Shown: positions 1 to 64,000, counted from the stretch's first letter. The stretch is 64,000 nucleotides of DNA from Sedimentisphaerales bacterium (GCA_963663965.2 CAXXFK010000022.1:37622-101621); one strand, 5' to 3'. The notes: a model not told the origin generated them from the sequence alone. A program made the numbers and translations.

Positions 1-2583
1 TACGGTTCCAACAGTGAATTCGCGCCGCGGCTGGTGATATCTCAACTGGTCCCGCAGGAACAGGCGACCAGTCTGGCAGTTATCGGATTGCAGGAAGTAT
101 CCCCGGCAAGCGGCGGACAAACACAACCCCCGATTTACGATACGGCGGTAACCCGCCGGGTGACCACCGATCAATATTCCAAGCAGGACTACCCATCCAG
201 TGTGGCGGTGGGGGCCCCCTTTATCATGGAATATAATACCGGCGACCTGGAACCGGAAAACGCGATGGGCGCGATTGGCGAAGATGTCGAAAAGGTATAC
301 GATTTTGAACTTCCGGCGGGGACTTTGAGCGAGATCCGGGTACGCATGAAGCATTACCTGGTATTGCATACCAGCAGTATCGAGTCGGGCTGGTATGTCT
401 ATGTCAGCGATACCGCCGGCAGTGAACGCTATCTGATTGATGACTGTATTCCAATTGAGGGAGGCGGTGGAGAGGCGCCGCCGCCGGATTGCTGGTTTAT
501 TTTAAACGATCCGGCCGGGTTGGCCCTGTTTAATCCGGGTGAGACCAATTATATCAAGCTGTTATCGCATGATGTCGGACCGGATGACTGGTTGACTTTT
601 GACGCGATCGAGTTGATTGCCATTTATGAGGTGGATAGTGAACAGGATGATGTGAACCGGTATTATGTGCAGTTTGATCTGTCGGGCATCCCGGCGGACG
701 CCCAGATCGATTCGGCGCGTCTGAACCTGTTTGTGACCGATCCGGGTATGGGCGCTGAGGGTGAAGTGCATATCGTGAATCATCAATATTCACCGGAAAC
801 GGGTGCTTATACGATCTTTAACGCTGAGGATGCCAGTTATACCAGTCTGATGAATCCATATAAGACCTTTGCCGTGGATTCGACGGGTCTTTACCCAATC
901 AGTGTCAAGCCGGCATTGGAAGACGCGCTGGAAAACGCGACGGGGACTATCGCGTTTTTAGTGACGGAAAAACAGGAAAACGCGTTGTTCCTACTGGATG
1001 GTTCGGCGGGTGGGAATCCCCCGTCGCTGGATGTCTATTTGAAGAGCGGCGTGACGGGAGCCAGCGCCCAGTGGGGCGTTCTGGCGGGCGAAGAAGGGCG
1101 GTATCCGATCCGGGTACGAGCGACGGGGACGACCGGCGTGACCGGAGAATCCGATGTGATTACCGTCAATGTTGTGAATCCATGGATTCCGTATATCAAT
1201 AGTATCGAATGCCGTCATAGCGGTCAGTGGCAGGATTGCGCTAACCTAGGATATGGGGATGTGGTGGAAGCGATTCGAGTGGAAGCGGGCGATTTACAGG
1301 AAATCCCGCAGGTGACCGTTTCGTTGAAGAATCTCGATATGGACTGTCCGGTTGAAATGCCGGATTGCGGCGTGAAACTGCAAGGTGAAGGGATTCATGA
1401 TAATGGGCAATTTGTTTTAAATGGCCCGGCAACGCTGGATGGTTCGGGTCAGTGGCAGATTACCGCCCGGGCGGAAGACAGTAATGGCAATGTCAAAGAA
1501 AAGAAACTGCTCTGGACCATTCCCTGGGGTCGTCTGGAAAGTACGCTGGTGGATCCGAACAGTCTGTTCAATATCAGCAAGGGCACCAGCCGGATACTGC
1601 GGACGATAGTCCATTGTCTGGATGGTGATTGTCCGGATATTCAGACCCGGGCCATTCTGAATGACGCGATCACGTTGAGTTATGATGATGGCAGCGAAGA
1701 GGATTATGGCACAATCGGCGCGACGGAAGGGTATCTGGCGGTTAAGTTTACCCCAACGGTTTACCCGGCTTATCTGAACGCGGTCAGGATTTACGTTTAT
1801 GATGAGACGGCGTATCCATTTTATCTGCATGTCTGGGATGATAATGGGGGCGGAGGAGACCCTGGTACCCAGATGATGTCGCCCCTGTTCGTGCAACCGG
1901 TGGTCTCCAGCGCTCTTACGGTGGGCTGGTATGAGGTGGATCTGACGGGTAAGGATCTTGTCATTAACAATGGGAGTTTTTATGTTGGATTCAGTCATAT
2001 CAGTAATTCCCAGTTGAACGCGGTTGGATTCGATACCAACGGGCCGCGCTATACCCGGAGTTGGGGATATCTGGATTACTTTGGCGGGATCTGGTTTAAT
2101 TTGAATGATTATTGCAGTTTTTCGCCGGAATATTGCGGAAATCTGATGATCCGGGCGATCCTGGGGAATTCCAATGGGTATTCCGGAATTTTGCCGGAGA
2201 GCGCCGGAGAAGCGCCATATTATACCCGGGACTCTGCTGTGGGTAGTCGAATCGATTTGAATGCCGGTGATACCGCGGCCATTGATATCGATTTACACGC
2301 GGTTGGATACGGAAGTATCCCGGACCGCCTGACGGTATTGCATAATACTGCTTACAGTCTGGGGAAGAGTGCGGCGGTTGCCGTGCAGTTGCTTTCGCCT
2401 GTCAGTGATTATGATGCGGCCAATCTGGATGCCTATGGCGCGATTAATCTGGATGATATCCAGTATCTGGGGCAGCAGTGGCTTGGGGAAGGCAGTTCGC
2501 TGAACTGCGATATCAATCTGGACCAGAAGGTTGATATTCTCGATCTGACGGAACTGATTGAATGGTGGCTGGCGGCTGATTAG
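1..2583 (+). CDS. Large secreted multidomain protein, 5'-truncated (DNRLRE-like domain, C-terminal dockerin-like repeats)
   Basis: Frame is open from base 1. YVQFDLSGIPADAQIDSARLNLFV resembles DNRLRE domains. The C-terminus has two D/NxDxxxxxxDxxxLxxxWL repeats. Confidence 0.7.
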   Translation, partial: YGSNSEFAPRLVISQLVPQEQATSLAVIGLQEVSPASGGQTQPPIYDTAVTRRVTTDQYSKQDYPSSVAVGAPFIMEYNTGDLEPENAMGAIGEDVEKVYDFELPAGTLSEIRVRMKHYLVLHTSSIESGWYVYVSDTAGSERYLIDDCIPIEGGGGEAPPPDCWFILNDPAGLALFNPGETNYIKLLSHDVGPDDWLTFDAIELIAIYEVDSEQDDVNRYYVQFDLSGIPADAQIDSARLNLFVTDPGMGAEGEVHIVNHQYSPETGAYTIFNAEDASYTSLMNPYKTFAVDSTGLYPISVKPALEDALENATGTIAFLVTEKQENALFLLDGSAGGNPPSLDVYLKSGVTGASAQWGVLAGEEGRYPIRVRATGTTGVTGESDVITVNVVNPWIPYINSIECRHSGQWQDCANLGYGDVVEAIRVEAGDLQEIPQVTVSLKNLDMDCPVEMPDCGVKLQGEGIHDNGQFVLNGPATLDGSGQWQITARAEDSNGNVKEKKLLWTIPWGRLESTLVDPNSLFNISKGTSRILRTIVHCLDGDCPDIQTRAILNDAITLSYDDGSEEDYGTIGATEGYLAVKFTPTVYPAYLNAVRIYVYDETAYPFYLHVWDDNGGGGDPGTQMMSPLFVQPVVSSALTVGWYEVDLTGKDLVINNGSFYVGFSHISNSQLNAVGFDTNGPRYTRSWGYLDYFGGIWFNLNDYCSFSPEYCGNLMIRAILGNSNGYSGILPESAGEAPYYTRDSAVGSRIDLNAGDTAAIDIDLHAVGYGSIPDRLTVLHNTAYSLGKSAAVAVQLLSPVSDYDAANLDAYGAINLDDIQYLGQQWLGEGSSLNCDINLDQKVDILDLTELIEWWLAAD

Positions 2584-2607
2584 ATCATAACAATTAAAAA
2601 TAACTGA

Positions 2608-2655
2608 CAAAACGATAGTTTGCTGTCGATCTGCGATGGGAATTATCGTTTTTTT
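2608..2655 (+). terminator. Probable intrinsic terminator
   Basis: Stem AAAACGATAG...TTATCGTTTT followed by a T-run, just after the stop at 2583. Confidence 0.5.
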
Positions 2656-2809
2656 AACCTGGTCAATTGATCGGTTTATTAAAGAACTCCTTCGACACCC
2701 ATTATTGGGTCGTCCGGTTTAAAAGGTTGTAATTTGAAATTTAATTGTTATAGTCACATGCACGGTACGACTGCAAGAGAGTGATAGATAAAAGCTGAAC
2801 TCATTAGTT

Positions 2810-4522
2810 ATGACCGAAAAATCATCTAATAATATAGCAGGAAAGATAATCTCCTCTTTATTTGGAATATTTTTCCTTGGTATGTCGATCCAGTTTGCCC
2901 TGTCGATTATCGGGGAGGTCAGGCAGGAGTACCAAACCCGTTTCTGGACAGAGACACCCTGCCGGATTATTCAATCGGAAGTAGCCAAAGAACAGAATCG
3001 TTCCAAGCCCTATTGCGCAGCAATCACCTATCGTTACGACTATCAGGGGGAGACTTATGACAGCGATCAGCTGGAATTAAAACCGGAGTATTCTGGTGAT
3101 TATCAGAAAGCGCAGGCCCTGATCGATCGATATCCTGTTGACAGTGTGGCAGTCTGTTACGTTAATCCAGTCGATCCGGCACAGGCGATCTTACAGCACG
3201 GTTCTTTGAACGCAATCTGGGCGCTATTGTTTGTGACACCGTTTGTCCTGATTGGCGGGGCTCTGGTCCTTCTGCCCTGGTGGAGCAAGACCGGGCAAGC
3301 CGGGAAGCAGAAATCGGTGGCTCCCCAATCATTGACCCATCAGGTCCGACGTGGGGGGAGCGGCTGTTTAATCTGGTTTTTTGGACTTTTTTTACTGTCC
3401 GGTCTTGGTATTTTGTATGGCATGTTTGTTGTGCCCTGGCTGAATTATCGCGATTCATTAAACTGGACAGCATGTCCCTGTGTGATCGAATCATCGCAGG
3501 TCATCTCCCATTATGATGGCGATGGGACAACTTACAGTATCGATATTTTATATCGATATACTTTTAACGGTATCGAGCATAAGAGCAACCGGTACGACTT
3601 CTTTTCGGGGACAACCAGCGGACGCCGCAAATATCAGGCGATGGTCAACCGCTATCCGGCTGGTAGCGAGGGCCGCTGTTATGTCGATCCGGATGATCCA
3701 TCGCAAGCGGTACTGGAACGGGAATGGCTGCGTGACAAAATATTTTTATTGATACCGATGGTATTTGTTATTGCGGGACTGGCAGGGATTTATTTTGTTT
3801 TACGATCCCGGGGTTCCAGGAATAAATCGCGCATGAAGACGGGTACGGGATCCTATGGGACTGCCGATCAAAATCTCTGGCAGGATTATCAAAACATTGG
3901 AACCATCACGCTGAATTCGTATCAATCCCGTTTAAAAGACCTGGTATTGCGACTGGTTTTTGCATTATTCTGGAATGGCATCGTATCGATCTTTGTTGTC
4001 CATGTTGTCGGTGGGCATATGAAAGGGCGGCCGGAGTGGTTTTTAACGTTGTTTCTGATTCCTTTTGTTCTTATCGGATTATTTTTATTATTCTGGTTAT
4101 TTCATGGATTTCTTGCTGTATTCAATACTGCCATCCAATTAAGTCTATATCCGGCTCCTATACGACTTGGGGCGCAAGCTGAACTGAGGTGGGAGATTAC
4201 TCATGTCTCCTATCGACTGAAGCGCTTGATCATCCGTCTGGAAGGCCGTGAGGAAGTTACGGTTCAAGAGGGGAGCGGCAAGCGGCGCCGGGCCCAAATC
4301 AATCGAAGTAAGTTTTACGATGAGATATTATTTGAGCAAGCGTGTGATGCTGCTCCGATTGGCAGCGGTCAGGCAGTACTGGCCATCCCGGCGGATCTGA
4401 TGCATACTTTTAAATGTGGTAACAACCGGATTGTCTGGGAATTGCATGTTGAAGGCTTGGTGGATAAATGGCCGGATATTCATGATAAATATCTCATTAC
4501 CATTTTACCGATTTCTGAGTGA
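2810..4522 (+). CDS. Membrane protein with two DUF3592 repeats and a C-terminal beta-sandwich domain
   Basis: Two repeats of W..(T/C)PC.I..S.V...Y.Y...G..(Y/H).S...YP......CYV.P.DP.QA.L, flanked by TM helices. Confidence 0.75.
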   Translation: MTEKSSNNIAGKIISSLFGIFFLGMSIQFALSIIGEVRQEYQTRFWTETPCRIIQSEVAKEQNRSKPYCAAITYRYDYQGETYDSDQLELKPEYSGDYQKAQALIDRYPVDSVAVCYVNPVDPAQAILQHGSLNAIWALLFVTPFVLIGGALVLLPWWSKTGQAGKQKSVAPQSLTHQVRRGGSGCLIWFFGLFLLSGLGILYGMFVVPWLNYRDSLNWTACPCVIESSQVISHYDGDGTTYSIDILYRYTFNGIEHKSNRYDFFSGTTSGRRKYQAMVNRYPAGSEGRCYVDPDDPSQAVLEREWLRDKIFLLIPMVFVIAGLAGIYFVLRSRGSRNKSRMKTGTGSYGTADQNLWQDYQNIGTITLNSYQSRLKDLVLRLVFALFWNGIVSIFVVHVVGGHMKGRPEWFLTLFLIPFVLIGLFLLFWLFHGFLAVFNTAIQLSLYPAPIRLGAQAELRWEITHVSYRLKRLIIRLEGREEVTVQEGSGKRRRAQINRSKFYDEILFEQACDAAPIGSGQAVLAIPADLMHTFKCGNNRIVWELHVEGLVDKWPDIHDKYLITILPISE

Positions 4523-4896
4523 ACACCATGAACTTAATGACACTGACACTATACGATACTGAGAATCAACCAGCGCCGGGAGGGGCATTAAAAGGAGTTG
4601 CCGAATGGGAACTTGATGCGGAACCGGACCAACTGACTCTGGCGTTGATTTATTTTGTGGAGAGCCGGGCCGATGAAAGCCCGGTGTTGGTGGACAGCCA
4701 CGAATGGGAAACGCCGGGTAGACAAGGCCGGCAAGAATTTACGTTTCAGCTGCCTCAATCACCCTATAGTTTTAAAGGAAAACTGATGACTTTAAAGTGG
4801 GCAGTGGAACTGACCACTGCTGAGTCGAATCTGTTTGAGCGTTGCGAATTTGTCTTAACTCCCACTGGCCAGGAAATTCAGTTGTCTAAGGTTTGA
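4519..4896 (+). CDS. Hypothetical protein, arrestin/SpoOM-like beta-sandwich
   Basis: GTGA overlap with the upstream stop. FTFQLPQSPYSFKGKLMTLKW resembles the C-terminal domain of the upstream protein. Confidence 0.6.
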   Translation: MNTMNLMTLTLYDTENQPAPGGALKGVAEWELDAEPDQLTLALIYFVESRADESPVLVDSHEWETPGRQGRQEFTFQLPQSPYSFKGKLMTLKWAVELTTAESNLFERCEFVLTPTGQEIQLSKV

Positions 4897-4934
4897 TTAA
4901 CGATAAGGCCAATACAATAAGAAAGGAGACTGAT

Positions 4935-5765
4935 ATGTCGCATCCATTATCTTTGATTTTAGGTGTTCTGTTCTTTCCGGTCACTCTGTTCGGCAGTTGG
5001 GTCGTGGTGCATCCCCAGGAGGAAAAACTTGTATTGATCTGGGGACATCTGTGGAAAGTCATTAAGACGCCCAGTTTGAGTTTTATTAATCTGTTTGGAC
5101 GGCGGATCATCGCGATCAGCACCAAACAACAAGCGATCGAGTTGCATAAGACGACCGTGGCTGACGCGAACGCCAATCCGATTATTGTGGCAGGGATCTG
5201 TACCTTTCGAGTGGTCGATTCGGTTAAGGCGGCGTTGGAGGTAGAGGATTATCATCTGTTTGTCCGGTCCCAGGCGGTGGCAGTATTGAAACAGGTGGCG
5301 TCGAAATATCCCTATGAATCGCCCGATGGCCACAGTTTGAAAGATGAGGCGGTGAAGATCAGCCAGGAAATGGTGGGGATTCTGAGCAAGAAGGTCGCAT
5401 CGGCCGGGGTGGAAATTATTTCCTATGAACTGTCGGATTTGTCGTACGCGCCAGAAATTGCCCAGGCGATGCTGGTGCGTCAGCAGGCCCAGGCGCTGGT
5501 GGGGGCGCGGAAGATTATTGTGGAAGGCGCGGTAGAAATTGTCAAAGAGGCCATGTCGCATTTGAAGCAGAGTCATATTCAGATCGATCCATTACATCAG
5601 TCGAAGGTGGTGGGGAATCTGTTGGCGATCATCTGTGGCGAGGCCAAAGTGCAACCGACATATGAAATTCAGGATTATGATTCGGAAGATCAGGGCGCCC
5701 AGATGCATAAGATGAATGAACATCTGGCGGAGATTCGCAAAATCCTCAAGGAGCAGAAAGGCTAG
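4935..5765 (+). CDS. SPFH/Band 7 domain protein
   Basis: AAGGAG RBS before ATG 4935. Motifs DANANPI and LSYAPEIAQAMLVRQQAQA are typical of SPFH proteins. Confidence 0.85.
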   Translation: MSHPLSLILGVLFFPVTLFGSWVVVHPQEEKLVLIWGHLWKVIKTPSLSFINLFGRRIIAISTKQQAIELHKTTVADANANPIIVAGICTFRVVDSVKAALEVEDYHLFVRSQAVAVLKQVASKYPYESPDGHSLKDEAVKISQEMVGILSKKVASAGVEIISYELSDLSYAPEIAQAMLVRQQAQALVGARKIIVEGAVEIVKEAMSHLKQSHIQIDPLHQSKVVGNLLAIICGEAKVQPTYEIQDYDSEDQGAQMHKMNEHLAEIRKILKEQKG

Positions 5766-5768
5766 CCA

Positions 5769-7460
5769 TCAGTTGGCGGCCGCCAGTTGATATTCGGTCA
5801 GGATGTTATCCATATCCGGTTGAAGGAAGACCTCGGCCAGTTCCGGATCGAACTGGGTGCCGCTGAACCGCCTGATTTCAGCCAGCGCCATATCCAGCGG
5901 CATGGCATTGCGATAGTGGCGGTTGGAGATCATGGCGTCGAAGGAATCGGCCAGCATGACAATGCGGCCGGACAGCGGGATTTCAGTACCACGCAAACCG
6001 CGCGGGTATCCTCTGCCATCGTAACGCTCGTGATGACTCAGAACGGTTTCCCTGACTTCGGCCATCTGTTTGATTTCTTTGAGGATATTGAATCCAATCT
6101 GGGGATGCTTTTTGATTTGTTCGTATTCATCATCGGTGAGACGGCCCGGTTTGCACAAGACGGCTTCACTGACACCGATTTTACCGACATCATGCAGTAA
6201 ACCGGCCAGATAAATGGTGTCGATCTGCTGAGGTGACAGGCCGATTCGTTCGGCGATGCTGCGGGAAATCAGGGCGACACGCTGAGAATGGCCGCAGGTA
6301 TAGGGGTCTTTGGCGTCGATGCTGTTGGTCAGAGCTCCCAGCGAGCCCAGCAGCAGTTCCTGCATGTCGTCGTATAAGCTGCGGTTTTCCAGAAAGACGG
6401 CCAGTTCGACCGCGACGAGATCCAGCAGTTTGACATCGATGCTGTTGAAATCCGGACGGGTCTGTTTATTCACGGCAACCAGAAAACCGAATACCTTTCG
6501 GTCAAGCTGGATGGGCATGAGGATCACGTTTTTGATGGGATCCGGCCAGCGATGCTGCATTGGGCTGTCTACGCTGCCGTCAATTAAATAGGGCTTGTTG
6601 TTTTCAATCAATTCGAGTGCCCGATCCCAAAGATAGCGGAACTGGGATTCGCTGAAGGAAATCTGTCGACAGGACGTCACGGAGGGCAACAAGTCGCCAA
6701 AATCATCCGGACTAATTTTTCGACCGGAATTGTTTTGTCTGTTCCAGAACAGGAGCATATCATTGCATTCGAGCACTTCGCTTAACTGGCTGACCAGTTG
6801 ATCAAAGTACCGATTCAGGTCCTGAGTCAGGCGCATATTATCCGTCATTTTATGCAAGAGGGCCAGCTCTTCGTAGCATTGCACCAGGGATTGACTCAGG
6901 GCTTCAATTTCGCCATTCTGGCGGGACAGATCCATCGAGCGGCCAATCAGGTGCTGGATGATCACCGAGACCAAACTGGCAGTGCGTTCGGATGAGAATG
7001 TCTGTCCCAGGGTATTGCGGAAAAAGAGTTCACTATCGACCCCGAAACGATCGCAGGTTCGCTGAAAGGCTTCGGTTTTTTTCTGAGCCAGGCTATTGAG
7101 ACAGACAAACAGGCAGGCGGACCGCCGGAAATCTTCATGAACGGGCAGCATCATAAACTGGCCCTGTCGAGGGCAGGCGCCCAGAAAAATTTTACCCTGA
7201 TCGTTTAAATCCTCGATCATCCCGCCCTGTTCAATCCATTCCTGTACTCCTTCTTCGCTGGATAGTTTTTTCATCAGTTGAGTGTTGCGGGAAGGGCAAT
7301 TTTCACAGAGGCCTTCGCCGGCGCATTCGTTGAGGGAATACGGTTTTCCGATGTTGTCAATCAATATCGCCGGCAGGTGCAAACCGTTTAGCAGGCGGAT
7401 AATCTCGCGGCAAGCTGCAATACTGAAATGGCGGGTATTCTGTAAAACTGAAAGTTGCAT
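5769..7460 (-). CDS. GAF + HD-GYP domain phosphodiesterase (probably c-di-GMP)
   Basis: DAKDPYTCGHSQRV, HDVGKIG, HHERYDGRGYPRGL; a GAF-like segment lies upstream. Confidence 0.9.
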   Translation of the reverse strand: MQLSVLQNTRHFSIAACREIIRLLNGLHLPAILIDNIGKPYSLNECAGEGLCENCPSRNTQLMKKLSSEEGVQEWIEQGGMIEDLNDQGKIFLGACPRQGQFMMLPVHEDFRRSACLFVCLNSLAQKKTEAFQRTCDRFGVDSELFFRNTLGQTFSSERTASLVSVIIQHLIGRSMDLSRQNGEIEALSQSLVQCYEELALLHKMTDNMRLTQDLNRYFDQLVSQLSEVLECNDMLLFWNRQNNSGRKISPDDFGDLLPSVTSCRQISFSESQFRYLWDRALELIENNKPYLIDGSVDSPMQHRWPDPIKNVILMPIQLDRKVFGFLVAVNKQTRPDFNSIDVKLLDLVAVELAVFLENRSLYDDMQELLLGSLGALTNSIDAKDPYTCGHSQRVALISRSIAERIGLSPQQIDTIYLAGLLHDVGKIGVSEAVLCKPGRLTDDEYEQIKKHPQIGFNILKEIKQMAEVRETVLSHHERYDGRGYPRGLRGTEIPLSGRIVMLADSFDAMISNRHYRNAMPLDMALAEIRRFSGTQFDPELAEVFLQPDMDNILTEYQLAAAN

Positions 7461-7523
7461 GGTGACAGAATGGTATGGCGATCAATCGATGCTGAGTGCT
7501 GATCCGGATAATCCGGTCAGCAT

Positions 7524-7898
7524 TCACGCCGTTACCAGGATTTCCTCCACGATATGTAATAATTCACGCGGGCCGAACGGTTTATTAATGCAAACCCGCA
7601 CTCCGATTTCGTTCATTTCATTTTCGTCCAGAGAAAAGCCTCTGGCGGTCAGCATGACTGCTGGAATATGGCGAGTTGACGGCAGTTGTTTCAGGCGCCG
7701 GCAAAGTTCCAGGCCGGACAGGAATGGCATCTGGTAATCGGTAATGACCAAATCGGGCAGCTCAAACTGGGCGCGCTCCAGCGCTTCTTTGCCATTGCGA
7801 GCGGTGAGTACATCATAGCCGGCATTACGGAATTTGAGAGAAATGACATGCAGGATATGAATTTCATCATCCACTACCAAAATTTTTGCTTTTGCCAT
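7524..7898 (-). CDS. Single-domain response regulator (receiver)
   Basis: ILVVDDE, DLVITDYQMP, KPF motifs. Confidence 0.92.
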   Translation of the reverse strand: MAKAKILVVDDEIHILHVISLKFRNAGYDVLTARNGKEALERAQFELPDLVITDYQMPFLSGLELCRRLKQLPSTRHIPAVMLTARGFSLDENEMNEIGVRVCINKPFGPRELLHIVEEILVTA

Positions 7899-7928
7899 CG
7901 GGTGGCTCCTGATATTAGATGTTCGAGC

Positions 7929-9428
7929 TTAATGGAGTGTCTGCCGGCAGTATTCCTCACACAGTGAGTCGGGCAGCAGTTCGGGATCATTCATACGCGG
8001 CAATCTGACGGTAAAGCAACTACCCTGTCCCGGTTTACTATGCAGGGTGATCGCGCCATGATGGACTGTTTCGACAACCTGGCGCACCAGATTGAGGCCC
8101 AGACCGGTGCCGCTGGCCAGTTGCGCATGGGCCGGAACTCGATAAAACTTTTCAAAAATGCGTTCATGGTCTTCGGGGGTGATGCCATAACCCTGATCTT
8201 CGATCTCCATGACAGTCCATTCTTCTTCATGCCGGGCCCGCAGAGAGATCCGGGATCGTTCGGGGGAGTATTTAACAGCATTGCCGATCAGGTTGGCGAA
8301 TACCTGAAACATCATATCCCGATCGGCAAACAGGATCATTTCCGGTTCATCCATTGACGTATCGAGGGCGATCTGTTTGTCCTGTAATTGCGGGTTCATC
8401 ATAAATATAACATCGTCAAACAAGGCGGCGATATTAAGCGGCTGTTTATTTTCGCGCCAGCGTCCGGCTTCAATTTTGGAGAGATTCAGGATATTATCGA
8501 TCATTCGATTCAGGCGTAGAGACTGATCCTGAATGATATCGCAGAACGACCGGGCTGTCTGGGGCGAACCGGCTTCGTTATCGGCCAGCATTTCGGCATA
8601 AGCGCGGATACTGGCCAGCGGTGTTTTCAATTCGTGGGAAACGGAGTTGATAATGTCATCTTTCATACGTGACATTTCCCGTTCAGCCGTTATATCATGA
8701 ATAATTACTACTACTCCTACAGGCCTCTCATTGTCATTCAGCACACAGGAAGCCATGACCTTAAGGATGATTTCGCGTCCAGTTATCGGATGTGTCCGCA
8801 CCAGTTGTTCGGTGCGGTTGCTGGAGCGTTCACTCTGAACCCGATAGATCAGAGCCAACAGTTCCCGGTCATTGACGGCCAGATCGATCGGCTCGCGGTA
8901 ATTGAATTCCTGACTGAAGTCAAAGATGTCCTCGGCAGCGGGATTGGCCAGCAGTAATTCATTGTTGGGATCCACGACGATGACTGCTTCGGAGATGCTG
9001 TAAAAAATCGCTTCAGCCTGGCGTTTTTCCGCTTCGGCGACATCGACCCGGATATTCAGTTCACGGAGCCAGTCCTGTTCCTGTTGCGTTTGAAAACGGA
9101 TGCCGGTCAGGTAACGATTCAGCGCACTGCTGAGCCGCATCAGTTCCTCGTTTTCATCGATCATAATCATACCGATTTGCCGATCCCGATCCAGGCGGTC
9201 AATCTGACGGGTGATACTGCGAATCGCACAGAGGTGATTGTGGCAGATGCTGACGACAATCAACAGGGCGATGAATGACGCCGCCGCCGCCGTGGTCAAC
9301 GCCAGCCAGAGCGGAAACGCGTCGTGTAACCAGGCATGCAGGAGAAAACCGGCACAACCGGTTCCTGAAGCGACCAATACAATCGTTCCTAATAGTATGG
9401 TTAGCTTATTGATCGACATTGCCATCAT
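7929..9428 (-). CDS. Membrane PAS sensor histidine kinase
   Basis: Two N-terminal TM segments, PAS region, H-box SHELKTPL, N-box NLIGNAVKY, G-boxes DQGYGI and GTGLGL. Confidence 0.92.
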   Translation of the reverse strand: MMAMSINKLTILLGTIVLVASGTGCAGFLLHAWLHDAFPLWLALTTAAAASFIALLIVVSICHNHLCAIRSITRQIDRLDRDRQIGMIMIDENEELMRLSSALNRYLTGIRFQTQQEQDWLRELNIRVDVAEAEKRQAEAIFYSISEAVIVVDPNNELLLANPAAEDIFDFSQEFNYREPIDLAVNDRELLALIYRVQSERSSNRTEQLVRTHPITGREIILKVMASCVLNDNERPVGVVVIIHDITAEREMSRMKDDIINSVSHELKTPLASIRAYAEMLADNEAGSPQTARSFCDIIQDQSLRLNRMIDNILNLSKIEAGRWRENKQPLNIAALFDDVIFMMNPQLQDKQIALDTSMDEPEMILFADRDMMFQVFANLIGNAVKYSPERSRISLRARHEEEWTVMEIEDQGYGITPEDHERIFEKFYRVPAHAQLASGTGLGLNLVRQVVETVHHGAITLHSKPGQGSCFTVRLPRMNDPELLPDSLCEEYCRQTLH

Positions 9429-9469
9429 CTATTCCATACCGCCACGACCTGACAGTATTGAATTTCCGG

Positions 9470-10696
9470 TTAATAATTGTTGGGTAGCGATCCGGCCGTT
9501 TCCACCTTTTCGATTTGCTGTGACAGTCGCAGGGCAATCGGATTAGCAGGATCGATTTCCAGCGCCTGAGCGAGCGCCGCTCGCGCTTCGACCACCGAGC
9601 CCTGGCTTAATTTCAATCGGCAAATCATGGTATAGACCAGGGGATCCCGGGGAGCCAGGCTTCTGGCCTTAATCAGGTCGTTTTGAGCGCTCTGACCGGC
9701 CCCGATCATGATATTGACATAGGCGCTGAGGACGTATGTTTCGGGATCGGTGTCATTCAGTTGAAGCGCCCGTTCGATCCAGATGCGGCTGCGACTCCAG
9801 TCTTTGAGGCCGGTAGCGGTCTGGGCCAGCCGCTTATAGATGGCCGCGTCGTTCGGACGGTGGTCTCTGACCCGTTCGAACTGGCGCTGGGCCAGGCGGT
9901 ATCGTTCCAGCAGCAGATAACATTCCCCCATAGCCAGATGCCGGGCAATCAACGCGTCGGTATCAGCAGAATCAGAGGTCTCGAGTTTTTCGAAGTAGTT
10001 GAGAGCAATCTGGGGTTTGCCGTTTTTTAAGGATATATACGCGCACGCTTCGATCAATTCCGGATCATCCGGTTGCAGCAGCAATGCCTTGCGGTACATA
10101 TTTTCGGCGCGTTCATTCATTTCGAGGCTGGCCAAAACCTGAGCCGCGACGTAGAATAGACGTGTATCCTGGCGTCCCTGTTCCAGGGGGCGGTTGAGAA
10201 TGTCCAGCGCTTCGCCAAGCCGGTTGCCGGCGGCCAGGGTCTGGGCCAGGGCAATGGTATAGGGGAGATAATCGGGTTCGAGCTCGGCGGCTTTGCGATA
10301 GCTGTCGATGGCCCGATCATTTTCTCCCGAACGCTCGTTGAAAATTCCCCGGACGTAGTAATTTTCCGGGTCGTTTGGATTGAGGTGTTGCGCCAGACTC
10401 AAATTGGAAGCGGCGTCATCCACCTGTCCCAGTTCCAGTTGAACCCGTGCCATGATCAGCCAGGCGGGTCCATAATTTTTATCCAATCCAGTCGCTTCCT
10501 GAGCGCTGAGCAGCGCTTTCTGGAACTGGCCGTTTTCGTACTGTTGACGGGCCAGGTCGACGGCCAGTTTGACGCGGGTTTGATTCCAACGCGCGAGGGC
10601 GGCATTTTTATTTTTCTGATGCTGAGAATCGCATCCGCATAAAAATACCGCCCAGGCGATACATCCAATGGTTATCCAGAGCGACTTGCCTCTCAT
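9470..10696 (-). CDS. TPR-repeat lipoprotein (possible pilotin-like secretin partner)
   Basis: Lipobox-like FLCGC, many TPR-like repeats, directly downstream of the secretin gene. Confidence 0.75.
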   Translation of the reverse strand: MRGKSLWITIGCIAWAVFLCGCDSQHQKNKNAALARWNQTRVKLAVDLARQQYENGQFQKALLSAQEATGLDKNYGPAWLIMARVQLELGQVDDAASNLSLAQHLNPNDPENYYVRGIFNERSGENDRAIDSYRKAAELEPDYLPYTIALAQTLAAGNRLGEALDILNRPLEQGRQDTRLFYVAAQVLASLEMNERAENMYRKALLLQPDDPELIEACAYISLKNGKPQIALNYFEKLETSDSADTDALIARHLAMGECYLLLERYRLAQRQFERVRDHRPNDAAIYKRLAQTATGLKDWSRSRIWIERALQLNDTDPETYVLSAYVNIMIGAGQSAQNDLIKARSLAPRDPLVYTMICRLKLSQGSVVEARAALAQALEIDPANPIALRLSQQIEKVETAGSLPNNY

Positions 10697-10726
10697 AGGC
10701 GCCGATTCCTTTTGTTAGAGATTAGT

Positions 10727-12604
10727 TTATTCCTGTTGAATGACATTTTGCATGAAGTAATGCATGTTGCCCATGTTGGCGACATAGATCTGGCGAACGC
10801 GTAATTCATCGCGCAGCAGGCGCGCTTCCATAATAGCAGGATTGATCGAGACGGCCATATCCGCATGCCACTTCGCAGAATTAATTTTACCATTGTCTTT
10901 GCTGATCATGGCCTGATTGTAATGAGCGGCCGCCAGTCTTTCGCGACTGTGCCATTGCATATTCTCACGGATACCCGTTACCAGACTATGGGCGTTGTTC
11001 AGCACGTTTTCGCCTTCGGCGTAATCGATTTCTTCTTTGATGATATGGGGGGTGATCAGGAAGATGACTTCCTCTTTGGTATTTTCATCGACGGTACTGC
11101 GGAAGAGCGAGCCGATCAAAGGCAGATTACCCGCCACTGGAATCTGTGAGCGGCCCAGGTTGGTGTTTTCACGGAACAATCCACCAATAACGATGGTATT
11201 GCCATCTTTCACCAGAATATTCGTGTCAACCTGAGTGGTGGTTTTTTCCGGGAGCGCAAACGAGCCTTTAACGACTACAGAACCGGAACTATCTTCAGGA
11301 TGCAATTCCATTCGAATATAACCATCATCCATGATAAAGGGGACAAAGCGAAGAATAGTACCGGTTTTGAGCATTTGTACGCTCTGGGTGGTTGTGGTGG
11401 TGGAGGTCTCCGTGGTAATATAACCTTCGTCGCGACCAACGCGGACTTCAGCCGGTTGACGGTTGAGAGTCAGCACTTTGGGATTGCCCAGGGTGACTGC
11501 ATCGTTGGTCGTTTCAATGGCGCGGATAAACATACCGATATTATTTTTAACAATACCGATATTGAGACCGGTATCGCTGACATTGCCACGGAAGGCGGTG
11601 CCGCCGCTGAAGGTTGTGCCATTTAAGGCCGTCGCGTCAGAAGGCACCCCATTCACAAAACCATTTACCCCCTGGAAATCAACGCCGCCCAGAACATCGA
11701 AATCGACGCCCAATTCATCTTTATCCGACAAAGTGACAACCAGAATGGTTGCCTCCACCAGAATCTGCGCGGGCCGACGATCCAGTTCTTTTAAAGCGAT
11801 CTCAACTTTTTCCAGGTATTCGGGATAATCCACGACAATCATGCAATTATTGCCGGCCCAGTTATCGCCGGTTTTTTCGGTGTCTTCGAATTTCGGCGTC
11901 GAGACAATGGCGCCGTTGGCGCTCAGTAATTTCGCGATCATTTTTTCGGCATCGACCGTTGAGATATAATTCAGACGAAAGACCCTGGTTTCGGTTTTGC
12001 GTTCGGCTTCTTTGATGATTTGGTATTCTTTATCGGTGTAGACATAGATAAACCCATCCTTTTTCTCATACGCATAACCGTTCGGCGGTAGTACGGCATC
12101 GAGTATCTGCTCGCAGGTAACATCAAACAAATTAACTGAAATCTGACCGGCCACTTGCCGTGTCGGGATAATATTGATATTGCAGGTAACGCTTAAAAAC
12201 CGGATGAAATCGACGACATCACCCTTGAAAACGACCGAAGGGAGGGTTCCGTCGGCTTGCATCGGCGCTACTTCCAGAATGGACTCGGTTTTTTCGGCCG
12301 GATTGGTGGCCATCGCATCCTGATTCTCTTCGGCAGCGATCTCGACAGTGGTATCCTGGGCATCCGCCGAGGCGTCCTGAGTGGCAGGAGGATAGACGTT
12401 ATTCGTTTCGGGATTATCGGCCAGTTCTTTCTGGACGGCCGATAAAACTTCTTCACGCATTTCAGAAGCATCATCCCCGGACATGTCAAAGGCCTGGCTG
12501 AGAATATTTTGAACTGTCGAGGAATCACCGGATTCGCCGAGCACGGGAATCGCACTGATTGCCAGAGTCGTTAACACTATCCAAAACAATTTGTTGTTGC
12601 GCAT
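10727..12604 (-). CDS. Secretin (GspD/PilQ family)
   Basis: Signal peptide, QILVEATIL, VKDGNTIVIGGL, IPVAGNLPLIGSLFR, VIFLITPHII. Confidence 0.9.
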   Translation of the reverse strand: MRNNKLFWIVLTTLAISAIPVLGESGDSSTVQNILSQAFDMSGDDASEMREEVLSAVQKELADNPETNNVYPPATQDASADAQDTTVEIAAEENQDAMATNPAEKTESILEVAPMQADGTLPSVVFKGDVVDFIRFLSVTCNINIIPTRQVAGQISVNLFDVTCEQILDAVLPPNGYAYEKKDGFIYVYTDKEYQIIKEAERKTETRVFRLNYISTVDAEKMIAKLLSANGAIVSTPKFEDTEKTGDNWAGNNCMIVVDYPEYLEKVEIALKELDRRPAQILVEATILVVTLSDKDELGVDFDVLGGVDFQGVNGFVNGVPSDATALNGTTFSGGTAFRGNVSDTGLNIGIVKNNIGMFIRAIETTNDAVTLGNPKVLTLNRQPAEVRVGRDEGYITTETSTTTTTQSVQMLKTGTILRFVPFIMDDGYIRMELHPEDSSGSVVVKGSFALPEKTTTQVDTNILVKDGNTIVIGGLFRENTNLGRSQIPVAGNLPLIGSLFRSTVDENTKEEVIFLITPHIIKEEIDYAEGENVLNNAHSLVTGIRENMQWHSRERLAAAHYNQAMISKDNGKINSAKWHADMAVSINPAIMEARLLRDELRVRQIYVANMGNMHYFMQNVIQQE

Positions 12605-12876
12605 TTCTATTCTCCTGAAATACTGCTGAGTTAGAGACTTCGATAATACTGAGAAGTCCTCTCACATCGTTTGTATCGTCTTTTCTACACTAACAATTCA
12701 TGATTAATACTCATCGGGTATCGATGATTCGGATTGCTTGCAAGCTAACTTTTTAGAATTAATATACTTATCTTATCGCGCGGCTGACAAAATCAGCCAT
12801 TCAACGGTATTATCCGGTATTATTTTCAATTAATTATCGCCGCTATAATCGTCAAAACCGTTACAAAAGACACTGG

Positions 12877-13455
12877 TCAGGGATTGACGACCACATTGCC
12901 TGTCACCGGTTCAACCTGAATCCGGGCGGTTTCACTACCGTTACGAAGCACAATGGCGCCACTTACCAGTGGGGTATTATCGATAATCGGACCGGCATAA
13001 GGTGCGCCCAGATAATCAAACCAAAGAACGGGACTGTCATCAAAACCGGCGCTATCAATAGTGATATTGGTGAAATGGGGATGGTTGTTAAAATCAATAG
13101 AAAAGAGGTGGCTGCTCGACCACTCAGCCACCTTATTAATCGGGTCGTTAACGATCGAGCCGTCAGCGTCCCGCATTTCAAACTTTTCGGTTACCTGGTC
13201 GACGACGATCTGGTAAGGTGTCTGCATCGTAATGGCAGCCGTCTGGGCATATCGAATCGTGGCTGCCATTTGCTCGGTTACTTCCAGCACTCTCAGTCCG
13301 CCGGCATGGGAGAACATTGGCACCACTAATAATCCGACGATTCCGACAATGATCATCACCATCATTAATTCGATAATCGTAAAACCAGCGAGATTGCGAT
13401 TCAAATCATATCGAACGGGTTTTCTAAGCAGGACAGGCATTCCCTGGGTATTCAT
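12877..13455 (-). CDS. Minor pseudopilin (GspH/FimT-like)
   Basis: Prepilin motif GFTIIELMMV. Start placed at ATG 13455 after GAGG. Confidence 0.8.
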   Translation of the reverse strand: MNTQGMPVLLRKPVRYDLNRNLAGFTIIELMMVMIIVGIVGLLVVPMFSHAGGLRVLEVTEQMAATIRYAQTAAITMQTPYQIVVDQVTEKFEMRDADGSIVNDPINKVAEWSSSHLFSIDFNNHPHFTNITIDSAGFDDSPVLWFDYLGAPYAGPIIDNTPLVSGAIVLRNGSETARIQVEPVTGNVVVNP

Positions 13456-13517
13456 TTGGCTAACCTCATAAAATTTCAATCAAAGAATAGATATCTGATC
13501 CAGGTTCCAAAGGCTGG

Positions 13518-13835
13518 TCAATTTTGAGGAGTGGCCGAGGGTTTGGTTTTGGCAGGGGGAGTTTTTTTATCAACCGGCGGCAGGACCTGAACCCGGACAT
13601 CTCCAGAAACCAGCAATTTCTGGATGGCGGCAACGGATTGATTCATATCATGGATGGCATCCAGAATCTGATTGAGTTGCTGGCCGGAATCGGGAATGGC
13701 GGCCTGGGCCCGGGGTTGTTCGAAGGGGGATTCAGTCCAGAGGGCTATCGTAATGAAGGAAAGCAGGATAGCGATTACCGTTAACAGGACACGGGTATAA
13801 TTATCAATTGTTGCGGTCATGGCGTGAGTCCTCAT
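13518..13835 (-). CDS. Small hypothetical membrane-anchored protein
   Basis: N-terminal hydrophobic helix; co-oriented within the pilin cluster. Confidence 0.6.
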   Translation of the reverse strand: MRTHAMTATIDNYTRVLLTVIAILLSFITIALWTESPFEQPRAQAAIPDSGQQLNQILDAIHDMNQSVAAIQKLLVSGDVRVQVLPPVDKKTPPAKTKPSATPQN

Positions 13836-14047
13836 TTAGAGATTATGCATTCATTCAGCTTTGCCATTATTAATCTATTATCGCCTATCGGAGGATGTCA
13901 GTTCACCAGAGAATTGCAGGACTCCGGTATCCGGGGCAGGAAATCCGGCCTGAGTTTGCCGGCATCGGGGTGTTTATGAATGGATTATGTGAAAAGTGAT
14001 CATAAGCGCCATAGCAATACGAGGCTTTTGACACGGAATATTCAAAA

Positions 14048-14545
14048 TTAAAATTCGAAATAATCGGTTCCCTGGGTATCTGAACCAATCGAATCGGAAC
14101 AGATAATATTGTCAGCCGGGATATAGATCCAGCCAAAGTTATCGGTCGCAGCGTCAGGAATGACATCGACCACCAGAACGGTATCTTTGCTGTTAATGGG
14201 ATTTTTTGGCATGCGAGAGAGATAGGGGCCATAGCAGAATTCGAGGGTTTTGGCATTGTTGGTTTGCCCCAGTTGATTGGAATAATTTGTCAACTGAGAG
14301 ACAAAGAGATCGGCGTCCAGGTTACCGCCATTATCGACCCCCGGCGAGCTATCCAGATGCTGGGCCCGGAATATACCAATTTGAGTCCGTAAAATTCTGA
14401 GATTTTCTTTGAGCATATTATCACGCGATTCCTGAGACGCAGTTGAAACCTGAGGCAGGACGATTGCAGCCAGGATACCTAAGATAACGACAACTATCAT
14501 TAATTCAACCAGTGTAAATCCAACCATACGCCGATGTTTCATCAT
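14048..14545 (-). CDS. GspG/PilA-like pilin (paralog 2)
   Basis: GFTLVELMIVVVILGILAAIVLP and YGPYL...P.NP. Start moved to 14545 because the ORF-track start lies inside a terminator hairpin. Confidence 0.85.
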   Translation of the reverse strand: MMKHRRMVGFTLVELMIVVVILGILAAIVLPQVSTASQESRDNMLKENLRILRTQIGIFRAQHLDSSPGVDNGGNLDADLFVSQLTNYSNQLGQTNNAKTLEFCYGPYLSRMPKNPINSKDTVLVVDVIPDAATDNFGWIYIPADNIICSDSIGSDTQGTDYFEF

Positions 14546-14644
14546 CGATGCAACCCGTCCCTTCGATTGTAACCGGCCTTGGGAGCCAGTATTAAAGTAA
14601 TGATGTTTTTTAATTTTAATCTGCATGCTAACTTGTTTCGTGTT

Positions 14645-14676
14645 AAAAGGCGGCAGCATCCAGGGATGCTGCCGCC
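14645..14676 (-). terminator. Intrinsic terminator after the major pilin gene
   Basis: Perfect inverted repeat GGCGGCAGCATCC/GGATGCTGCCGCC with a U-tail on the minus strand. Confidence 0.8.
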
Positions 14677-14719
14677 ATAGCTATTTAGACCAGCTAAGCT
14701 CAAATTATGTAACTTAGGA

Positions 14720-15196
14720 TTAGTAATCGATATGGTCGGCAGTGCCATTGCCATCCAGGTCGGTGGCATCATCAGGAGCAATCTGGCCGGTATTGGTATC
14801 AAACACCCATTGGGCCGTGCCGGCGCCGGCATTGGCTATATCGTCAAAGCGAACAGCAGGTAAACCGGGAGAAAAAGGATTGCTTGGGAACTTGTTGAAA
14901 TAGGGGCCGTAGCCATTAGCATCTGCAGCATGGGCTTCATCGGTTTTGGTCGTCATGCGAGTAACGAAACCGGCGGCATCCGTACCGACATCCGGATATT
15001 CATCCAGGTGTTGGACCTTGTACAATTCCAGTTGCGAACGTAGCGTTTGTAAACTGCTTGTCAAAGATGAATCACGCGCTTCATTGGAAGCATCGGTAAA
15101 CTGCGGGATAATGATTGCCGCCAGAATACCCAGAATGATCACAACGATCAAAATTTCAACCAATGTAAAACCTTTTTTGCTGATACGATTTCTCAT
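14720..15196 (-). CDS. GspG/PilA-like major pilin
   Basis: GGAGG RBS; KKGFTLVEILIVVIILGILAAIIIP; has its own terminator. Confidence 0.88.
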   Translation of the reverse strand: MRNRISKKGFTLVEILIVVIILGILAAIIIPQFTDASNEARDSSLTSSLQTLRSQLELYKVQHLDEYPDVGTDAAGFVTRMTTKTDEAHAADANGYGPYFNKFPSNPFSPGLPAVRFDDIANAGAGTAQWVFDTNTGQIAPDDATDLDGNGTADHIDY

Positions 15197-16491
15197 TTCG
15201 TAAACCTCCGGCGGCTGAGCCGCCAAAATTGCCTAATTTTGTTGTAAAACCTTCTACTAAATTTTCAATACTTTCTGCCCAATCACTTTATTGGGTGGGG
15301 AGCTTATAACTGATTGTGCTTGCCGGCCATCGAATACGTTTGATTATTTTGTGAAGTAATTTCATGTTCTATTCCATTTCAAAGTGACATTGTGTTATTT
15401 AAAATATTCACAACCCAACTCTAAAATTCAAAAATCAACCAGGCAAAAAATACTTTCCTATTTTTCCAGTTTTTTCTATATTCTCAAGAGCGGCAGGTTT
15501 ACCTGATTGAAATAACCGGATTAGTTTAACAGGGATTGGATGATGATTGGCTGCAGCGAATAAAAAACAAGCGAATTATCGGTATAAGTGTCTGTAAAAA
15601 AATGGGTAATGTGGATTTGTCGATTGGATAGCCGATGGTTTTCAGAGCGCGTTATTAAGCATGGAGGCGTTGAGAAGGAGACATAGATTAAAAATTTCGC
15701 AGAAATACAGGAAACCGAATATTGAGGCATATTTTCAGGTTTAATACATTTAAGCCTTTAAGAGGTACAAAGTTATTTGAAAGTATTGAGATAATATGGA
15801 ATAAAATTCTTATTATACCATCGGGTAAAGAAATATCCGGTTGCTTGCAAGCTAAGATTCTGCTTATAAAAGATTTATTTCACAACCAAGCAGGTATAAT
15901 CAATAGTTAATGATATAAAAGGGCAGTAAACCTTTGCAGGCAAAATTGGAGAGATGATAAGTAAGGAGTTTTTTGATATTGAGTGAAGAGTTAAAGAAAA
16001 ATAATTATCAGTGACAAAATTGAATATGGGCTAACATTAATATCTATACTATTTTAGCCATACAATACAAAAATGGGCGAGGGTAATTTATCCGCCCAGA
16101 TACCGATTGATTCAGTTAAAACTGAATTAATCTTGTTATTAAGTTTTTATAAATCGCGTATTAAGCGATCAATTCACGTAGTAAGCAATAGCTTGATGGT
16201 AGAAAGTAACCAGTCACATTATCCAAAATTAAACGAGAAATTGTGAGATTTTCGAGAAATCGGCCAAGTCCGTTATTAATACTATTTGGTGAGATCAGGG
16301 ATATAATATAATAGCCGTATGATTCATAACCGATTAATTTTTCAAGAAATACGGGATTGAAGCTGAACTGAAGATACGCAATTTGGCTAGAAAAAAATTA
16401 AATATGGCGTTTTGTCTGATGGGACAGTGATATATAATTTAATATCAGGTCATTAGAATTTGATGAATATCTAAACAGGAGAACAAAACTT

Positions 16492-17409
16492 ATGAAACAG
16501 CATTTCACAAAAAAGGCATTTACCTTGATAGAACTGCTGGTGGTGGTTTCAATTATTGCATTACTGGTAGCGATATTAATGCCGGCCCTTGGTAAAGCGC
16601 GAGAACAGGCCAGACGTACGGTTTGTTCGATGAATGTCAAGGCTATTGGCATGGGCCATATCATGTATGCCAATGATGATGAAAAAGGGATATTACCATT
16701 AAAGACAGGAGTACCAGGTTCAGCCGGCGGCTGGCTCTGGGACATCAGTTATGCCACTACTGATTATATTATCAAAAAGTCTGGTGGAGACCGTGATACC
16801 TTCTATTGTCCTTCAGAGCTTGGAAAACTGGATGATATAATTCCCTGGCGATACTCAGAGGCATGGAACAACAGGGCTAATGTGGAACAGTATTTTGCCG
16901 CAAATCCTCAGGAGCCTACCGCTATAGACAGGAATACCTATTACCGGGTAGGCGGTTACGTTATTCTGGTGGACTGGCAATATCCAAGTGCAAGTAAGCC
17001 TCCAGTCAGATGGAAAGACAGCGCGTGGGAACCAGAGACAAGCTGGGTGCATTGGTGGAATCCGACTACGGGTGCTTTGAATCCTGGTTATTTTAAGCTG
17101 GCGAGAAAGAGTACCGAGAAACGCAGTGCGGAAAAAGAACTCATCGCAGACGCTACGTTGTGTACGGCGCCTGTGCCAACTACTCGTGAACAGAATTTTA
17201 CTAAAGTGGAAGGTGGCTTATATAGTGCTTTTGGCAGATATGATCGTACCAATCATTTGAATGGCGACAAGCCTTCTGGCGGTAATATTGGTTTTCTGGA
17301 TGGCCACGTTGAATGGCGTAATTTTGGAACAGGTAATACAAGTGATTTTACTGATGGCAGTAATAAGATGCTGGCTCGCTGGAGATATGGTCCCTGCTTC
17401 TGGTGGTAA
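16492..17409 (+). CDS. Prepilin-type N-terminal cleavage / H-X9-DG domain protein (planctomycete DUF1559-like)
   Basis: [26 protein letters not shown]-terminal NH...[19 protein letters not shown]. Confidence 0.88.
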
Positions 17410-17433
17410 ACTGTTAATGTGAATTAAGAATTC

Positions 17434-17465
17434 AAAGGCGAAATTATATTGATTTCGCCTTTTTT
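17434..17465 (+). terminator. Intrinsic terminator
   Basis: AAAGGCGAAAT...ATTTCGCCTTTTTT. Confidence 0.75.
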
Positions 17466-17598
17466 AATTGGTTATTTGGGAATACATTTTTGCTATTTAT
17501 ACCAGAAGTTACATTTGTGGAATATTAATGAATATTCCAGTTTATTGTTGATATGCCGATTGGTGTGCCCACATAGTAAAAATTCTGTTTGAATGATG

Positions 17599-17627
17599 TT
17601 GACAGGTCCGGGAGTAATCGCTACACT
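17599..17627 (+). promoter_or_regulatory. Sigma70-type promoter upstream of dnaA
   Basis: TTGACA-17 nt-TACACT. Confidence 0.6.
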
Positions 17628-17898
17628 TTAGGCACGATCCTGGTTTGGATCGTAATGACGGTTAGTATTTGTACTTATCGAAGTGCAAATATTTATTTTT
17701 TAAAAGTGAAATTCAAGCTTACGCTATAGATACATCGCCGGCATGGAATGCCGGTATAAGTGACACCAATCGGGATGGATCCCAGTTAGAGAGGCTCTGT
17801 CTGATGAGGCGTGAAATAGGCTTATCAGACAGGATGGCAAACACATCATTGAGAGACCTGTAGAGACATAGCATCAGCGGTTTTGCTGTGAAAGGGAT

Positions 17899-19242
17899 AT
17901 GCGATTGGCAGATGTACTTACCGATATCTGGGACAAAACATTGCGTTTATTTCAGCAAACGCATAGCGAATTCTGGCGAAACTGGTTTGAGCATCTGGAG
18001 CCGATGGGTTTGGAAAACGGCACATTTCGGATCGGGGTACCGGATCGTCACTGGTTACAGTATTTGCGCCAGAATTGCCGGACAGGTTTTCAAGAGGCTG
18101 CCCAGCGAATTACCGGTTATCTGGTGGGCATTGAATATGTCCTTACTGATGAAGAGTCTAATGTTCAGGAAGCCTGTGACGCTCCGCGTTTTGATCAGGA
18201 CATGATCTATTTCAACCCGGATTATACCTTCAATAATTTTGTGGTGGGGTCCTGTAACCGGCTGGCTCATGCCGCCAGTATCGCCGTGAGTGAAAATCCG
18301 GGTGTGGTGTATAATCCACTGTTTATCCATGGTTCGGTTGGATTGGGCAAGACCCATCTGATGCAGGCGACCTGTCAAACCCTGATGCGAACCGGCGGGC
18401 ATAGTCAGATTCTGTATATGACCTGCGAAACGTTTGTTAACGATTTCATTCGAGCGGTTGAACAAGGGAAATTATACGACTTCCGCTATAAATATCGCTG
18501 TGTTGACGCACTGGTGATCGATGATGTGCAGTTTTTGTCTGAGCGGGAAAGCTCCCAGGAGGAGTTTTTTCATACGTTTAACAGCCTGTATCAGGCACGA
18601 AAACAGATCATTTTATCGGCGGATTGTTCGCCGGCGGAAATTCCCAAGCTGGAAAACCGGCTGGTCAGTCGATTTAACCAGGGATTGGTAACCCGAATCG
18701 ACAAGCCCAGTTTCGAAACGCGTATGGCGATATTATATAAAAAGGCGGCCTTGCGCGGCATTGAACCGCCTGATGATGTGATCAATTTTATCGCTCGAAA
18801 AATTGATAATAATACCAGGGAGCTGGAAGGCGCATTAACCAAAGTGTATGGACTGGCTATGCTGGAAGGAGGCGCTATTACGCTCGAACTGGCGCGTCAG
18901 GCGCTGGGGGAAGAGCCGGTGGCGGCTGCCAGTCAGGTGACGATATCGCAGATTATCGACACGGTGACGGATCGTTTTAATGTTCGTCTCAGTGACTTGC
19001 AAGGGAAGCGAAGGAGCCGCAGCATCGCGTTTCCAAGACAGATCTGCATGTTTCTGGCGCGTGATCTGACCCGTTTGAGTCTGGAAGAGATTGGCGGTCA
19101 TTTTGGCGGGCGGGACCATACGACCGTTTTACACGCGTATCGGAACATCGATAATTTGTGTGATAATGACGTGCAGGTCCGGCATATGGTGAATGATCTG
19201 GTGGGGAATCTGACCCGAAACGGGCAGAAGCTTGGATTGTAA
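17899..19242 (+). CDS. dnaA: Chromosomal replication initiator DnaA
   Basis: NPLFIHGSVGLGKTHL, IDDVQFL, QEEFFHTFN, IGGHFGGRDHTTVLHA. Confidence 0.97.
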   Translation: MRLADVLTDIWDKTLRLFQQTHSEFWRNWFEHLEPMGLENGTFRIGVPDRHWLQYLRQNCRTGFQEAAQRITGYLVGIEYVLTDEESNVQEACDAPRFDQDMIYFNPDYTFNNFVVGSCNRLAHAASIAVSENPGVVYNPLFIHGSVGLGKTHLMQATCQTLMRTGGHSQILYMTCETFVNDFIRAVEQGKLYDFRYKYRCVDALVIDDVQFLSERESSQEEFFHTFNSLYQARKQIILSADCSPAEIPKLENRLVSRFNQGLVTRIDKPSFETRMAILYKKAALRGIEPPDDVINFIARKIDNNTRELEGALTKVYGLAMLEGGAITLELARQALGEEPVAAASQVTISQIIDTVTDRFNVRLSDLQGKRRSRSIAFPRQICMFLARDLTRLSLEEIGGHFGGRDHTTVLHAYRNIDNLCDNDVQVRHMVNDLVGNLTRNGQKLGL

Positions 19243-19431
19243 GGGACTATAGCCGGTGAAAATCCGGCAACTCACGGATTTGTGAGAGCGGGGTCGCAAT
19301 AAATCTGAATTTCAGTACGTTGTTATTAAGCAAACTGCAGGAATATCATTGCGATCCGGTTTTCAGGTCGTAGATGATCCTGTTGGTGATACTGAGAATA
19401 TGATAAGGCGCAAATCCAAAGAGGGCCAGCT

Positions 19432-20745
19432 ATGATTAAACCCAGTCGACGCAAATTTCTGGTAAAGGCAATTGCCAGTTCAGTTGTTCCCTATGTCATT
19501 CCGGGTATTGTTCGGGCAGATCAGAAGGATAGTTTTGCCCCATCCAATCGTCTGGCCATGGGAGTCATTGGCGTCGGTGATCAGGGTGTCAGAAATTTGA
19601 GGAATTTTCTGGGACAGCGTGATGTCCAGGTTGTGGCCGTGTGCGATGTGAATCGTGAACGGCGGGACCGGGCCTGTCAGTTAATTAATCAGTCGAATGG
19701 AAATCAGGATTGTCAGACGTATCAGGATTTTCGCGAATTGCTGGCCAGGCGCGATATTGATATCCTATTGAGCGCGACTGGGGATCGATGGCACACACTG
19801 GTGGCCATGCACGCCGCCAAGGCAGGCAAGGATATTTACAGCGAAAAACCGGTATCCATGACCATTGCAGAAGGGCGCGCGCTGGCTGATACGATTGCAC
19901 GTTATGGCCGGATATTTCAATGCGGAACCCATCGACGCAGTATGCAGCCATTTGCCTTTGCCGTTCATGCGGCGCGTGCCGGTAAAATAGGAAGATTAAA
20001 GACCTTGCGGTGTTATACCAATGCGATTCAGCCCAGTCAGAATCTCAGGCCCCAGGCGGTTCCTGAGGGATTGGATTTTGATATGTGGCTGGGGCCGGTC
20101 ATGGAAACACCTTACGATCCCTGGTTGATTGGCGTGGGCTGGCGCTTCAGTTACCGTTTTTCAGGCGGCTCGCTGACCGATTGGGGGTCTCATACTGTCG
20201 ACTTGTGCCAGTGGGCGCATAATAGCGACCTGAGCGGTCCCAGAGAATTTGAAGGGTGGGCTGAGTTTCCTAAGGACGGCTTCTGGGATACGCCCATGCG
20301 ATATCGGGTGACAGCAACCTATGATGATGGGGTTCAGATTGTTTGTCATGACCGTAAAACCCGCGAGCACTGGCCGATTGAAGATGGGCAACTGGCGGTG
20401 AAATTTGAAGGCGAAGAAGGCTGGGTGTATGCTGACGATAGCGGCTTAGTTCTGGCTGAGCCGGCTTCGTTGATACGTGACCGATCCTTTCAGCGGGGCG
20501 CCTGGTTCCATGATATCAACTGGCAGGGTCATCATCGAGATTTCATAGACAGCGCCAAAACACGTCAGCCTACGATCGCTCCGGCAGAAACCGCTCATCG
20601 TTCGATGACCATCTGTCACGTTGCCAATTTATGTCTGCAATTGGATCGGAAGCTGATTTGGAATCCCGAAACCGAATCGTTTGAGAACGATTTACAAGCC
20701 ACCCGCTCAATAAATCGTGCCATGCGGAGCCCCTGGCGGCTATAA
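19432..20745 (+). CDS. Gfo/Idh/MocA oxidoreductase with Tat-like signal
   Basis: SRRKFL, GVIGVG, DIYSEKP, DWGSHTVD. Confidence 0.9.
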   Translation: MIKPSRRKFLVKAIASSVVPYVIPGIVRADQKDSFAPSNRLAMGVIGVGDQGVRNLRNFLGQRDVQVVAVCDVNRERRDRACQLINQSNGNQDCQTYQDFRELLARRDIDILLSATGDRWHTLVAMHAAKAGKDIYSEKPVSMTIAEGRALADTIARYGRIFQCGTHRRSMQPFAFAVHAARAGKIGRLKTLRCYTNAIQPSQNLRPQAVPEGLDFDMWLGPVMETPYDPWLIGVGWRFSYRFSGGSLTDWGSHTVDLCQWAHNSDLSGPREFEGWAEFPKDGFWDTPMRYRVTATYDDGVQIVCHDRKTREHWPIEDGQLAVKFEGEEGWVYADDSGLVLAEPASLIRDRSFQRGAWFHDINWQGHHRDFIDSAKTRQPTIAPAETAHRSMTICHVANLCLQLDRKLIWNPETESFENDLQATRSINRAMRSPWRL

Positions 20746-20765
20746 CAATTGCCTGATCCAGGATT

Positions 20766-21491
20766 CTAGCTGGTTCGATTAACTGCCCGGCGAATTTTAT
20801 TGAGTTCGTTGATGATTTTGAGTGATTCATGAGCCGGCTTTACACGGCTATCGGGGTCGCAGGTCCAGTCGATGACAAATTCTTTGATGGTATACCCACA
20901 TTTGAGGGCTCGCAAGATCACTTCGATATCGATCATGAAGCCATCGGTAATACAGGCTCCATAAATCTCCCGGGCGATCTGGCCTCGATAGATTTTGAAG
21001 CCGCATTGAGTGTCCGTAAGTTGAGAGGGGATTCCCATGGCTTTATGCACAAAGGATCGAAACAGTTCAGAACAGACCCGACGGTAGAACGATTGCTGGC
21101 GAGCAATTCGCTTGCGATCGATTTTTCGAGAGCCATGTGCGATATCACACTGGCCGGATTGTATCATTTCGATACCGCAGAGTATTTCTTCGTATGGGAC
21201 ACACATGCCACTGTCGGCAAAAGCGGCAAACTGTCCTGTCGTTTGTGAAAATCCCTGTCGCAAGGCAAAACCTTTGCCATGATGACCCCGGTCGGTGGCA
21301 ATAATGACTGGATTTGCCGTCTGAGTCGCCGTTTGGCGGGCGATATCGACCGTATTGTCCGAACTGCCGTCATCAGCGATAATGATTTCGCCTTCGATAG
21401 CCTGGTAACTCAGAAACCTGTCCGCAGACTCTATGTCTCTGGCGATTTTATTCGCTTCATTATAGGCGGGTATGACGATACTGAGATCCAT
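20766..21491 (-). CDS. Glycosyltransferase family 2 (dolichyl-phosphate glucosyltransferase-like)
   Basis: LSIVIPAYNE, DDGSSD, GKG, DTQCGFK. Confidence 0.88.
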   Translation of the reverse strand: MDLSIVIPAYNEANKIARDIESADRFLSYQAIEGEIIIADDGSSDNTVDIARQTATQTANPVIIATDRGHHGKGFALRQGFSQTTGQFAAFADSGMCVPYEEILCGIEMIQSGQCDIAHGSRKIDRKRIARQQSFYRRVCSELFRSFVHKAMGIPSQLTDTQCGFKIYRGQIAREIYGACITDGFMIDIEVILRALKCGYTIKEFVIDWTCDPDSRVKPAHESLKIINELNKIRRAVNRTS

Positions 21492-21623
21492 GGATTAAAA
21501 GGAATTATATATGACTCTGACTAGATGCCGAAAGGAAAAAATAAAGGTGTTGGGGATATGGAATCATTTTAAATAGTAAAACAGCATCTTGAACAGAGCA
21601 TCAATATGAAATATGAGATCATT

Positions 21624-22751
21624 CTAATCGAGTGATGCGGCTTCCACTTCGATTTCAAAGAGCAGGTCATCCCGGCAGACAATATTGGGCGTAACTACAA
21701 CAGGTAATGACGTCACGTTATTGTTACGTCGCCAATTTTCGAAGGCCTTGGCATCATCCGCACGTCTCAAGTAGGCGATTCCCTGAATCACATTGTTCCA
21801 ATTCATATTGCGGGATTGCAGGATAGCCAGTACCACACGCATGGTCAGGTCGATTTGAGCATCGATATCATTTAAGTGGACACTTTCACCGCCGGGCGCT
21901 ATGCTGGCAGTGCCGGAAACGGATATTCGTCTGATGGATGGATATCGAATTTCAATCGCACGACTGAAGGAGCTGCCATACTGGGGAGCGGGGCATTGTA
22001 ATGGGGAATTCAGGGCCTTAATAGCGATTTGATTATCGATCGGATCAATAGCCAGACAACTCAGCAGCAGTTCACTGTTATGAGGATTACGACCTCCGAT
22101 ACCGGTGCTGGCCGGAACCAGTTTGTCGAAGACACCTTGCCGGCGATAATAATCGGTGCGGACTTGATTGAAGTCATCATACCAGCTTAGAATATCGTTG
22201 TTGTAAAACCAGGTTCGGACCACATTTAGATAGGTCATCCCTGCTTGTTGCAGCGATTGCTGAACAGTATGGAACACTTCTTGGGTTTGCTCCGGGCGCG
22301 AGCGGTCAGTTTGACCGGCAACCAACTGGCCCAGTTTGCAGATGCGACCAGCCGGTGTGTCGAAATAGTTACCAATGATTCGATTGTTAGCCAATATCGG
22401 ATGCAGTATTACATTCGATACGGCCCAGAGATTAACGCCAAATAATTCCTGGTGATCGTCCAGATGAGTCTGAATCCAACTGACTGGAAAGGTGACAGGA
22501 TTCCAGGTGTTCTGGATCGTTTGATAGCCATTGACAGGTTGTTCATCCGGGCCAAATACTTCCAGAGAGACGATATTGGCTTTCAACGCTTTTACTGCTG
22601 CCCGGGCAGCATTGATAATTGAAGCGAAGGAGATATCCTGATCAGGGACCACCGTGATATAATGTTCCTGCCAATCGCCATGATTCAGGGTTTTGGTATA
22701 AACCCGATTGGGGGCAGTACTCAATTCTTCTGTTTGCGCAGAGTCGTTCAT
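21624..22751 (-). CDS. RidA-superfamily protein, FkbO/Hyg5 chorismatase-like C-terminal domain
   Basis: RTWFY, PASTGIG, SFSRA, SGTASI, CRDDLLFEIE. Confidence 0.7.
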   Translation of the reverse strand: MNDSAQTEELSTAPNRVYTKTLNHGDWQEHYITVVPDQDISFASIINAARAAVKALKANIVSLEVFGPDEQPVNGYQTIQNTWNPVTFPVSWIQTHLDDHQELFGVNLWAVSNVILHPILANNRIIGNYFDTPAGRICKLGQLVAGQTDRSRPEQTQEVFHTVQQSLQQAGMTYLNVVRTWFYNNDILSWYDDFNQVRTDYYRRQGVFDKLVPASTGIGGRNPHNSELLLSCLAIDPIDNQIAIKALNSPLQCPAPQYGSSFSRAIEIRYPSIRRISVSGTASIAPGGESVHLNDIDAQIDLTMRVVLAILQSRNMNWNNVIQGIAYLRRADDAKAFENWRRNNNVTSLPVVVTPNIVCRDDLLFEIEVEAASLD

Positions 22752-22774
22752 ATCTGAATCCTTAGAATGTCAGG

Positions 22775-24619
22775 TTAAAGGGACAGGAGCCAGGCGACCA
22801 GATCCTGAATTTCCGAATCGGTGAGTTGTTGGGTCCGACCATGTTTGTCATCCGGGTTGAATTTCGTAAAGATATCGGCTACCGTGGCAGCGCGACCATC
22901 ATGTAGATAGGGAGCCGTACGCCATAATTCAATCAGAGTTGGGGTGTCAAATGGTTTATTGATTTCACGATATCGTCCGGTACCGACATCGAACGATTTT
23001 AGATTAGTATACAGCTCTCCGCTATGACAAACGGCGCAATTGGTTTTTTCAAAGATGAGTTTGCCCCGTTGCGCGGCGGGAGTGAGTTGGCCGTCTACCA
23101 GATAAGGAGAGGGCATCGGCTGCAATGATTTGAGATAGGCGTCAATCGCCTGGGCATCTTCGTCGGGACGAACGGCAAACTGGATATGCCGAATGCCTGC
23201 TCGGACGGCAGTTTCGGCGTCGGAACGTACCCCCAGCGACATGGCCGGTGGCGTCTGGTGTGCCAATAACATGGTCCGGGTATTTTTGGGATTGCCCAGA
23301 CCATCATTCATTAAATCCCAGTTGAGAGCATCAACCCGGCCATTGTCAGGGTGACAACTGGCACAGCTTTGCCATTTTTGGAAACATAGTGACGCATCGT
23401 TAAAGAATATTTCGCCCTGGCGAACCAGAGATATCTGATCCAAATTTTCGGACAGAGGCCAGGAGGTGGCGCGGGGATGACTTGAGTCCAATGGAACCGT
23501 ACCAATCGAATCGGAGAAATATTCTGATACGTATGCCGTGTTTCTGATGATAGAAACGCCACGGGGGCCCAGACCCTTGAGTTTGATTCTGGTTTTAATG
23601 TCCACTAGAAATGACAAATCGTTCATGACGTAATCGGCAGAACTGGTAACACTGGTGACCCGTTCACCCCGGGCGGCTTTATCGAGCCTTTCGTGTAATC
23701 CGGCCCGGTCAATCAAGCATAGTTCGTGATTTCCGGAAATTGCAATCACAATAGTTTTATTATCGGGGGAAAGGGCGATTCCCCAAGGATTGGCTGCTCC
23801 CAGATCCACATCGTCCAGAAGGACACTGTTAATCCATTTCGCATTTTTCAGGTCGATGATACTCATGGCATTGGTATTCATCCAACCGCGGTCCAACTGA
23901 GTTGTGGGTAACTGATATCTGGATATCAGATGTGTCACATAGGCGTATTGATTATCGGCAGTTATCGTTAAACCCGTGAGTGCTTGAGAACCGTTGGGTA
24001 AAGTGATGTTTTTAATGATCGAGAAATCGTCTGGTTTAAGGATGGAAACGGTTGCGGCAGTGTAGTCGCCATCCGCCGCACCGGAAGGCAGGAAATTGTT
24101 GACCAGTAAATATTGCCCGTCGGGTGACAGGGCAAGAGCGCATGGCTGGCGGAGTACGGTAGTGGCATATTTTTCTTTGCCTGTTTCGATGTCAAAAGCA
24201 GATACCTTATCCGCATAGCGATTGCAGACAAAAATCGTGTCGTCTAATGAATTTAGCGTCAAAACCGTGGGATAATGCCCGCAGGGGAAACGACGGATAA
24301 CGGATAAATTCTGTGCATCAATAACAGCAATCTGACCTTTGGGTCCGGATTCTGAAGCAAACAAACGCGTACCATCTTTGCTCAGGCACAAGCCCGCAAC
24401 GGGTTGTTCCAGCGAAACAGATTTGTTGATTTTATTTTGATTGATATCAAAGAGGGCGACTTGTCTACCGGTGTTTAAAGCAACATAGAGATTAAGATTG
24501 TCTGGCGACTTTATGATCTCCAGGGGGGATAGATACTCTCCTTGAGCTATTTGACCTGTTAGCAGGAAAGCTAACAAGAGTAAGACAAATTTAAAACCCC
24601 TGGCTCTCTCATGCAACAT
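22775..24619 (-). CDS. Exported YVTN beta-propeller protein with a di-haem cytochrome c domain
   Basis: Signal peptide, propeller repeats, CASCH and CAVCH, FDTPTL..LWRTAPYLHDG. Confidence 0.85.
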   Translation of the reverse strand: MLHERARGFKFVLLLLAFLLTGQIAQGEYLSPLEIIKSPDNLNLYVALNTGRQVALFDINQNKINKSVSLEQPVAGLCLSKDGTRLFASESGPKGQIAVIDAQNLSVIRRFPCGHYPTVLTLNSLDDTIFVCNRYADKVSAFDIETGKEKYATTVLRQPCALALSPDGQYLLVNNFLPSGAADGDYTAATVSILKPDDFSIIKNITLPNGSQALTGLTITADNQYAYVTHLISRYQLPTTQLDRGWMNTNAMSIIDLKNAKWINSVLLDDVDLGAANPWGIALSPDNKTIVIAISGNHELCLIDRAGLHERLDKAARGERVTSVTSSADYVMNDLSFLVDIKTRIKLKGLGPRGVSIIRNTAYVSEYFSDSIGTVPLDSSHPRATSWPLSENLDQISLVRQGEIFFNDASLCFQKWQSCASCHPDNGRVDALNWDLMNDGLGNPKNTRTMLLAHQTPPAMSLGVRSDAETAVRAGIRHIQFAVRPDEDAQAIDAYLKSLQPMPSPYLVDGQLTPAAQRGKLIFEKTNCAVCHSGELYTNLKSFDVGTGRYREINKPFDTPTLIELWRTAPYLHDGRAATVADIFTKFNPDDKHGRTQQLTDSEIQDLVAWLLSL

Positions 24620-24953
24620 GTATTGATCCTTTCAGATATTCTGAATAAAACAAATACCAAATTCCATAAAGTTCTTATAATACAACAGACTTCACATCTG
24701 GTTAATGGGCCAAAGATGCCCAGATAGCTAAATTAAACTGAAAGCATACTCCGGGATTCAATTACCACGATTTCACCGGTCAATGGTATAGATCAGATCC
24801 ACAGGGTATCTTTCTTATAACTATACATGAAAACAAGCCTTACAGGCCTGAAATGGTTATGAATATAACACGCTATAGAGGTGAATCTATTGCATGTGAA
24901 ATAAAAATAGTTTGCCGGGTCTTTGTTGGGCAGTCCAGATATGCGATAAAAAT

Positions 24954-24982
24954 AAAAACCCGCTAACATAGAGGCGGGTTTT
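24954..24982. terminator. Intrinsic terminator after aroF
   Basis: AAAAACCCGC...GCGGGTTTT. Confidence 0.65.
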
Positions 24983-25006
24983 GATACTTCAATCGATGTC
25001 TCAATT

Positions 25007-26011
25007 TTAATCCCGGTGTTGTAATAGTTTTGTCGCCCGGGTCATGAGATTTTCGAACATAGGGAGCATGAGCGCCTGGGCGCCATCACATTTTGCTTTT
25101 TCAGGACAAGAGTGCACTTCAACAATCATTCCATCCGCACCTGCGGCAAGTCCTGCCAGGGCAAGATGGATCACCAGATCGCGATGACCGGCGGCATGGG
25201 ATGGATCGACGATCACGGGCAGGTGAGTATTGCGTTTAGCCAAGGCAATTGCTCCGACATCAAGGGTATAACGCATTTCGGTTTCGAATCCCTGGCTACC
25301 GCGTTCACAAAGAACAACATTTTGGTTTCCCCCACTGAGGATGTATTCAGCGCTCATGAGCCAGTCTTTTACAGAGTTGGCAGGTCCACGTTTGAGTAAG
25401 ACCGGTTTTCGGGTTTTCCCGATTTCACTTAGCAGGACAAAATTTTGCATATTGCGAGCGCCGATTTGGAGCATATCCGCGTATTGGCAGACAAGATCGA
25501 CATTACGAGGATCGGTAATTTCGGTAACGACGGGAAGGTTAAATTCATCAGAACAATCTCGAAGAATTTTCAACCCATCTTCACCGAGGCCTTGAAAGCT
25601 ATAGGGACTGGTACGGGGTTTAAAGGCACCTCCCCGCAACATATTGGCGCCGGCCTTTTTTACTGCCTGGGCAATATCGAAGCATTGTTCGCGACTTTCC
25701 ACGGCGCAGGGTCCGGCAATATAGCCGAAATTCCCTGAACCAATAGAAACATGTTTAATTTGAACAATAGAGTTGGTTGGATTGAAGTCGCGACTGGCCA
25801 GTTTATACGGGCGCATAATCGGCATGACCTTTTCGACACCATCAATGCTCGATAATAAATCCTGCAAGTTAACATTTTCTTCGCCCATGGCACCAATGAT
25901 AGTGCGGAATTCTCCCTGGGAGACGTGAGTGCGAAAACCCAGTTGTTCGATCCGTTCGCAAACATGATCAATAGTAGCCTGGGAGGAGCCGGATTTCATT
26001 ACTACTAACAT
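25007..26011 (-). CDS. aroF: DAHP synthase, class I-beta with N-terminal regulatory domain
   Basis: IAGPCAVES, GGAFKPRTSPYSFQG, IGARNMQNF, VDPSH. Confidence 0.95.
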   Translation of the reverse strand: MLVVMKSGSSQATIDHVCERIEQLGFRTHVSQGEFRTIIGAMGEENVNLQDLLSSIDGVEKVMPIMRPYKLASRDFNPTNSIVQIKHVSIGSGNFGYIAGPCAVESREQCFDIAQAVKKAGANMLRGGAFKPRTSPYSFQGLGEDGLKILRDCSDEFNLPVVTEITDPRNVDLVCQYADMLQIGARNMQNFVLLSEIGKTRKPVLLKRGPANSVKDWLMSAEYILSGGNQNVVLCERGSQGFETEMRYTLDVGAIALAKRNTHLPVIVDPSHAAGHRDLVIHLALAGLAAGADGMIVEVHSCPEKAKCDGAQALMLPMFENLMTRATKLLQHRD

Positions 26012-26060
26012 GGAATAATATCCTTTGTAAAATTATGGCAGATAAAGGTGAGAATAGAAT

Positions 26061-27140
26061 TTAAAGCACTTCTGACGCAATGGGATAGCTACCTAAAACA
26101 GTGAGCTGAGTGCAGTGGGTACGGGCGTCTTCGATCGCTTTCTGCACGTGTTTATCCGTTTTATGCCCTAAGGCATCCGCAAAGAAATGATATTCCTGCT
26201 GACGTTTGCGGCTGGGACGGCTTTCGATATTAGTCAGATTGACATCGTACCATTGGAAAATTTTTAGTACGTCGACTAATGCGCCGGCTTTGTCTTTGGT
26301 GCTGAAGACCATAGAGGTTTTGTCTTTGCCGGTTGGGCGGGCGGATTCGCGGCCAATAACAAAAAATCGAGTTACGTTATTGGTCGTATCTTCGATATTT
26401 TCATAAATCATGGTCAGGCCGTAAAGTTCGGCGGCGAGTTTTGAACCAATAGCGGCAGCATTTGGTTCATTTGCGACGCGCTGAGCCGCTTTTGCAGACG
26501 AGGCTTCTTGAATGATATCCACATTGGGTAATGTGGCATTGAGCCAGTTTCGGCACTGATTAAAAATTTCCGGTTTGGAGTACAATTTCTGAATTGATTC
26601 GAGCGGGCATTTGGCCAAAAGGTTGTGATGAATGGCAATCATGACTTCGGCGCAAATTGAGACCGGGCAATCGATAAGAGAATCGAGGGTTTCGGTGATG
26701 CCGCCGGCGATAGAATTTTCGACCGGGGCTAAACCGAAGTCGCAATGTTCTCTGGCGATTTCATCGAAGACACCTTGAATGTCGGGCTGTGGTTCATAAT
26801 CAACGCTCTGGCCAAATTTTAGATTGGCAGCAGTGTGTGAGAAACTACCTTCCGGGCCTAGATAGGCGATTCGTAATGGCCGTTCCAAATAAAAGGAGCC
26901 ACTCATTAACTCACGATAGATAGCTACCAGACATTTATCGGGCAGTGGGCCTTTATTGTGGGTTTTGATACGGTCTAAAACATTGCGTTCCCGATCCGGG
27001 GCGTAAATAGGAGGGGCACCATCCGTATTACGCTTGAAATCGCCGATTTTTTTGACGACTTCAGCCCGCTGATTCAGCATATCCACCAATTGTTGATCCA
27101 GCGAATCGATCTGTTGACGTAATGCGTCCAGTTCGCTCAT
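26061..27140 (-). CDS. pheA: Chorismate mutase / prephenate dehydratase
   Basis: LRQQIDSLD, YLGPEGSFS, NVTRF, NLTNIESRPS. Confidence 0.95.
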   Translation of the reverse strand: MSELDALRQQIDSLDQQLVDMLNQRAEVVKKIGDFKRNTDGAPPIYAPDRERNVLDRIKTHNKGPLPDKCLVAIYRELMSGSFYLERPLRIAYLGPEGSFSHTAANLKFGQSVDYEPQPDIQGVFDEIAREHCDFGLAPVENSIAGGITETLDSLIDCPVSICAEVMIAIHHNLLAKCPLESIQKLYSKPEIFNQCRNWLNATLPNVDIIQEASSAKAAQRVANEPNAAAIGSKLAAELYGLTMIYENIEDTTNNVTRFFVIGRESARPTGKDKTSMVFSTKDKAGALVDVLKIFQWYDVNLTNIESRPSRKRQQEYHFFADALGHKTDKHVQKAIEDARTHCTQLTVLGSYPIASEVL

Positions 27141-27185
27141 AAGGCTATGTCCTTAAAGGTATTATGGGATAAAGATAAAAGAAGA

Positions 27186-27214
27186 AATATACCATGGACG
27201 TAAAAAATTGTCAA
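27186..27214 (-). promoter_or_regulatory. Sigma70-type promoter for pheA-aroF
   Basis: Minus strand TTGACA-17 nt-TATATT. Confidence 0.65.
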
Positions 27215-27600
27215 CGATATTTGATAGGATTCACCCAAAACTAAATGATTTGAAACTCTAACTTGCCCTCTTTAAAACACTAATATCAATGGTGATTATT
27301 GCTGGTGCGGAAGGGATATTATTATTCTTTTATTTTCTTCGGTTTACAAATGTTGGCCTTTTTCTTGCTGACGGCGCCGCATTTTTTGCATTCGTATCTT
27401 CCCGGTTTGCTTTTATTTTCTTTTTTACCTTTTAAACATCCCATATTTGAACTCCAAATTAATCATCAATACCATATAATTCTGATATAAATAATAGTAG
27501 CAGGTTGATAGAGAAGTCAAGCAAGTTGAACGTTATCTTGTTATAGAATATAATATTACATAAAATTAGTTCTTATATTTTAGCCCGGAGATTTAAATTT

Positions 27601-28524
27601 ATGTTCCATAAACTGGTATTTTTGTTTCTTTCAGCCTTTTGTCTGGGTTTATTTCTTTTTGAACTTTTATTTGTGGGTTTGTTAATTAAAAGTCTGCTGA
27701 AGAAACAGGGTATACCGAAATTCTTTATGCGTCGATCTGTTATGATGATACATGGTGTCGTCATTATCGGTATTTTTTGTTTTCTCTATGGCTGGTTCAT
27801 TGAGCCTTATCGGTTGGAAATCACGCATCATGTGATTCCAACCGAAAAATGGTCGGAGGGCAGGATCCGGGTGGTGCAGATATCGGATTTGCATTGTGAT
27901 TATCGTAAAAGACTTGAAGATGACCTGGTTTTGGCGGTTGAGGAGTTAAATCCCGATATTATCGTTTTTACTGGCGATGGCACCAATCCGCCACATGGAT
28001 TGAAAATCTTTCAGGAAACGCTGGCCAAAATGGATTCGCCATTGGGGAAGTATGGTATAAAAGGGAACTGGGATATGAATCGTCCTCAACTGTTCAATGG
28101 AACGGGATTTGAGGAAATTAATGGACGAACGATCCTGATCGAGAAGGATGGATGTCGATTACAGTTGACGGGTTTACGTTACGATAATACCGGCAATGTC
28201 TGGAAGGCTCTACATCGGGTGCCGAGAGAGGATTTTAGTTTATTTCTGTATCATACCCCTGATCTGTTGGGGTATCTGGCTGATTTGCCAGTCGATTTGT
28301 ATTTATGCGGACATACCCATGGCGGGCAGGTTTGCATTCCGGGGTATGGGGCAGTAATTACCTTTTCGCGTTTTGGGAAGACCTATGAATCTGGGCAATA
28401 TAAGGTGGGGAATTTTGATTTATATGTCAATCGCGGGATGGGAATGGAAGGCGGGGTGGCGCCACGAATCCGGTTTTGGTGCAGACCGGAACTGGCTGTT
28501 TTTGATATTGTAGCCGCTGATTAA
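27601..28524 (+). CDS. Membrane-anchored metallophosphoesterase (YkuE-like)
   Basis: SDLH, FTGD, GNWD, GHTHGGQ, VNRGMG. Confidence 0.88.
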   Translation: MFHKLVFLFLSAFCLGLFLFELLFVGLLIKSLLKKQGIPKFFMRRSVMMIHGVVIIGIFCFLYGWFIEPYRLEITHHVIPTEKWSEGRIRVVQISDLHCDYRKRLEDDLVLAVEELNPDIIVFTGDGTNPPHGLKIFQETLAKMDSPLGKYGIKGNWDMNRPQLFNGTGFEEINGRTILIEKDGCRLQLTGLRYDNTGNVWKALHRVPREDFSLFLYHTPDLLGYLADLPVDLYLCGHTHGGQVCIPGYGAVITFSRFGKTYESGQYKVGNFDLYVNRGMGMEGGVAPRIRFWCRPELAVFDIVAAD

Positions 28525-28764
28525 TCGTCCGGTCCAAATCCAGACGATAGGGGTATTTTCATTAGTTTTTTGGGGGAAAGTCGTTATGATATTAGTTTTT
28601 AATAACATACGGTAATAACAGAACCGGCATTAAATGCAGGCATTCGCGCCTTAACTAGGGCATTTTCAGTGATTTACAGATAATAGTATCATCCGGCCAA
28701 CGGATGGTTGATTTAAAAAGGCTCTGTGTGAAGCAGGAATATCACACGTAATGAAAGCAACACT

Positions 28765-30060
28765 ATGACACAATTTGATGAACTGGGACTGCCTGAGGAA
28801 ATATTAAAAGCATTGCGAGAAATGGGTTATGAGACATTGACCCCGATTCAGGAAAAGAGTTTCGCTGTAATTCGTGAGGGGCGAGATGTGCTGGCGCTGG
28901 CGGAAACCGGGTCAGGAAAGACCAGCGCTTGCGCGATTCCGTTAATGGAGCATATCGATCCGTCGAATCGTAAGATCCAGGTATTAATTCTGGTGCCAAC
29001 CCGGGAGCTGGCCCTGCAATATGTGGATGAAATAGACCGGGTAAGCCAATACACTGAGATTGCGCCATTTGCCGTTTACGGCGGATCCCCCATTGATATC
29101 CAAAAAGGGAAGCTGGACCATGGTGTCCATGTGCTGGTGGCTACCCCGGGCCGACTGATCGATCTGCTGTATAATTCGACGTTATCGCTGGGCCAGGTCC
29201 GGACGGTTGTGCTGGATGAGGCGGATGAAATGTTGAAAATGGGGTTTATCGAAGATGTCGATTTTATTCTGTCCTGCATTTTACAGGAACATCAGACGCT
29301 TTTGTTTTCGGCCACGATGCCGCGTGAAATTGAAATGCTGATCGATCGATACCTGAACGATTTCGTTAAGGTGGAATTGATTCGTGAACGGGCCGCTCCA
29401 ATCAGTATCAGCCATCATTTTCAGTATGTCGGGCGCGACAGTCGATTTGAGGCGCTCAAAAAGTATCTCAAAACTGAAGCGATCTCACAGGCGATCATCT
29501 TCTGTAATTCGCGGGATGGGGGCGAAAAGTTATTTCGAAAGCTGCGCAACGAACTGGATGATGTTGATTTCATCCATGGTGGGATCGAGCAGGACCGGCG
29601 TACATCGATTTATAATAAGTTTAAGCGGAAGAAAATCCGGATTATGGTGGCCACTGATATTGCCAGCCGGGGGCTGGACTTTTCTCATGTGTCACACGTG
29701 ATCAATTATGACTACCCGCGAACCAGTGAGGCGTATACTCACCGGACAGGCCGGACCGGGCGCATGGGCCGGACAGGTATCGCGATGACGTATATTAAGG
29801 AAGGTGATTTGAGGGCGATGGCATCGTTGTTAAGGAAGACGCAAGTGGTGCCCAAGTGGATCGGTGAAGAACCTGATTTAACCGCATTGAAGAAACGGGG
29901 TAAACGCAAAAAAGGGCGCGGCAAGCCCGGCAGTGGGAGCCAGACGGCAAGTCAAACCAGTCATACCGTGAAAAAAGAAGGGAATGGGGGCAGTAGTAAT
30001 AAACCCAGACGACGCTGGCGCAAGGCTTCGGATAGGGCCGGGATTCATAAAAAAGAGTAA
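28765..30060 (+). CDS. DEAD-box RNA helicase
   Basis: AETGSGKT, PTRELA, LDEAD, SAT, HRTGRTGRMG, basic tail. Confidence 0.95.
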   Translation: MTQFDELGLPEEILKALREMGYETLTPIQEKSFAVIREGRDVLALAETGSGKTSACAIPLMEHIDPSNRKIQVLILVPTRELALQYVDEIDRVSQYTEIAPFAVYGGSPIDIQKGKLDHGVHVLVATPGRLIDLLYNSTLSLGQVRTVVLDEADEMLKMGFIEDVDFILSCILQEHQTLLFSATMPREIEMLIDRYLNDFVKVELIRERAAPISISHHFQYVGRDSRFEALKKYLKTEAISQAIIFCNSRDGGEKLFRKLRNELDDVDFIHGGIEQDRRTSIYNKFKRKKIRIMVATDIASRGLDFSHVSHVINYDYPRTSEAYTHRTGRTGRMGRTGIAMTYIKEGDLRAMASLLRKTQVVPKWIGEEPDLTALKKRGKRKKGRGKPGSGSQTASQTSHTVKKEGNGGSSNKPRRRWRKASDRAGIHKKE

Positions 30061-30099
30061 GGGCAATAGTCTTTTAAACCGATAATACCTCAGAGTTCC

Positions 30100-31254
30100 A
30101 TGAAAAAAACAACCGATATCATCTCATTTGAAAAGGGATTTGCCTGCCGCTGGCTGGCTTTTCATGCTTATTCGTTCTGGAAAGGGCGGGTGGCCATGTA
30201 CGCGATCCTGCGGGCGTTGGGCGTGGGCCCGGAGGATGAAGTGATTGTGCCGGGATATACCTGCGTGATGGATATCAATCCGATCAAGTATCTGGGCGCC
30301 AAGGCGGTTTATATTGATATTGAGCCGAAGATGTATAATATGGATCCGGAACTTCTGGAAGGGAAGATCACGGAAAAAACCAAGGTTATTGTCGCTCAAC
30401 ATACCTATGGTTATCCCTGTGAAATGGACGCGATTATGGAGATTGCTGATCGCAGGGGGATTACGGTGGTTGAAGACTGTTGTCTAGCCTGCGGATCGAT
30501 GTACAAGGGGCGTAAAACCGGGGTGTTTGGGCGGGCGGCTTATTTTTCGTTTCAATGGAACAAGCCTTTTACTACCGGGCTGGGGGGAATGGCGATCGGG
30601 CGGGATGATGAATTTAAGGAGAAGATGGATGCCCTGTGCGAGCAGGAATTGAAGATGCCGTCTTTTAAAATGTCGTTTATGCTGGCGTTACAGCGGATAG
30701 TGTATGGTCTGGTCATTTATCCGCGCACGACGGCTCTGATCACCAATGTGTTCCGCAGTCTGATTAAAAAGGGACTGGTGGTTGGGTCTTCCAGTACATG
30801 TGAATTTGAGCCGACCATGCCAGATGACTTTTTTATGGGGATGGGGCAATCGCAGGCCAGTTGCGGGATTGCCCGGTTGCGGACGCTGGAAAAGAATATG
30901 CGGCATCGCCGAGAGATGAAAAAGGTGTATGATCACCTGCTGGCGGAGGCGGGATTTGATGTGATCGAGGTACCCGACTATATGGATCCGGTACTGGTTC
31001 GTTATCCGGTGCGGATCAAGGATAAAGAGAAGGCCCTGGTGGAGGCTGTGAAAGCGGGTGTGGAGATCGGCAGTTGGTTTGAGTGTCCGCTACACCCGAT
31101 AGAAACGCCTATGGCTATGTATGGCTATGAAGATGGCATGTGTCCGGTGGCGGAGCAGGCCTGCCGTGAGGTGGTGAATTTACCGGTGCATCCACGGACT
31201 AATGAAAAGATGGCAAGGCGGACGGTTGAGTTTATCCGGTCATTCCGGGGATAA
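30100..31254 (+). CDS. DegT/DnrJ/EryC1/StrS PLP-dependent aminotransferase
   Basis: DEVIVPGYTC, VVEDCC, FSFQWNK, LPVHP. Confidence 0.88.
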   Translation: MKKTTDIISFEKGFACRWLAFHAYSFWKGRVAMYAILRALGVGPEDEVIVPGYTCVMDINPIKYLGAKAVYIDIEPKMYNMDPELLEGKITEKTKVIVAQHTYGYPCEMDAIMEIADRRGITVVEDCCLACGSMYKGRKTGVFGRAAYFSFQWNKPFTTGLGGMAIGRDDEFKEKMDALCEQELKMPSFKMSFMLALQRIVYGLVIYPRTTALITNVFRSLIKKGLVVGSSSTCEFEPTMPDDFFMGMGQSQASCGIARLRTLEKNMRHRREMKKVYDHLLAEAGFDVIEVPDYMDPVLVRYPVRIKDKEKALVEAVKAGVEIGSWFECPLHPIETPMAMYGYEDGMCPVAEQACREVVNLPVHPRTNEKMARRTVEFIRSFRG

Positions 31255-31505
31255 GGTCAGACAGGGGGGCGCCTGGCCAATGGTTGATGTAAATTATTAC
31301 AATAGATTGAGATAAGTGAGTCATCGGTTCGATTGGGTTCGTTTGGATTCTGGCTCCTGCTGGTATTCGCTGCGCTCATGGTTGGTTTTATCTTTCGCCT
31401 TCGGCGCGAAATCCTATCGGTAGTGGTTAGGGGAGGTAAAAGTTAAAAGTAGCAAGTAGGAAGTAGCAAGTAGTTGATCAGCGTGGGCGGAGGCCGGCCT
31501 ATGTT

Positions 31506-32291
31506 TTAGTAGTGGCGGCATTGGAGGGTGGTGTCGGCTGGGGTGTCCTGGGAATTTTCTGCCTGGGTGAATGGTTTTAAGTCATTGTTATAATTGTGGT
31601 TATAGTCGTGATTATTGGTGTTGGGTTCGTTTGGCGCTGGGGGATAGTTGGAGTGGTTGGGGGCGTATCGATGGGGGGTTGGGTTCTGTGGATCGGGTTG
31701 TGATACATAGGGCTGGGGGCTTGGGTTGCGGTGGTTGTTATGGGTTGGGTTATATGCTTTTAAGTTGTTGTTATTGCTTGTTTTATGGTCATAATTTGCA
31801 ACATTGGGTTCGTTTGGCATTGGTGGGGTTTCGGGTTGTTTATCGGGTTCGGGGGTGGCGTTGGGGTCGCATTGGATGGCGGGGGTGATCTGGTAGCCGG
31901 CTTCGAAGAGGATTTCTTTGGATTGCTGGATGATCTGTTGGTATTCCAGGTTGGTGGGCGGGCCATCGGGGAGGCAATCTTTGAAGGAGTTGGAAACGGT
32001 GATGAATTGCTGGATGAGTTGGGCGGTGGCGCGGCGGGCGGTGACGTTGTTGTCGGAGCGGGACTGGACGACGAGGCGTTGGAGGGCCTGGTGGCCGGCC
32101 CGGGTGGCGCGGAGTTTATAGTCGCGGCGGTCGTAGGCGATCAGGCCGGCCAGTTCGCAATGGTAGGAGTGGGTGTCGATGATGTACTGGTGTTGGCGGC
32201 GGGTGGTGTTGATGGTGGCGAGGAAAATGTCATCGATTTCGGGGCGGTGGTAGTATTGGGCACGGGCGAGAATTTGCATGGCACGATTCAT
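31506..32291 (-). CDS. Hypothetical protein with a P/N-rich tail containing two PNEPN repeats
   Basis: AAGGAGG RBS and a consensus promoter upstream; helical N-terminal half. Confidence 0.65.
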   Translation of the reverse strand: MNRAMQILARAQYYHRPEIDDIFLATINTTRRQHQYIIDTHSYHCELAGLIAYDRRDYKLRATRAGHQALQRLVVQSRSDNNVTARRATAQLIQQFITVSNSFKDCLPDGPPTNLEYQQIIQQSKEILFEAGYQITPAIQCDPNATPEPDKQPETPPMPNEPNVANYDHKTSNNNNLKAYNPTHNNHRNPSPQPYVSQPDPQNPTPHRYAPNHSNYPPAPNEPNTNNHDYNHNYNNDLKPFTQAENSQDTPADTTLQCRHY

Positions 32292-32352
32292 GGGAGCCTC
32301 CTTTAAACCTTGGTAATGTTTTGAGTTTGACCGTTAGTGGCCGACTGTTGGG

Positions 32353-32381
32353 ATTATAGATCATATTTCAATAATAGTCAA
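32353..32381 (-). promoter_or_regulatory. Sigma70-type promoter for 31506..32291
   Basis: Minus strand TTGACT-17 nt-TATAAT. Confidence 0.7.
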
Positions 32382-32674
32382 ATAAAATATTATGTTATTT
32401 GTATTAAATACATAATATAAGAAACTTTCACGATGAAGATCGTGAAGGGCATGAAGTTAAGAGGAAGAATTAACAGCCGGTTTAACCGCAGGTGGACGCA
32501 GATGGACGCAGATGAAACAGCCGGGGTTTACCTTCTGGGGATGGCAGGCCGCAAGCTTAAATGAGTTTGTGGGGTTAAGATTAACGAATTGCTCGAATGT
32601 AGCAACACGAATCAATATCAAGATGGTCAAAAGGCTGGTATAATTCCTGGCAGACGTCGGCGACCTATTTCAAT

Positions 32675-33505
32675 ATGTATGACCGGCTGGGCAGCGTCCG
32701 GATTGTTTTTGACTGGAATGGCGATGTGGTCAATCAGTTTAACTACGATGTTTATGGCGAGCCTACGCAGGAATTGTTTGTTGAAAATGGTTCGCTTTAC
32801 AGCAGCTGCTATAACAGTTATCACCGGTTTGCCAATTATAAATGGGATGCCGCCATCGGTATGTACGACTGCAACGCGCGGTGGTACGATCCGGTGATGA
32901 TGCGGTTTACGGGGCGGGATCCGGTTCGGGGCGATTTTAATGAGCCGTTGAGTCTGCACCGGTATTTGTATTGTTTGAATGATTCAGTGAATGGTTTTGA
33001 TCCGGCAGGTTTAACTGCTTTGCAGATAGCGGGAGCAACGGTTGGCGCAGCAGATATATATGCAACCGGATTAACTATTGCAACAATAGGGGCGAGTATT
33101 GGCAATGATGTAGTTTTAGGTCTTGGTGCTATTATCATGCAAACAGCACCGCTGGCATTGGCAAGAGGACTGACCAATCCAGTAGACACATTGCATGATT
33201 CATTAAAAGATCTTCCGAGGCAAATACATCATTTTGCAACTAATAAACATTTATATTGGACTCCTAGAATGAATAAGATTGTAAAAAAATATGGCTTATC
33301 TCTCAATGGAAATTGGAATAAAATGGAATTGTTGCATAGGGGTCGACATCCAGGCAATTATCATTCGTGGGTATTTGAAAATATGAAGATGATAGATAAA
33401 ATTGCTTGCGGTGATGCAGATATGTTTATAGGCTTATTTAATGAGCTAGTTATTGACCCAGTAGTTTCCAATCCTATGTTATTAAGAAAGGCTGGATGGT
33501 TATAA
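32675..33505 (+). CDS. Orphan RHS core fragment with C-terminal AHH-like (HNH/EndoVII) nuclease toxin
   Basis: YDRLGSVR, ARWYDP..RFTGRDP, DPAG cleavage motif; toxin HHFATNKH...HRGRHP..YH. No upstream RHS body (in-frame stop at 32600). Confidence 0.8.
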   Translation: MYDRLGSVRIVFDWNGDVVNQFNYDVYGEPTQELFVENGSLYSSCYNSYHRFANYKWDAAIGMYDCNARWYDPVMMRFTGRDPVRGDFNEPLSLHRYLYCLNDSVNGFDPAGLTALQIAGATVGAADIYATGLTIATIGASIGNDVVLGLGAIIMQTAPLALARGLTNPVDTLHDSLKDLPRQIHHFATNKHLYWTPRMNKIVKKYGLSLNGNWNKMELLHRGRHPGNYHSWVFENMKMIDKIACGDADMFIGLFNELVIDPVVSNPMLLRKAGWL

Positions 33506-34029
33506 TGAAATTATATTGGATGACCGGATCAGGACGTCGAGGTGAAGGCGTTGGGGATGTTCCTGATTCATATGAAAAAGTCAGTGTCAACGAAATCTCA
33601 GGAGAGATTAACAACTGGAATATTCCTGAATTTACATTAGAGCAAGGTGGTTTTACTGATTTTCAAAAGGAGACCTTGGGGTATTTGTTGATTTCGGCCA
33701 AGTTGCGTGATGTGATCGATTCAGCAAAATCTGAACATGATGTCTTGCAATGGCTTGACGCGAAGGTGAGTTACCGGGGTGAAACGCGCGATTATTATGT
33801 GCTGCATTTTCCCAGTCAGGATGAGGCGGTTATTGACCGGGAGCATAGTACATTTAATCGGTTAGGAATATGGATGAAACAGTGCATATCCAAAGCCGGT
33901 TGTGAAAAATATAATATTTTTATTTTCCCAGGCAGCAGTTTGTCACTTTTTGTCAAAGAATCAGTAAAGAAAGCTATCGAGGCGGCGAGATGTACCGGTA
34001 TCGTTTTTGAAAAAAAGAATGTATATTAA
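33496..34029 (+). CDS. Immunity protein, Imm11/DUF1629-like
   Basis: Overlaps the toxin stop. LLISAKLRDVI, YYVLH, IDREHS, LFVKESVKKAIE..CTG..F. Confidence 0.7.
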   Translation: MVIMKLYWMTGSGRRGEGVGDVPDSYEKVSVNEISGEINNWNIPEFTLEQGGFTDFQKETLGYLLISAKLRDVIDSAKSEHDVLQWLDAKVSYRGETRDYYVLHFPSQDEAVIDREHSTFNRLGIWMKQCISKAGCEKYNIFIFPGSSLSLFVKESVKKAIEAARCTGIVFEKKNVY

Positions 34030-34037
34030 AACTGATA

Positions 34038-34646
34038 ATGTTTTTAAGGTATTCGAATATGATACCGTTATTAAGCGAATTAATGAGTAAAGGAACATTG
34101 TCCCTGTCATTGGCCATGTCAAGAGTAATTGAATATTGTGAATTGAATCAACCGGATGAACGCTGGAAGGTATTTCGTGACCTGAATTACGATCAAGTAG
34201 ACACCATGCAGCACTGGCTTGAACATGTGCAAGGCGAAAATCCGCCAGAAGAGCCTTTAACAGGACTTTATTTCGGATTATTCAATCCAATATATGAAGA
34301 TGAAGTAACTGCTGACATCTATATTTCTGGCAGCTATCAAGAAATTGAGGTATTTGAGGATGAAGACTGGCTGGGCGACCAGGATTATTTTCCTCAGACT
34401 GGTTATGCACATTCAAGCATTCTCAGTCAAATTTACCGACTGGCTTATCAGGAGAATGGATTAGAAAATGAGGCAGAATACCCCTTATGTCTGGCCTATG
34501 GAGTATTAGTTGTGAATCATTTATTGAAGCAGACGGACGTCACCGGTCTCTTTCACAAGAATAACAAAAGCATTTATGTGGCAGTTGGTTATGATGACGG
34601 TGATTATGTGATATTGGGTAAAATCACACCAAATGGATTGGCATAA
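34038..34646 (+). CDS. Hypothetical protein (candidate orphan immunity protein)
   Basis: Acidic 202-aa ORF directly behind the immunity gene. Confidence 0.6.
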   Translation: MFLRYSNMIPLLSELMSKGTLSLSLAMSRVIEYCELNQPDERWKVFRDLNYDQVDTMQHWLEHVQGENPPEEPLTGLYFGLFNPIYEDEVTADIYISGSYQEIEVFEDEDWLGDQDYFPQTGYAHSSILSQIYRLAYQENGLENEAEYPLCLAYGVLVVNHLLKQTDVTGLFHKNNKSIYVAVGYDDGDYVILGKITPNGLA

Positions 34647-34815
34647 GGCATAGTGGAAACTTAAAGATATAAAATGTACTGCTTATCGTTAACAACAAGT
34701 CAATTAACATACAAATGGAATTACTGAGTTTATTTAATTACAATCCATCCCTGACCCCTTAGAATTCCTCTCCAATCTCGTCCCATGATTTAAGTTACAA
34801 GAAAGAGCTGAAATT

Positions 34816-35325
34816 ATGTCAAAAATCCATGTTTTACAAGATAAGTTAAGGCAAATCATAAAGCAGAAAAATCTGTCTGAAGATGACTACAATAATGCAT
34901 TGTCGCTGTTTGATGATTACGATGATAATCATCTGCCGCCACATTTATTGGTATTGAAAGCGCATTTAATTAAATATAGTACTCTGGAAAATTATCAACT
35001 GGAAGATATTGCCAAGTATTTAAATATGGCGCTAACGGTTCAACATAATTACTGGGAAGCACTTTTAGGCCTTGCGAATTTCAATAATATTCAAAATGAG
35101 GATAAAGTTGCGCAGGAATACTTTAGGCAGGCAGTTAATGCGGTTGTTGATATAGCCGTAGAAGTCTTGCAGGATTATGGCCAGTTCCTGCTTCAGGATC
35201 CTGATCAACAGGAGCTCGCAGTGCAAGCGATGGAGGAAATAAAAGCGCGCATCTTCGGCAGCCCTGAAATTCAGCAAATATATCGTAAGGAAGAATGGTA
35301 CAATGCCATTAGTAAGGAACAATAG
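34816..35325 (+). CDS. Hypothetical helical/TPR-like protein
   Basis: 169-aa low-GC ORF with a TPR-like pattern. Confidence 0.55.
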   Translation: MSKIHVLQDKLRQIIKQKNLSEDDYNNALSLFDDYDDNHLPPHLLVLKAHLIKYSTLENYQLEDIAKYLNMALTVQHNYWEALLGLANFNNIQNEDKVAQEYFRQAVNAVVDIAVEVLQDYGQFLLQDPDQQELAVQAMEEIKARIFGSPEIQQIYRKEEWYNAISKEQ

Positions 35326-35512
35326 ATTAATCAAACTAGAGAACTATAAACGGAGAAAGTTTAAATCTGTGCAATTTACAACTCCCTTTCCATAACGACC
35401 CGTATTGGATCAAATTCGAATGGCCTTGGGGGCGATCCGGAAGGCAGATGGATTCGTCTGCCATTTTTAACCTTCGGGATTAAAAAACATACGGAGACGT
35501 CCGGCCGGTGAG

Positions 35513-35929
35513 TTGGAGGTTGGGGACAGGCTCGCCGGGTTTGATGGGCGGGGGTTGGCGGTGGAGAAGATTGAGCTTGTCTGCGGTCCGGCGGCGGTGT
35601 ATAATTTCGAGGTTGATAAGCTGCACAGTTATTATGTGGCCGGTAATCAGGTGCTGGTGCATAATAAGAGTGATGATGAAATGGGTAAATTGTTAGAGGG
35701 ATGGGAAAAAAGCTCATTTGATACTATTGGAGATAGTTTTGCGTATCATGTTAATAAACATGCCCAAAATATGGATATGTTAACTTATCTTCGCAAAGCT
35801 CACAATTTTCGGAAAAAAGAAGCTCATAAAACAATATTAGATGATGGAACCATAAGGTATAAAAGAAAAAGCGGTGAAACGCTGTGGGTTAATAAAGATG
35901 GCAAAATTGTTAGTTATGATCCAGGCTAA
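35513..35929 (+). pseudogene. Truncated pretoxin-HINT domain plus C-terminal toxin domain
   Basis: (RPAGEL)EVGDRL...VYNFEVDKLHSYYVAGNQVLVHN is the HINT C-terminal end, followed by ~85 aa with YHVNKH. The N-terminal part is missing. Confidence 0.75.
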
Positions 35930-35933
35930 ATAA

Positions 35934-36362
35934 ATGAAAAAAATTGATTGTTTAAAAGAAATTGTATCTCTTTTAGTTAAAACTGAGAGGAAATATTTTA
36001 AGAATAAAGAATTTCAGAATGAATGCCAAAAACTTAATAAAAAAGAAACAGCCGAGTTGTTCGACAATAACCACTCTTTTGATCATCATATTTTTATAGA
36101 TTGTGATTATATGCATATGCAAATTGCTGGCTGTGCTTCTTGGATTAAGTATGATGCCGAGGATATTGAGGCATTGGACGATAAAATCGAAATTTTGAAA
36201 AAGTACGCACTTTGTAATAATAAAAAGTTGCTAAGCTGGATCGACCAAGAAGGCGATAATTATCCGACGTTATCGTCGTATTACTTAATGATGGATCAAA
36301 TGCGATTGTATTTATTAGAATTGTTTTCACTATACAAAGAGGATTGCGATATTAATGAATAA
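35934..36362 (+). CDS. Probable cognate immunity protein
   Basis: Starts 4 nt after the toxin stop; low GC. Confidence 0.6.
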   Translation: MKKIDCLKEIVSLLVKTERKYFKNKEFQNECQKLNKKETAELFDNNHSFDHHIFIDCDYMHMQIAGCASWIKYDAEDIEALDDKIEILKKYALCNNKKLLSWIDQEGDNYPTLSSYYLMMDQMRLYLLELFSLYKEDCDINE

Positions 36363-36425
36363 TATGAGGAATTAAAGGGTTCAGAAGATGACAGGGTGCT
36401 GATATGGCACCAGAATAGGGTGATC

Positions 36426-37100
36426 ATGCCACGAGCTAGACGCAAAAGTTATGGCGGTTATCTTTACCATGTGCTCAACCGGGCGAATGGCCGGCTGCGT
36501 ATTTTTCGCAAGGCCGCTGATTTTGCGGCGTTTGAGGCCATACTCGGCCAGGGCCAGGAGCGGACGGGGATGCGGATCTGTGGGTATTGCCTGATGGGCA
36601 ATCACTGGCATCTTCTGTTGTGGCCGCGGCATGACGGGGAGCTGTCGGAGTATATGCGATGGGTGACGGTCACGCACACGCAGCGGTATCATGCCGCCCA
36701 CCGCAGCGCCGGTACGGGCCATATTTATCAGGGGCGATTCAAGAGCTTTCCGATTCAGGGGCAGATTTATTATGTGACGGCGATGCGATATGTCGAAGGC
36801 AATCCGTTGCGGGCCGGACTGGTGACGGATGCGGCGGATTGGCCCTGGAGCAGCTATGGCCAGCATGTGGGCGGCGCGGGCAGGGAGACCCCGATTACCC
36901 TGAGCGAGTATAGCACGCCGCTGCCGAAAAACTGGGATAGAGTGGTTCATGCTAAACTTAGCGAGAAGGATTGCGAGCGTTGTCGAAACGCGATCCGGCG
37001 GGGCTGTCCGCTGGGGGATACGGGCTGGACGGAAAAGATTGCCGCCCAATTCGAATTAGAGTCGACTCTGCGGCCCAGAGGCAGACCGAGATCGACTTAA
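36426..37100 (+). mobile_element. REP-associated tyrosine (Y1/HUH) transposase, RAYT-like
   Basis: MPRARR, YHVLNR, YCLMGNHWHLL (HUH), QGRFKS, RYVEGNPLRAGL, WPWSSY. Confidence 0.88.
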
Positions 37101-37129
37101 AAGGTTCCTGACCCTTTTACTCTTTTCAG

Positions 37130-37426
37130 ATGGAATGGTCAAGGGATGCTATTATTGAAAAAGGGTATCAGGAACTTCGGCGGAGGGGGTATCGTGCCGA
37201 TAACTGGATTTGTCAATATGATCTTGATAATATAAAATTCAAAAAACACCATGAGCAATCGAGGCAGAAATATTTTTATGAGGTGTTGGAAGACAGGGAT
37301 TATCAGGCGCTCTGGTTTAGCAGGAAGGAAATTTTCGATCCTAATTATATTGTTTTAGGAAGCCAGTTATGGATATTTCTGGATCAGTATACCGGTGAGA
37401 TTATCTGGGTTCAGTTGATGCCTTGA
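37130..37426 (+). CDS. Hypothetical protein, probably a 5'-truncated paralog of 37443..37886
   Basis: Shares I....E....GY....W...Y and I.(L/I)D...G.(I/V) patterns with the next ORF but lacks a signal peptide. Confidence 0.5.
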   Translation: MEWSRDAIIEKGYQELRRRGYRADNWICQYDLDNIKFKKHHEQSRQKYFYEVLEDRDYQALWFSRKEIFDPNYIVLGSQLWIFLDQYTGEIIWVQLMP

Positions 37427-37442
37427 ATGATGGAGAGTTTTT

Positions 37443-37886
37443 ATGAATAAGCGATATGATAGCAGGATGGTTCGCTGTACGATTTTGCTGATAGGGATAC
37501 TGGCGGGCTGTCAGAACGAAAGCGTGCGGTCCGAGGCAGAAAAGCCCGGACAAAAATTGAAGATGGGTGATTTTATTCATATTGCGAATCGAGAAATGGA
37601 AAAACAGGGGTATGATTTACAGAAATGGATTATCAATTACGGGTTTGGCAGTAAGGGTTTGAAAGTGGAAGAGTATTATGAGCGGGAATTGAAAACAAAA
37701 ATCGCTCGCGTTAATAGGCATGACTGTCAACTCATTTGTTACTTTCCAGCCCAGGGGCATCCCAAGGCCTGGTGGAAGGTTGGAGGAGAGAATTATCGTG
37801 AAGGGGTCATTCGAATCGCAATTGATCGGGAAGATGGGAAGGTCTTGTTTTTTTATCATGATCTTCCTCGAGAAAAGCAATTATGA
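37443..37886 (+). CDS. Hypothetical lipoprotein (immunity-like)
   Basis: GGAG RBS; lipobox LAGC. Confidence 0.65.
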   Translation: MNKRYDSRMVRCTILLIGILAGCQNESVRSEAEKPGQKLKMGDFIHIANREMEKQGYDLQKWIINYGFGSKGLKVEEYYERELKTKIARVNRHDCQLICYFPAQGHPKAWWKVGGENYREGVIRIAIDREDGKVLFFYHDLPREKQL

Positions 37887-38070
37887 TCTGTTCGGTCGGC
37901 GGATAGGTAAAACAGTTGATGGACAGGAGATGGAATATGGGTATAATAGGTTTAGTGTGATTGACGATTATAATTTTAATAATACTTGTATTAAGGAAGA
38001 GCGTTGATGGCCTGGGTGTCGATCTGACGGTGGCGATAGTGGATTGCGATGGGGGTGAGATAACTGAAAC
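37882..38070 (+). pseudogene. Decayed RHS/YD-repeat remnant
   Basis: YDLFGRRIGKTVDGQEMEYGYN followed by GLGVDLTVAI (compare GPGIDEP in RHS cores). Confidence 0.6.
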
Positions 38071-38307
38071 TGCAGAATGATATTAAGGTTTATTTTGAAC
38101 CGCAGATGGACACAGATAAAGAAAAGGGGGAAGTATTTAAGCATGAAGTTTTTGAAGGGGTGGAAGGGATTTGAGATTTGAATTTTGAGATCTCAGAAAA
38201 ATATGACAATCGAGTTTCGTGCGAAGCCGTGAAGTTACAAAAGTGAATATAAGAAAACCACGTGGGGGGAGTCCGGCCTGCGTGACTGGATGGGAGTCTT
38301 GAATAAT

Positions 38308-38667
38308 ATGAATAAAATAAAGATACTGATTATTATGGTTTCTATGTTGATTCAAGCTGGGTGTGCTTTCAATAGACCGGTTACGATACAGGTTACAAAT
38401 GAGGCAGGCATGCCCATAGAAAATGTCAGGGTATATGCCGATGTTCAGAGAAAAATTGGATTGATATATTCAAAATCATTAATTCATGTCGAAGGCATTA
38501 CCCAGAAAAATGGGGAAGTGACATTATTAATGCCAAGAGGTAAATATAATGGTTTTATCGTCTCTACTCATCCATCTTTCAATTATCTCAGACACAGGCC
38601 ATTCGATGATGAATGGTTTGATAATGGTTATGTAAAAGTTTTGTTTAATACGGAGGGTGTGGAATGA
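38308..38667 (+). CDS. Hypothetical lipoprotein
   Basis: MNKIKILIIMVSMLIQAGC signal/lipobox. Confidence 0.6.
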   Translation: MNKIKILIIMVSMLIQAGCAFNRPVTIQVTNEAGMPIENVRVYADVQRKIGLIYSKSLIHVEGITQKNGEVTLLMPRGKYNGFIVSTHPSFNYLRHRPFDDEWFDNGYVKVLFNTEGVE

Positions 38668-39071
38668 AAAAGTATCTCTTTATAATTACACAAAGCTTAA
38701 TGATCATTATACTTGGAGGGTGTAATATTGGCGGTTATGGTATGAAATTACCGAGTGGTGTCAATTTTAAGTTGCTAGATCAAGAAAATGGAAAGCCGAT
38801 AACCGGTGCCTTGTTTTATAGTTGGGATTATTTATATGAACCCGCGGCCGCCATGCCATTTGGAATATGTGGTATTCAAGTGCCATCGAGATTTACCTAT
38901 AAAGATGGTGAATATTATGATGTGAAGCTATTCAAGAATTCCCCGGGTGTTGTTTATATCATGGTCGGACCTGAGCATATTAAAAACCAGGAGGTCAGCA
39001 AAATTGTTCCATTTTACTCATCTGATTTTAAGGATGGAACCGTGGTGATTTATTTGACAAAAGAGGAATAG
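38664..39071 (+). CDS. Hypothetical lipoprotein
   Basis: ATGA overlap; lipobox LGGC. Confidence 0.6.
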   Translation: MKKYLFIITQSLMIIILGGCNIGGYGMKLPSGVNFKLLDQENGKPITGALFYSWDYLYEPAAAMPFGICGIQVPSRFTYKDGEYYDVKLFKNSPGVVYIMVGPEHIKNQEVSKIVPFYSSDFKDGTVVIYLTKEE

Positions 39072-39138
39072 GAATAGGAGCGTACAGACTTGATGAGCCG
39101 GGGTTTCGTGCGAAGCCGCAAAGTTGAAAAGTGAATAG

Positions 39139-39465
39139 ATGAATCTGCGAGACATTTTTGCGATTGCTGTTATGGATATAATATTATTCTCAATACTCAT
39201 CTGTTTTATTGTTAATCAGATTTTGTCATATAAATTTGGTGACTATTTGAATAAACACCATTATCATGCATGGGATAAGATGACAAAAGCGCCTGGGGGA
39301 ATGCGATGGGTATGTAATCGTTTCACTTTTTTTGATGAATTATTTAGTAATGAATACTACGGAGATCCTGAACTACAAAATAAAAAAAAGAGGTTACGGG
39401 TAACAATAGGATTACAATTTTTTTCAATAATTGCGTTTGTTGTATACCTGATATTATCTGGTTAA
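39139..39465 (+). CDS. Small two-TM protein (paralog A)
   Basis: Clear similarity to 39640..39972 (WDKMTK.P.GMRW, YGDP..QNKK.RLRV, AFVVYLILSG). Confidence 0.65.
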   Translation: MNLRDIFAIAVMDIILFSILICFIVNQILSYKFGDYLNKHHYHAWDKMTKAPGGMRWVCNRFTFFDELFSNEYYGDPELQNKKKRLRVTIGLQFFSIIAFVVYLILSG

Positions 39466-39639
39466 AGTGATGGTTTGTTATGGAATAATGGGTGCTGACT
39501 GGCTGATGTCCAAATGGTTACGGTGGCGATGGAGTCGTCAAGGGTGAATCATGACGGGGGGCGGAGGAATAATATAATTCAGTTTCACCACAGAGGTCAC
39601 AGAGGACACTGAGGAAAGGCAGAGAAAACCGCGTGAGCG

Positions 39640-39972
39640 ATGCCTGCCCTACTAGGCTTTTTTGAGATTGCTGTTATGATTATAATGTTATTATCCACGA
39701 TTCTGATAAGCGCTATTATAAGTAATATTTGGACATATAAATTTAAAGTCTATTTGCGAAAGTATCCTTATTATGTATGGGATAAAATGACTAAAGGGCC
39801 CTGGGGTATGCGATGGGAATGGAATTCTTATAGTGATTTAAATGAAATATTGAGTGATGAAAACTATGGAGATCCAGTCGTTCAGAATAAAAAAAGAAGG
39901 TTACGAGTAGCATTGGGTTTACAGTTATTTTTAATAGTTGCGTTTGTTGTTTACCTGATATTATCTGGTTAA
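39640..39972 (+). CDS. Small two-TM protein (paralog B)
   Basis: Tandem duplicate of 39139..39465; stops are 507 bp apart. Confidence 0.65.
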   Translation: MPALLGFFEIAVMIIMLLSTILISAIISNIWTYKFKVYLRKYPYYVWDKMTKGPWGMRWEWNSYSDLNEILSDENYGDPVVQNKKRRLRVALGLQLFLIVAFVVYLILSG

Positions 39973-40174
39973 AGTGATGGTATGATATGGAATAATGGGT
40001 GTTGACTGGCTGATGTCCAAGTGGTTACAGTGGTGATGGAGTCGTCAGTGGTGAATCATGACGGGGGGCGGAGGAATAATATTAATCAGTTTCACCACAG
40101 AGGACTCAGAGGAAAGGCAGAGAAAACTTTGTGGGCGATGCCTGCTCTGCGTGACTAAAGGTTGAAGAAGCAAT

Positions 40175-40501
40175 ATGATTTCAGACATGATTAACCTATT
40201 CCTGATTGCTCTATGGATTGTATTGGTCATAAGATACATATATTTATATGTAACATTCAGAAAGATGTTATATATTCAAGATAATGATAAATGGCAATAC
40301 ATGACGGAGGGTATATTTCTGACGAAGAGAGATCATTTTTATAATGGATTTCGTGAGTTTGTGGTTATTTTCGGGAATTCGAAAATGAAGAACGACGCAT
40401 TACAAAAATTGAAAATAAAATTACGTTTTTCAATTCTTTTTGTTATCTTACTTCCGATATGGGTATTCAATTGGATTTCAATGAGAGGTATGATTAATTA
40501 G
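40175..40501 (+). CDS. Small two-TM protein (distant paralog C)
   Basis: Same length and topology; W..MT and D..LQ.LK.KLR pattern. Confidence 0.55.
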   Translation: MISDMINLFLIALWIVLVIRYIYLYVTFRKMLYIQDNDKWQYMTEGIFLTKRDHFYNGFREFVVIFGNSKMKNDALQKLKIKLRFSILFVILLPIWVFNWISMRGMIN

Positions 40502-40587
40502 ATAATTTTAGTGTATTGACGGAAAAGAATAGTATGTTTAAGTTTGAAATGGCAAGAAATTTCGTGTAGCAGGCATGGAGGCTATCA

Positions 40588-41448
40588 TTGAAGTGTCATG
40601 TTATCATTAATCCTTATTCGGGCAAGGGACGGGCGGTGCGGGTCTGGGAGGAGGTGGGGCCGATATTTGCTGAGTCGGGGTGGTTGACTGAGGTTTATGT
40701 CAGCCGGACGCGGGATATTACTCCGTATTTTCGAGATTGTGAGGCGGTGATCGCGATTGGAGGCGATGGGACGGTCCATCAGGTGATCAATCAGGCCATG
40801 CGATCATCCTGTAAACTCCCGCTGGGTTTTATTCCTGCGGGGACGGGCAACGATCTGATGCGCGATCTGGGTTGCGGGGATCCGCGGGAGGCTGCCCGAC
40901 GACTGGTCGAAGGGAAGCGGCGAGCGATCGATGTGCTGGAGGTTACTACTGACAGGGAAGTTTTTTATTCGGTGTGTGTGGTCGGGTGGGGGCTGTTTGC
41001 CGCGGCTAACCAGACGGCGGAGAAACTGCGCTGGCTGAAAGGGTGGCGTTATGCCGTGGCGGCCCTGTGGCATATTCTTCTTAAGCGGGTTTATCCTGCC
41101 ACGTTGACGATTGGCGATGATGTTGAAGAGGGAGAATTCATTACCATCTTTGCCTGTAATACGATCCATACGGGCCGGGGGATGAAACTGGCTCCGCGGG
41201 CACGCATTGATGATGGGCTGATGAACCTGGTGATTATTAAAAATGACCGTCGGACCACGTTACTGAACGTATTCAAGCAGGTATTAGCCGGTCAGGAACT
41301 GGCGGGTAGTCAGGAGGACTACCGGCAAATCGCCGGTTTTGACTTGCAGACGCAGGGGCATCAGGTTCTTAATATCGATGGCGAGGTCAAAGGCACTGCC
41401 CCGTTTTCGGTGCGGGTGATGCCCGGGGCGGTGGAATTGCTGATGTGA
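40588..41448 (+). CDS. Diacylglycerol kinase family lipid kinase (YegS/DAGK-like)
   Basis: INPYSG, GGDGT, PAGTGND, NIDGE. Confidence 0.9.
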   Translation: MKCHVIINPYSGKGRAVRVWEEVGPIFAESGWLTEVYVSRTRDITPYFRDCEAVIAIGGDGTVHQVINQAMRSSCKLPLGFIPAGTGNDLMRDLGCGDPREAARRLVEGKRRAIDVLEVTTDREVFYSVCVVGWGLFAAANQTAEKLRWLKGWRYAVAALWHILLKRVYPATLTIGDDVEEGEFITIFACNTIHTGRGMKLAPRARIDDGLMNLVIIKNDRRTTLLNVFKQVLAGQELAGSQEDYRQIAGFDLQTQGHQVLNIDGEVKGTAPFSVRVMPGAVELLM

Positions 41449-41668
41449 AGGACGGGCCTGATGTAATGAATGTACAGATTATTGGTGACAATCAGATAGA
41501 AGTGTTTTATATGCTATGGAAAAAAATCAGCCATGACTTGAATTATCATTGACCATGCATGAGTGAATTTTATAAAATCGCCAGTGTAAGGCAGAACTTA
41601 TCACGATTCTTGATTGTGAATCTGAGAAATTTCAGTAATTTTTTTTACTCGACGGAATTTATTCGACC

Positions 41669-43147
41669 ATGAAATACTTTTATCTGCGCTATCCATTTCG
41701 TGCTTATATCGTTTCCTTTTTATTGGTATTGCTGATTGCAACTCCCGGCCTGGCCTGTTTTTCCATCGTGGCAGGCAAAAAGGCTGCCGCTGATGGTTAT
41801 GTTATGATGGCGCATAATGAAGATGACGATGCGCCTCAGATTGTAAACCACCATAAGATTCCGCGTCAACATCATCCAGCCGGCGATAAAGTGCGTTTAC
41901 GGAATGGAGGGGAGCTTGACCAGGTGGAAGAGACCTGGGCTTATATATGGTCGGAAATGCCCGGGATGCTCTTTTCCGACAGCTTTGTGAATGAGTGGGG
42001 GGTCTGTGTTACCAGCGATAATTGTCCCTCCCGGGAAGATCAAGCTGAGATAACCGATGGAGGGATTGGGACGATGCTCCGGCGGCTGGTGGCCCAGAGG
42101 GCCCGGACAGCGCGCGAGGGAGTCGTGCTGGCCGGGAGTCTGGTGGAACGATTCGGATACATCGATTCGGGAAGAACCTATATTATCAGCGATCCTCAGG
42201 AAGGGTGGCTTTTTTGCGTTGTGAAGGGTAAACACTGGCTGGCAAAGCGTGTTCCGGATGACGAAGTCGCTATGGTCGCGAATACCTACACGATACGAGT
42301 TGTGGATCTGGCAGACCAGGAACATATTCTGGCCTCGAAAGATATTATCACCTACGCGATTCAGCGTGGCTGGTACGATCCACAAACCGATGGCGCCTTT
42401 GACTTTGCCGCGGCGTATGCAAATCCTGAAATTGCCGCCAGGCCATCCAATCTGGGGCGATTATGGCAGGGCTTTAACTATATTTCCACTGAACCGATTG
42501 AGTATGGCTCCACTTTACCTTTTTCCCTGCCGCCTCGCCGAAAAGTGAAACCCGGTCATATCATGCAAGTGTTGCGGCACGCGGCAGAAGGGGTTCCTCC
42601 GGCGGCATCTACTTCTCCTGTATGTCCTCCGGAAGGGAGTTGTCAGATTTGCAGCAATGCCACCCAAACCAGTTTTGTCGCGCAATTACGCCAGGATCTG
42701 CCACGAGAAATCGGCATTGTCTATTGGACCTGCCTGGGGCCGCCGGATACGTCGATTTTTATCCCGTTTCCTCTGGGGATTTCAGCATTTCCCCGGGGAT
42801 ACACGGGCCAGGCCGACAGACCTGAACAGACGATGTTTGAAGCCAAAGTGGGGGCGGAATTCAATGCTGATCCCATGCAGGCTTTCTGGACATTTTCCAA
42901 TTTTCGACACAAGGCGAAACGAATGCCTGAAGCCGCCTTACAACGTATTCGTACGGAAGCCGGTCATCTGGAAGAGGTGGCCCTGACGCTGCAGCCTGCA
43001 ATCGATCAGGCGGCTCTGCAACTCTACCGGAAGAATAAACGGGCAGCCTCGCAATTATTGACAAACTATTCATACGGGGTCTATCTATCATCAATGGAAG
43101 TCATGGAGAAAATTATCACCCAGCAAAACAGGGATAGTCGGAATTGA
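41669..43147 (+). CDS. Peptidase family C69 dipeptidase
   Basis: Signal peptide then nucleophile C (ACFSIVAGK), AHNED, NEWGV, ARTAREGV. Confidence 0.85.
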   Translation: MKYFYLRYPFRAYIVSFLLVLLIATPGLACFSIVAGKKAAADGYVMMAHNEDDDAPQIVNHHKIPRQHHPAGDKVRLRNGGELDQVEETWAYIWSEMPGMLFSDSFVNEWGVCVTSDNCPSREDQAEITDGGIGTMLRRLVAQRARTAREGVVLAGSLVERFGYIDSGRTYIISDPQEGWLFCVVKGKHWLAKRVPDDEVAMVANTYTIRVVDLADQEHILASKDIITYAIQRGWYDPQTDGAFDFAAAYANPEIAARPSNLGRLWQGFNYISTEPIEYGSTLPFSLPPRRKVKPGHIMQVLRHAAEGVPPAASTSPVCPPEGSCQICSNATQTSFVAQLRQDLPREIGIVYWTCLGPPDTSIFIPFPLGISAFPRGYTGQADRPEQTMFEAKVGAEFNADPMQAFWTFSNFRHKAKRMPEAALQRIRTEAGHLEEVALTLQPAIDQAALQLYRKNKRAASQLLTNYSYGVYLSSMEVMEKIITQQNRDSRN

Positions 43148-43369
43148 TTTATATACCCATTGGGCCGGCTACATAAACGTCATAAAATCGAGGGTGAGTG
43201 TGTTCTATGCGTCTGAAAATGTGGTGGCGCAGGTTGTGATACAACATAACGAAAAAGGGCTATTTTTAGCGACAAACGACGACAATAAACCTGTAAACAG
43301 TGAAGATATGAAATCGGCCTTAATGGGGACAAATACGCGGATTTCAGCCGAAAAAGAGGGAATTGTGGG

Positions 43370-43418
43370 GACAGCCAGCAGACGGACTCGAACCGTCAAC
43401 CGTCCGCTTACAAAGCGG
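43370..43418. repeat. att core copy (duplicate of the tRNA-Thr 3' part)
   Basis: GACAGCCAGCAGACGGACTCGAACCGTCAACCGTCCGCTTACAAAGCGG, identical to 55166..55214. Confidence 0.95.
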
Positions 43419-43602
43419 AAGGCAGCAATCTGTAACTATTGATAATATAACGAGTTATGAATTTTTAAAAAATGACCTTGCCAGCCAGCTTGCCAAATCG
43501 ATGTTAAGTGATACACATTTTAAGACACTTTGTGAGGCATGGCCGAACCTGAAAGAATGGCAAAAACAGGCGATTCTGGCGATTGTTAAGGGGGAGAAAT
43601 GA
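43372..43602 (+). other. Detached integrase C-terminal segment (rejoined in the excised form)
   Basis: In frame with the integrase across the att core; no convincing RBS or start of its own. Confidence 0.65.
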
Positions 43603-43887
43603 TAAGGCGGGACGAAGCGATTCAAAACATACCACCCCTGGAAGTGTATAAAAAAAGAAAGCTGGTACCGGGGGTAAGGAGTATTTGGTACCAGCTAAGC
43701 TCGGAAACGGCTTTATTTTGGGGTTTTGATGCGGAAATGGCAAGAATTTTTTAATAAATATGGGCAAACCCGTATTTACCACGATTGATTTAATAGCCCG
43801 GAATGGGTATGATGAAATAGATGCAATCATTGCAATTTGGGTAGATTGCTGGAAAGTTTATCTATTTTCACATAGAAGGAGCCGGAT

Positions 43888-46800
43888 ATGGATAAGAATG
43901 CGGTTATTCAAGCAAGCTCGATAAATTGTGATAATTATCAATACGTTTTTGCGTTCATTCATGCAGGGTGCTGGATAAGACCTGTATTCGTATTTAGTAT
44001 CTGTCTGGTATTATTAATCAATTTGTCATGGGCAGATACATTTGGATCAGTTGGTACAGTAGATAATCAATTTGCAATTGATTTTGTTATGATCAATGGC
44101 AAATATCGAATCGGTAAGTTTGAAATTACCAGATGCCAATGGGTAAAGTATCAAAGTATTATAGGCATAAATAGTAGCAACCAAGGATTAGATGATCCTG
44201 ACCTACCAGTTGAAGTCGATTGGGATGGTGCCGCACATTTTGTGAACTGGCTTAATACTAGTACTGGCCACCATGCTGCATACAAATTAGTTGAAGATCA
44301 GGGTACTGGAGACTCTAGCTTTTCGGCATGGGAACCTGATGATTTTGGTTATGATCCCAGTAATCCATATCGCAATAAACATGCCCATTACTATTTACCT
44401 ACTGAGGATGAATGGGTCAATGCTGCCTACTGGAATGGTACAGACATGCAAGTTTATGCGACAAAGGCCGGTGAACATCTGCATCAGGGTAACGGTGTCA
44501 ATGGCACAGGTTGGAATTACTTCTATGAGTACAGTTGGGGGCCAACTAATCCATGCTATGGTCGCCCTGCAACAAGCCCTCCAGGCCCATGGAGGGTTGG
44601 TAGTGGTTCAGAGGAACTTAATGGCACATATGACATGATGGGTAATTTGTGGGAACTGACTGAAACGCCTTGTTCTGCGGAAAATAATGCTAGAGTCATT
44701 CGCGGAGGTGCATACGAATGTAGTATATATATAGATTGTCGCCGTTTTCTAGAATCGACCTTTAGGACATGCACGGATAATTTATATTATGGATATAGCG
44801 AGATAGGATTTCGTGTCGCATCAAACCTTGAATCTGAAATGCCAATCAAATATAGCGGCGGTTATGGCTATGAAGATTATCCGTATGAGATTGCTACCAC
44901 AGAGGATTTAATTGCACTGGGCCAGAATACAGTGGATTATGATAAATATTTTATTTTAACGGCAGATATTGATCTCTCCTCTTATCAAGATATTAATAAT
45001 TCCCTGATCGCACCAAGTACCCAAGGTTCCAATTGGCAGTTTAACGGACTAATGTTTGATGGTAACTTTGATGGCGCGGAACATACCATAAGCAATTTGC
45101 ATATCAATGCCTCTGGTTCTAATATTTCTTATCTTGGCTTGTTCGGGTATATTGGCTCTTCTGCTCAAATTGTAAATATTAAAATCCAAGATTGCACCAT
45201 CATTGGTGGGCCTGAATCGAATTGTATTGGCGGATTATGCGGCTTTAATAATGGAACCATAGAGCAATGTCATATTTCTTGTTTAATCGAGATAGGAAAT
45301 TTAGCCCAATACGTTGGGGGGCTATGTGGAGAGAACCATGGAACTATCCGGGATTGTGATACCATAAGCACTGTAATAAGCGATTATGATGAAGAATCTG
45401 GCCCGTTGGGTGGATTATGCGGAGCTAATCGTGGTGTCATCAATGGCTGCTATGCGAATGGTACTGTTATGGGCATTTATGCCATAGGCGGACTTTGTGG
45501 TACTAATATGGAACAGGGCATTATTACAAATTCCGACGCCTCTGGCAATATCATGGGCAAATCAAGTGTCGGCGGACTATGTGGTGAAAATAGCGCAGTA
45601 ATTTCTCAATGTCACGCCACAACTCATGTATCGGTAATTGATCTGGACTATGAAGAGGGTGGCGATTCCCTCTATGAATTTATAGGCGGACTTTGCGGCT
45701 GGAACTATTTGGGGATCATATCAGAATGTTATGCCGCCGGTATTGTATGGAGTCGCTGTCATACTAGTGGCATTGGCGGATTCTGCGGATGGTCAAATGG
45801 CACTATCGAAAATTCTTACTCGCTTGCTTCCGTTACTAGCGGAGAATGGTCAGAATATATTGGCGGTTTCTGTGGAGAGAAAGATAACGGAACGATCGAC
45901 AACTGTTATGCTTCCAGTCCAATTTCTGTAGGACAATTTTCCGAAAAAGTAGGCGGTCTGTGTGGCTATAGTTCCGGCATAGCTATCACTAGTTGTTTTT
46001 GGGATATTGAAACATCCAGCACAACCACCAGTGACGGCGGATTTGGTAAAACCACTGCCGAAATGCAGGATGTTCAATCCTACCTAAACTCCGGTTGGGA
46101 TTTTATTGGTGAATCAATCAATGGAACTGATGACTATTGGATGATTAGACCGGGTGAATATCCTAGACTTGTTTACTTTGAAGACTTGAAAAAAGGTAGT
46201 GGTACCAAAGATGATCCTTTTAAAATTTATTCAATCGACGACTTTTTATATGCGGCAAGCCGAAATGAAGATTATGATAAATATTATATCCTGATGAACG
46301 ATATCAATTTATTATTAAATTCAAACAATACAGCTTTTTTTGCCCCTGATACTTCAACATCTAGTGGTTTTCAAGGTGCTTCTTTCACGGGTTCATTCGA
46401 TGGACAAGGTTATTCTATAATTGGCTTGACGATTGAAGGAGTGGATGAAGGTAATGACTATTTGGGCCTGTTTGGTTTTGTTGGTACGGGTGGCATAGTG
46501 AAGAATTTACATTTAGTAGATTGTTTAGTGGCCGGAGATGATTATATTAGTGGATTGTCTGGAATGAATTATGGTTCGGTTGAAAATTGTTCAGTTCAGG
46601 GTAGTCTGTCAGGGGATGATTATATTGGGGGAATAACCAGCTATAAGCTTTATGGAACTGTTAGTAAATGTTGGACCGATATTAATATCATTACGGGAGA
46701 TTTTGTCTATTATGTGGGGGGGTTGGTAGGACAGGCCTATTCATCTACTATTACCGGTTGTAGCGCCCAGGTAGACATTATCTGTCAAATGCAGGCTGAT

Positions 46801-47521
46801 TGGATTGGCGGATTAATAGGCGGCACCACCAATGGCCAAATTATGCAAAGTTGCTCTATAGGGACAATCGAAACAAATGATATGTGCGATAATCTGGGTG
46901 GTTTAATGGGTATCAATTATGGGGGTATCATCAAAGAATCATACAGTACGGTTGATATCAGCAGTGTTGGAGATTGCTGGTTATTGGGGGGTCTGGTGGG
47001 TAACAATACCTATAACACGGCTAATCACCGTTTGAGCGGTATTATCAATTGTTACGCAACCGGCAATATTTCTGGCCGCGAACTTGTGGGCGGTCTGGTT
47101 GGTTCGAATGAATTTGGCTGTCAGATTACCAGCAGTTATGCTACAGGTGCTGTAAATGGCAAATCATCGGGCGGATTGGTTGGTTTCAATTTTGCCGGCG
47201 ATGTTGAGGCCTGTGTTTCTGGGATATTCAGAGTTCGGGCCTGGTTTACAGTGGAGCCGGAATCGGTTTGCTGACCGAGGCCATGCAGAATCCAGACACA
47301 TATACCGGGGCAGGATGGGATTTTGAAGACATCTGGCACATGCCCTATCAATCAACCGGTTACCCCATGCTCTGGTGGCAACGTGATATCCCAGGGGATA
47401 CGACGGGAAGTTATGGAGTAAACATAGAAGATTATGTGAATATATCCAATCGGTGGCTGATCCGGATGGGGCTGATATGACGGAGTTGATGAGAATTGTG
47501 GAGTATTGGTTGGAAAAATAA
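43888..47521 (+). pseudogene. Secreted FGE-sulfatase-domain + GLUG-repeat protein, frameshifted near the C-terminus
   Basis: YRIGKFEIT, LPTEDEW, GTYDMMGNLWE, RGG, IGFRV (FGE fold) and many GGLCG/GGLVG repeats. Frame breaks at ~47213 and ~47458. Confidence 0.75.
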
Positions 47522-47630
47522 TTTTGTAATAATCTCAAAGATGTCGTTAGTTGTATTAAAATTCAACTTATGATTAAAGTTGGCTAGTTTGACGACAGAT
47601 TGACAATTAAAATAATAAAGGGAATTTGTT

Positions 47631-49244
47631 ATGAAGCAATGGTTTTTTATCGCTTTAGTTATGCCCTCTTGGGCTTTAGGAGCTATTTCAAATGAAGCGG
47701 GCTTAAGGTTATGGGCTCAGAATGGCGGGGATGAAACTATCTCAGGAACAATTGTTTTATCGGCCAATTTGATAATAACGCAATCGGGGACATTAACCGC
47801 AACCGGGGCCACTACGATTGATTGTACGAATAACAATCATAGTTATTTAATCTACCTTAGTAATTCCAGTGGATTACCTGTTGAAATATCATTTATCGGC
47901 AGTTATGGAAAAAGAATCCGATTTACTGAAAGCTCTTCATTCGCGAACATTGTGTCTTGTCAGGGGACCGGGGGAATAACAGTCAATTATTATCATTGTG
48001 ACTTTGATTCCTCTCAAGATGGCTTAAAAACGGCCAATAAAGCGTATGGTCCGATTACTTTAAATTGCTTTTACTGCAATGCCTACAATAACAGTAACGA
48101 TGGCTTTTCCTTAGCAGGTAATTCATGGGGACTTGATGATTTTCAAAGCGTAGTTGATTTGGAAAATGGGCTGGTCAGTCTCAAGGCTACAGGCCATAAA
48201 TTGATAGTGGGGGATCAATTCCGATTCTTGACACTGGAAAACTATCCGGACACCTACACCATAGATGCAGCCAGTGATTCGGATACGATTGTCTTTGAGG
48301 CGGATTATATTGCTGAAACAATTGATAAGTCCGATACGGTTGGTTATTATGTCCCATATCCACAAACAATGAATCTGGTAGCGTGTAATTCTTATGCCAA
48401 TCAATTTGATGGCGTAACCTTGCATACCAATAACCAATATATCCATGTGGATGGCGGTCGATATTATGGAAATGGCAAATCGGGATTTTCATTGGTAGGA
48501 TTGAATCATGGGGCAGGCGGGGAATGTGTTATTAAGAACGCCACAATTTATGATAATGGTGGGAATATCAAAACTAACGGCGATATTTACGCGGGGCAGG
48601 GAGTTAAGAAATTGGTTTTAGATGGATGCTGGCTTAAAAAGTTTGATGTTAAAAAGGCTTCTTCTGTTTATGGACAGGTTAATTTAGCTGATTGCCATAC
48701 CGCGATTATTAAAAACTGTCTATTCACTGATCCAGTAGATTTATCTTCTTTTGTCGTCTATTTAATCAATTGTCCCAACGCAACTGATCCTTGCGAAAAT
48801 TTAACAATTGATAACTGTCGGTTCGATGGATTTTCCATGCCCGCAACAAATTATGTCATTTATGCCCGTAGTCTAACCAATCAATTGATTGTTAAAAATT
48901 CAACGTTTAGCGATTGTGAACGTTGTATTTATACGCCAATGGGAAACACAAAATATTCGATTGATCGGTGTGCCTTTATGGATACTGCCATGGGAATATA
49001 TGATGTATATTCGAGTGTGAAATATGCCAGTAATGCCAATTGTTGTAGCAATCAGTTTGATAATGTAATCCATATTGCAGCATCGGCCAATACATGTCAG
49101 GTTACAGATTTTCCCAATCAAAACGTCGGACAGTGCATTATGGGTATCGATTCTTATTGGTGGTGGGTAGATGATTGGGCAAGTAGTATAAAAATGGGCG
49201 ATTTTGCGGAGATCAGCAAAAAATGGCCTCCAAATTCTAATTGA
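47631..49244 (+). CDS. Secreted right-handed beta-helix protein
   Basis: Signal peptide; repeats such as CNAYNNSNDGF, CNSYANQFDGV, IKNCLF, IDNCRF. Confidence 0.7.
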   Translation: MKQWFFIALVMPSWALGAISNEAGLRLWAQNGGDETISGTIVLSANLIITQSGTLTATGATTIDCTNNNHSYLIYLSNSSGLPVEISFIGSYGKRIRFTESSSFANIVSCQGTGGITVNYYHCDFDSSQDGLKTANKAYGPITLNCFYCNAYNNSNDGFSLAGNSWGLDDFQSVVDLENGLVSLKATGHKLIVGDQFRFLTLENYPDTYTIDAASDSDTIVFEADYIAETIDKSDTVGYYVPYPQTMNLVACNSYANQFDGVTLHTNNQYIHVDGGRYYGNGKSGFSLVGLNHGAGGECVIKNATIYDNGGNIKTNGDIYAGQGVKKLVLDGCWLKKFDVKKASSVYGQVNLADCHTAIIKNCLFTDPVDLSSFVVYLINCPNATDPCENLTIDNCRFDGFSMPATNYVIYARSLTNQLIVKNSTFSDCERCIYTPMGNTKYSIDRCAFMDTAMGIYDVYSSVKYASNANCCSNQFDNVIHIAASANTCQVTDFPNQNVGQCIMGIDSYWWWVDDWASSIKMGDFAEISKKWPPNSN

Positions 49245-49359
49245 GGATTTTAATAAATCCGGGTGGACACCGGCCAGTGTCGATGCGTTCCGGGTTTCGG
49301 TTGCTCTCTGTGTACCGGCAATCAAGGCCCGGAGCGGCCCGGACTTTGAGGTACACATA

Positions 49360-49944
49360 ATGAATGAGTTATCACAGAAGGTTATCGAGCTTTGGCATGG
49401 GAACGGTCGGGACAGGTTGGCAGACGCTATCTTGGAAGCATGGACGGCGATCATGGCTGGCTATGAAGCCGCGGAGGATGACCCACAACCCACGGCGGCC
49501 CGGTGTGTGTACTGGATCATTTATGAACAAACGGAAGTGGCTAGAGCAATGTACGGCCAATTGAGCGAAGTTGAGAGGATGAGACGCGATTTTTGGCTGT
49601 TGGCGGTTCTGTCGTATCGGTACGGGGACGATCTGGCTTATAGCACGGTCGCGGCACTGGAGGAGATTTATAAAATCGCAACCCTAATTTGTGATGACAT
49701 GAAAATGACAGAATCTCTCCAAATGGTGTTTACTAGCGCGATCATGTCGGTGGAACGATGGCTAAAAAACAGTGGAGATGCCGGAGAATCGGCCCCCCCA
49801 AAACCAAAAAATAGACGAAAAGTAACTCCAAGGACCCCGCACGAACAGCGGATTAATTTCTTTAGAAAATACATCATCAAAAACCCCGGTTGTAACTCCC
49901 CTGAAATAGCGTACGGCGTACAGCGAAAAATTCAAAAAAGATGA
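49360..49944 (+). CDS. Hypothetical protein, possibly a frameshifted winged-HTH protein
   Basis: GAGG RBS before ATG 49360. A plausible continuation in another frame runs to 50065. Confidence 0.55.
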   Translation: MNELSQKVIELWHGNGRDRLADAILEAWTAIMAGYEAAEDDPQPTAARCVYWIIYEQTEVARAMYGQLSEVERMRRDFWLLAVLSYRYGDDLAYSTVAALEEIYKIATLICDDMKMTESLQMVFTSAIMSVERWLKNSGDAGESAPPKPKNRRKVTPRTPHEQRINFFRKYIIKNPGCNSPEIAYGVQRKIQKR

Positions 49945-50288
49945 GATTTCTGACGATACAGTCAAGGGTTATTTCCGCAAAGGCAAAACATTGCGCAATG
50001 AGGGTCTTTATTACCGTCCAGGAGAGAATGGGCCCGGTTATTATCCACCGGAACCGGAGAAATGAGGAATAAAAGTATTGGTACGGTATGATTTTTGGGT
50101 GTGAAATAGAAATTGCTGATTTCACAGGGCGTTATATTTTAACTTAAATCGGGTGTTACAGGGCATTCAAAAACTATTGTGTGAAATTGACGAAGTTTCA
50201 CATCACAAGGATACCGGTCTAAAAATTGTTTGGGTATTGTGACTTCTATGTTAATTGAAACAAAAACTTATTTTGTAGAGATCAAAAC

Positions 50289-50513
50289 ATGAAGCACGAA
50301 AAAAAATATCCGACTCGTCAGGTGGCCAAGATACTGGGATGTGTACCAGGCAGCCTGTCACAAGCGGTATGGAACAACAAAATTACACCACCACCCGAAA
50401 AAGTTGGTGGTTCTTATGTCTGGACGCGAGAGGACATAATCCGGGCGGGCTGGCAGTTGTTTAAGCGCGATGTTCGACCATTGTTGGGGGTTGGCGATCA
50501 TGACAACGGATGA
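50289..50513 (+). CDS. Small HTH DNA-binding protein (Xis/MerR-like)
   Basis: TRQVAKILGC...L.......KI.PP....G.YVWTREDI. Confidence 0.7.
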   Translation: MKHEKKYPTRQVAKILGCVPGSLSQAVWNNKITPPPEKVGGSYVWTREDIIRAGWQLFKRDVRPLLGVGDHDNG

Positions 50514-50790
50514 GCTTGTAACCACCCTGGAAACAATTCTTGCCAGACTGGATAAGCTTTCCAAGCTGGTCGAATCCGATGGACTAATGCTAAGCGCTGC
50601 CGATACGGCGAAAACTTTGGGCGTTAGCAGATCATTGCTTTACGAAATGAAAAACGCCGGTTTGCTACCGGCCCCGATCAGTTTTGGAAGACGGTTGTGC
50701 TGGTCGAAAGATGAACTCCGGGCGTGGATTGGGGCGGGTTGTCCGGCTGCGGATCGATGGGAAGTTTTGAAGAAACGAAAGGCGGTGTGA
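50500..50790 (+). CDS. AlpA-family HTH protein
   Basis: TAKTLGVSRSLLYEM...GLLPAPISFG...WSKDELRAWI..GCP. Confidence 0.8.
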   Translation: MTTDELVTTLETILARLDKLSKLVESDGLMLSAADTAKTLGVSRSLLYEMKNAGLLPAPISFGRRLCWSKDELRAWIGAGCPAADRWEVLKKRKAV

Positions 50791-50791
50791 C

Positions 50792-51046
50792 GTGAGTGAA
50801 GCAATTGAATATGTCGAAGCCTATCGTTTACTTTCGGTTGAGCAAGCGGCGGCGAAATTGAAAATTCACCGGACTACACTATACAGGCATATACTAAATC
50901 GGAAATTCGGTCCGATGGTTAAAAAATCACCCTCTGGTCATAGCCGGATATATGATGACGAGCTAAAGTTATGGATTTTTTATGGAAAGCCTGATAAAGA
51001 TGCCTGGCAAAATATCAAGCGGTTGAGAAGGGAGGCTAGGAAATGA
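50792..51046 (+). CDS. AlpA/excisionase-like HTH protein
   Basis: LLSVEQAAAKLKIHRTTLYR...ELKLWI. Confidence 0.75.
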   Translation: MSEAIEYVEAYRLLSVEQAAAKLKIHRTTLYRHILNRKFGPMVKKSPSGHSRIYDDELKLWIFYGKPDKDAWQNIKRLRREARK

Positions 51047-51116
51047 GTGGCAGTACCATTGAAAAAATCTCCGGCGTAAATGGCGGCACGAAACTACAGC
51101 GAAATGGCGGCGACCG

Positions 51117-51617
51117 ATGACAGATACAGTCGATGAGAAACTGCGAAGAAAAAAGCCTTGGTATTGGCTTACAGACACCAACTATGCAAACCGATTGGTT
51201 CTTAATCGTGATATGGTTGAATCTGAGGTGTTTCGATCTTTAAGCGGGAATGCTGTTAAACTCTATCTGTTATTATGTTTGAGACTGACTGTCGAGAATC
51301 GAGCTGGGCGCAATGAAAAGCCTGAGTATCGAGCGAAAAACAACGGTGAACTCATACTGAGTTATAAATCGGCCAAGCGGCTTATAGGGTTTTCTTCACG
51401 GACGGTATCACGGGTAATTGATGAGCTCGTTAATAAGGGTTTTATCGAAATTGCCGTCATAGGCGAGGGCAAGCACAGGCGAAGCCATAAGCTCGCGATG
51501 ATTGATTTGTGGAAATATATAGACCAGCCGGATTATGAACCTGGGCAGGGCAAGGCTTTGTTGCCGTCCAACGGCGGCTTTAAAACAAAACGACGAACTC
51601 CAAAACGGTCACTGTGA
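51117..51617 (+). CDS. Winged-HTH putative replication initiator
   Basis: FRSLSGNAVKLYL...FSSRTVSRVIDELVNKGFIE; immediately followed by iteron-like repeats. Confidence 0.6.
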   Translation: MTDTVDEKLRRKKPWYWLTDTNYANRLVLNRDMVESEVFRSLSGNAVKLYLLLCLRLTVENRAGRNEKPEYRAKNNGELILSYKSAKRLIGFSSRTVSRVIDELVNKGFIEIAVIGEGKHRRSHKLAMIDLWKYIDQPDYEPGQGKALLPSNGGFKTKRRTPKRSL

Positions 51618-51625
51618 CCGTTTTT

Positions 51626-51758
51626 CACCTTTACTTTTTAAAGGTGAAGCCAAGGTGACACCTTTACTTTTGCAAGTAGTTCATTTTGAAAACGACATAA
51701 AACAGGCCCAACACCTTTACTTTTTGCATGTTGTCAAAATCTTAACACCTTTACTTTT
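51626..51758 (+). repeat. Four iteron-like direct repeats CACCTTTACTTTT (putative origin)
   Basis: Copies start at 51626, 51659, 51712 and 51746. Confidence 0.8.
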
Positions 51759-51822
51759 GCATGTATTTTAAAGAAACCCATAAGGGTAAACATTTAGTCT
51801 TAAAATTGGAGTCACATAAACC

Positions 51823-52635
51823 ATGAGTAATTTACTACAATCAAAGGCCCAGGAACTAAAAGAGCTTAACATCAGGATTGCACAATCGGTTAGATCAACT
51901 TTGGAAATGGCAATGCAAGCCGGTCAACTACTGATTGAAATCAAAGAGGGCTTGCCCCATGGAATTTTCACCAACTGGATTCATAAGCATTGTGACATAT
52001 CGCCAGAGACGGCCAGGCGGTATATGCGGGTTTACGAACGGCGGGAGGAACTCAAAACGGTCACAGTGACCGGTTTATCTGATGCCTATAGGTATCTGGC
52101 GGCCCCGTCAGAGGATGCTTGCCAGGGCGAATTAGATGCCCTGGACGATATCGCTCCGGTGGATGAAGGCGGTCAGGATTATACCGACGATCAGCCATTT
52201 GATGATGAGCCAGAAGCAGCAACCCAAGATGAGGACCAGACATGGCCGGATGAGCCTAACATTGTTGGCCCCAAAATGACCGACAAGGCGGGAGTGGAAA
52301 TCCCGGACGAACTCATTCCAATCTGGCAAGACGCTCAGGTTAAATTCGGAGCATGGAGGCAGCAGCTAAATCAAATGCTTGCTGATGCCCAAAGGTGGAA
52401 AGAGTCTGGCGTGCCCTGTATGCAGCATATTCACATTGATAATTTTCGACATCAAATTGATCAAGTAAAGGAGGACATTAAGTTTTCGCGGCCCTATGCC
52501 GTCTGTCCATATTGTGGCGGAGATGGCGGGGTAGATGGTAATTGTAGGGCGTGTAACGGCGGTGGATGGGTAAATGAAATGCAATATGCTGCATGCCCTT
52601 CGGAGTTTAAGCAGAATATGGCTCGATTTGGCTAA
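51823..52635 (+). CDS. DUF3102-like protein with acidic linker and C-terminal CxxCxGxG zinc finger
   Basis: AGQLLIEIKEGLPHGIFTNWI...ISPETARRYM; CPYCGG...CRACNGGG. Confidence 0.75.
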   Translation: MSNLLQSKAQELKELNIRIAQSVRSTLEMAMQAGQLLIEIKEGLPHGIFTNWIHKHCDISPETARRYMRVYERREELKTVTVTGLSDAYRYLAAPSEDACQGELDALDDIAPVDEGGQDYTDDQPFDDEPEAATQDEDQTWPDEPNIVGPKMTDKAGVEIPDELIPIWQDAQVKFGAWRQQLNQMLADAQRWKESGVPCMQHIHIDNFRHQIDQVKEDIKFSRPYAVCPYCGGDGGVDGNCRACNGGGWVNEMQYAACPSEFKQNMARFG

Positions 52636-52791
52636 ACAGAAACGGGTCCTTCCTGGGGTATTGGGGTATCTGGCACGATGCCAGTCCCTTTGGCTGGGTG
52701 ACTTATCATTTGGAGTTAAATCGATGTCTGAACAAAATCATATTGAACAAATCCGAACAAATCCGAACATTTTTTAAAAAAGGAATCAGCA

Positions 52792-53151
52792 GTGAAACGT
52801 AATCAAATTCAATCGCGTTTGAAAAAACTGGAAAGCATGGAAGAAATCGGCACTCCCGGTAAGGTCCGGATTATTATCGATGTGTCTAAAAAATATCAAG
52901 AGCCGGAAAGTGAATTGGCGGCGTTCTGGCCGAAAACGGATGAACCCGCTGAACGGTGGGAATCCTATCGATTGCAGGATGAACTGAAAACGAATGGCGC
53001 GGTTACGATCTGGATATCACCCAGACTTGAAGCCGTTGTCCGCAAGTTGAGCGCGGAGCGTAAGCCGATTGATATTAATGCGTTGCTTATCGAGTCAGGA
53101 TGTTCACAACAGGTATTGAGTATTGATGATGTTGAGGAGATGAAGGAATGA
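52792..53151 (+). CDS. Hypothetical protein
   Basis: AAGGA RBS; ATGA overlap with the next gene. Confidence 0.6.
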   Translation: MKRNQIQSRLKKLESMEEIGTPGKVRIIIDVSKKYQEPESELAAFWPKTDEPAERWESYRLQDELKTNGAVTIWISPRLEAVVRKLSAERKPIDINALLIESGCSQQVLSIDDVEEMKE

Positions 53152-53525
53152 CAGAGAGCAAGTCGGAATTGAGCGGACGGCAGCAAAAGGCGATTGCGGA
53201 AGTTTTGGCAGGCCCGACTGTAACCGAAGCGTTACGGCGGGCAAAGGTGGGCAGGACTCAATGGTATACCTGGCTGAATGATCCGCAGTTCAAGTCATAT
53301 TATGAAACACGTCGAAAACAGCTTACCGATGAGGCGTTTGAATCGGTGCGCACAGCCTTGACGCGGGCAGTGAATGTGCTGGTGAACCTGCTGGATGATC
53401 AGACGAATACCGATGACCGGTTGCGACGGCAGGCGGCGATTGACTTGATTAAAATCCATCTGGATCAGAACGAAATGGCCGATCTGGTCGAGCGCGTGGA
53501 ACTGCTGGAAAAAGGAGGTATATAG
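53148..53525 (+). CDS. HTH protein resembling small terminase subunits (phBC6A51-like)
   Basis: LSGRQQKAI..L...TVTEA...AKVGRTQWYTWL.DP.F followed by helical segments. Confidence 0.6.
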   Translation: MTESKSELSGRQQKAIAEVLAGPTVTEALRRAKVGRTQWYTWLNDPQFKSYYETRRKQLTDEAFESVRTALTRAVNVLVNLLDDQTNTDDRLRRQAAIDLIKIHLDQNEMADLVERVELLEKGGI

Positions 53526-53564
53526 ATTTAGTAGAGGAATAATATATAATATTACCCATTGAGA

Positions 53565-53593
53565 TTGACATAATTGGATTCAGGAGTTATACT
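53565..53593 (+). promoter_or_regulatory. Consensus sigma70 promoter upstream of the integrase
   Basis: TTGACA-17 nt-TATACT. Confidence 0.8.
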
Positions 53594-53638
53594 GTATTTA
53601 TGATGATGTACTCGACCATCACAATCTGGAATAAATTT

Positions 53639-53689
53639 AAAGCCCATTGCGGGGGCTTCGGCCCTGTCGAGACGCGATGGGCTTTTTTT
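53639..53689 (+). terminator. Branched terminator/attenuator hairpin before the integrase
   Basis: AAGCCCATTGCG...CGCGATGGGCTT plus T-run, with an inner GGGGC-TTCG-GCCCT hairpin. Confidence 0.7.
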
Positions 53690-53703
53690 GTTTGGGTTGA
53701 ACA

Positions 53704-55230
53704 ATGAGACAGAAAAATCCTTACAAGCCGTTGTATCGATTGGCCGATTCTGAAACATGGCGGATTGAATTTTATGACCACAGAGGCAGACGGCAGCGGT
53801 GGGCATTGAATACCAAAAGCCTGAAACTGGCCCAGGAACTAGCCAAACAGATTGACAGCGTTCTCGCTTGCCGGGTGTCTGGCGATCAGCCGGACTCACA
53901 GTTAAGCCGTTGGCTTGAAAGTTGCCCGGTCTGGCTATTGCAACGCATGGCCGATGCCGACATGTTGGCTAATAGCCGGGTTGCCGGATGCAAGCCTTTG
54001 TCTGAACATATTGACGATTTTAAGGCCTATGTCGAGGCGAAGGGGGCGACCAGCCGACAGGCAGCACAACAGGCCGGGAATGTTGAACGGTTATTGATTG
54101 ACCAGTTGAAACTGACATTCTGGCGCGGCGTTGACGGGGACGCGGTTTTGCAAACGATAGCGACCTTGAAAAGCAAAGACGATAAGTCGTTGTCGGTAGA
54201 AAGCAAAAATAAATATATTCAGGCGGTTAAGATGTTTTCCCGGTGGATGAAAAATAGCAAGCGAAGCGCAGGGGATTTATTGGATCATATCCAGCCATTG
54301 CCCAAACGGGGAATCGATGACAGCAAGAGAGCTAGACGGCCCTTTACACAAGATGAACTGTCTTATCTGTTGAAATGGGTACGGGATAGCGGTAAAGAGC
54401 GTTATAGCTCAACCGGAGAGGCCAGAGCCTTGCTTTATGAAACGGCGGTTTATACTGGATTACGGGTAAATGAACTGCGTTCTTTGACGATTGCCGATAT
54501 TGACATTCAGCGGCAAGAAGTGAGCTTATCTGGCCGTCATACCAAGAACGGCAAACCGGCTATTTTGCCCTTGCGTCAAGAGCTTGCCGACAAAATGGCT
54601 GGCTTCATACGCGGCAAGATGCCGGGGGCGAGTTTGTTTTATGTTCCCGATAAACCGACGAAAATGCTCGACAAGGATATTGATGATGCCCGGTCAAGCT
54701 GGCTGGCAGAATCCCAGACGGCGGCGGTGAGGGCGGAACGGCTTAAGTCTGACTTTCTGAAAAAAGAGACCGAACAGGGCATTCTTTGCTTTCACGGTTT
54801 CCGTCATACCTTCGCTACATTGTTGGGTGACAATGGTATTCATCCCAAAACAGCCATGTCCCTTTTGCGTCATTCCGATGTCAATCTGACAATGGCGATT
54901 TATTCCCATAGTATCCGGGAGCGGGAAGCGTCAGCAGTGGCAGCATTACCCGATTTTGACCGGCCCGCCAGTGAGGCTGTTAAGAAAACGGGTACTGATG
55001 ACGTAAGTCCAAATATTCACCTTGTCAAATCCTTGCCAAATCAGTGTACAGAACTGGACAAAAAAACGCAAATTGGTGAATTTCAAACAATATTTGGAAC
55101 TGTTGACAAATGCACAACGAACCCCGTAAATGACTGCAATATAATGAATTACGACCAAATAAAAAGACAGCCAGCAGACGGACTCGAACCGTCAACCGTC
55201 CGCTTACAAAGCGGGGGCTCTACCAATTGA
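53704..55230 (+). CDS. Tyrosine recombinase/integrase
   Basis: TGLRVNEL, HTKNG, FHGFRHTF, LLRHS...T...Y. The ORF reads through the att core. Confidence 0.93.
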   Translation: MRQKNPYKPLYRLADSETWRIEFYDHRGRRQRWALNTKSLKLAQELAKQIDSVLACRVSGDQPDSQLSRWLESCPVWLLQRMADADMLANSRVAGCKPLSEHIDDFKAYVEAKGATSRQAAQQAGNVERLLIDQLKLTFWRGVDGDAVLQTIATLKSKDDKSLSVESKNKYIQAVKMFSRWMKNSKRSAGDLLDHIQPLPKRGIDDSKRARRPFTQDELSYLLKWVRDSGKERYSSTGEARALLYETAVYTGLRVNELRSLTIADIDIQRQEVSLSGRHTKNGKPAILPLRQELADKMAGFIRGKMPGASLFYVPDKPTKMLDKDIDDARSSWLAESQTAAVRAERLKSDFLKKETEQGILCFHGFRHTFATLLGDNGIHPKTAMSLLRHSDVNLTMAIYSHSIREREASAVAALPDFDRPASEAVKKTGTDDVSPNIHLVKSLPNQCTELDKKTQIGEFQTIFGTVDKCTTNPVNDCNIMNYDQIKRQPADGLEPSTVRLQSGGSTN

Positions 55231-55241
55231 GCTATGCTGGC
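55169..55241 (-). tRNA. tRNA-Thr (TGT)
   Basis: GCCAGCATAGCTCAATTGGTAGAGC...TTTGTAA...GGTTCGAGTCC...TGCTGGCT cloverleaf; CCA not encoded. Confidence 0.93.
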
Positions 55242-55248
55242 GCAAAAG

Positions 55249-55322
55249 TGGGCCCTGTAGGACTCGAACCTACGACCCAGCGATTATGAGTCGCTTGCTC
55301 TAACCAACTGAGCTAAGGGCCC
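55249..55322 (-). tRNA. tRNA with CAT anticodon, most likely tRNA-Ile2 (lysidine)
   Basis: GGGCCCTTAGCTCAGTTGGTTAGAGCAAGCGACTCATAATCGCT... resembles ileX-type tRNAs rather than initiator or elongator Met. Confidence 0.85.
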
Positions 55323-55616
55323 TGCCAGTGTCTAAGGAAGACTATCTTAATAGTCGTCCAAAGAATGGTAAATCATAAAAATAGCGTTAGTGAAAGTAAA
55401 TGAAAATTTTGAGAAAATCGTCGTGGTCGAGTCAAAAACTGTCAGGGCGGCCCATAATAACAGGGAATTGGCTGAAAAAGCGTAAAAAGGGTGGGTTTTT
55501 TAGTAAAATTCACAAACATAGCAAACCTTTATTCCGTATCGACCGATATGTAATAAGCCTGCTAATGGCAATCAGTTATGGCTTTCCGAGCAAAGGGGGC
55601 ATCAGGAAAAAGAGAC

Positions 55617-55645
55617 TTGCAATACCGCGAGAGCAGGTATAAAAT
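55617..55645 (+). promoter_or_regulatory. Sigma70-type promoter for clpC
   Basis: TTGCAA-17 nt-TAAAAT. Confidence 0.55.
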
Positions 55646-55685
55646 ATTATTAAATAAAAGCTTATAATATTTACCGGAGAAAAAA

Positions 55686-58232
55686 ATGTTCGAACGATTT
55701 ACCGACAGGGCAAGAAAGATCATGGCGCTGGCCAATCAGGAAGCTCAGCGATTTAACCATGAATATATTGGGACCGAACATATTTTGTTAGGTCTGGTCA
55801 AGGAAGGTTCGGGGGTAGGCGCCAATGTTTTGAAAAACCTGGGTGTCGATTTGCGGAAAGTCCGTTTAGAAGTAGAAAAGCTGGTCAAAACCGGGCCGGA
55901 TATGGTAACGATGGGGAAATTGCCCCAAACGCCCCGAGCTAAAAAGGTTATCGAATACGCAATCGAAGAGGCTCGCGCTTTGAATCATAATTATGTGGGA
56001 ACCGAACATCTGCTACTGGGCTTGCTGCGTGAAACCGAAGGGGTGGCCGCCCAGGTATTGATGAATCTGGGTTTGAAGCTGGAAGAGGTGCGTGAAGAGG
56101 TTCTGAATCTGTTGGGCGCCGGTATGGAGAATGCGGAAGCAGATGCCGGTCCAATGGCAACCGGAATGACCCCGGGCGATAAGGGCGCCAAAGGGTCGAA
56201 GAGCAAAACCCCGGCGCTGGATAGTTTTGGCCGGGATCTGACCGAACTGGCTTCTCAAGGACAGTTGGATCCGGTTATTGGCCGTACCGCCGAAATTGAA
56301 CGGGTATTGCAGATATTATGCCGACGCACGAAAAACAATCCTGTTTTGCTGGGTGAGGCCGGTGTGGGTAAGACCGCAATTGTTGAAGGACTGGCCCAGA
56401 AGATCGTTAATCATGATGTGCCTGAGATTCTGGCCAATCAGCGGATTGTTGTTCTGGATCTGGCAATGATGGTGGCCGGCACCAAGTACCGCGGTCAGTT
56501 CGAAGAGCGTATCAAGGCGGTGATGAATGAAGTCCGACGGGCTAAAAACGTTATACTGTTTATTGATGAATTACATACGCTGGTTGGCGCCGGCGGCGCT
56601 GAAGGCGCGATCGACGCCTCCAATGTATTGAAGCCGGCATTGTCGCGTGGAGAAATTCAGTGTATCGGCGCGACGACGCTGGATGAATATCGGAAGTATA
56701 TTGAAAAAGACAGCGCTCTGGAGCGGCGATTCCAGACGATTATCGTCGAGCCGCCAACCAAGGTTGAGACTTTGGAGATTCTGAAGGGATTGCGTGATCG
56801 TTATGAAGCGCATCACCGGGTACGGATGACCGATGAAGCCTTGCAATCCGCGGTGGAGTTATCGACGCGCTATATTCCCGCGCGATGTCTGCCGGATAAG
56901 GCGATCGATGTGCTGGATGAGGCGGGCGCCCGCGTACGATTGAAATGCATGACCAAACCACCAGATCTTACGGAACTGGAAAAGCAGATAGAGCATTATC
57001 AGATGGAGAAAGATGAAGCCGTGAAGAACGCCGATTATGAGCGCGCGGCCATGCTCCGTGATGAGGCCCAGAAGCTGGCCCAGAAGAAGGAAGAAATGCA
57101 GACGCGCTGGCGTGAAGAAAATAATGAAATCGGCGGCATAGTCGATGAAGAAGTGATTGCCGAAGTGGTTTCGAATATCACCGGTGTGCCGCTGACGCGT
57201 CTGGAAAAAGAAGAAGTGGCGCGTCTGTTAGAGTTGGAAAACGAGCTGCATAAGCGTGTGGTCAGCCAGGATGACGCGATTAAAGTGGTCGCCAAGAGCG
57301 TACGGCGCAGCCGCAGCGGATTGAAGGATCCGAACCGGCCGATGGGCTGCTTTATCTTTGTCGGGCCATCGGGTGTGGGTAAAACCCTGCTGGCGCGGGC
57401 GCTGGCGGAATTTATGTTTGGTGATGAAGACGCGATCATTCAGCTGGACATGAGCGAGTACATGGAGAAGCACAATGTGTCCCGGCTGGTGGGGGCGCCT
57501 CCCGGCTATGTCGGGTATGAAGAGGGCGGTCAGCTGACCGAAAAGATTCGTCGCCGGCCTTATGCCGTGGTGCTGCTGGATGAAATTGAAAAAGCTCACA
57601 GCGATGTGTCTAACATGCTGTTGCAGATTATGGAAGAAGGCCGTTTGACCGACAGCTTTGGCCGCAAGGTCGATTTCCGTAATACGATTCTGATTATGAC
57701 CAGTAATATCGGCGCCGATTTGATTAAGAATCAATCTGGATTCGGTTTCGGCAAGCGCACCCCGGAAGCCAATTACGAGAAAATGAAGGATCTGCTCAAG
57801 AAAGAAGTTGAGCGCTTCTTCCGTCCGGAATTTATCAACCGTCTGGATGATTTGATCGTATTCAAGTCGCTGACTCGGGAAGACCTGACCCAGATTGTCG
57901 ATTATGAACTGCGGAAAGTCAGCAGGCGGCTTAAAGATCAGGGGCTGGTTATCGAACTGGTACAGGAAGCGAAAGAATTCCTGATCGACAAAGGGTATGA
58001 TCTGGAATTCGGCGCCCGGCCTTTACGTCGCGCCATTGAACGCTATGTTGAAGATCCGCTGAGCGAAGATATTTTACGCGGTGATTTCAAGGGCAAGAAT
58101 ATGATTCGCGTCCTGGTTAAAGATGACCACCTGAGTTTCGAAGGCGAATTGGTGGAAGGTCTGGATGTAAAACCGAAGCAGGATAAGAATGAGGCCTCGG
58201 AAGAAGAGACACAACTGACGGAAGCGACCTGA
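55686..58232 (+). CDS. clpC: ATP-dependent Clp protease ATP-binding subunit ClpC
   Basis: [11 protein letters not shown], two Clp-N repeats, two AAA+ modules ([16 protein letters not shown]), short UVR-like middle domain, FGF loop. Confidence 0.95.
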
Positions 58233-58260
58233 GAAAACCGCTTCTCAGCTAATAAATTTC

Positions 58261-58292
58261 AGGCTCCGCAATGATTGTGGGGCCTTTTGTTT
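58261..58292 (+). terminator. Intrinsic terminator after clpC
   Basis: AGGCTCCGCAAT...ATTGTGGGGCCT followed by TTTGTTT. Confidence 0.65.
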
Positions 58293-58335
58293 GCGCCGGA
58301 ATGGAAAACAATGTCTGACCGGGCTATAATTTTTC

Positions 58336-59139
58336 ATGAAACGCGCTAATACGAAAAAGGCCTCGGCGTTTACGCTGATTGAATTGTTAATTGTAATCGG
58401 TATTATTGGATTACTGATCAGCATCCTTTTACCTGCTTTGAACCGGGTACAGGAAAACGCACGCAGGGTTGTTTGTGGTCAACAGTTGCGGCAAATTGGA
58501 GTTGGGCTAAGGATTTATGAAGGGCACTCCGCTGAACGGCTGCCCGGTCAATACGATCGATGGGGCAGTGAGACCATCACGTATCAAAACCAGACGCTGG
58601 AACCGTGGGTGACGTATGTGGCCTGGCATCAGGATTACAAGGATGCATCCAGTGGCCAGATGAAGCCATTGCAGTTGGCGACTTTAACAAGCGAAGGGTG
58701 TATTAACGATCCCGAGTTGTTTTATTGTCCTGCGTATAAACCCCAAGGAGTTAATCTGGTGTTTACCTATGGTTATTACACCCAGGGGGGAACTGAACGG
58801 TGGGGAGAGTATCTGCCGGTAAAAAACAATGGTTCCCGGGATGATAAAGTGCGAGTTTCTTATCACTACTGGCTGCATGGCCGGCAAACCCTGGTACGTC
58901 TGAATAAAGATCCTGTTGTATTTGACAATCTTCAGCATTGGACTAATGTGGCACATACCAAGGATGGGGCGCCGTATGGTTTTAACGCATTGTTTGGTGA
59001 TGGCCATGTCGCATTTACCAACAAACCGGATTTATTGGATCCTGCGTTATGGAATGGGGGACCGGCAGCCGGTCCCTGGGATGGTCCGGGAAACAGCCGG
59101 GATTTATTTCTGGCTATTCTGGCCAGGTTCGAAGAGTAA
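58336..59139 (+). CDS. Prepilin-type / H-X9-DG domain protein
   Basis: [25 protein letters not shown]. Confidence 0.85.
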   Translation: MKRANTKKASAFTLIELLIVIGIIGLLISILLPALNRVQENARRVVCGQQLRQIGVGLRIYEGHSAERLPGQYDRWGSETITYQNQTLEPWVTYVAWHQDYKDASSGQMKPLQLATLTSEGCINDPELFYCPAYKPQGVNLVFTYGYYTQGGTERWGEYLPVKNNGSRDDKVRVSYHYWLHGRQTLVRLNKDPVVFDNLQHWTNVAHTKDGAPYGFNALFGDGHVAFTNKPDLLDPALWNGGPAAGPWDGPGNSRDLFLAILARFEE

Positions 59140-60852
59140 TCAGCGTGAGACAACAATCGCTTTTCGATAATCGCCGATTGGATCAAGATTGACGTTACCG
59201 GGAAGAGTCGGTTCCAAGGGAGCGATTGGGAGGATAATCGTTTTGCCATTGAAGGGAATGGATTCCAGCCGTTTGATAGAAAGATTCTTTCCGGTTTTGG
59301 CGAAGAAGGGGAACAAATCTTCACCGACAGCGATGGACATATCGGTAATGGATTCTTCCCAGGTCAGGTCATGGTCCGGATCATTTTGCCAGCGAAGTTG
59401 TTGAATCCAGCGCCAGCGGGGGTACCAGGTGGGACCGTAGCGATCATCCAGTTTTTGCCAGACAAACCAGATCATCATGCGGTCATGCCCGGTTTGCCAT
59501 TTTTCCAGATTGGCGGCGTTGAATATTCTGGCCGGATCGGATGGGGGAGAGGCGGGATCGTAGTCCTTGCGAAAGACTTTCTGGCATTGGCGGTTGGGGC
59601 CGGTATCGCCGTTGTATCTGGCAATGATTTTGCCCTGAAACCATCCGGCGTGTTCTTCACCGCGGTTGCCGCCGAAAGGGTGGCGGGCAACAGAGCAGGG
59701 ACCCGCCATGGTGTGGGCCTGTTCGTGGGCGAAAATAGAACGGATGCCTGAAGAACTGGTCGAAATCGTTGACGCTTCTTTCGGCAAATAGGCATTGACC
59801 GCCCATCCGCCGCCACCGCCACTGCAAAGGATCAGGTACATTGGCTCTTGCGGTTTTTCTGAAGGCAACCAGGCGTAGATATCTTTAGTGATGGCCGGGA
59901 AATCGACTCGGGCCGTCTGTAACAGATCGGGAAGTTGATTTTTACTGTAAAAGCAGACAATGCCATCGAAGGATAATTCTGATTCCGGGTAAATGCCTCC
60001 TCCACCACCGCGTGCAACTGGCAAGCGCGTATCCCCACCAACCGGAGATTTTCCTGTTGATACCCAATTAATCGCGCTAGAGAGAAAATCGCATTTCTGG
60101 CGGATATCCTCCTGATTTTTTTTATCGTAGCGATATAAATCGGCAGAGGCTAATAGCATAATCCGGCCCTTGCCGACCGGTCGCCTGGCGATGACTGGTT
60201 TCTGGGAAATTCCCTGCAATGTGACTTCCCAGTTGTTGTCCGTTTTCAGAACAGGCCAGTTGGCATTTAAATAGGATTCCCGGCCGGGCAGGACTTCAGC
60301 GCCAATCATTTTTAAGAATTGATTTAACGACCATGATGCCGCTTCGGATTCATTTTTCAGTGGAGCGCCACAAATGATCAAACCGCCTCCCGACTGTACA
60401 AATTGCATCAGCGCCGTAGCTTCCGCTTTAATATACTCGGGATATCCCGGTCGGCCTTCCGTGATAACAACATTAAATTGGGGCGCCGGTATCCAGCCAA
60501 AAGGCAGGATTTTGTCTGCGACAGGGACACGGACCCGGCATTTAGAACCTGGTGGCAATACCGAATCCAGGGAGGCATGACTTCCCACGGCGCGATACCC
60601 GCGTGAATGTAATTGGCCAGGCAGGCTCCACAAGAGGAAGAAATCGCATTTATGCGCCATATCAATCAGCACATTGATACCGGTGTCATTTTTCATCCGC
60701 AAGGATTCCTGAGGATAGTTTGCAGACGTCTCGACCGGTAACGTATGACCTGTTTTCCACCAATTTTCAATTTCAGCGGACGATTGGGGGGATTGAGCCG
60801 GGGCAAGAACAGGTATCAGGCAGATGACTATAATACTCATAAATTTATTCAT
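59140..60852 (-). CDS. Secreted protein with a putative HExxH metallopeptidase domain
   Basis: Signal peptide; FVQSGGGLII (GATase-like fold); FAHEQAH with downstream EE. Confidence 0.6.
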   Translation of the reverse strand: MNKFMSIIVICLIPVLAPAQSPQSSAEIENWWKTGHTLPVETSANYPQESLRMKNDTGINVLIDMAHKCDFFLLWSLPGQLHSRGYRAVGSHASLDSVLPPGSKCRVRVPVADKILPFGWIPAPQFNVVITEGRPGYPEYIKAEATALMQFVQSGGGLIICGAPLKNESEAASWSLNQFLKMIGAEVLPGRESYLNANWPVLKTDNNWEVTLQGISQKPVIARRPVGKGRIMLLASADLYRYDKKNQEDIRQKCDFLSSAINWVSTGKSPVGGDTRLPVARGGGGGIYPESELSFDGIVCFYSKNQLPDLLQTARVDFPAITKDIYAWLPSEKPQEPMYLILCSGGGGGWAVNAYLPKEASTISTSSSGIRSIFAHEQAHTMAGPCSVARHPFGGNRGEEHAGWFQGKIIARYNGDTGPNRQCQKVFRKDYDPASPPSDPARIFNAANLEKWQTGHDRMMIWFVWQKLDDRYGPTWYPRWRWIQQLRWQNDPDHDLTWEESITDMSIAVGEDLFPFFAKTGKNLSIKRLESIPFNGKTIILPIAPLEPTLPGNVNLDPIGDYRKAIVVSR

Positions 60853-61293
60853 TATAAAGTTCCTTTGAATCAGAGGAAAGCTAGTGGCATAACAGCCATA
60901 ATGACCTTACTGGGTTAGTTTAAAGATTACTAGTAAATATTTTCTCTCGCTCTTGTCATGCCAAAGTAAATTTTAAGATTGTTGTTAAATTTGTTGCCAG
61001 TTTAGTCCTGGTACTAACGTTATAACTGAATAGAGATGGAAAGCATTGCATCGAAGATGGGATCATAGGCTAACTATCTATTATAAAAGAACTTGACAGA
61101 GTGATATGTCTTTTATAAGGTAGTATGATTAAAGGTTCATTATCTAAGCAATGTCAAAGGTATTTAGTTATAAGTATTGATATATAAGGCGATTAGCAAG
61201 TGTGATATCATGGCCACCGATTGAATTCTGTCAAGATGCCAGACGGAATTTGATATGGGACAGCCCTACTAAATAAATAAAGGAGACCCCCAG

Positions 61294-63828
61294 ATGGATT
61301 GGATATCTGGTTGGTTTTATTTGAATAAAGCAAATATACATGAGTCAGAGTTCCCTTTGCGTGGGTGGAACACCCGGGAACGATCTGGTTTTGGAATCCT
61401 ATGGTTTATGCTGATATGGGTCAGTATGACGACGACTGGATTGCAGGCCCAGCGGATTGAAATTGATCTGACAGAAAACTGGCTTTTTGCCAAGGGGAAT
61501 CCAGCCGAGGCGGAAACGGAGACTTATGTTGATAGCGCCTGGCAGAAGGTGCGGTTGCCCCATGACTGGGCGATCGCCGGTCCTTTTGATCCGAATCGAA
61601 ATGGCGAGACGGCCAAGTTGCCCTGGTGGGGTGAAGGGTGGTATCGGCGGGAGTTGACTATACCAAAGAGCGAAGGTCCCAAACAGGTATACTTGCTGTT
61701 CGATGGGGCGATGGCGAAACCGGATGTCTATGTCAATGGCAAACTGGCCGGAAGCTGGGATTACGGTTATAACTCATTCTGGCTGGATATCACGCCATTG
61801 ATAAAGAAAGAGCGTAACGTGCTGGCAGTCCATCTGGATACCCGTCAACATGGCTCGCGCTGGTATCCCGGGGCCGGATTGTACCGTAAGGTGCATCTGA
61901 TCGTGAGTGATCCGGTGCATGTCCCCATATGGGGAGTCTGGATTACTACGCCAGCGATCAGCGAAACGCAAGCAACCGTTTCTGTTCAGGTTGATATTGC
62001 CAATTTTAATCTGAAGGATCAGGAGGCGGCTGTAGAAACGACCATTTTATCGCCTTCGGGGCGAAAGATAGACACCCGGGAACAGCCCATTGCCATCCCT
62101 GCCAATCAGAAGCAGACCGTAACCCTGGAACATAAGATCGATACCCCCAAACTGTGGGATATCACGGCGCCTAATCTTTATAAGGCAGTCACGGTTGTGC
62201 GTTATAATGGCAAGATTGCCGATGTTTGTGAAACGACTTTTGGCATACGACAATACCGGTTTACCGCGGACGATGGATTTTATTTGAATGGCCGCCGGGT
62301 CCAGATCAAGGGTGTGAATCTGCATCATGACCAGGGGCCGCTTGGGGCGCGGTTTTATGAACGGGCCATGGAACGGCAACTGGAGATTATGAAGGAGATG
62401 GGGTGTAACGCGATTCGCACCAGTCATAATATGCCCGCCCCTGAATTATTGGATTTGTGCGACCGGATGGGGATGCTGGTGCTGGATGAAGCCTTCGACA
62501 AATGGAACAGCACCGCCGACTGGGACAATAAACAATCCCTGGCGGAATTCGGGGAGCGCCAAATCCGCAATTTTGTGTTACGGGATCGGAACCATCCTTC
62601 GGTGGTCCTCTGGAGCGCCGGCAATGAGATGTCTGAAATCGAGACGGGGCGGGATCCTCAGGGCCGGGAAAAACTAAAAACGATGGTGGATTTATTTCGA
62701 AAATACGATCCCACCCGACAGGTTACCATTGCGTGTCATATTCCACAGAATTTAACTCAACGGCTTTTTGACCTGTACGACATTCACTCGTGGAATTATG
62801 GTCGAAAATATCATGCGGCTCATGAAGCCGACCCCAATAAGCCCGCCCTGTATACCGAATCGGCTTCGGCGTTGAGTACCCGGGGATTTTATGAGCTGCC
62901 GTTACCCACCCGGAAAGATTATTACACCAAATCCCTGCAAGTCAGTTCGTACGATCATAATTCGGCCCGCTGGTCGGATATCCCGGATGTGGAGTTTGAT
63001 CGCATGGCGCGGGACACTTATGTCTGCGGGGAGTTTGTCTGGACCGGGTTCGATTATCTGGGTGAACCCACGCCGTATAATTCATCTTTGATTGAGGCCG
63101 GCACCATTTCGAGTACCCGTCAATGCGCGCGCAGTTCCTATTTTGGAATCGTCGATTTGTGCGGTTTTCCGAAAGACCGCTATTACCTTTATCGCAGTTA
63201 CTGGGCGCCTGACCAGGCAACACTGCATATTTTGCCTCACTGGAACTGGACGGGCAATGAAGGATTGGAAGTCCCGGTTTATGTTTATACCAACGCGGAC
63301 TCTGCGGAACTGTTTATTAATGGCAAATCGCAGGGGAAGCGCACCAAAGCCGATCGAGATCAGACAGACGCTGTCATGGATTGTTATCGTTTACGCTGGA
63401 TGAATACGATTTATGAACCCGGCGAGTTGAAGGTAGTGGCCTATCGCGATGGACAGCCTGTAGGCGAGTCGGTACGAAGAACTGCGGGGTCCCCATCCGT
63501 TTTACAACTGGTCGCGGACCGCGTCATCCTAAAAACCAGTGGCGATGATCTGAGTTATGTTACAGTATCCGCGATCGATAAAGATAACAATCCGTGTCCC
63601 CTGGCAGATCCTCTGGTTCAGTTTCAACTGGAAGGCCCCGGCGTGATCGAGGCCGTGGGTAATGGAAATCCTCAATCGCTGGAATCATTTGTTTTGCCGG
63701 AACGCCGGTTGTTTAACGGCAAGGCCCTGGTTATAATCCGGGCCCTGGGCGGCAAGGGCGGGACGATCAAATTAACGGCCAGCAGTGAAGGGTTCGCCAA
63801 GGCGGAAGTCACACTGGAATCCAAATAA
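61294..63828 (+). CDS. Glycoside hydrolase family 2 (beta-galactosidase-like)
   Basis: LPHDWAI, SRWYPGAGLYR, GVNLHHDQG, RDRNHPSVVLWSAGNE, WTGFDYLGEPTP. Confidence 0.93.
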   Translation: MDWISGWFYLNKANIHESEFPLRGWNTRERSGFGILWFMLIWVSMTTTGLQAQRIEIDLTENWLFAKGNPAEAETETYVDSAWQKVRLPHDWAIAGPFDPNRNGETAKLPWWGEGWYRRELTIPKSEGPKQVYLLFDGAMAKPDVYVNGKLAGSWDYGYNSFWLDITPLIKKERNVLAVHLDTRQHGSRWYPGAGLYRKVHLIVSDPVHVPIWGVWITTPAISETQATVSVQVDIANFNLKDQEAAVETTILSPSGRKIDTREQPIAIPANQKQTVTLEHKIDTPKLWDITAPNLYKAVTVVRYNGKIADVCETTFGIRQYRFTADDGFYLNGRRVQIKGVNLHHDQGPLGARFYERAMERQLEIMKEMGCNAIRTSHNMPAPELLDLCDRMGMLVLDEAFDKWNSTADWDNKQSLAEFGERQIRNFVLRDRNHPSVVLWSAGNEMSEIETGRDPQGREKLKTMVDLFRKYDPTRQVTIACHIPQNLTQRLFDLYDIHSWNYGRKYHAAHEADPNKPALYTESASALSTRGFYELPLPTRKDYYTKSLQVSSYDHNSARWSDIPDVEFDRMARDTYVCGEFVWTGFDYLGEPTPYNSSLIEAGTISSTRQCARSSYFGIVDLCGFPKDRYYLYRSYWAPDQATLHILPHWNWTGNEGLEVPVYVYTNADSAELFINGKSQGKRTKADRDQTDAVMDCYRLRWMNTIYEPGELKVVAYRDGQPVGESVRRTAGSPSVLQLVADRVILKTSGDDLSYVTVSAIDKDNNPCPLADPLVQFQLEGPGVIEAVGNGNPQSLESFVLPERRLFNGKALVIIRALGGKGGTIKLTASSEGFAKAEVTLESK

Positions 63829-63855
63829 TCCTGTCAAAGCCGGGTTGGAAGCGGT

Positions 63856-63892
63856 AAAAAAAACCGCCCGCAACTGACGGGCGGGCGGTTTT
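63856..63892. terminator. Bidirectional terminator between convergent genes
   Basis: A8-CCGCCCGC...GCGGGCGG-T4. Confidence 0.75.
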
Positions 63893-63927
63893 GGGAATTC
63901 TGATGCCTCGGATGGATATCAAACCAC

Positions 63928-64000
63928 TTATTTGGGCTGATTCTTTTTCAGTTTTTCCTGATATCCTTCCAGCGTGGTTTGCAGTTCGGCCCTGGCGTCT
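63928..64000 (-). CDS. 3' end of a gene entering from beyond the window
   Basis: ...DARAELQTTLEGYQEKLKKNQPK-stop, next to the terminator. Confidence 0.5.
   Translation of the reverse strand, partial: DARAELQTTLEGYQEKLKKNQPK

Follow-up and report, generated by a model that had tools for sequence, protein, structure and literature searches.

An integrase gene that reads through its own attachment site, with an in-phase tail at the far end of a tRNA-Thr element from a Sedimentisphaerales bacterium

The integrase gene of an 11.8-kb integrative element (43370-55214), inserted in the 3' part of a tRNA-Thr gene, reads through the attachment core at the right end of the element, and an open frame in the same phase continues behind the core copy at the left end. 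The element lies in the window, which denotes the whole 64,000-nucleotide stretch of DNA that was analysed. It is probable that int spans attP and that a 508-aa chromosomal enzyme alternates with a 564-aa enzyme found in the circle only, with state-dependent activity as in phage Mx8. The structural part of this reading, as put forward in the original prediction, is strongly supported. That the tail affects integration versus excision we infer only, by analogy.

A repeat search of the window returned a direct repeat with 49 of 49 identical nucleotides at a spacing of 11796 nt (Table 1). The 49-bp core of the original prediction is thereby recovered, but its start, given as 43372, is 2 nt off and lies at 43370. 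The right copy is the antisense 3' part of tRNA-Thr, because tRNA-Thr(tgt) spans this position on the minus strand; tRNA-Met (55248-55322) is located next to it. The left end of the element duplicates 46 nt of tRNA-Thr. The locus thus contains an intact tRNA, a displaced and directly repeated fragment of it, and an integrase that lies between or overlaps the two, as in the Islander definition of a tRNA-inserted genomic island given in PMC4383910. For the empty site, orthologues of the left-flank peptidase were found in three relatives, with no tRNA inside their 1.5-kb flanks. The sole public read run containing the element gives contigs of 2-4x and no gap-free cover; these contigs hold neither an attP joint nor an empty-site joint, and the run is uninformative on excision.

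Table 1. Features of the element and its borders (window coordinates)
Feature	Position	Strand	Remarks
TTG, first common start of the 79-aa ORF over the tail	43363..43365	+	host flank, outside the element
Left att core	43370..43418	+	displaced tRNA-Thr 3' fragment, antisense on + strand
Stranded integrase tail, 60 codons + stop	43420..43602	+	in phase with int across the core
CTTGCCAAATC, candidate P' arm-type site	43489..43499	+	71 nt past the core, in DNA of the first tail helix
Cargo, 1128 aa, GLUG repeats + FGE-sulfatase-like domain	43888..47274	+	Pfam
Cargo, 537-aa beta-helix-like protein	47631..49244	+	weak Pfam matches only
246-aa ORF, no family match	49204..49944	+	Pfam, PHROG searches
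Three small HTH_17/AlpA-like ORFs	50289..51046	+	50289-50513, 50470-50790, 50792-51046
DnaD-like/replication-initiator-like protein	51117..51617	+	phrog_186 6.3e-07; HTH_36 weak
DUF3102 protein	51823..52635	+	
Small-terminase-subunit-like protein	53148..53525	+	phrog_2538 9e-06; HTH_Tnp_1_2 below cutoff
Tyrosine integrase, integrated (truncated) form, 508 aa	53704..55230	+	PF00589 4.1e-19; phrog_1 2.4e-35
CTTGCCAAATC, candidate P arm-type site	55032..55042	+	134 nt before the core, inside int
Right att core	55166..55214	+	within intact tRNA-Thr and within the int ORF
tRNA-Thr(tgt)	55169..55241	-	integration target; restored by the element

In appearance the element resembles a small island or satellite, not a complete phage. 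The small ORFs upstream of the DnaD-like gene gave HTH_17 matches of 3.5e-07 and 1.3e-07 and a match to phrog_66 (excisionase and transcriptional regulator), which makes them candidate excisionases or regulators.

The active-site signature of tyrosine recombinases is R-K-H-R-H/W-Y. By its match to Pfam Phage_integrase PF00589, which covers aa 215-404 only (69.4 bits against a curated cutoff of 27.1), and by its active-site residues, the integrase is assigned to the tyrosine recombinases/phage integrases. In an alignment of 25 homologues five of these residues (R254, K281, R367, H390, Y400) do not vary, and H364 is conserved in at least 90%; the roles of these six residues were assigned by alignment position. 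N-terminal, core-binding and catalytic domains, the latter reaching to about aa 415, are followed by a variable linker and by 17 residues coded by the core, so that about 100 residues extend beyond the catalytic domain. The catalytic-type residues all lie upstream of the core, and integration therefore leaves the catalytic domain unbroken, with the crossover about 90 codons beyond the catalytic tyrosine. The core codes for residues 488-504, and the integrated ORF stops four codons past it, after GSTN; the chromosomal C-terminus reads ...IKRQPADGLEPSTVRLQSGGSTN. This ORF agrees with the 508-aa integrase through the right att core that had been predicted.

The left core copy is read as QPADGLEPSTVRLQSG in a phase identical to that of int (phase 1 at both ends). 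Past this core the frame runs RQQSVT...AILAIVKGEK to a stop at 43600-43602, and the joined form comprises 504 + 60 = 564 aa. Translation thus reproduces the predicted 60-codon open left frame, its phase and the 564-aa circle form. At local base composition, chance openness has P = 0.025 for the 60 codons and P = 0.0016 for the 104-codon int extension, and the matching phase adds a further factor of 1/3. Long open frames arise cheaply in GC-rich genomes.

Tail residues 20-59 are predicted to form a three-helix domain (helices 20-30, 32-43 and 46-59). The AlphaFold2 model of the tail has pLDDT >90 over residues 21-60, with the three helices at 92-98. W41 is invariant, and L34, L44, I52 and A54 are conserved in at least 90%. 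Relatives of the tail amount to 1950 cluster representatives (E<=1e-3), mostly annotated as hypothetical ORFs of 40-236 aa. No Pfam or NCBIfam model matches the tail, in line with the unrecognised, usually hypothetical domain proposed originally. A Foldseek search of the model against the PDB returned nothing at E<=0.001, the best Z in VIA-align wide was 3.8, so that the fold is not assignable, and matches in the ESM Atlas search were planctomycete hypothetical-protein clusters only. A word-index search found no longer proteins bearing the window tail; fused forms emerged from other searches. Among the 401 genomes sampled from the phylum, 77 carry the tail, and its co-occurrence table with the integrase (37/40/38/286) gives an odds ratio of 7, in which related genomes are not independent.

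A conserved start codon in homologous tails had been named as an outcome against the original prediction; the called ORFs carry N-terminal extensions of 0-188 aa (median 40), and their start is not conserved. Gene callers do assign starts to the stranded tail. In the window, the TTG in the host flank is preceded at 3-8 nt by an AGAGGG-like stretch, and separate translation of the tail from this codon is possible. The sole ATG/GTG/TTG between the left core and the tail stop is an ATG within the domain. A sigma-70 scan upstream of the tail gave no plus-strand site before it and counts equal to shuffles, which carries little weight in this phylum.

The same arrangement recurs across the family. 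The att repeat is read in the same phase by the int ORF and by the tail frame in 15/15 clear pairs from other genomes or metagenome contigs (L046, L047, L048, L049, L050, L051, L052, G033 element A, G187, L074, L082, L137, L153, L132 and L089), for which random phase gives an expectation of (1/3)^15. Random frames of the homologous tails were to count against the original prediction; these tails instead lie just inside tRNA-derived att copies, with the integrase phase matched throughout. Left out of this comparison were pairs in which int leaves the contig (L045), no common repeat exists (L053/L054) or int is cut at the end of the locus or contig (L083, L088, L143, L146). L103, whose repeat is not tRNA-derived, is in phase too and stands outside the 15. 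Eight or more tRNA types serve as targets in the pairs, among them tRNA-Cys, Ser, Leu, Met, Lys, Pro, Glu and Arg; the tRNA is read in sense in L046, L048 and L051 and in antisense in others. In the genome of the window itself, one and the same peptide, GERGDSN, is encoded over a tRNA-His fragment in the C2 integrase and in the C42 tail. An Rfam scan upstream of the tails recovered tRNA fragments only in part, and the search was therefore based on a T-arm pattern, with background windows as control. A strict T-arm occurs within 300 nt upstream of the tail in 18/29 loci from other genomes, always in the open frame of the tail, against 4/250 background windows. An antisense T-loop peptide is found in the N-terminal extension of 62/149 representative tail ORFs, where 4.1 are expected from shuffles. 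Judged from these reading frames, int spanning attP with the tail at the far end is a family trait rather than chance.

Joined forms also occur naturally. Contig L122 (8171 bp) is circular by a 55-bp terminal overlap, and its int ORF wraps over the contig ends and runs in a single frame through the tRNA-derived core into the tail. Integrase, core and tail likewise form one ORF in L100, and the proteins P0003 (590 aa), P0029 (635 aa) and P0141 have the fused integrase-core-tail layout. The integrated form L074 is related to P0003 (83% identity), and the tail at its left end closely resembles that of P0003. In the full-length model of P0003, residues 437-538, including the tRNA-coded stretch, have pLDDT <50, and the tail helices at 547-586 reach 83-93; the tRNA-coded stretch is accordingly predicted to sit in a disordered linker of about 100 aa. 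In the fragment P0172 the tail follows directly on the catalytic domain and the core is absent. Exceptions are found as well. Contiguous int-core-tail arrangements number eight, and a single ORF is present in L122 and L100 only: the frame is shared in L101 and interrupted by stops, L058 could be joined only by a frameshift ahead of its ATGTD-like (TGVRD) motif, and in L057 and L131 the tail is in a different frame from int. The L131 integrase has a left att copy without a tail following in its phase. In the C24 element of the window's own genome the two copies of a 102-bp repeat differ in phase (0 versus 1), and its int is a frameshifted pseudogene. Tails adjoining the G033 and L052 integrases are out of frame; because each of these integrases has an in-phase tail elsewhere, these are tandem junctions.

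The 11-mer CTTGCCAAATC is present on both sides of the core, and its two copies (43489 and 55032) are read in different phases. In 10/12 elements direct repeats of 9-21 nt flank the core, one copy about 115-180 nt ahead of it and the other 47-72 nt behind it, where it overlaps the first tail helix; the repeats are short, and cross-element controls attain similar lengths. The CTTGCCAAATC repeats may be arm-type binding sites, and within the ORF short direct repeats of this kind (about CTTGSC), ~140 nt ahead of the core and ~60 nt behind it, are candidates for arm-type sites. The N-terminus of P0003 is predicted to contain strands at 2-9, 15-26 and 32-36 and a helix, a fold which we take to resemble an arm-binding domain.

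We propose that integration moves the tail-coding DNA to the far (left) end and leaves int in the chromosome with 508 aa. Excision would rejoin int and tail to 564 aa, so that the 60-aa tail, with three predicted helices in its last 40 residues, would exist in the circle only. The state of the element would thus be written into the enzyme, as in Mx8 IntP/IntX, and the whole integrase family appears to share this design, whatever the tRNA target or orientation. The full-length, circle-only enzyme would be proficient in integration. Its truncated chromosomal counterpart, acting alongside the HTH_17 excisionase candidates, would show a changed activity, probably lower or excision-limited, and the integrated state would be more stable as a result. 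Because the linker is predicted to be disordered, any tRNA sequence in any frame might be tolerated. More tentatively, and with somewhat greater doubt than belief, this planctomycete-dominated element family may hard-wire recombination directionality in int, with the tail as a circle-only integration module and the arm-type sites in coding DNA. If true, a circle-only tail and in-gene arm-type sites would mean that the enzyme is remodelled by each reaction it catalyses.

Other explanations have to be weighed against this proposal. The tail could be an independent small gene for a regulator or accessory factor, with the position and frame of att incidental. The nearly universal calling of the tail as a separate ORF, the TTG start with its upstream purine-rich stretch in the window and the out-of-frame contiguous cases L057 and L131 agree with such a gene. 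We nevertheless regard it as unlikely, since the phases agree in all 15 pairs and no stop separates the tRNA-derived core from the tail in its frame. Called starts lie at variable distances, often in tRNA-derived or host DNA, and in the window the only common start codon from core to stop falls inside the domain. The natural fused ORFs, one of them on a circular contig, and P0172, where the tail abuts the catalytic domain without a core, further argue against independence. A split protein, whose tail is needed in both states, translated separately and acting in trans, would change the architecture and not the activity. Upstream of the tail, open frames often contain possible starts, and a small folded domain carried by a long disordered linker, as modelled, could in principle work in trans. 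This explanation seems improbable to us: the host or tRNA DNA upstream of the tail differs at every site, and for this reason a start or RBS cannot be conserved. Nothing in the data points to binding of the tail by the core enzyme; a predicted complex of the tail and integrase residues 1-420 scored 0.00, a value of no weight either way.

The open frame could also be a by-product of attP arms, in which case DNA sites are conserved and the 508-aa enzyme is the sole relevant form. The repeats that flank the core in most elements, with the downstream one over the first tail helix, fit this idea, and since they are often in different phases, a DNA-level constraint is indicated. However, the strongest conservation (W41, L44, I52 and A54, in helices 2 and 3) lies downstream of the repeat, the alignment supports a confidently modelled three-helix fold, and DNA sites alone would not need a matching phase and open frame in every clear pair. 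We consider a by-product unlikely. The enzyme could finally be an SSV-type "suicidal" integrase, destroyed by integration, with excision left to another integrase; attP lies within the int ORF here as in the SSV family (PMC7253208). With the crossover so far past the catalytic tyrosine and all catalytic-type columns kept in the 508-aa ORF, this is extremely improbable. Disruption of the catalytic domain, which marks the SSV type, is not seen; the whole domain lies in the 508-aa ORF.

The principle of the circle-only enzyme is already known from Mx8 IntP/IntX, so far treated as a curiosity, and here the same logic would be built into an entire integrase family as a conserved design. A widespread unannotated domain thereby gains an identity. 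Tail ORF and tRNA fragment together would give base-exact element boundaries in the poorly studied Planctomycetota; if the proposal is true, thousands of small "hypothetical" ORFs next to tRNA fragments are the stranded ends of integrases, each an exact marker of an element boundary. Natural pairs of truncated and full-length integrases permit testing how a recombinase is regulated by its own reaction product. A linker of about 100 aa that accepts any tRNA sequence, frame and orientation would combine overlapping coding and site constraints.

The literature covered, including PMC8138268 and PMC12884075 and leaving most subscription journals outside, contains no description of the integrase family or the tail. 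The precedents named originally for attP within int, Mx8 and SSV, are both confirmed by PMC4383910. In the SSV family, according to PMC7253208 and PMC4383910, the integrase ORF contains the recombination site, and the gene is divided on integration. The element described here shares both properties with SSV1-type integrases; in contrast to the SSV gene, which is split into two non-functional parts, its integrase loses only an accessory C-terminal domain. The lambda/P4-like heterobivalent integrases of tRNA islands are similar in having a tRNA with a displaced 3' fragment, the integrase inside and excisionase-like HTH genes, but their attP lies beside int and the protein is identical in both states. 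The mycobacteriophages BPs, Brujita and their relatives use integration-dependent immunity, in which attP lies within the repressor gene and integration removes a degradation tag. There, too, attP sits in coding sequence and integration alters the C-terminus and behaviour of a protein, but the cut gene is the repressor and not the integrase.

The closest parallel is Mx8 IntP/IntX with its target tRNA-Asp, whose integrase was reportedly studied by Tojo (1996) and Magrini (1999). In both systems the ORF of a tyrosine integrase crosses a tRNA-derived attP core, the C-terminal part is swapped on integration with the catalytic domain intact, and in-gene sites, candidate ones in the present element, flank the core. 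As in Mx8, the core lies inside the int ORF downstream of the catalytic tyrosine (Y400 in the window integrase), and the circular form would code for a longer protein. The motif STGLEPV, about 110 residues from the end of Mx8 IntP, resembles the antisense T-loop peptide found here; we read it as the att core of Mx8. Mx8 Int and the window integrase have no detectable relationship by BLASTP (best E 0.028 over 33 aa), hhalign of Mx8 Int against the tail profile gave a probability of 0.1%, and these values give no sign of homology to Mx8 IntP; Mx8 is also absent among the phage matches listed (15 of 83). In Mx8, integration supplies int with a new 3' end, and activity is changed and not abolished, as stated in PMC6070905. 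Mx8 is a single phage, whereas the integrases described here form a large family, mostly from Planctomycetota, with many tRNA targets in both orientations and a conserved three-helix tail.

The element inserted in tRNA-Thr is bounded by an exact 49-nt direct repeat, the att core; the left copy represents a 3' piece of the tRNA gene (46 nt of tRNA) that has been displaced. The integrase runs about 100 residues beyond its catalytic domain, translates the right core copy as ...RQPADGLEPSTVRLQSG and meets a stop four codons further on. The left copy stands in phase with the integrase (1/1) and is followed by 60 more open codons, the tail, until the stop at 43600-43602. Joining of the two ends gives 504 + 60 = 564 aa, the length originally stated for the excised circle, and the sequence observation is confirmed. 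At local composition, chance would yield the 60-codon open stretch with P = 0.025 and the 104-codon integrase extension with P = 0.0016. Since the conserved catalytic-type residues R254, K281, H364, R367, H390 and Y400 all lie upstream of the core, integration shortens the integrase and leaves the catalytic domain unbroken.

Features of the integrated element and its target, in window positions
Feature	Position	Strand	Remarks
Left core copy	43370-43418		exact 49-nt direct repeat
Right core copy	55166-55214		exact 49-nt direct repeat
tRNA-Thr(tgt)	55169-55241	minus	adjoins tRNA-Met; contains right core copy
Tyrosine integrase ORF, 508 aa	53704-55230		PF00589 4.1e-19 over aa 215-404; phrog_1 2.4e-35
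Candidate arm repeat CTTGCCAAATC	55032 and 43489		direct repeat; predicted site
Cargo protein, 1128 aa	43888-47274		FGE-sulfatase-like domain and many GLUG repeats
Cargo protein, 537 aa	47631-49244		beta-helix-like
Core gene set beside integrase	50289-53525		includes three HTH_17/AlpA-like (excisionase-like) ORFs and DnaD-like replication protein
DUF3102 protein	51823-52635		core gene set
Small-terminase-subunit-like protein	within 50289-53525		core gene set

The frame relation between integrase and tail was compared for every tail and integrase found on one contig and one strand, using the codon phase of their shared att repeat. The phase is the same in 15/15 clear pairs, against a random expectation of (1/3)^15. 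These are the tail loci L046, L047, L048, L049, L050, L051, L052, L074, L082, L089, L132, L137 and L153 together with element A of genome G033 and genome G187; L045, L053/L054, L083, L088, L143 and L146 were left out. L103 is also in phase and stands outside the 15, its repeat not being tRNA-derived. Targets across the in-phase pairs are tRNA-Cys, Ser, Leu, Met, Lys, Pro, Glu and Arg, read sense in L046, L048 and L051 and antisense in the remaining pairs. With so many targets and both orientations represented, the phase agreement cannot stem from the tRNA sequence itself. The single disagreement comes from the element on contig C24 of the window's own genome, where the 102-bp repeat stands in phases 0 and 1; the integrase gene of this element is a pseudogene with a frameshift. 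The structural interpretation of the tail as the displaced integrase end, put forward for this one element, has strong support and applies family-wide, to the integrase family as a whole.

Joined forms are found as well. The contig L122, 8171 bp long, has ends that overlap exactly over 55 bp, and its integrase ORF leaves one contig end and resumes at the other, continuing in one frame through the tRNA-derived GGGSRTRTRV into the tail ...VVDSWPTLPEAIRAGILAMV; L122 is a circular molecule with the attP form. Integrase, core and tail likewise make up a single ORF in L100. The homologous proteins P0003 (590 aa) and P0029 (635 aa) and the fragment P0141 all pass from the catalytic end through an ATGTD motif and a tRNA-like peptide into the tail. 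In the integrated element L074, the integrase is 83% identical to P0003 and ends in ...GIEPTTYGLGNRRSIH, and the left element end reads ...GIEPTTYGLGNRPTVS...SVLAFCLAFFDRESPELAAVVRSWSTLPEAVRAGIVAMV, which strongly resembles the P0003 tail. In the fragment P0172 the tail follows right after the catalytic domain without a tRNA-like stretch, and this single example points to the tail as a native C-terminal domain of the integrase family.

Eight contiguous integrase-core-tail arrangements are present in total, L122 and L100 being the two with a single ORF. The adjoining tail lies in a different frame in G033 and L052, and because each of these integrases has an in-phase tail of its own at the opposite element end, we regard both as tandem-element junctions. 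No tandem explanation applies to L057 and L131, where the adjoining tail is out of frame; no tail in phase follows the left att copy of the L131 integrase. In L101 the tail shares the frame but is interrupted by stops, and in L058 an ATGTD-like motif (TGVRD), core and tail share one frame with a frameshift further upstream. Decay or mosaicism of arrays, or errors of assembly, may account for the deviating arrangements. A second, near-identical tail without a preceding att core lies inside the L050 element (G374:C40, oriented 6475-6564), and aragorn calls a full tRNA-Met gene at both of its att ends, which suggests rearrangement or a tandem array.

Integrase homologues share 28-37% identity at lengths from 402 to 612 aa, and many end in antisense translations of the tRNA T-arm, in all three frames (GFEP.., DSNP.., RIRT..). 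The window's genome encodes three more integrase paralogues, each by a tRNA gene (His, Arg, Leu), and tblastn with the tail as query finds paralogous tails there too. The C24 tail comes immediately after a 60-nt tRNA-Leu fragment, and the C42 tail follows a 22-nt tRNA-His fragment and reads GERGDSN, identical to the integrase on C2. A tail profile (A1) built from seven tails matches, at E<=1e-3, 1950 cluster representatives, of which the best 150 are all 40-236 aa long with the tail as C-terminal end; N-terminal extensions among the best representatives vary from 0 to 188 aa (median 40). The antisense T-loop peptide occurs in the extension of 62/149 tail ORFs, where shuffles expect 4.1. A strict T-arm lies <=300 nt upstream in 18/29 tail loci of other genomes, always within the open frame of the tail (fourteen antisense, four sense), against a background of 4/250 windows. 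Scanning of species-representative genomes gave 473 tail stretches. Within the phylum, 77/401 genomes have a tail match and 75/401 an integrase match (E<=1e-20); the tail-by-integrase table reads 37/40/38/286 for related and hence non-independent genomes, with only three integrase candidates scored per genome. By our reading of the labels, planctomycete taxa are named for 72 of the best 80 loci from the species-representative scan. The loci L080, L092, L096, L104, L122 and L133 come from bins labelled beta proteobacterium, Nitrospira, Anaerolineales, Enemella or Myxococcaceae, and such loci could be mobile DNA placed in the wrong bin (L122 being a free circle) or reflect a broader host range.

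No family in Pfam, NCBIfam or PHROG matched the tail. Across 136 aligned tails W41 is invariant, L34, L44, I52 and A54 are each conserved at >=90%, and the consensus is LAxCLAxLxxxxPDLAxVVxAWPxLPEAxRAGIxAMV. AlphaFold2 predicts three helices for the window tail (20-30, 32-43 and 46-59; block pLDDT 92-98), a model without convincing likeness among solved structures. In the full-length P0003 model the N-terminal sheet, core-binding and catalytic domains are predicted with confidence; pLDDT is <50 over residues 437-538, the tRNA-coded part among them, and 83-93 in the tail helices 547-586. Such a flexible linker would let the crossover region be any tRNA sequence in any frame and would thereby explain this tolerance.

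In 10/12 elements, the longest direct repeat shared by the two arms has one copy 115-180 nt upstream of the core and the other 47-72 nt downstream. These repeats share approximately CTTGSC, and their phases of reading often differ. In the window, the 43489 copy overlaps the DNA for the first tail helix. Comparisons between unrelated elements sometimes give repeats of similar length, which may be a shared site or chance. Because the repeats are short and unrelated comparisons reach similar lengths, we treat them as candidate arm sites only.

Comparison of the ORFs between the att copies with Pfam and PHROG gave no genes for a capsid or a phage tail. Judged by sequence, the gene set resembles that of a phage satellite (PICI-like) or a small mobilisable island, in a planctomycete. 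Internal repeats of 35 nt (44935/46270) and 26 nt (46529/46607) mirror the cargo protein repeats. Two copies, 92% alike, of the palindromic 24-mer CAAAACGGTCACTGTGACCGTTTT lie just upstream of the DUF3102 gene (51601-51624) and within it (52053-52076), and could be operators or hairpins. At position 43836, non-coding and between tail and first cargo gene, one base is missing in a contig (depth 7.4) from the sole public run with this DNA.

In genome G000, contig C6 (~100-282 kb) carries fragments of tRNA-Val (100567-100608, 281646-281688), tRNA-Asp (109020-109061) and tRNA-His (278770-278797) and three tail copies without matching integrase (102193-102384, 200531-200632, 226412-226585); it may be a graveyard or hotspot of integrase-tail elements. 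Pairs of tRNA and fragment on C15 (tRNA-Gly, 214994-215035 vs 260475-260546), C28 (tRNA-Asn, 214727-214774 vs 172487-172561), C40 (tRNA-Met, with several fragments) and C3 (tRNA-Arg, 34160-34201 vs 11319-11392) suggest other islands. The peptide SLLRD(I/N)LA/SVRLCEAW gives weak tblastn matches to the tail query on at least 10 G000 contigs (for example C42:49495-49539, C13:199076-199126, C32:171537-171581) and probably derives from a multi-copy element (perhaps an insertion sequence) that has no relation to the tail.

The int gene of Myxococcus phage Mx8 is altered at its 3' end by integration, as Tojo 1996 and Magrini 1999 reportedly described. Mx8 Int has a STGLEPV stretch about 110 residues before its end, which looks like the antisense T-loop peptide and which we read as its att core. 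Integrases extending over attP are known from Mx8 and archaeal SSV (PMC4383910), and Mx8 integration gives int a new 3' end, the enzyme being modified and not inactivated (PMC6070905). By analogy with Mx8, a functional switch of the integrase can reasonably be proposed. SSV-type integration divides the gene into inactive halves (PMC7253208), whereas the window integrase is not split in this way. The literature searched, incomplete in coverage, gave no account of the integrase-tail family. Mx8 Int differs in having no sequence similarity to the window integrase or tail, and we class the family as a new, widespread version of the Mx8 principle, non-homologous to Mx8.
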